Shown here: piece after piece, positions 1 through 19,016 of the stretch
Numbering within the stretch: position 1 is the stretch's first letter
Layout: each line of letters starts with the position of its first letter
NCBI GenBank assembly: GCA_052390515.1
Contig: JBQTGV010000075.1
Location: 1 to 19,016 of the forward strand
DNA: 19,016 nucleotides
DNA from: Candidatus Eiseniibacteriota bacterium
GTDB lineage: Bacteria; ARS69
Reading direction: 5' to 3'
Notes under the pieces: model-generated
Told to the model about the DNA's origin: nothing
What the model saw: the letters and a program-made list of their open reading frames with translations, nothing else
Database searches by the model: none
Program-made: the position numbers and the translations under genes

Positions 1-726
1 GTCGCGCCCATCGCCGAGGGCACGAACATGAACGAGCTGGCGTACTTCGGGATCGAGTCCACGTTCGGGTTCCACGACAACGAGCTGCGCTGGTACCGGG
101 AGCTGCGCGAGGCGCCCGAGAGCGAGAACCTGCTGGCCGTGGGGGAGCAGGGGTATCCGTTCCTCCGCCTGCTGAACGTGAAGTACGTGCTGCACGACCT
201 GCCCGGGTATCCGAACCCGCTGCCGGTTCCGGGCTGGCTGCCGCGCTTCCGGCTGGTCGAGCAGTACGAGGTCCTGGACGATCCGGCGAAGATGCCGGCG
301 CGCATCGCCGATCCCTCGTTCGATCCGGAGAGCGTGGTGCTGCTGGAGGAGTCTCCCGGGTACGAGAGCCCGCCGGCCGGGGCGGGTCCGCCAGGTCGCA
401 TCCCGCGTTACGAGTACCGCGGCAACGAGATCCGGGTGGAGGTGGAGGTGGATCGGCCGTGCTTGCTGGTGCACGCCGAGAACTGGTTCCCCTACTGGAC
501 CGCCCACGTCGACGATGGCGAGGCGCGCCTGCTGCGAGCGTACGGCGTGATTCGCGCCGTGCCGGTTCCGCCCGGACGGCACGTGGTCGAGCTGCGCTTC
601 CGGTCGGGTCCGTTCGAGGTGGGACGGATCGTCACGTTCGCTACCATGGCGGCCGTCTGCTTGGCGTTCGTCGTTGCCAAGGTGCGCGCTTCGCGGTCCG
701 GCCGCGGCGAGGAGGCAGCCGATTGA
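1..726 (+). CDS. YfhO-family (GT-C-type) membrane protein, C-terminal part; 5'-truncated by the window edge
   Basis: Frame is open from base 1 to TGA 724-726. Motifs typical of the YfhO C-terminal region: LRLLNVKYVL, LPRFRLV, NEIRVEVEVDRPCLLVHAENWFPYWTAHVD, RAVPVPPGRHVVELRF, followed by one C-terminal TM helix (IVTFATMAAVCLAFVVA). Confidence 0.75.
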   Translation, partial: VAPIAEGTNMNELAYFGIESTFGFHDNELRWYRELREAPESENLLAVGEQGYPFLRLLNVKYVLHDLPGYPNPLPVPGWLPRFRLVEQYEVLDDPAKMPARIADPSFDPESVVLLEESPGYESPPAGAGPPGRIPRYEYRGNEIRVEVEVDRPCLLVHAENWFPYWTAHVDDGEARLLRAYGVIRAVPVPPGRHVVELRFRSGPFEVGRIVTFATMAAVCLAFVVAKVRASRSGRGEEAAD

Positions 727-1661
727 AGCGTCGGACCACCGCGCCCCTCCACGGGCGTACCGGCCGGGTGCTGCACGCGGCCGGCATCCTGATCGCTCTG
801 GGGTTCCTGCTCTGGACCGTGCGATCCGCCTGGGTCGAGTTGAGCGAGAACTCCGTCTCCGTGGCACTTCCGAACGTACTCGTGTCGCTCGGGATGCTCT
901 GCATCGGGTATCTTGGCTTCGTCGCGTTGTGGCGGGAGGTGCTGGCGACCCTCGGCGCGCGCGTCAAATACATACCTACGCTACAGTTGTGGACCCTGTC
1001 GAACCTGGGCCGCTACCTGCCCGGGAAGATCTGGGCGATCGCCGGAGTCGCGGCGGCGGCACGAGCTGTCGGCATCAGTCCCGGCCTCGGTGCAACCGGT
1101 GCCGTCCTGGCCCTCGCGCTGTCTATCGGTACCGGAGCGCTCGTGAGCGTCGTTCTCCTTCCGGAGATCCTCGGGCAGCTCGGCGCGACCGTGCTCCTCC
1201 TGGTCGCGCTGACCGGCGCCGTCCTCGGCCCGGTGGCTGCTCCTGGCCTGCTGGCGCGGGCCCTTCGCGTGCTCCCGGCATCCTGGGGGTGCTCAGAGCT
1301 CCCGCCTATCGGGCGCCTTCGAATGCTCCGGCTGGGGGCGCTCTTCTGTGGCGGGTGGGCCGTTCACGGGGTCGCGTTCTCCGTCTTCGCCTCCGCGTTC
1401 GGCCCGGTGCTCTGGCACCAGGCTGCGAAGCTCACCGGAATCTACGCGCTCGCCTACGTGGCCGGCTTGCTCGCCTTCTTCGCGCCGGGCGGGATCGGGG
1501 TGCGCGAGGGCGTGCTGAGCAAGCTCCTGCTGCTCGGCGGTTTCGATGCACTTCCGGTAAACACTCTCTCGGTCGCGACACGCTTGTGGGCCATCTCGGC
1601 GGAGCTCCTCGTCCTGGTTGCGGCGCTCGTGAGCAGGCTGCGGGCACGGGTCGTAACGTGA
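723..1661 (+). CDS. Lysylphosphatidylglycerol-synthase TM domain / UPF0104 flippase-like membrane protein (~312 aa)
   Basis: TTG at 723 overlaps the upstream stop (TTGA) and follows GAGGAGG at 709-715; GTG 768 is an alternative start. About 8 hydrophobic segments; family motifs SNLGRYLPGKIW and APGGIGVREG. Confidence 0.8.
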   Translation: MKRRTTAPLHGRTGRVLHAAGILIALGFLLWTVRSAWVELSENSVSVALPNVLVSLGMLCIGYLGFVALWREVLATLGARVKYIPTLQLWTLSNLGRYLPGKIWAIAGVAAAARAVGISPGLGATGAVLALALSIGTGALVSVVLLPEILGQLGATVLLLVALTGAVLGPVAAPGLLARALRVLPASWGCSELPPIGRLRMLRLGALFCGGWAVHGVAFSVFASAFGPVLWHQAAKLTGIYALAYVAGLLAFFAPGGIGVREGVLSKLLLLGGFDALPVNTLSVATRLWAISAELLVLVAALVSRLRARVVT

Positions 1662-3091
1662 TTCGCCTGGAGATCCCACGGGATCCGGAGGTGGCGTACG
1701 GACTGGGGATCCTCGTGGATCTCTCTCGCTTGCTGCGCGTGGCTGAGACGGAGGTCGGGTCCGCGGGGCCGTCGGTCGTCCGCTTCGAGCTTCGCGATGT
1801 GCCGCGAGCCGAGCTGATCGACCAGGGCACGCTCATCGTGCAGTCGGGCGTCGTCGGGATTCCCATCGCTGCCGTCCGCGCGGCGGCCCGGATCGCTGGC
1901 GCTGCGGCGGAGCAGGGCAGCCTGGCGCGCGACCGACACGGCCGCGTCCCTTCGCAGGAGAACGAGCTTGTGAAGGCCGGGATTGAGGGCCAGACGGTTC
2001 TCGCTCGGTGGGCGCGGGACCTCCGCCTCGCCGCGGGGAGGGCCGTGCCGGGAGTGTCGCTCTGGTGCGTTCCGCCCTGGCCGGAGGGGCGCCGCTGGGC
2101 GGCCGCGATCACGCACGACCTCGATGTCGTCACGGGCTGGCCGGCCCTGACGGTCCTGCGGGTGGCCGAGCTGGTGAAGGGAAAGCACATACGGCTCGCC
2201 GCGCGCGCTCTCGACGCGGGCATGCGCGCCCTCTTCTCGGCTCCGGTCCACGCCACGGTGGATCACCTGCTGCACGTGGAGGGCAGCGCCGGCGCGGTCG
2301 CCACCTGGTTCATCCTGTGCGGGGATCCCGATCTCGGCTCCATGATCGCCAAGGACCTCACGTACCGCATCGACGCGAAACCGGTGACCCACCTCCTGTC
2401 CCGGCTCCGGGAACAGGGTGCTGAAATCGGCCTGCACGGGAGCTTCGCGACAGCTCGGGACGGCGCGGCCTTGCGGGCGCAGAAGGAGCGGCTGCAGGAT
2501 GCGATCGAGGGGTCCGTGCGTGGGGTACGCCAGCACTTCTTGCGAATGCGGCTACCGGAGACGCTTCGCGACATGGAGTCGGCGGGCTTCGATTGGGACT
2601 CCACGTTTGGCTTTCCGGATCGTGCGGGCTTCCGCCTCGGTGCCGGGGACGTCCTGAGACTGTGGGACGCGCGGGAGCGCACGGCTCTTCGGCTGGACGA
2701 AGTGCCGTTCGCGTGGATGGACCGCTCCGCATCCAAATACTCCGGAGTGGAGAACCCGGCGGAGTGGCTTCGCGCCGCGCACACGTCGGCCGACACGGTC
2801 CGTGACAGCGAGGGCGCGTGGGTGGGGATCTGGCATCCCTACCTGTCGGACGCGCTGGGTTACCCGGGCGCGTCGTTGGCCTTCGAGGAGCTCGTGGCTT
2901 GGCTCTCGGCAAAGAAGCCCTGGTTCGCGACAATGTCCCAGATCGTGGACTGGCGACGCGAACGGCGGGCGCTGCGAGCGCTCCCGAGCGGCTCGGCGGT
3001 GCCGCGCGTGCTGGGTGCTTTTGCGCGGCGGCTATGCCTCGAGAGCACGAGCGGGGAGACCTCCGTTGCGCAGGTGGAGGCCTTCCCGTAG
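1658..3091 (+). CDS. Polysaccharide deacetylase (CE4/NodB-like) family protein with N-terminal extension (~477 aa)
   Basis: GTG 1658 overlaps the upstream stop (GTGA). Motifs AAITHDLDV, ATWFIL, EIGLHGS, GVRQHFLR, GFDWDSTFG..GFRLG, EVPFAWMD, GIWHP, as in glycan-cluster CE4 proteins. Confidence 0.8.
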   Translation: MIRLEIPRDPEVAYGLGILVDLSRLLRVAETEVGSAGPSVVRFELRDVPRAELIDQGTLIVQSGVVGIPIAAVRAAARIAGAAAEQGSLARDRHGRVPSQENELVKAGIEGQTVLARWARDLRLAAGRAVPGVSLWCVPPWPEGRRWAAAITHDLDVVTGWPALTVLRVAELVKGKHIRLAARALDAGMRALFSAPVHATVDHLLHVEGSAGAVATWFILCGDPDLGSMIAKDLTYRIDAKPVTHLLSRLREQGAEIGLHGSFATARDGAALRAQKERLQDAIEGSVRGVRQHFLRMRLPETLRDMESAGFDWDSTFGFPDRAGFRLGAGDVLRLWDARERTALRLDEVPFAWMDRSASKYSGVENPAEWLRAAHTSADTVRDSEGAWVGIWHPYLSDALGYPGASLAFEELVAWLSAKKPWFATMSQIVDWRRERRALRALPSGSAVPRVLGAFARRLCLESTSGETSVAQVEAFP

Positions 3092-3139
3092 ATTCGATGG
3101 GCTCGCGGGGAACTCGCGAGAACCGGGAGAGTCGTGCGC

Positions 3140-4198
3140 ATGGCCACAACCCTGGTGCCTCACCAGCGGATCCCTCTCGGCCATCTGCTCGTCTTCGGAT
3201 GGATGCCGAGCCCCCTGAAGAAGTGGGCATACCGCGTGTTCCGCGGGTATCACATCGGGCGGTCGGTGAAGCTGTCCTTCGGCAGTATCGTCGAAGGCCG
3301 GAGTGTGGACCTAGGGGACCACGTGGAGATCGGCCTGCTGGCGATGGTCATCGGGCGCGAGATCCGGATCGGAAGGCACTCCAGCATCGGGATGCTCAGC
3401 TACGTGTCGTGTCGGCGGATCGAGATCGGAGAGGACGCGAGGATCCGGGAGCAGGTGAGCATCGGCGGCCCGGAGCTTCCCGAGTCCCGGTTCGTTCTCG
3501 GAGACCGTACCGTGGTCCTTCAGCACACCGCGATCAACCCGACCATGCCCGTCACGATCGGCGACGACTCCGGGATCGGGGGTCACTGCCTCATCTTCAC
3601 CCATGGAGCTTGGCTCAATGTCCTGGACGGATATCCCGTGACGTACGAGCCCGTGACCATCGGGCGAAGCGTCTGGCTGCCGTGGCGCGTGTTCGTGATG
3701 CCCGGCGCGACGATCGGGGACGGGTCGGTGATCGGGGCGAACTCGCTGGTCAGCGGGACGATTCCACCGATGTCGCTGGCGGTGGGCTCGCCGGCGCGAG
3801 TGATCCGGCGCGCACCGGAGTTTCCCCGGGTGCCGACCGAAGCCGGCCGCCGGGAGCTCCTGGGCGAGATCATCCGTGAGTTCATCAGGTTCGTCGAAGG
3901 CGAGGGAGTCCAGGTCCAGACGGAGGGGAGTGTCGTGACGTTCGCGCGTTCCGGACGAACCCATCGACTCCACGTCGGCCACGACAGGGATGCGATCGCC
4001 GGTGCCGTACGGGGGGACACCGTTCTTGCGGACATCGCGAATGTAGACGTGACTTCTGACCTGACCCAGCAGGGGATCGACTGGCTGGACCTCCGCGCGC
4101 GGGCTCGGTCAGAGAACGGCGGTCCGCTGACGGAGGAGCTGGCGGCCTTCCTCGGGAGATACGGCATCCGCCTCGCGCGTGCTCGGCAAAGCGCTTAG
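3140..4198 (+). CDS. Hexapeptide-repeat (left-handed beta-helix) acyltransferase with extra C-terminal domain (~352 aa)
   Basis: ATG 3140 follows GGAGA at 3126-3130 (GTG 3134 is an alternative). Many [IV]-x-IG-x-x repeats (VTIGDDSGIG, VTIGRSVWL, ATIGDGSVIGANSLV), IFTH motif, and AVGSPARVIR ending the LbH domain. Confidence 0.85.
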   Translation: MATTLVPHQRIPLGHLLVFGWMPSPLKKWAYRVFRGYHIGRSVKLSFGSIVEGRSVDLGDHVEIGLLAMVIGREIRIGRHSSIGMLSYVSCRRIEIGEDARIREQVSIGGPELPESRFVLGDRTVVLQHTAINPTMPVTIGDDSGIGGHCLIFTHGAWLNVLDGYPVTYEPVTIGRSVWLPWRVFVMPGATIGDGSVIGANSLVSGTIPPMSLAVGSPARVIRRAPEFPRVPTEAGRRELLGEIIREFIRFVEGEGVQVQTEGSVVTFARSGRTHRLHVGHDRDAIAGAVRGDTVLADIANVDVTSDLTQQGIDWLDLRARARSENGGPLTEELAAFLGRYGIRLARARQSA

Positions 4199-5433
4199 CG
4201 AGCCTGCGCCAAGGTGTCTCCGATCGTCTGGCGGTAGGATCGAGCGAGCTGGTCGGCGAGCGGCCCAGCGGTTCTCAGCAGCGCGCGCTGGCGCGCGTTG
4301 GCGCCGAGGCGCTGCACCTCAGTGGCATCCCCGGCCAGACGCCCCATGGCTTGACCGAGTGCTACGTGGTCCCCCGGTTGCACCAGGATCCCCGTTTCGC
4401 CGTCGGTGACGAAATCGGTGATGGCGCCCGAGCGCACCCCGATCGCGGGTCGCTGGCAGAGCGCGGCCTCGACCAGCACCAAGCCGTACCCCTCGTCACG
4501 GGAGGTGAGCACGACCGCTCTCGCTCCACGGAACAACTCGGCGAGCCGCGGCTGCGGCACGAAGCCATGGAAGACGACTTGCTCGGAGAGCTGCTGCTGA
4601 CTGACGAGATCGACCAGCTCGGCCCGCTTCTCGCCTTCACCGACCAAGTGCAGTGTGGCCATCGTGCCATGGTCGCGCGCCCAACGGAGCGCACGAAGGG
4701 CCACGTCGATTCTCTTCTGTCCGACCAGACGAGCAGGGACCACGAATGAGGGCGGCGCCGCTGGATCGAGGGGCCCCGGGGCGAAGGTCGCCTCGTCCGC
4801 CGGCATCGGGAGGATCTCGCACCTCCGCGGTGCAAGCCGCAGCCGAGTCAGCTCCCGAGCGATCGAGTTCGATACAGGCAGTACCCGGTTGGCGCCCGCA
4901 ATTACCCAGCGAGCCGCGGGCCAGGGCACGAGGCTCCGCGATAGAAGGCGAACGTCTGTGCCGTGCAGAGACACGCAATAGTCGACCCCGGTCAGGAAGG
5001 AGGCACGCAGCGCGAGACCAGCGGGGAACCACCAGTGACAGTGGGTAAGCTGGGGAGCGAAGGCGCGCGCCTCGCGGGCGACGGCACGTCGCATCGCGAG
5101 GAGGAAGCGCGAGAACAAGATAGGCCGCCGAATCGCCACACGATGCATCTCGCCCGTGTAGGCAAGAGAGACTTCCTCGTAAGCCGGATAGTGAAACCTG
5201 CGCACCTGGACTCCATCAAGCTCTGCCTCGTCCGCCGCACCCGCAGCCCCCGGAGCAACGACACGGAGCTGGAACCCCCGGCGGGGGAGCTCGCGCGCCA
5301 AGCGGTGCAGGAAGAGTCCCTGGAGGTCGGAGGGATCTCGGGGGTAGACGTGCGTAACCCAGAGGACCCGCGGGAAGCAGGCGTCAGGAGACTCAAGTCC
5401 AGGAGCGGCCATTTCCGTCCACGCAAGCGGCAT
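4195..5433 (-). CDS. Glycosyltransferase family 4 (GT-B fold)
   Basis: RVLWVTHVYP, THCHWWFPAG, SLHGTDV, ARLVGQKRID, EGYGLVLVEAALCQRPAIG (E-x7-E), GETGILV. Start is uncertain: TTG 5466, ATG 5433 or ATG 5412. Confidence 0.88.
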   Translation of the reverse strand: MPLAWTEMAAPGLESPDACFPRVLWVTHVYPRDPSDLQGLFLHRLARELPRRGFQLRVVAPGAAGAADEAELDGVQVRRFHYPAYEEVSLAYTGEMHRVAIRRPILFSRFLLAMRRAVAREARAFAPQLTHCHWWFPAGLALRASFLTGVDYCVSLHGTDVRLLSRSLVPWPAARWVIAGANRVLPVSNSIARELTRLRLAPRRCEILPMPADEATFAPGPLDPAAPPSFVVPARLVGQKRIDVALRALRWARDHGTMATLHLVGEGEKRAELVDLVSQQQLSEQVVFHGFVPQPRLAELFRGARAVVLTSRDEGYGLVLVEAALCQRPAIGVRSGAITDFVTDGETGILVQPGDHVALGQAMGRLAGDATEVQRLGANARQRALLRTAGPLADQLARSYRQTIGDTLAQAR

Positions 5434-5460
5434 GTCAGTCGAGCCTGCAACGCGTCCGCC

Positions 5461-5489
5461 AGACAATCGGATTCAGGCCAATGAGTCAA
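5461..5489 (-). promoter_or_regulatory. Possible sigma70-type promoter for the minus-strand GT4
   Basis: Minus strand reads TTGACT (5489-5484), 17 nt, TTGTCT (5466-5461). The -35 and spacing are good, but the -10 lacks the conserved A. Confidence 0.25.
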
Positions 5490-5547
5490 TCGCGATGATT
5501 TCACCCGCCGACCCACTGCGACGGTGACACGCTTCGTACGCACGGCA

Positions 5548-5577
5548 TTGATCCCGCCTGGAAGGCCCTGATAGTCT
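5548..5577 (+). promoter_or_regulatory. Putative sigma70-type promoter for beta-helix paralog 1
   Basis: TTGATC (5548-5553), 18 nt, TAGTCT (5572-5577), with an extended -10 TGn (TG at 5569-5570). Confidence 0.45.
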
Positions 5578-5640
5578 GTTGGAGCAGCTCGGTCACGTGG
5601 AGCCGCTGCGCGGCCCGGGTTGCTCTCTCGGAGGGTATCC

Positions 5641-6666
5641 ATGGTACGAGTCAGACGGACCAGAGTGCTGGGCGTAGCATTACTTGCCGTGGCTTCACCC
5701 GCACTGGGGCTCACCTGGAACGTCAATCCAGCGGGAACGGGTGATGCTCCGACGATCCAGGCGGCTTTCGATCTCGCCGCTCCAGGTGATCAGATCGTCC
5801 TCGCGCCCGGAACCTACGTCGACAGCCACACGAGGACGGTTCAGGGTCATTCGACACAGCAAACGACCGCGTCGACGGCTTTCATGAGTGCCGGAGTGAA
5901 CATCGTCAGCTCGAGCGGGGCGGAGGTGACGTTCATCGACGGTCAGGACGTTCGCCACGGCCTTCTCGGGACGGACCTGGGAAGCGTGACCATCAGCGGG
6001 ATCACGTTCAAGAACTGCGCGGGCAACGCCGGGGAGGGCTGGGGTGGGGGAATCATGCTCCATCGATCGGACCCCACCGTCGATCACTGCGTGTTCGTGG
6101 ATAGCTACGGATGGGCAGCTGGCGGTGTCTTCGTGTCGCAGGGCGCGAACGCGATCATCCGTTACAATAAGTTCATCCGCAACTCAGGAGGGGATCTCGC
6201 TGGTGCGCTGGAACTCTTCCAACATGGTGGCGTCGCCTACATCAGCAGCAACACGTTCGTCCACAATACGACGACCCGCTACGGCGGCGCGGTCATGATC
6301 AACGCATCGACGGCACAATTGTCGAACAACATCTATGCGTGGAACTCCGCCGATCTGAGTGGAGGTGCGGTGGCGTGCCTGAACTGGGCGACGGTGAGCG
6401 GCTCCTGCGATCTCTACTGGCAGAACACGGCGTCCACGGACCCGGATGTCTACGCTTGCTCGATCACGATCGGGCAGTTCGGCAACCTGTCGGCGGATCC
6501 GCTGTTCTGCGACGCACCTGGCGGAGCCTATACGATCCGCTCCGACTCGCCGGCGGCTCCTGATGCGGTCGGCAGCTGCGGGCTGCGTGGGGCGTGCCCG
6601 GTCGCGTGCGGGCCAGTTTCGATCACCGCCAGCTCGTGGGGGAGGATCAAGGCCCACTACCGGTGA
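5641..6666 (+). CDS. Secreted right-handed parallel beta-helix (pectin-lyase-like fold) protein with C-terminal SWGxIKxxYR tail, paralog 1 (341 aa)
   Basis: ATG 5641 follows GGAGG at 5630-5634. Sec-type signal peptide MVRVRRTRVLGVALLAVASPALG. N-cap TIQAAFDLAAPGDQIVLAPGTY; GGG/FxxN repeats (WGGGI, FIRNSGG, NTFVHN..GGAV, NNIYAWN..GGAV); ends ADPLFC...CGPVSITASSWGRIKAHYR*. Confidence 0.85.
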   Translation: MVRVRRTRVLGVALLAVASPALGLTWNVNPAGTGDAPTIQAAFDLAAPGDQIVLAPGTYVDSHTRTVQGHSTQQTTASTAFMSAGVNIVSSSGAEVTFIDGQDVRHGLLGTDLGSVTISGITFKNCAGNAGEGWGGGIMLHRSDPTVDHCVFVDSYGWAAGGVFVSQGANAIIRYNKFIRNSGGDLAGALELFQHGGVAYISSNTFVHNTTTRYGGAVMINASTAQLSNNIYAWNSADLSGGAVACLNWATVSGSCDLYWQNTASTDPDVYACSITIGQFGNLSADPLFCDAPGGAYTIRSDSPAAPDAVGSCGLRGACPVACGPVSITASSWGRIKAHYR

Positions 6667-6715
6667 CGGCAACCAACGCCACCCCGGGCGCCAGTCGGCG
6701 GCTCCAGAAACGGTG

Positions 6716-6749
6716 GGTGGGCGGGCACGACGAACCGTGCCCGCTCGCC
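6716..6749. terminator. GC-rich hairpin between the convergent paralogs; probable bidirectional terminator or 3'-end stabiliser
   Basis: GCGGGCACG (6721-6729) pairs perfectly with CGTGCCCGC (6736-6744) and extends to 14 bp with G-U pairs on the + strand; 6-nt loop. No clear U-tract on either side. Confidence 0.5.
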
Positions 6750-6757
6750 TCGATCGC

Positions 6758-7795
6758 CTAACGATATGCCCCCTTGATGGAACCCCAGGATCTTACGGCG
6801 ACGGGAACTGGTCCGCATCCGACACCGTTCGCGCGGAGAAGCCCGCAGCCGCTCGGATGTCCGGGTTCGGCCGGTGAGCCGGCCTGGATGGCGTAGAAGT
6901 CCGTCGACGGGTTGCAGAACTGGGGGTCGGCCGAGAGATTACCGTGCACGCCGATCGCGACGCCACAGGCGGAGATCTCCGGACCCGAGTTGCTCCAGAA
7001 CAGGTTGCACTGGCTGGTGACGGTGTGGGAGTTGAGGCAGCCCAATGCGCCACCCGTACCGGCAGTGTTCGATGCGAAGATGTTGTTGTTGAGGACGATG
7101 ACCGTGTTGTTGATCATCATCGCGCCGCCGCTGCGCACGGCATAGTTGTCGACGAACGTGTTGTTCGTGACCGAGGCGGACGCGGTCTCGAAAACCTCCA
7201 GCCCTCCCCCCAGGTCTCCCGCCGACCCACGCAGGCAGAGATTGCGAGTCACGATCGCGTTAGGCGCTCCCTGGATCAATGCGCCGCCACCACCGCCTCC
7301 CTTCGTGGCAACGCAGTCCACGAACCGATTGTCCTGGATCACGACACTGGAGCGGTAGGTGAGGACTCCACCGCCCCAGATCTCCGTGCCTCCACCGTTG
7401 CCGTTCGTTCTCCCGTTGATGAAGGAAATCCCGCTGATCTCGACGTTGCCAAGGTCGGCGCCGACGAGCCCGTGTCGCAGTCCTTCACCGTCGACAAACG
7501 TCAGTCCGGCTCCGCCGACGCTTGAAATGCTGACACCACTGCTCATGTGGGCGACAGCCGAAGTCGTGTTCGGAGCGGGGTTATAGGCCTGGATCAGTCG
7601 TGTGTTGTTGTCTTGGTAGGTGCCGGGCGCCAAGACGATACGATCGCCAGGCGAGGCCAGATCGTAGGCTTCTTGAATCGTCGCAGCGTCACCCGTTCCG
7701 GCCGGATTCACGTTCCAATCGACCGAGACAGCGGCGTGCGGCCAGAGTGTCACCACCGCGGTAGCAGCGAGCACCGTGTGTAGTCTGGAATGCAC
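6758..7795 (-). CDS. Secreted right-handed parallel beta-helix protein with C-terminal SWGxIKxxYR tail, paralog 2 (345 aa)
   Basis: GTG at 7795 follows AAGGAGG (7807-7801, 5-nt spacer). Signal peptide MHSRLHTVLAATAVVTLWPHAAVS; mature N-terminus WNVNPAGTGDAATIQEAYDLASPGDRIVLAPGTY nearly matches paralog 1; ends ADPQFC...CGPVPVAVRSWGSIKGAYR*. The ORF-track extension to 8812 is spurious. Confidence 0.85.
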   Translation of the reverse strand: MHSRLHTVLAATAVVTLWPHAAVSVDWNVNPAGTGDAATIQEAYDLASPGDRIVLAPGTYQDNNTRLIQAYNPAPNTTSAVAHMSSGVSISSVGGAGLTFVDGEGLRHGLVGADLGNVEISGISFINGRTNGNGGGTEIWGGGVLTYRSSVVIQDNRFVDCVATKGGGGGGALIQGAPNAIVTRNLCLRGSAGDLGGGLEVFETASASVTNNTFVDNYAVRSGGAMMINNTVIVLNNNIFASNTAGTGGALGCLNSHTVTSQCNLFWSNSGPEISACGVAIGVHGNLSADPQFCNPSTDFYAIQAGSPAEPGHPSGCGLLRANGVGCGPVPVAVRSWGSIKGAYR

Positions 7796-7964
7796 GGGGA
7801 CCTCCTTGTTGGAGGGCATGGTATTGTCCGCAACCTGTGGCGGATCGCCTTCCGAATCTACCGACAGCGAGCGGTCGAGAAAATGGGGGGGAACAACCCC
7901 CAGGATGCCAAGCCGGACCGACTGGGCGCAACGTGAAAGGCCGAGTTCGACGCCGGCCCCCACC

Positions 7965-7993
7965 TTGACGCCCCACGAGGGGGTCTCTAGATT
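7965..7993 (+). promoter_or_regulatory. sigma70-type promoter of the rib operon
   Basis: TTGACG (7965-7970), exactly 17 nt, TAGATT (7988-7993). The predicted start site (~8000) lies just upstream of the riboswitch. Confidence 0.75.
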
Positions 7994-8008
7994 CCGCCGA
8001 CGCCGTAA

Positions 8009-8138
8009 GCTCCTCGGGGCGGGGTGAAACTCCCCACCGGTGGTGACAGCCCACGAACGGGTCGGCGCTTCAGGGCGCCGACTTCGCCGACGCGGTGGAA
8101 CTCCGCGGCCGACCGTAAAGTCGGGATGGGAGAGGAGC
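8009..8138 (+). ncRNA. FMN riboswitch (RFN element)
   Basis: Conserved blocks CTCGGGGCGGGGTGAAACTCCCCACCGGTGGT..AGCCCACGA, CCGACGCGGTGGAACTCCGCGGCCGACCGTAAAGTCGGGATGGGAGAG; P1 GCTCCTC/GAGGAGC; variable stem GTCGGCGC-TTCAGG-GCGCCGAC; located directly upstream of ribD. Confidence 0.96.
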
Positions 8139-8221
8139 ATCGACGCCAGCGGGCGGCCGCCTCGGGTGGGCGCCCCGTTCGGCGTCCGCGCCCGCCCCGA
8201 GACCCGTGCCCCGGGGCTGCC

Positions 8222-9379
8222 ATGATGACCCAGTCGCCCGCCGAAACGAGGGACCTGCGCGGCTCCTCGCCCGACGACGAGGGCTGGATGGCCCGCGCAC
8301 TCGAGCTGGGCCGCGCCGGCCGCGGGCGAACGGCGCCGAACCCGATCGTGGGGGCCGTCGTGGTCCAGGGGGGCCGCGTCGTGGGCGAAGGCCACCACGA
8401 GCGCGCCGGGGCTCCGCACGCCGAGGCCGTGGCGCTGGCGCGGGCGGGGGACGCGGCCCGGGGCGCGACGCTCTACGTGACACTCGAGCCCTGCTCGCAC
8501 CAGGGGCGAACACCCCCGTGCGCACCGGCGGTCGTCGCGGCGGGAGTGAGCCGCGTCGTCTCCGCGCTGGAGGATCCGGATCCGCGGGTCCGCGGTGCGG
8601 GGCACCGCCTGCTCCGTGAGGCGGGCGTTCGAGTGGACGTGGGCGCGGGCGAAGCGGCGGCGCGGCAGGACAACGCCGAGTACCTGCACCGCGTGACCAC
8701 CGGGCGGTGCTTCGGCGTGCTCAAGGCCGCGGTGACCCTCGACGGCCGGCTCGGGGCGGACGGCGGCGACTCCCGCTGGATCACCGGACCCGAGGCCAGG
8801 CTTCGCGCTCACGAGCTCCGCGACGCCTACGACGCCGTGCTGGTCGGCCGGGGCACGCTGGCGCGGGACGACCCCCGGCTCGACGTGCGCCTTTCCCCGG
8901 CCGGCCGCAGCCCGGTGGCCGTCGTGGTGGATTCGCGCCTCGCGGCTCCTCTTGAACGCCAGCTCTGGAATCGCGCGAAGGAAGGATCACAAGTGATTGT
9001 GGCCGCTGTGGATGGAGTGGGCGAAGAGCGGGTCGCCCGACTGGAGCGGCTGGGCGTCGAAGTCGCTCGGACGGGTCCGGACGCCGCCGGCCGGGTCTCG
9101 CTCCCGGAGCTCTTCCGGCTCCTCGCCGACCGCGGGCTCAACTCGGTGATGGTCGAAGGGGGCGAGACCGTGCACACCGCAGCGCTCGCGGGAGGGCTCG
9201 TCCAGCGGGTCCACGTGTTCGTGGCGCCGCTGCTCCTGGGAGGCGCCGGCGGCCCGAGGCTGGTCGGCGATCTGGGGATTCGCCGGGTATCCGACGCGCT
9301 TCGCCTGGCGGACGTAGAAGTCGAGCGGCTCGGCGCGGACCTGCTGGTCTCCGGACGCGTCGAGAGCGGGGCATCGTGA
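8222..9379 (+). CDS. ribD: Bifunctional diaminohydroxyphosphoribosylaminopyrimidine deaminase / 5-amino-6-(5-phosphoribosylamino)uracil reductase (385 aa)
   Basis: TAPNPIVGAVVV, PHAE, LYVTLEPCSHQGRTPPC (Zn deaminase); KAAVTLDG, SRWITG, VGRGT..DDP.L, VMVEGG (reductase). Start ATG 8222 or 8225. Confidence 0.96.
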   Translation: MMTQSPAETRDLRGSSPDDEGWMARALELGRAGRGRTAPNPIVGAVVVQGGRVVGEGHHERAGAPHAEAVALARAGDAARGATLYVTLEPCSHQGRTPPCAPAVVAAGVSRVVSALEDPDPRVRGAGHRLLREAGVRVDVGAGEAAARQDNAEYLHRVTTGRCFGVLKAAVTLDGRLGADGGDSRWITGPEARLRAHELRDAYDAVLVGRGTLARDDPRLDVRLSPAGRSPVAVVVDSRLAAPLERQLWNRAKEGSQVIVAAVDGVGEERVARLERLGVEVARTGPDAAGRVSLPELFRLLADRGLNSVMVEGGETVHTAALAGGLVQRVHVFVAPLLLGGAGGPRLVGDLGIRRVSDALRLADVEVERLGADLLVSGRVESGAS

Positions 9380-9984
9380 TGTTCACCGGGATCGTGCGGG
9401 AGATGGGAGTCGTCCGCGAGCTTCGCCCCGAAGGCGGCCTCGTCCGGGTCCGCATCGAAGCGCCGAAGGCCTGCGCGGCGCTGCGCACCGGCGCTTCGAT
9501 CGCCGTCGACGGAATCTGCCTGACGGCGACCGAGGTCGGACAGGGTGCCTTCGCCGCGGACGTCGTCCCGGAGACGCTTTCGCGCACGCGCCTCGGCGAC
9601 GTGCGCACGGGCGACCGTGTCAACCTCGAGCTCCCCGTGCGCGCGGGGGACCCCCTGGACGGCCACGTCGTGCAGGGTCACGTCGACGGGACGGGGGTCG
9701 TCGCCGAGGTGAGCGTCGAGCCCGGACAGAACGTGGTCACCGTCCGCGTGGGGCAGGAGCTCGCTCCGTATCTCGCCGAGAAGGGCTCCGTGGCCGTGAA
9801 CGGCGTGAGCCTCACCGTCACCGGGGTCACGCGGGAGACGTTCTTGTTCGCGCTGATCCCCACGACGCTCCGGGAAACGAACCTCTCCGAGCTCACCGAG
9901 GGCTCGCGGGTCAACGTCGAGGTGGAGATTCTCGCCCGCTACGCCGCGCGGCGGGAGGAGCCGGCGAAGTGGCGAGCCCCGTGA
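9379..9984 (+). CDS. ribE: Riboflavin synthase (alpha chain; ribC in E. coli nomenclature)
   Basis: Invariant N-terminus MFTGIV, GASIAVDGICLT, VNLE, GHVVQGHVD, KGSVAVNGVSLTV, LIPTT..TNL, VNVEVE; TGATG coupling to ribD. Confidence 0.96.
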   Translation: MFTGIVREMGVVRELRPEGGLVRVRIEAPKACAALRTGASIAVDGICLTATEVGQGAFAADVVPETLSRTRLGDVRTGDRVNLELPVRAGDPLDGHVVQGHVDGTGVVAEVSVEPGQNVVTVRVGQELAPYLAEKGSVAVNGVSLTVTGVTRETFLFALIPTTLRETNLSELTEGSRVNVEVEILARYAARREEPAKWRAP

Positions 9985-11234
9985 CGCAGGCCGCGACGGT
10001 GAACGCGCCGCGACGCGACTCGATCTTCGATCCGGTAGAGAAGGCCGTCGCCGACGTGGCCGCCGGGCGCCTGGTCATCGTGGTCGACGACGAAGACCGG
10101 GAGAACGAGGGCGATCTGGTCATGGCCGCGGAGAAGGCCAACGCCGACGCGGTGAACTTCATCACCCGCTGGGGGCGCGGCATCCTGTGCGCGCCGCTGT
10201 CGCCCGAGATCGCCGACCGGCTCGAGCTGAAGATGATGACGCCGCGGAACAATGCACTCATGGGCACGCCGTTCACCGTGTCGGTGGACGCCGTCGCCGG
10301 GACGACGACCGGAGTGAGCGCGTCGGACCGGGCCGTCACGCTCCGCAAGCTCGCCGATGCGGACGCCGTTCCCGCGGACTTCGCCGTGCCGGGACACGTC
10401 TTCCCGCTGCGGGCCATGGACGGCGGCGTGCTTCGCCGCACCGGCCACACCGAGGCGGCGGTGGACCTCGCCCGCCTCGCCGGGCTCCGCGAGGTCGGCG
10501 TGCTGTGCGAGATCCTCAACGAGGACGGCACGATGGCACGGCTCCCGGACCTGGTCCGGTTCCGCGAGCACCACCGGCTCACCATGATCTCCATCGCCGA
10601 CCTGATCCGCTGGCGCCGGCGCGCGGAGGTGCTCGTCGAGCGGCTGGTGGAGACGAAGCTGCCCACGGAGTTCGGACTGTGGACCATGGTGCTGTACTCC
10701 TCGCGGATGGAGGAGGACCTGCACGTCGCGCTGGTCAAGGGGGAGCTCGCGGACCTGGGTCGGTCCGAGCCGCTGGTCAGGGTCCACTCGCAGTGCCTCA
10801 CCGGTGACGTCTTCGGTTCCCGGCGCTGCGACTGCGGCGACCAGCTCGCGCGGGCGATGGAAGAGATCGACGCGGCCGGCCTCGGTGTGCTCCTCTATAT
10901 GCGCCAGGAGGGGCGAGGCATCGGCCTGGTGAACAAGCTCCGGGCCTACAACCTGCAGGATCGCGGCGCGGACACCGTTTCGGCGAACGAGATGCTGGGG
11001 TTCCGCGCGGACGAGCGCGACTACGGCATCGGCGCGCAGATCCTCTTCGATCTCGGAGTGCGACGCATGCGCTTGCTCACCAACAACCCGACGAAGCGGA
11101 TCGGACTGGAGAGCTACGGGATCACCATCCTGGAGCGCGTTCCCATCAGCGTTCCGCCGAAGCCCGAGAACGTCGGCTACCTCCGGGCGAAGCGGGACAA
11201 GCTCGGGCACCTCCTGCCCGACTTCCCGGAGTGA
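9969..11234 (+). CDS. ribBA: Bifunctional 3,4-dihydroxy-2-butanone-4-phosphate synthase / GTP cyclohydrolase II (421 aa)
   Basis: DDEDRENEGDL, TGVSASDRA, PGHVFPL, GHTEAAVDL, CEI (RibB); RVHSQCLTGDVFGSRRCDCG, QEGRGIGL, LLTNNP (RibA). GGAGGAG at 9954-9960 precedes GTG 9969. Confidence 0.97.
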   Translation: MASPVTQAATVNAPRRDSIFDPVEKAVADVAAGRLVIVVDDEDRENEGDLVMAAEKANADAVNFITRWGRGILCAPLSPEIADRLELKMMTPRNNALMGTPFTVSVDAVAGTTTGVSASDRAVTLRKLADADAVPADFAVPGHVFPLRAMDGGVLRRTGHTEAAVDLARLAGLREVGVLCEILNEDGTMARLPDLVRFREHHRLTMISIADLIRWRRRAEVLVERLVETKLPTEFGLWTMVLYSSRMEEDLHVALVKGELADLGRSEPLVRVHSQCLTGDVFGSRRCDCGDQLARAMEEIDAAGLGVLLYMRQEGRGIGLVNKLRAYNLQDRGADTVSANEMLGFRADERDYGIGAQILFDLGVRRMRLLTNNPTKRIGLESYGITILERVPISVPPKPENVGYLRAKRDKLGHLLPDFPE

Positions 11235-11237
11235 TCC

Positions 11238-11711
11238 ATGGGGCGGACGTTCGAGGGGACTCCTGCCGGGGAGGGGCGGCGCTTCGCGCTCGTCGTCGGC
11301 CGCTTCAACGAGTTCGTCACCGAGAAGCTCCGTGCGGCTGCCGTCGACTGCCTGCTGAAGCACGGCACGCGGTCGGAATCCGTGGACGAGATCTGGGTTC
11401 CCGGCGCCTTCGAGATCCCGCTCGCGGCCAGGGTCGCGGCGAGCTCCGGGAAGTATGACGCGGTGATCTGCCTGGGCGCGGTGATCCGCGGCGCGACGCC
11501 CCACTTCGACTTCGTGGCGCGGGAGAGCGCGCGCGGCATCGGCCGCGTCTCGCTCGAGACCGGCGTGCCGGCGATCTTCGGAGTGCTGACTACCGACACC
11601 GCCCAGCAGGCGGTGGAGCGCGCCGGCGGTCTGGCCGGCAACAAGGGGTGGGACTCGGCGCTCGCCGCGCTCACCATGGCGAGTCTCCTCGAATCGATGC
11701 GGAGGCCGTGA
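11238..11711 (+). CDS. ribH: 6,7-dimethyl-8-ribityllumazine synthase
   Basis: GRFNEFVT, WVPGAFEIP, ICLGAVIRGATPHFDFV, FGVLTTD..QQAVERAG...NKG. Confidence 0.97.
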   Translation: MGRTFEGTPAGEGRRFALVVGRFNEFVTEKLRAAAVDCLLKHGTRSESVDEIWVPGAFEIPLAARVAASSGKYDAVICLGAVIRGATPHFDFVARESARGIGRVSLETGVPAIFGVLTTDTAQQAVERAGGLAGNKGWDSALAALTMASLLESMRRP

Positions 11712-11712
11712 C

Positions 11713-12126
11713 GTGGGACGGCGTAGGCTCGGCCGCGAGACCGCATTCAAGGCGCTCTACCGCATCGATCTCACCGGCCGCGGGATCGAGGAAGCGATCG
11801 CCGGGCTCGTCGAGGAGGGTCCGTCGGACCCCGAGGCGTTGGCGTTCGCGCGGGAGCTCCTGGAGACCGTCGGCGCGGGAAGGACGCGCGTGGACCAGGC
11901 GCTGGAGGGGGCGGCCGAGAACTGGTCGCTGGAGCGCATGGCGGTCGTCGATCGCTCGATCCTTCGCCTCGGCGCCGCCGAGATCCTGTTCTGGCCCTGG
12001 ATTCCCGACGAGGTCTCCATCGACGAGTACGTCGAGATCGCACGCAAGTTCGGCGGCGAGCACTCCGGGGGATTCGTGAACGCAGTCCTGGACCGCATCT
12101 CGCGGGAAACGAAGGAGGCCTCGTGA
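11713..12126 (+). CDS. nusB: Transcription antitermination factor NusB
   Basis: N-terminal Arg-rich RRRLGRE.AFKALY, NWSLERMAVVDRSILRLG, VSIDEYVEIARKFG, FVNAVLD; canonical ribH-nusB order; GGAGG at 11701-11705. Confidence 0.95.
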   Translation: MGRRRLGRETAFKALYRIDLTGRGIEEAIAGLVEEGPSDPEALAFARELLETVGAGRTRVDQALEGAAENWSLERMAVVDRSILRLGAAEILFWPWIPDEVSIDEYVEIARKFGGEHSGGFVNAVLDRISRETKEAS

Positions 12127-12845
12127 TCGCGGTCATCTCCGACATCCACGGCAATCTCGAAGCGTTGGAGGCGGTGCTGCAGGACGCGCACCGCGAAAAC
12201 GCCGAGAGCGTGATCTGCCTCGGCGACATCGTCGGGTACGGGGCCGATCCGAACGGATGCATGGAGCGCGTGCAGGCCGAGTGCGTCGCCACCGTGCTGG
12301 GCAACCACGACGTCGCCGCCCGAGACCTCCGCGAAGCGGAGAACTTCAACGAGGTCGCCCGCGAGGCGATCCGCTGGACCAGCCGGCAGCTCACCGCCCC
12401 GAACCTGCGCCGACTGCACGAGCTGCCGTACGATCACGTCAGCGACGACACCCGCTACGTGCACGCTTCGCCCGACGACCCTCCGGCCTGGCACTACATC
12501 CTCACCGAGCAGGAAGCGTGGAACGCGTTCGAGGCTTGCCCGGAACCGGTCTGCTTCGTCGGGCACTCGCACGTCCCGCTCCGCGTCATGCTGCGCAACG
12601 GGCGGCTCGTGGTGCTGCACGAGGAGACGCTGGAGGTGGGCGAAGAGGAGCGCGCGCTGATCAACGTCGGCAGCGTCGGCCAGCCCCGCGACGGAGACTG
12701 GCGAGCGTCCTACGCGCTCTGGGATCCCGTGGGTCGTCGCGCCGTGTCCCGCCGCGTGGCCTACGATCGGGAGACGGCGGCTAACAAGATCGTCGAGGCC
12801 GGCCTTCCGGAGATCCTCGCGCGCCGCCTCGCCGTCGGCCAGTGA
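12123..12845 (+). CDS. Calcineurin-like metallophosphoesterase family protein (240 aa)
   Basis: All five motifs are present: SDIHGN, GDIVGYG, GNHD, HASP, GHSH; also NVGSVGQPRDGD. GTGA overlap with nusB. Confidence 0.92.
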   Translation: MIAVISDIHGNLEALEAVLQDAHRENAESVICLGDIVGYGADPNGCMERVQAECVATVLGNHDVAARDLREAENFNEVAREAIRWTSRQLTAPNLRRLHELPYDHVSDDTRYVHASPDDPPAWHYILTEQEAWNAFEACPEPVCFVGHSHVPLRVMLRNGRLVVLHEETLEVGEEERALINVGSVGQPRDGDWRASYALWDPVGRRAVSRRVAYDRETAANKIVEAGLPEILARRLAVGQ

Positions 12846-13971
12846 CGGCGAAGAGGGACATCCTCCTCGTCAACTGGAACGACCGCACCAACCCGTGGGC
12901 GGGCGGCGCGGAGATCCACCTGCACGAGACCTTCGGCCGGCTCGCGCGGCGCGGCAACTGCGTCACCCTGCTGTGCTCGGGCTATCCCGGCGCGCGCGCG
13001 GAAGAGACCCTGGACGACATCGAGGTGGTGCGGGTCGGTGGGCGGTACACGTTCCCGGCGGCGCTGCCCGGGGTGGTGCGGCGGTGGAGCCGGGAGAGGC
13101 GCTTCGACGTGGTGGTCGAGGCACTCAACAAGATCCCGCTGTGCACGCCACTGTTCGCGCGTGCGCCGGTGCTCGGGATCGGTCACCATCTGTTCGGGCT
13201 CACCATCTTCCGCGAGGTGCCCCTGCCCATGTCGCTCGTCGTGCTGGCCAGCGAGGTGGTGGTCCCGTGGGTGTATCGGGGCATCCCCATGGTGGTCATC
13301 TCCGAGAGCACGCGCGAGGACTTCGTGCTGCGGGGGCTCTCTCCGGAGCGGATGCGAGTGGTCTACGTGGGCATCGACGATGGGCAGTACGGGGCCGGCG
13401 ACGGGGCGAAGGAGAGCACGCCGACGCTGCTCGCGCTCGGCCGCGTGCGCAAGTACAAGCGGCTGGATCTGGTCGTCGACGCGGTGGCGAAGGTCGCGCG
13501 CGAGGGTCACGCGGATCTGCGGCTGATCATCGCCGGAACCGGGAATTACCTGGAGGCGTTGAAGCGGCACGCCCGCAAGACGGGAGCCGAGGCCTACGTC
13601 CGCTTCCTCGGGAGGGTGTCCGAGGAGGAGAAGGTCCGGCTGTATCGTCGCGCCTGGGCTCTGGTGATGACCTCGCCCAAGGAGGGCTGGGGCCTCACCT
13701 GTCTCGAGGCGCAAGCCTGCGGCACGCCGGTGATCGCCAGCGATTCCCCGGGGCTGCGCGAGGCGGTCCGTCACGAGGTCTCGGGCATCCTGGTTCCGCA
13801 CGCCGACCGTGACCGACTCGCCGCGACGATGCGGCGGTTCCTCGAGGACGAGCCGCTGCGGGAGAGGCTGCGCCGGGGGGCGCTCGAGTTCGCGGGCACT
13901 TTTTCCTGGGAGCGGGCCGCGGACGAGACGATGCAACGGATCGAAGAGGCGATCGCCGGACGGGAGATGGC

Positions 13972-13975
<4 letters not shown>
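12842..13975 (+). CDS. Glycosyltransferase family 4 (377 aa)
   Basis: [65 protein letters not shown]. Confidence 0.92.
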
Positions 13976-14930
<955 letters not shown>

Positions 14931-14943
<13 letters not shown>

Positions 14944-15893
14944 TCGTCGGCGGGACCGGGTTCGTGGGGCGGCATCTCGTCTCCGCGTGCCGCCAGGCGG
15001 GCGACGACGTGTTCGCCACGGGCCGGCCCGGGGAGCGTGTGCCCGACGAGCCGGCCGGCGTTCGATGGATGGAGCTGGACCTGCTCGACGGGGAATCCCT
15101 CCGCGGCTCGCTGGACACCGCGCGGCCGGACGGGATCGTGCACCTCGCCGGACAGGCCAACGTGGCCGAGGCCAACCGCGACCCCATCGCCGCGTTCCGC
15201 GTGAACGCGGAGGGCACCTGGCGCATGCTGGACGCGGCGCGCACGCGCGCGCCGCAGGCCCGCGTCGTGGTGGTCACCTCGGCCGAGGCCTACGGCGCGG
15301 TCGATCCTTCGGAGATGCCGATCCCGGAGACCCGCGAGCTCGCCCCGCGCACGCCGTATGGTGTTTCCAAGGCCGCGGCCGATCTCGCGGCCGCGCAGGC
15401 CCACGCCGGCTGGGGTCTGCACGTCGTGCGCATGCGTCCCTTCAACCACGTCGGGCCCGGACAGCGGCGAGGCTTCGTGGTTCCGGACTTCGCGAGCCAG
15501 GTCGCGGCGATCGAGCGCGGCGAGTGCGAGGCGATGGTCCGGGTCGGGAACCTGGCCGCGCGCCGGGATTTCACCGACGTGCGCGACGTGGTTCGCGGGT
15601 ACCGCCTCGCGCTGGAACGAGGTCGCGCCGGGCGCGCCTATAACCTGTGCTCCGGGACCTCCACGCCGATCGAGGCGGTGCTGGCTTTCCTCGTCGCGCG
15701 TTCGGTCGTGCCGATCCGTGTCGTGCTCGACGAGACGCGGCTGCGGCCGTCCGACGTGCCCGACTTCCGCGGCGATCCGTCGCGCGCCCGCGATGAGCTG
15801 GGCTGGGTTCCTCGCATTCCGCTGGAGGCATCCCTCGGGGACGTGCTGGAGGAGTGGCGAAGCCAGGGCGCGGCGGCCCGGCCCGTCGATTGA
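14931..15893 (+). CDS. rmd: GDP-4-keto-6-deoxy-D-mannose reductase-like extended SDR (GDP-D-rhamnose forming, putative; 320 aa)
   Basis: GTG 14931 overlaps the end of gmd. [54 protein letters not shown] are typical of Rmd; it lacks the Fcl/WcaG SSCIYP motif. Confidence 0.75.
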
Positions 15894-15918
15894 CGGAGGC
15901 GCCGCAAGAACTTACAGT
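15890..15918 (+). promoter_or_regulatory. sigma70-type promoter for the DUF2723 gene
   Basis: TTGACG (15890-15895, overlapping the rmd stop), exactly 17 nt, TACAGT (15913-15918). Same -35 hexamer as the rib promoter. Confidence 0.6.
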
Positions 15919-15963
15919 TCACCGTTCCCCGGGCTGCCGGCGGAACGCCTCCCTCGGGGAACC

Positions 15964-18678
15964 ATGACGAGTCTCCCGGACAGCCTCAGCACCAGCTCCG
16001 AGGCGCGGCCGGCCGGCGCCCCCCGGGTCGCCGCCGCCGCCGCCGCCCGTTCCTACGACTTGGCGAACCGCATCGTGGCGGGGGCGGTCGGGCTCTCCAT
16101 CTTCTCGGTCTACGTGATCACCCTCTCGCCCGACGTCTCGTTCTGGGACTCCGGCGAGTTCATCGCCACGTCGCACGCGATGGGGATTCCGCACCCGCCG
16201 GGCACGCCGCTCTACGTGCTCATGGGCCGCGTCTTCTCCCTGCTCTTCCACGGGCTACTGGGGGTGGCGTCTCCCGCGCAGGCCGTGAATCTTCTGAGCG
16301 CGCTGCCCAGCGCCATCGCCGCCGTGTTCCTCTACCTGTGCGTCGTGCGGGTCGGAAAGCGCCTGTGGAACGACGGCGTGCAGTCGACCTTCTGTCTCCC
16401 CGCCACGATCGCCGGCGCGACCGCGGCGATCTTCGCCGCGTTCTCCAACACCCTGTGGATCGACTCCATCGAGGCCGAGGTGTACGCGGTCAGCGGCATG
16501 TGGGCGGTCTTCACCACCTGGCTGGTCCTGCTCTGGGCGGACTCGGAGCCGAGGGACGAGCGCCTGCTGGTGGTGACCGCCTACCTGCTGTCGCTGAACA
16601 TCGGTGTGCACTTGGCGACCTACCTGGCCGCGCTGGCCATCCTGCCCTTCGCCTTCCTCCACGAGCGGCGCATCGCCATCCCGGTGAGCTTCGCCGTCGT
16701 GCTGGCAATGGCGAAGGACCTGCAGTTCTTCCTGGTCGTGGTCGGTCTGCTCATCCTGACCACGCTACAGCTCGCGCTGCTACCCGCTGCGTACCGGGAG
16801 CGCTACCGCTGGACGCTGATGCTGGCACACGGTGTCGCCGTGCTCCTCGCGGTGTGGGCGGTCACGTCGATGACGCCCTCGGCGCTGCGCAACCTGTTCA
16901 TCGCCGTGCCGCCGCTGGTCGCCTTCTTCCTGCCGGTGATCGCCCTGCCGGTGCCGAAGAAGCTGGAGAATCCGTTCACCGACCTGGGGTTCCTGCTCGG
17001 TCTGGTGACCGTGCTCGGATTCACCTGCCACCTCTACCTGCCCATCCGCTCCGCGCTGGATCCCGCGATCAACGAGGCGCAGCCGGACAACTGGGACGCG
17101 TTCTGGAAGCTCATTCTCCGCGACCAGTACAAGCCCACCAGCGTCCTCGACCGGCAAGCCACGTGGGTGTACCAGTTCGACCACATGTTCTGGCGCTACC
17201 TGCGCGAACAGTGGAGCCCGGCGTTCCTGGCGCTGCTGGCCGTGCCCGGAGTACTGGTGCACCTGCGCCGCGATCGCCGCACGTTCGTGCTCTTCGGACT
17301 GCTCTTCCTGTGGACCTCGGCGGCGCTCGTCTTCAAGATGAACTTCACCGATCAGGAAGTCCGCGAGCGCGATTACTTCTTCGCGCCGGGCTTCTTCTAC
17401 TTCGCCGTGTGGATGGGCCTGGGACTCGGCTGGCTCTCGAGTCTGGTGATGAGCGGCGTCTCGGCGCCGCTGCGTCGCGGGGCGGGGCTCGTCACCGCGG
17501 GCGTGTGCGTCTTCATCGCCGGCGTGCCGATGGCCCGCGGCTGGGAGTCGCACGACCGGCGCGGCAACTGGATCGCGAACGACTACGCCTACAACATGCT
17601 CGCGGGCCTGGAGCAAGACGCCGTCCTGTTCACCAACGGCGACAACGACACGTTCCCGCTGTGGTACTTGCAGGAGGTGGAGGGGTTCCGCAAGGACGTG
17701 CGCATCGTGAACCTCTCCCTGCTGAACACGCCGTGGTACGGCGAGCAGATCCGGGACCAGGAGCCGCGCGTACCCATGAGCCTGACCACCGAACAGCTCT
17801 GGGAGCTCACTCCGTTCCGGGACTCCAACACCGGCAAGGTCTGGTACGTGAAGGACATCGTGGGCACGGACATCGTCCAGACCATCCGGCGCCAGGGCAA
17901 CCAGAGGCCGCTGTACTTCGCGGTGACCGTGGACGACCTGCTCGGCTTCGACGACGAGATGCACCTCGAGGGGCTCGTCTTCCGGGTCGCGCCGTCCCGG
18001 GGAGCGACGGCGCTCTCGACCGATGACCCCGAGCTCGGCACGGCCGGAGCGGAGATCGCCGGCGACGTGAACCTGAGCGCGACACGCCGGAACCTGGAGG
18101 AGGTCTACCGCTACCGGGGTCTCCTGGACGAGAGCGGCAAGCTGGATCCCACCGTGTACCGGGACGAGAACGAGCAGAAGCTGGTCACGAACTACGCCGC
18201 GGCGTGGGCGCGGATGGCCATCGCCTACCGTGATCGCGGGGACATGGACCAGGCGCTCGCCTGCATCCGCCGCGCGATCGACATCGCGCCGCACTACGAT
18301 CCGATCGTGGGCGGGCTCGGCGGCATGCTGCTGGAGTCCGGGCAGCTGGAAGAGGCGCAGGCGTTCTACCGCGAACGGCTCCGGACGCACCCCGAGGACG
18401 TCCGGGTGTATCTCGGGCTCGCGCTCGCGGCCGGGAAGACCGAGAAGTGGGAGGAGGCGCTCGAGTGGTACCTCGAGGGACTGCGTCTCGCTCCGGAGTC
18501 GCGGGAGCTGCTGGCCGGGCTGTTCGAGACCTGCCGGCGGCTCGGCCGCTGGACCGAGGCCGAGAACGTGCTGGTACAGTGGCTCAACATGCACCCCGGC
18601 GACCACTCCGCGCGCGCGTTCCTCGAGGACATCCGCCGGCAGCGCCAGGCCGCGGAGTCGAGTCGGGCGGCGAACTGA
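15964..18678 (+). CDS. DUF2723 / TMEM260-like GT-C glycosyltransferase (putative protein O-glycosyltransferase) with C-terminal TPRs (904 aa)
   Basis: SFWDSGEFIATSHAMGIPHPPGTPLY, EAEVYA, GVHL, YLPIRS..PAIN, ERDYFF, LFTNGDNDTFPLWYLQEVEGFRKDVRIVNLSLLNTPWY; many TM helices; TPR-like tail (GDMDQALACIRRAIDIAP, GQLEEAQAFY, WEEALEWYLEGLRLAP). Confidence 0.9.
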   Translation: MTSLPDSLSTSSEARPAGAPRVAAAAAARSYDLANRIVAGAVGLSIFSVYVITLSPDVSFWDSGEFIATSHAMGIPHPPGTPLYVLMGRVFSLLFHGLLGVASPAQAVNLLSALPSAIAAVFLYLCVVRVGKRLWNDGVQSTFCLPATIAGATAAIFAAFSNTLWIDSIEAEVYAVSGMWAVFTTWLVLLWADSEPRDERLLVVTAYLLSLNIGVHLATYLAALAILPFAFLHERRIAIPVSFAVVLAMAKDLQFFLVVVGLLILTTLQLALLPAAYRERYRWTLMLAHGVAVLLAVWAVTSMTPSALRNLFIAVPPLVAFFLPVIALPVPKKLENPFTDLGFLLGLVTVLGFTCHLYLPIRSALDPAINEAQPDNWDAFWKLILRDQYKPTSVLDRQATWVYQFDHMFWRYLREQWSPAFLALLAVPGVLVHLRRDRRTFVLFGLLFLWTSAALVFKMNFTDQEVRERDYFFAPGFFYFAVWMGLGLGWLSSLVMSGVSAPLRRGAGLVTAGVCVFIAGVPMARGWESHDRRGNWIANDYAYNMLAGLEQDAVLFTNGDNDTFPLWYLQEVEGFRKDVRIVNLSLLNTPWYGEQIRDQEPRVPMSLTTEQLWELTPFRDSNTGKVWYVKDIVGTDIVQTIRRQGNQRPLYFAVTVDDLLGFDDEMHLEGLVFRVAPSRGATALSTDDPELGTAGAEIAGDVNLSATRRNLEEVYRYRGLLDESGKLDPTVYRDENEQKLVTNYAAAWARMAIAYRDRGDMDQALACIRRAIDIAPHYDPIVGGLGGMLLESGQLEEAQAFYRERLRTHPEDVRVYLGLALAAGKTEKWEEALEWYLEGLRLAPESRELLAGLFETCRRLGRWTEAENVLVQWLNMHPGDHSARAFLEDIRRQRQAAESSRAAN

Positions 18679-18694
18679 GGCGGGGGAGGACGAC

Positions 18695-19016
18695 GTGGCG
18701 AAGCAGGTGATGGTCACCGGTTGCGCGGGCTTCATCGGGTCGCACCTGTGCGAGGCGCTGCTCGACCGCGGCGACGACGTGCTCGGCGTGGACTGCTTCT
18801 CCGACTACTATCCCCGCGCGGTCAAGGAGGCGAACCTCGAGTCGTTGCGCGGGCACGGGCGCTTCCGGTTCGTCGAGGCGGACCTCGCCGCCGCGGATCT
18901 GGCCCCGCTGGTCGCCGGCAGGAGCGCGGTCTACCACCTGGCCGCGCAGGCCGGGGTGCGGGCGAGCTGGGGAGCGCAGTTCGAGACCTACGTGCATCAA
19001 AACGTGCGCGCGACGC
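18695..19016 (+). CDS. NAD-dependent NDP-sugar epimerase/dehydratase (UDP-glucuronate 4-epimerase-like); 3'-truncated by the window edge
   Basis: Not in the ORF track. Manual translation from GTG 18695 (GGAGGA at 18685-18690): MAKQVMVTGCAGFIGSHLCEALLDRGDDVLGVDCFSDYYPRAVKEANL...VYHLAAQAGVRASWG. Confidence 0.88.
   Translation, partial: MAKQVMVTGCAGFIGSHLCEALLDRGDDVLGVDCFSDYYPRAVKEANLESLRGHGRFRFVEADLAAADLAPLVAGRSAVYHLAAQAGVRASWGAQFETYVHQNVRAT

Follow-up and report, generated by a model that had tools for sequence, protein, structure and literature searches.

A tag of ∼18 residues, modular, strictly C-terminal, coupled to signal peptides and carried by diverse passenger proteins, has been identified in the Candidatus Eiseniibacteriota bacterium represented by assembly GCA_052390515.1. 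Very probably the tag serves as a sorting or docking signal of some kind; the best overall explanation, held here with moderate confidence, is that of a post-Sec docking or sorting peptide read by a protein partner. Two copies lie tail to tail in the window, the whole stretch of 19,016 nucleotides analysed (contig JBQTGV010000075.1), at the ends of two convergent genes for exported β-helix proteins.

A modular tag at the C-terminus of exported proteins

Gene 1 (5620..6666, forward strand) encodes an exported right-handed β-helix protein of 348 residues as translated from a TTG at 5620, with an alternative ATG start seven codons downstream; the product matches Pfam Beta_helix (E 1.9e-8), and its AlphaFold2 model (mean pLDDT 92.9) has weak Foldseek similarity to polysaccharide lyases and epimerases, for example the PL6 alginate lyase 7dmk (E 1e-4). 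A Sec signal peptide, placed approximately at 5620..5709 (forward strand) by heuristic scan, consists of a basic n-region, a hydrophobic core and small residues, followed by LTWNV, with residues 13–23 modelled as a helix of low pLDDT. The first tag copy, CGPVSITASSWGRIKAHYR (6607..6663, forward strand, by translation), ends at the stop codon (6664–6666) and is modelled as coil over residues 331–339 and helix over residues 340–346, at pLDDT ∼80. Gene 2 (6758..7819, reverse strand) encodes the exported β-helix paralogue, 353 residues as translated from an ATG at 7819, the most likely start in a minus-strand frame itself open to 8812; the product matches Pfam DUF5123 (E 4.4e-5), carries an approximate Sec signal peptide at 7724..7819 (reverse strand, heuristic scan) and ends in the second tag copy, CGPVPVAVRSWGSIKGAYR (6761..6817, reverse strand, by translation), ahead of the stop codon (6758–6760). 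The two products are identical at 165 of 358 aligned positions (46%), and a terminator scan of the stretch separating the genes found none. An earlier note on this DNA had described both proteins as bearing a Sec signal peptide and a shared tail at the stop, and both elements are seen by heuristic scan and translation.

That the paired tails constitute a real motif, present far above chance, is established by a scan of all six-frame reading frames of at least 60 residues in the host genome (n=33,620), where WG.[ILVM]K..[YFW] occurs 52 times, 47 of them within three residues of a stop, while five scrambled versions of the motif returned 0, 0, 0, 1 and 0 C-terminal matches. The pattern search placed the tag at the end of 54 reading frames, and a profile built from the tails of other genomes (threshold ≥10 bits) gave 58 matches in C-terminal 40-residue segments; a check for internal occurrence with the same profile gave no match when applied to the interior of 20,783 frames. 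Signal peptides, examined for the enrichment expected of an export-associated motif, were found in 41 of the 49 tagged genes and in 1,200 of the 3,463 others (Fisher 3e-12).

The tag follows the consensus (C)-x-P-[VT]-[SPA]-[VT]-[ER]-x-x-[ST]-W-G-x-[IV]-K-[AS]-[LM]-[YF]-[RQKE]-stop, with sequence information falling to background upstream of position −19 across 126 distinct tails. Within this set the Trp, Gly, Lys and Tyr are nearly invariant, position −4 is a small residue in 115 tails and position −10 is Ser or Thr in 117, and the final residue switches freely between R, Q, K and E. The Lys at position −5 is hardly ever replaced by Arg (183 Lys to 2 Arg among matches in five genomes), with rare K-to-R variants in 2 of 120 CHRD homologues. 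Between zero and eight residues follow the motif, usually one, a single Arg in 32 of 54 cases, and a Cys lies within −32 to −12 in 41 of 54 tagged proteins; a longer, amphipathic variant of the tag occurs in the cupredoxin family. Selection acts on the protein rather than the DNA, since the Gly of the tag uses all four codons (13, 18, 10 and 13). The near-invariance of W, G, K and Y, the small residue at −4 and the preference for Lys over Arg, set against a freely varying last residue, suggest from sequence conservation that the tag has a specific reader.

At least seven mutually unrelated passenger types carry the tag in the host genome. By Pfam class the 54 tagged proteins comprise 19 of β-helix types, 7 distributed across six other families (DUF3344, cupredoxin, CBM96/DNRLRE, CHRD, NHL and two PD40 propellers) and 28 without a match, so that the tag is not confined to the β-helix family. 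CHRD homologues that lack the tag stop directly after the domain; 4 of 75 homologues of the gene 1 product end in a sequence resembling the C-terminal domain (CTD) of type IX secretion (T9SS) cargo in place of the tag, two of these with PF18962 on record. In AlphaFold2 models of two unrelated folds, a cupredoxin and a β-helix, the tag forms a coil linker followed by a helix of 7–12 residues beginning at the Trp, with confidence below that of the passenger domain in both; the terminal helix that the earlier note had postulated is therefore predicted on two unrelated passengers. Ordinary homology, in which the tail is a β-helix capping element inherited by both paralogues (the null reading raised in the same note), can draw on the 46% identity of the window proteins and on the 19 β-helix passengers, although it does not accommodate the tag on six further families and 28 Pfam-less proteins, the cessation of tail conservation at −19, the lower-confidence helix that both models place after a coil linker or the substitution of a T9SS CTD in some homologues, and its probability is negligible. 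Paralogy as the sole source of the tail is refuted by the passenger diversity, the conservation limit at −19 and the tag-less CHRD homologues.

Distribution and relation to type IX secretion

The tag is present in 12 of 12 genomes of the host's own phylum and in 165 of 181 from a second phylum-level group, with loci titled Latescibacteria, Krumholzibacteriia and Fibrobacteraceae, where a reversed-pattern control gave 0 throughout; it was also found in genomes titled Eisenbacteria and Effluviviaceae. None of 29 outgroup genomes carries it, and 74 of 81 Zixibacteria genomes are without it. The 16 genomes of the second group lacking an exact match are not true negatives, because all five tested carry two or three Phe variants each. 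These cross-genome counts verify the statement of the earlier note that similar ends occur on many unrelated secreted proteins of FCB candidate phyla.

Other proteins of the same genomes use the T9SS CTD. The host encodes 163 CTD proteins and 49 called tag genes with an overlap of 0, the CTD proteins having a median length of 629 residues and the tagged proteins 263. That the tail is not itself a T9SS CTD, as had been proposed on length, is upheld by a conserved stretch of ∼18 residues and by the finding of PF18962 or PF13860 (E ≤ 0.001) in 0 of 54 tagged proteins. T9SS CTD cargo was found in 15 of 15 tag-bearing genomes tested; within the own phylum, SprA_N was detected in 5 of 5 genomes and PorV in 12 of 12, each time with a second PorV-like barrel; in the host genome these two lie on contigs C108 and C17, respectively. 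A PorU-like gene bearing a CTD adjoins PorV. In the second group SprA_N was detected in 142 of 181 genomes, and the misses probably reflect model sensitivity, as five SprA-negative, tag-rich genomes hold 23–60 CTD matches. T9SS is not sufficient for the tag, because T9SS-rich Zixibacteria are mostly tag-free: 5 of 5 tag-free Zixibacteria tested have 21–56 CTD matches.

Tag and T9SS CTD are alike in occupying the extreme C-terminus of Sec-exported proteins with unrelated folds, in occurring in the same genomes and in the same slot of homologous proteins, and in placing a basic residue a few positions ahead of a hydrophobic stretch and a terminal Arg. They differ in that the CTD folds as an Ig-like domain of ∼75–80 residues, whereas the tag comprises ∼18 residues predicted to form a linker and short helix; the T9SS translocon buries ∼1,850 square ångströms of the folded CTD (PMC10994853), an area beyond a 10-residue helix. 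The same paper describes a Lys near the end of type A CTDs that hardly varies and matters for function; this Lys contacts PorV, and its main role is unexplained (PMC10994853). In the host CTDs, position −6 is K in 87 of 163 and R in 46 of 163, so that the residue is not invariant, and its resemblance to the tag Lys at −5 is suggestive but loose, differing in register and invariance. A reader within or beside T9SS, for example the PorV carrier, is doubtful. Quite unlikely, too, is a role for the tag as a minimal linear signal that channels exported proteins of small size to the T9SS route or to the PorU/PorV attachment step; an 18-residue peptide would there replace an 80-residue folded CTD, and the tag Lys would act in the same unexplained step as the type A CTD Lys, possibly as a reactive amine. 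Were this minimal-signal reading true, T9SS would gain a second, peptide-sized class of signal together with a handle on the role of the CTD Lys.

Comparison with known C-terminal signals

The tag shares several properties with the tripartite sorting signals LPXTG/sortase, PEP-CTERM/exosortase, GlyGly-CTERM/rhombosortase and MYXO-CTERM/myxosortase: all are short and strictly C-terminal, lineage-restricted and attached to many unrelated cargoes per genome, often with a Cys shortly upstream. One passenger family of the tag, NHL/ScyF-like, uses PEP-CTERM elsewhere, and the NHL passenger of the host matches a PEP-CTERM family. The tripartite signals have a transmembrane helix and a basic cluster after the motif, whereas the tag has neither. 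Over the last 40 residues of the 54 tagged proteins, the longest stretch lacking charged or amide residues has a median length of 10 and a maximum of 18, with no transmembrane segment, in agreement with the earlier assertion that the tail lacks a transmembrane helix. Assignment to the LPXTG, PEP-CTERM, GlyGly-CTERM or MYXO-CTERM type was rejected on the absence of such a helix, the 0–8 residues after the motif and the lack of an NCBIfam match; a tag of this kind would have no access to the membrane-embedded active sites of the sorting enzymes, and to our knowledge no sorting enzyme for it has been described. An outer-membrane-protein β-signal, in which the last strand of a barrel alternates hydrophobic residues and closes on an aromatic one, was likewise rejected, the last residue being mostly polar (R, Q, K, E or another) and the passengers being soluble folds; the host PorV ends in a C-terminal Phe, and the one tagged frame ending in Phe does so after a non-consensus tail.

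Short basic C-terminal helices behind flexible linkers are also found in Escherichia coli PBP5 and PBP6, where amphipathic helices tether periplasmic enzymes without dedicated machinery, and in the membrane-targeting helices of MinD and FtsA. In those cases the helix is confined to its own family and only its physical character is conserved, whereas the tag has near-invariant W, G, K and Y and hardly ever shows Arg in place of its Lys. The secretin S-domain (MxiD/MxiM, PulD/PulS) offers a parallel for the recognition of a docking peptide by a protein: this C-terminal peptide of ∼18 residues is unstructured alone, becomes a helix in the pilotin cavity and is in this way taken to the outer membrane; each pilotin serves one cargo, whereas dozens of tagged cargoes would share one reader.

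Database searches returned no counterpart: NCBIfam models matched none of 105 tails or 52 proteins, a PDB search with the tail profile gave 0 matches at E ≤ 10, and no Pfam entry matches the tag. Literature searches by motif strings, by phylum names with type IX secretion and by C-terminal sorting signals yielded no description of it, and a term search of the Haft preprint on sorting signals (10.1101/2023.06.07.544157) found no mention of Fibrobacter, T9SS, Latescibacter, ‘amphipathic’ or ‘no transmembrane’.

Candidate readers, rival readings and significance

Gene neighbourhoods were surveyed for a reader across four genes on either side of the 49 host tag genes (284 neighbours). The recurrent neighbours are T9SS-CTD proteins (21) and the CBM96-like partner of one cassette (all 8 paralogues); sulfatase+TPR, ABC ATPase, GT4, TPR, response-regulator and OmpA-like neighbours stand at or near background. 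Across 82 neighbourhoods in four genomes from three or four phyla (G000, G043, G045 and G041), no conserved neighbour emerged but LemA and generic families, and the tag genes had no pilotin-like gene as a neighbour. LemA is represented beside tag genes by one gene per genome in all four, a recurrence that, by a rough estimate, chance could explain were there two copies in every genome. Genome profiling inside the second phylum-level group had no true negatives.

The absence of a reader gene from this neighbour search is consistent with a self-sufficient membrane anchor, in which the terminal basic amphipathic helix would rest, receptor-free, at a leaflet interface or on LPS and so tether periplasmic proteins. 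To this can be added the location of the predicted helix at the very end of the protein, following a flexible linker, a net charge of +2.1 for tagged C-termini against +0.4 for others, a helical hydrophobic moment of 0.43 against a background of 0.29, the longer amphipathic variant of the cupredoxin family and passengers typical of the periplasm (cupredoxin, TolB-like PD40, NosD-like β-helix). The moment is unexceptional, however (23% of other C-termini match it), and the rise in the strand moment is as large as that in the helical one; Lys and Arg are usually interchangeable at membrane interfaces, yet the tag Lys is hardly ever Arg, and W, G and Y are near-invariant, with a small −4, across more than 100 unrelated passengers in several phyla. 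Every two-membrane bacterium offers such leaflets, whereas the tag is sharply lineage-specific. The anchor reading is somewhat unlikely. The invariance of the Lys would suit a different proposal, made by analogy, in which this residue is a covalent acceptor. In Braun's lipoprotein a C-terminal Lys is linked to peptidoglycan by YkuD-family L,D-transpeptidases, and in Gram-positive pili the pilin-motif Lys is the amine that resolves the sortase acyl-enzyme; the tag Lys might similarly be linked to peptidoglycan, or might resolve a sortase-like PorU acyl-enzyme such that T9SS cargo would be joined to tagged proteins. Consistent with a covalent acceptor are at least eight cassettes in which a large CTD-bearing β-helix protein directly precedes a tagged β-helix protein, the CTD-bearing PorU-like gene adjoining PorV, and a mild over-representation of CTD genes next to tag genes (23 of 163, compared with 261 of 3,300; odds ratio 1.9, p 0.008), although that enrichment stems mainly from one cassette family and no path is known by which tagged proteins would reach the surface-located PorU. 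Attachment in the style of Lpp through YkuD is not supported, the tag Lys lying at −5 rather than at the terminus and the distribution of YkuD not following the tag: it is found in 101 of 181 second-group genomes, is missing from the closed, tag-rich G043 and most of the tag-rich block G193–G211 (except G195), and is present in the tag-poor G139–G145. Covalent linkage of either kind is, on this evidence, improbable.

Highly improbable as well is a recognition element for a periplasmic enzyme, whether for Ser/Thr glycosylation by a GT-C protein with TPR repeats or as a handle for proteolysis or quality control. This proposal is prompted by the Ser/Thr at −10, by a TMEM260-like GT-C with a TPR domain within the window (15358–18675) and by a PMT_2 plus TPR protein adjoining a four-gene tag array on contig C28. 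The TMEM260-like family does not track the tag because it is near-universal, occurring in 172 of 181 second-group genomes irrespective of tag number and with matches also in Bacteroides thetaiotaomicron, and GT-C/TPR relatives of the C28 protein lie beside tag genes in 2 of 11 paralogues, against a background of 8%, which does not exceed expectation. A degron shared across phyla and present on ∼1.5% of the proteome is hard to rationalise, and the variable distance to the carboxyl end speaks against readers that clamp the terminal carboxylate.

The docking or sorting peptide with a protein reader is preferred over these readings, the choice of a protein rather than a lipid as the reader being finely balanced. 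Under the proposed mechanism, a Pro-rich extended linker, often preceded by Cys, would lead into a short basic helix starting at [ST]-W-G and containing the near-invariant Lys, the whole being carried by proteins of numerous unrelated folds that are exported by Sec. After export, the tag would dock on a candidate protein partner in the cell envelope, and this partner would set the final location of the mostly small tagged proteins, along a route parallel to the much larger T9SS CTD used by other proteins of the same genomes.

The tag is carried by ∼1.5% of host proteins and, in several phyla that have hardly been studied, by tens of proteins in each genome. The invariant Lys, the strict co-occurrence with T9SS cargo and the near-absence from T9SS-rich Zixibacteria make its reader a testable question for comparative and biochemical work. 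If the tag is an address label, it would define an unrecognised sorting or docking step in the envelope of two-membrane bacteria, provide a one-line location rule for hundreds of uncharacterised metagenome proteins, and offer an 18-residue handle for protein targeting.

The tag in the window and across its genome

The two tails in the window close a pair of convergent genes, gene 1 (5620–6666, + strand, 348 aa) and gene 2 (− strand, 353 aa, with 7819 the most likely translation start), and translate as CGPVSITASSWGRIKAHYR-stop (6607–6666, +) and CGPVPVAVRSWGSIKGAYR-stop (6817–6758, −). The products are beta-helix paralogues with 46% identity, each with a Sec-like signal peptide by a simple heuristic; Pfam assigns Beta_helix to gene 1 and DUF5123 to both, and the gene 1 model returned weak Foldseek matches alone, to polysaccharide lyases and epimerases. 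The minus-strand frame at 6758–8812, which overlaps ribD on the opposite strand, is open for 684 codons, ∼330 of them upstream of 7819, and an extension of gene 2 up to 8812 was rejected as a spurious long frame typical of a 70% GC genome (4.27 Mb, 223 contigs, of which the window is one). Between the two stop codons a GC-rich inverted repeat was found by eye (6712–6745; 7-bp stem GGGCACG/CGTGCCC plus flanking pairs); a terminator scan between the two genes found no terminator, because no T-run follows the repeat. The plus strand also holds an ordinary riboflavin operon, comprising ribD, riboflavin synthase, ribBA and lumazine synthase, with nusB after it (8024–12126). It further encodes a large GT-C glycosyltransferase of the TMEM260-like kind whose C-terminus bears TPR repeats (15358–18675) and whose surroundings include GT4 genes, a GDP-mannose 4,6-dehydratase and a hexapeptide transferase.

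The tail is a genuine C-terminal tag of exported proteins, modular and widely distributed. Among 33,620 six-frame reading frames of ≥60 aa from the same genome, WG.[ILVM]K..[YFW] has 52 matches, 47 of them ≤3 residues from the stop; four of the remaining five sit 4–10 residues from it and the fifth belongs to an Arg-rich frame, probably no gene, and scrambled control motifs gave 0, 0, 0, 1 and 0 terminal matches. A tail profile built from other genomes matched 58 C-terminal segments at ≥10 bits and nothing in the interior of 20,783 frames. Of 54 frames collected with a looser pattern, 44 carry a signal peptide (heuristic, counted by hand), several of the ten misses being truncated frames or signal peptide-like starts without a basic residue. 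In a crude call of 3,512 genes, signal peptides were assigned to 41 of 49 tagged genes versus 1,200 of 3,463 others (Fisher 3e-12), a background inflated by the lenient heuristic.

Pfam, run on all 54 tagged proteins, identifies beta-helix types in 19, propellers in three (one NHL, two PD40), and DUF3344, a plastocyanin-type cupredoxin, CBM96 and CHRD in one protein each, with no match at E ≤ 0.001 in 28; in NCBIfam two more assignments appear, DNRLRE and a ScyF-like NHL family whose members elsewhere bear PEP-CTERM. The strict motif closes 49 of 75 homologues of gene 1, and manual reading found variants (A or S for G, extra residues) in ∼17 more. Among the best 120 CHRD homologues the tag is present in 97, with Arg at the Lys site in two, and those without it stop directly after the domain, so the tag is an appendage rather than an element of the fold. 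The earlier note had put the tail forward as a candidate sorting signal, to be given up if it were confined to the beta-helix family, internal, borne by cytoplasmic proteins, or built into the fold; none of these proved to be the case, given the range of passengers, the terminal position of the motif, the signal peptides and the untagged CHRD homologues. The cupredoxin family (contig C8 17112–17564, locus L005; homologues P0078–P0106) bears an extended tag, STWGxIKxxFxxxLP[RK]x-stop; anchoring would be a plausible role for it, the passenger then being an electron carrier tethered in the periplasm.

Residue anatomy and predicted structure

When 126 distinct tails from other genomes were aligned from their stop codons, sequence information before position −19 was at background level. 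The consensus runs (C) at −20 to −18, P at −17, V/T at −16, P/A/S at −15, V/T at −14, E/R at −13, two loose positions and T/S at −10 (117 of 126 tails), then W, G, one variable position, I/V and K, followed by A/S/G/T/N at −4 (115 of 126), L/M, Y and R; the pattern used to collect this set had itself fixed W, G, I/V, K, Y and R. In the window's own genome, where fewer positions were fixed in picking the 54 tails, the profile is the same; here the aromatic is followed by R in 32, Q in five and K in two, and otherwise by up to 8 residues, no transmembrane segment follows the motif, and 41 of the 54 proteins have a Cys within −32 to −12. All four Gly codons are used in the tag, so the constraint acts on the protein. 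Across five genomes the Lys form of the DNA pattern has 183 matches (27 in the window's own genome, 48 in G011, 45 in G176, 34 in G164 and 29 in G045), and the same pattern with Arg in place of Lys has two.

In the gene 1 model the beta-helix (pLDDT ∼98) is followed by coil (residues 331–339) and a helix (340–346, pLDDT ∼80). The cupredoxin model has a domain with pLDDT ∼95, coil at 122–133 and a helix at 134–145 (pLDDT ∼70) that begins at T134–W135, the long tag being predicted as a linker and a helix of 12 residues each.

Very probably the tag serves as a signal for sorting or docking. The leading account, of middling probability, is that a protein partner reads it; the main rival, a tag that suffices as a membrane anchor by itself, is rather unlikely. 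The tag helix has a net charge of +2.1, and its helical moment of 0.43, against 0.29 for other C-termini, is a moderate excess matched by an equal rise in the strand moment. On a helical wheel the residues fall into stripes of T/I/Y, W/K/R and G/small, with one stripe alone variable, and a predicted helix constrained on nearly all sides would be more in keeping with enclosure by a partner than with a position on a membrane.

Phyletic spread

A degenerate DNA pattern for W-G-x-[IVM]-K-x-x-Y-R-stop gave 17–48 matches in each of 12 genomes of the same phylum, all from one family, and none in 29 outgroup genomes; the reversed control pattern matched nowhere in either set. A wider contig scan found at least 132 loci, and 130 of those listed close with a stop codon; titles among the matches listed comprise Eisenbacteria (many), Krumholzibacteriota/-iia, Latescibacteria, Zixiibacteriota, Effluviviaceae and uncultured Fibrobacteraceae, the sequences upstream of the tag being mutually unrelated among these listed matches. 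The loci titled Fibrobacteraceae, Latescibacteria and Krumholzibacteriia come from a second phylum-level group of 181 genomes, 165 of which match the pattern exactly, with a maximum of 45 hits in one genome; the other 16 do not, and a looser pattern found 2–3 Phe variants in each of the five of these that were tested. Of 81 genomes sampled from the Zixibacteria phylum, seven have one match each, with identical tails in six and a different tail in G042. The six (G228, G244, G255, G271, G293 and G303) have a single common gene ending WGKIKALFR-stop, perhaps a single orthologue that has retained or gained the tag in a phylum otherwise devoid of it.

Relation to the T9SS and the search for a reader

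The tag matches no Pfam model, no PDB sequence and no NCBIfam model (the last run on 50 tagged proteins and the two window proteins), and no report of it was found in a literature search without subscription journals and supplements; it belongs to no described family of sorting signals. The T9SS is represented in the same genome by SprA, a PorV (contig C108 3431–4357) adjoining a PorU-like gene that ends in a T9SS C-terminal domain (CTD; PF18962 Por_Secre_tail or PF13860 FlgD_ig-like), and a second PorV-like barrel (C17 3666–4487). Exactly two PorV-family barrels occur in each of the 12 own-phylum genomes (loci L242–L254), one an orthologue (75–80% identity), the other a paralogue (31–37%). 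A profile built from the window's own genome places C-terminal CTDs on 163 proteins, with a median length of 629 aa versus 263 aa for tagged proteins, and on none of the 49 tag genes; PF18962 and PF13860 have no match at E ≤ 0.001 in any of the 54 tagged proteins. CTD cargo was found in all 15 tag-bearing genomes tested, and 21–56 CTD hits in each of five tested tag-free Zixibacteria genomes: T9SS cargo accompanies the tag, but the converse fails.

Four homologues of gene 1 have a CTD-like end in place of the tag. Lauber et al. 2024 (PMC10994853) describe the translocon as touching a poorly conserved CTD surface, with the sole exception of a near-C-terminal Lys that is almost invariant and functionally important. 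The invariant tag Lys at −5, with its K-small-hydrophobic-Y-R ending, recalls that CTD Lys, and also the CTD ending of the window's own genome, [K/R]-V-V-L-L-R (K in 87 and R in 46 of 163), although the register differs and the own-genome CTD Lys is not invariant; the resemblance may serve as a lead.

Gene neighbourhoods of tag genes held no reader candidate. The occurrence of YkuD transpeptidases does not follow that of the tag, nor does that of TMEM260-like GT-C proteins, present in 172 of the 181 second-group genomes whatever the tag number. Four genomes, drawn from three or four phyla, each have one LemA-family gene at ∼9 kb or less from a tag gene (L206, L223, L231 and contig C35 of the window's own genome), by a rough estimate a borderline proximity that could be chance. 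One strong neighbourhood pattern emerged, a three-gene cassette repeated at least eight times (C5 13354–19309, C35 25439–31985, C58 50469–55725, C126 8054–13528, C143 9266–15269, C177 476–5760, C189 8251–11806 and C207 16337–22013), in which certain gene pairs overlap or almost touch. It accounts for the mildly raised frequency of CTD genes next to tag genes (23/163 versus 261/3,300) and concerns a single passenger family. The cassette encodes a large beta-helix protein (1,100–1,500 aa) ending in a FlgD_ig/Por_Secre_tail CTD, a second, tag-bearing beta-helix protein of ∼440 aa, and an untagged CBM96/DNRLRE-like protein (∼190 aa) that is exported; together they may form a surface polysaccharide-processing complex uniting both kinds of C-terminal signal.
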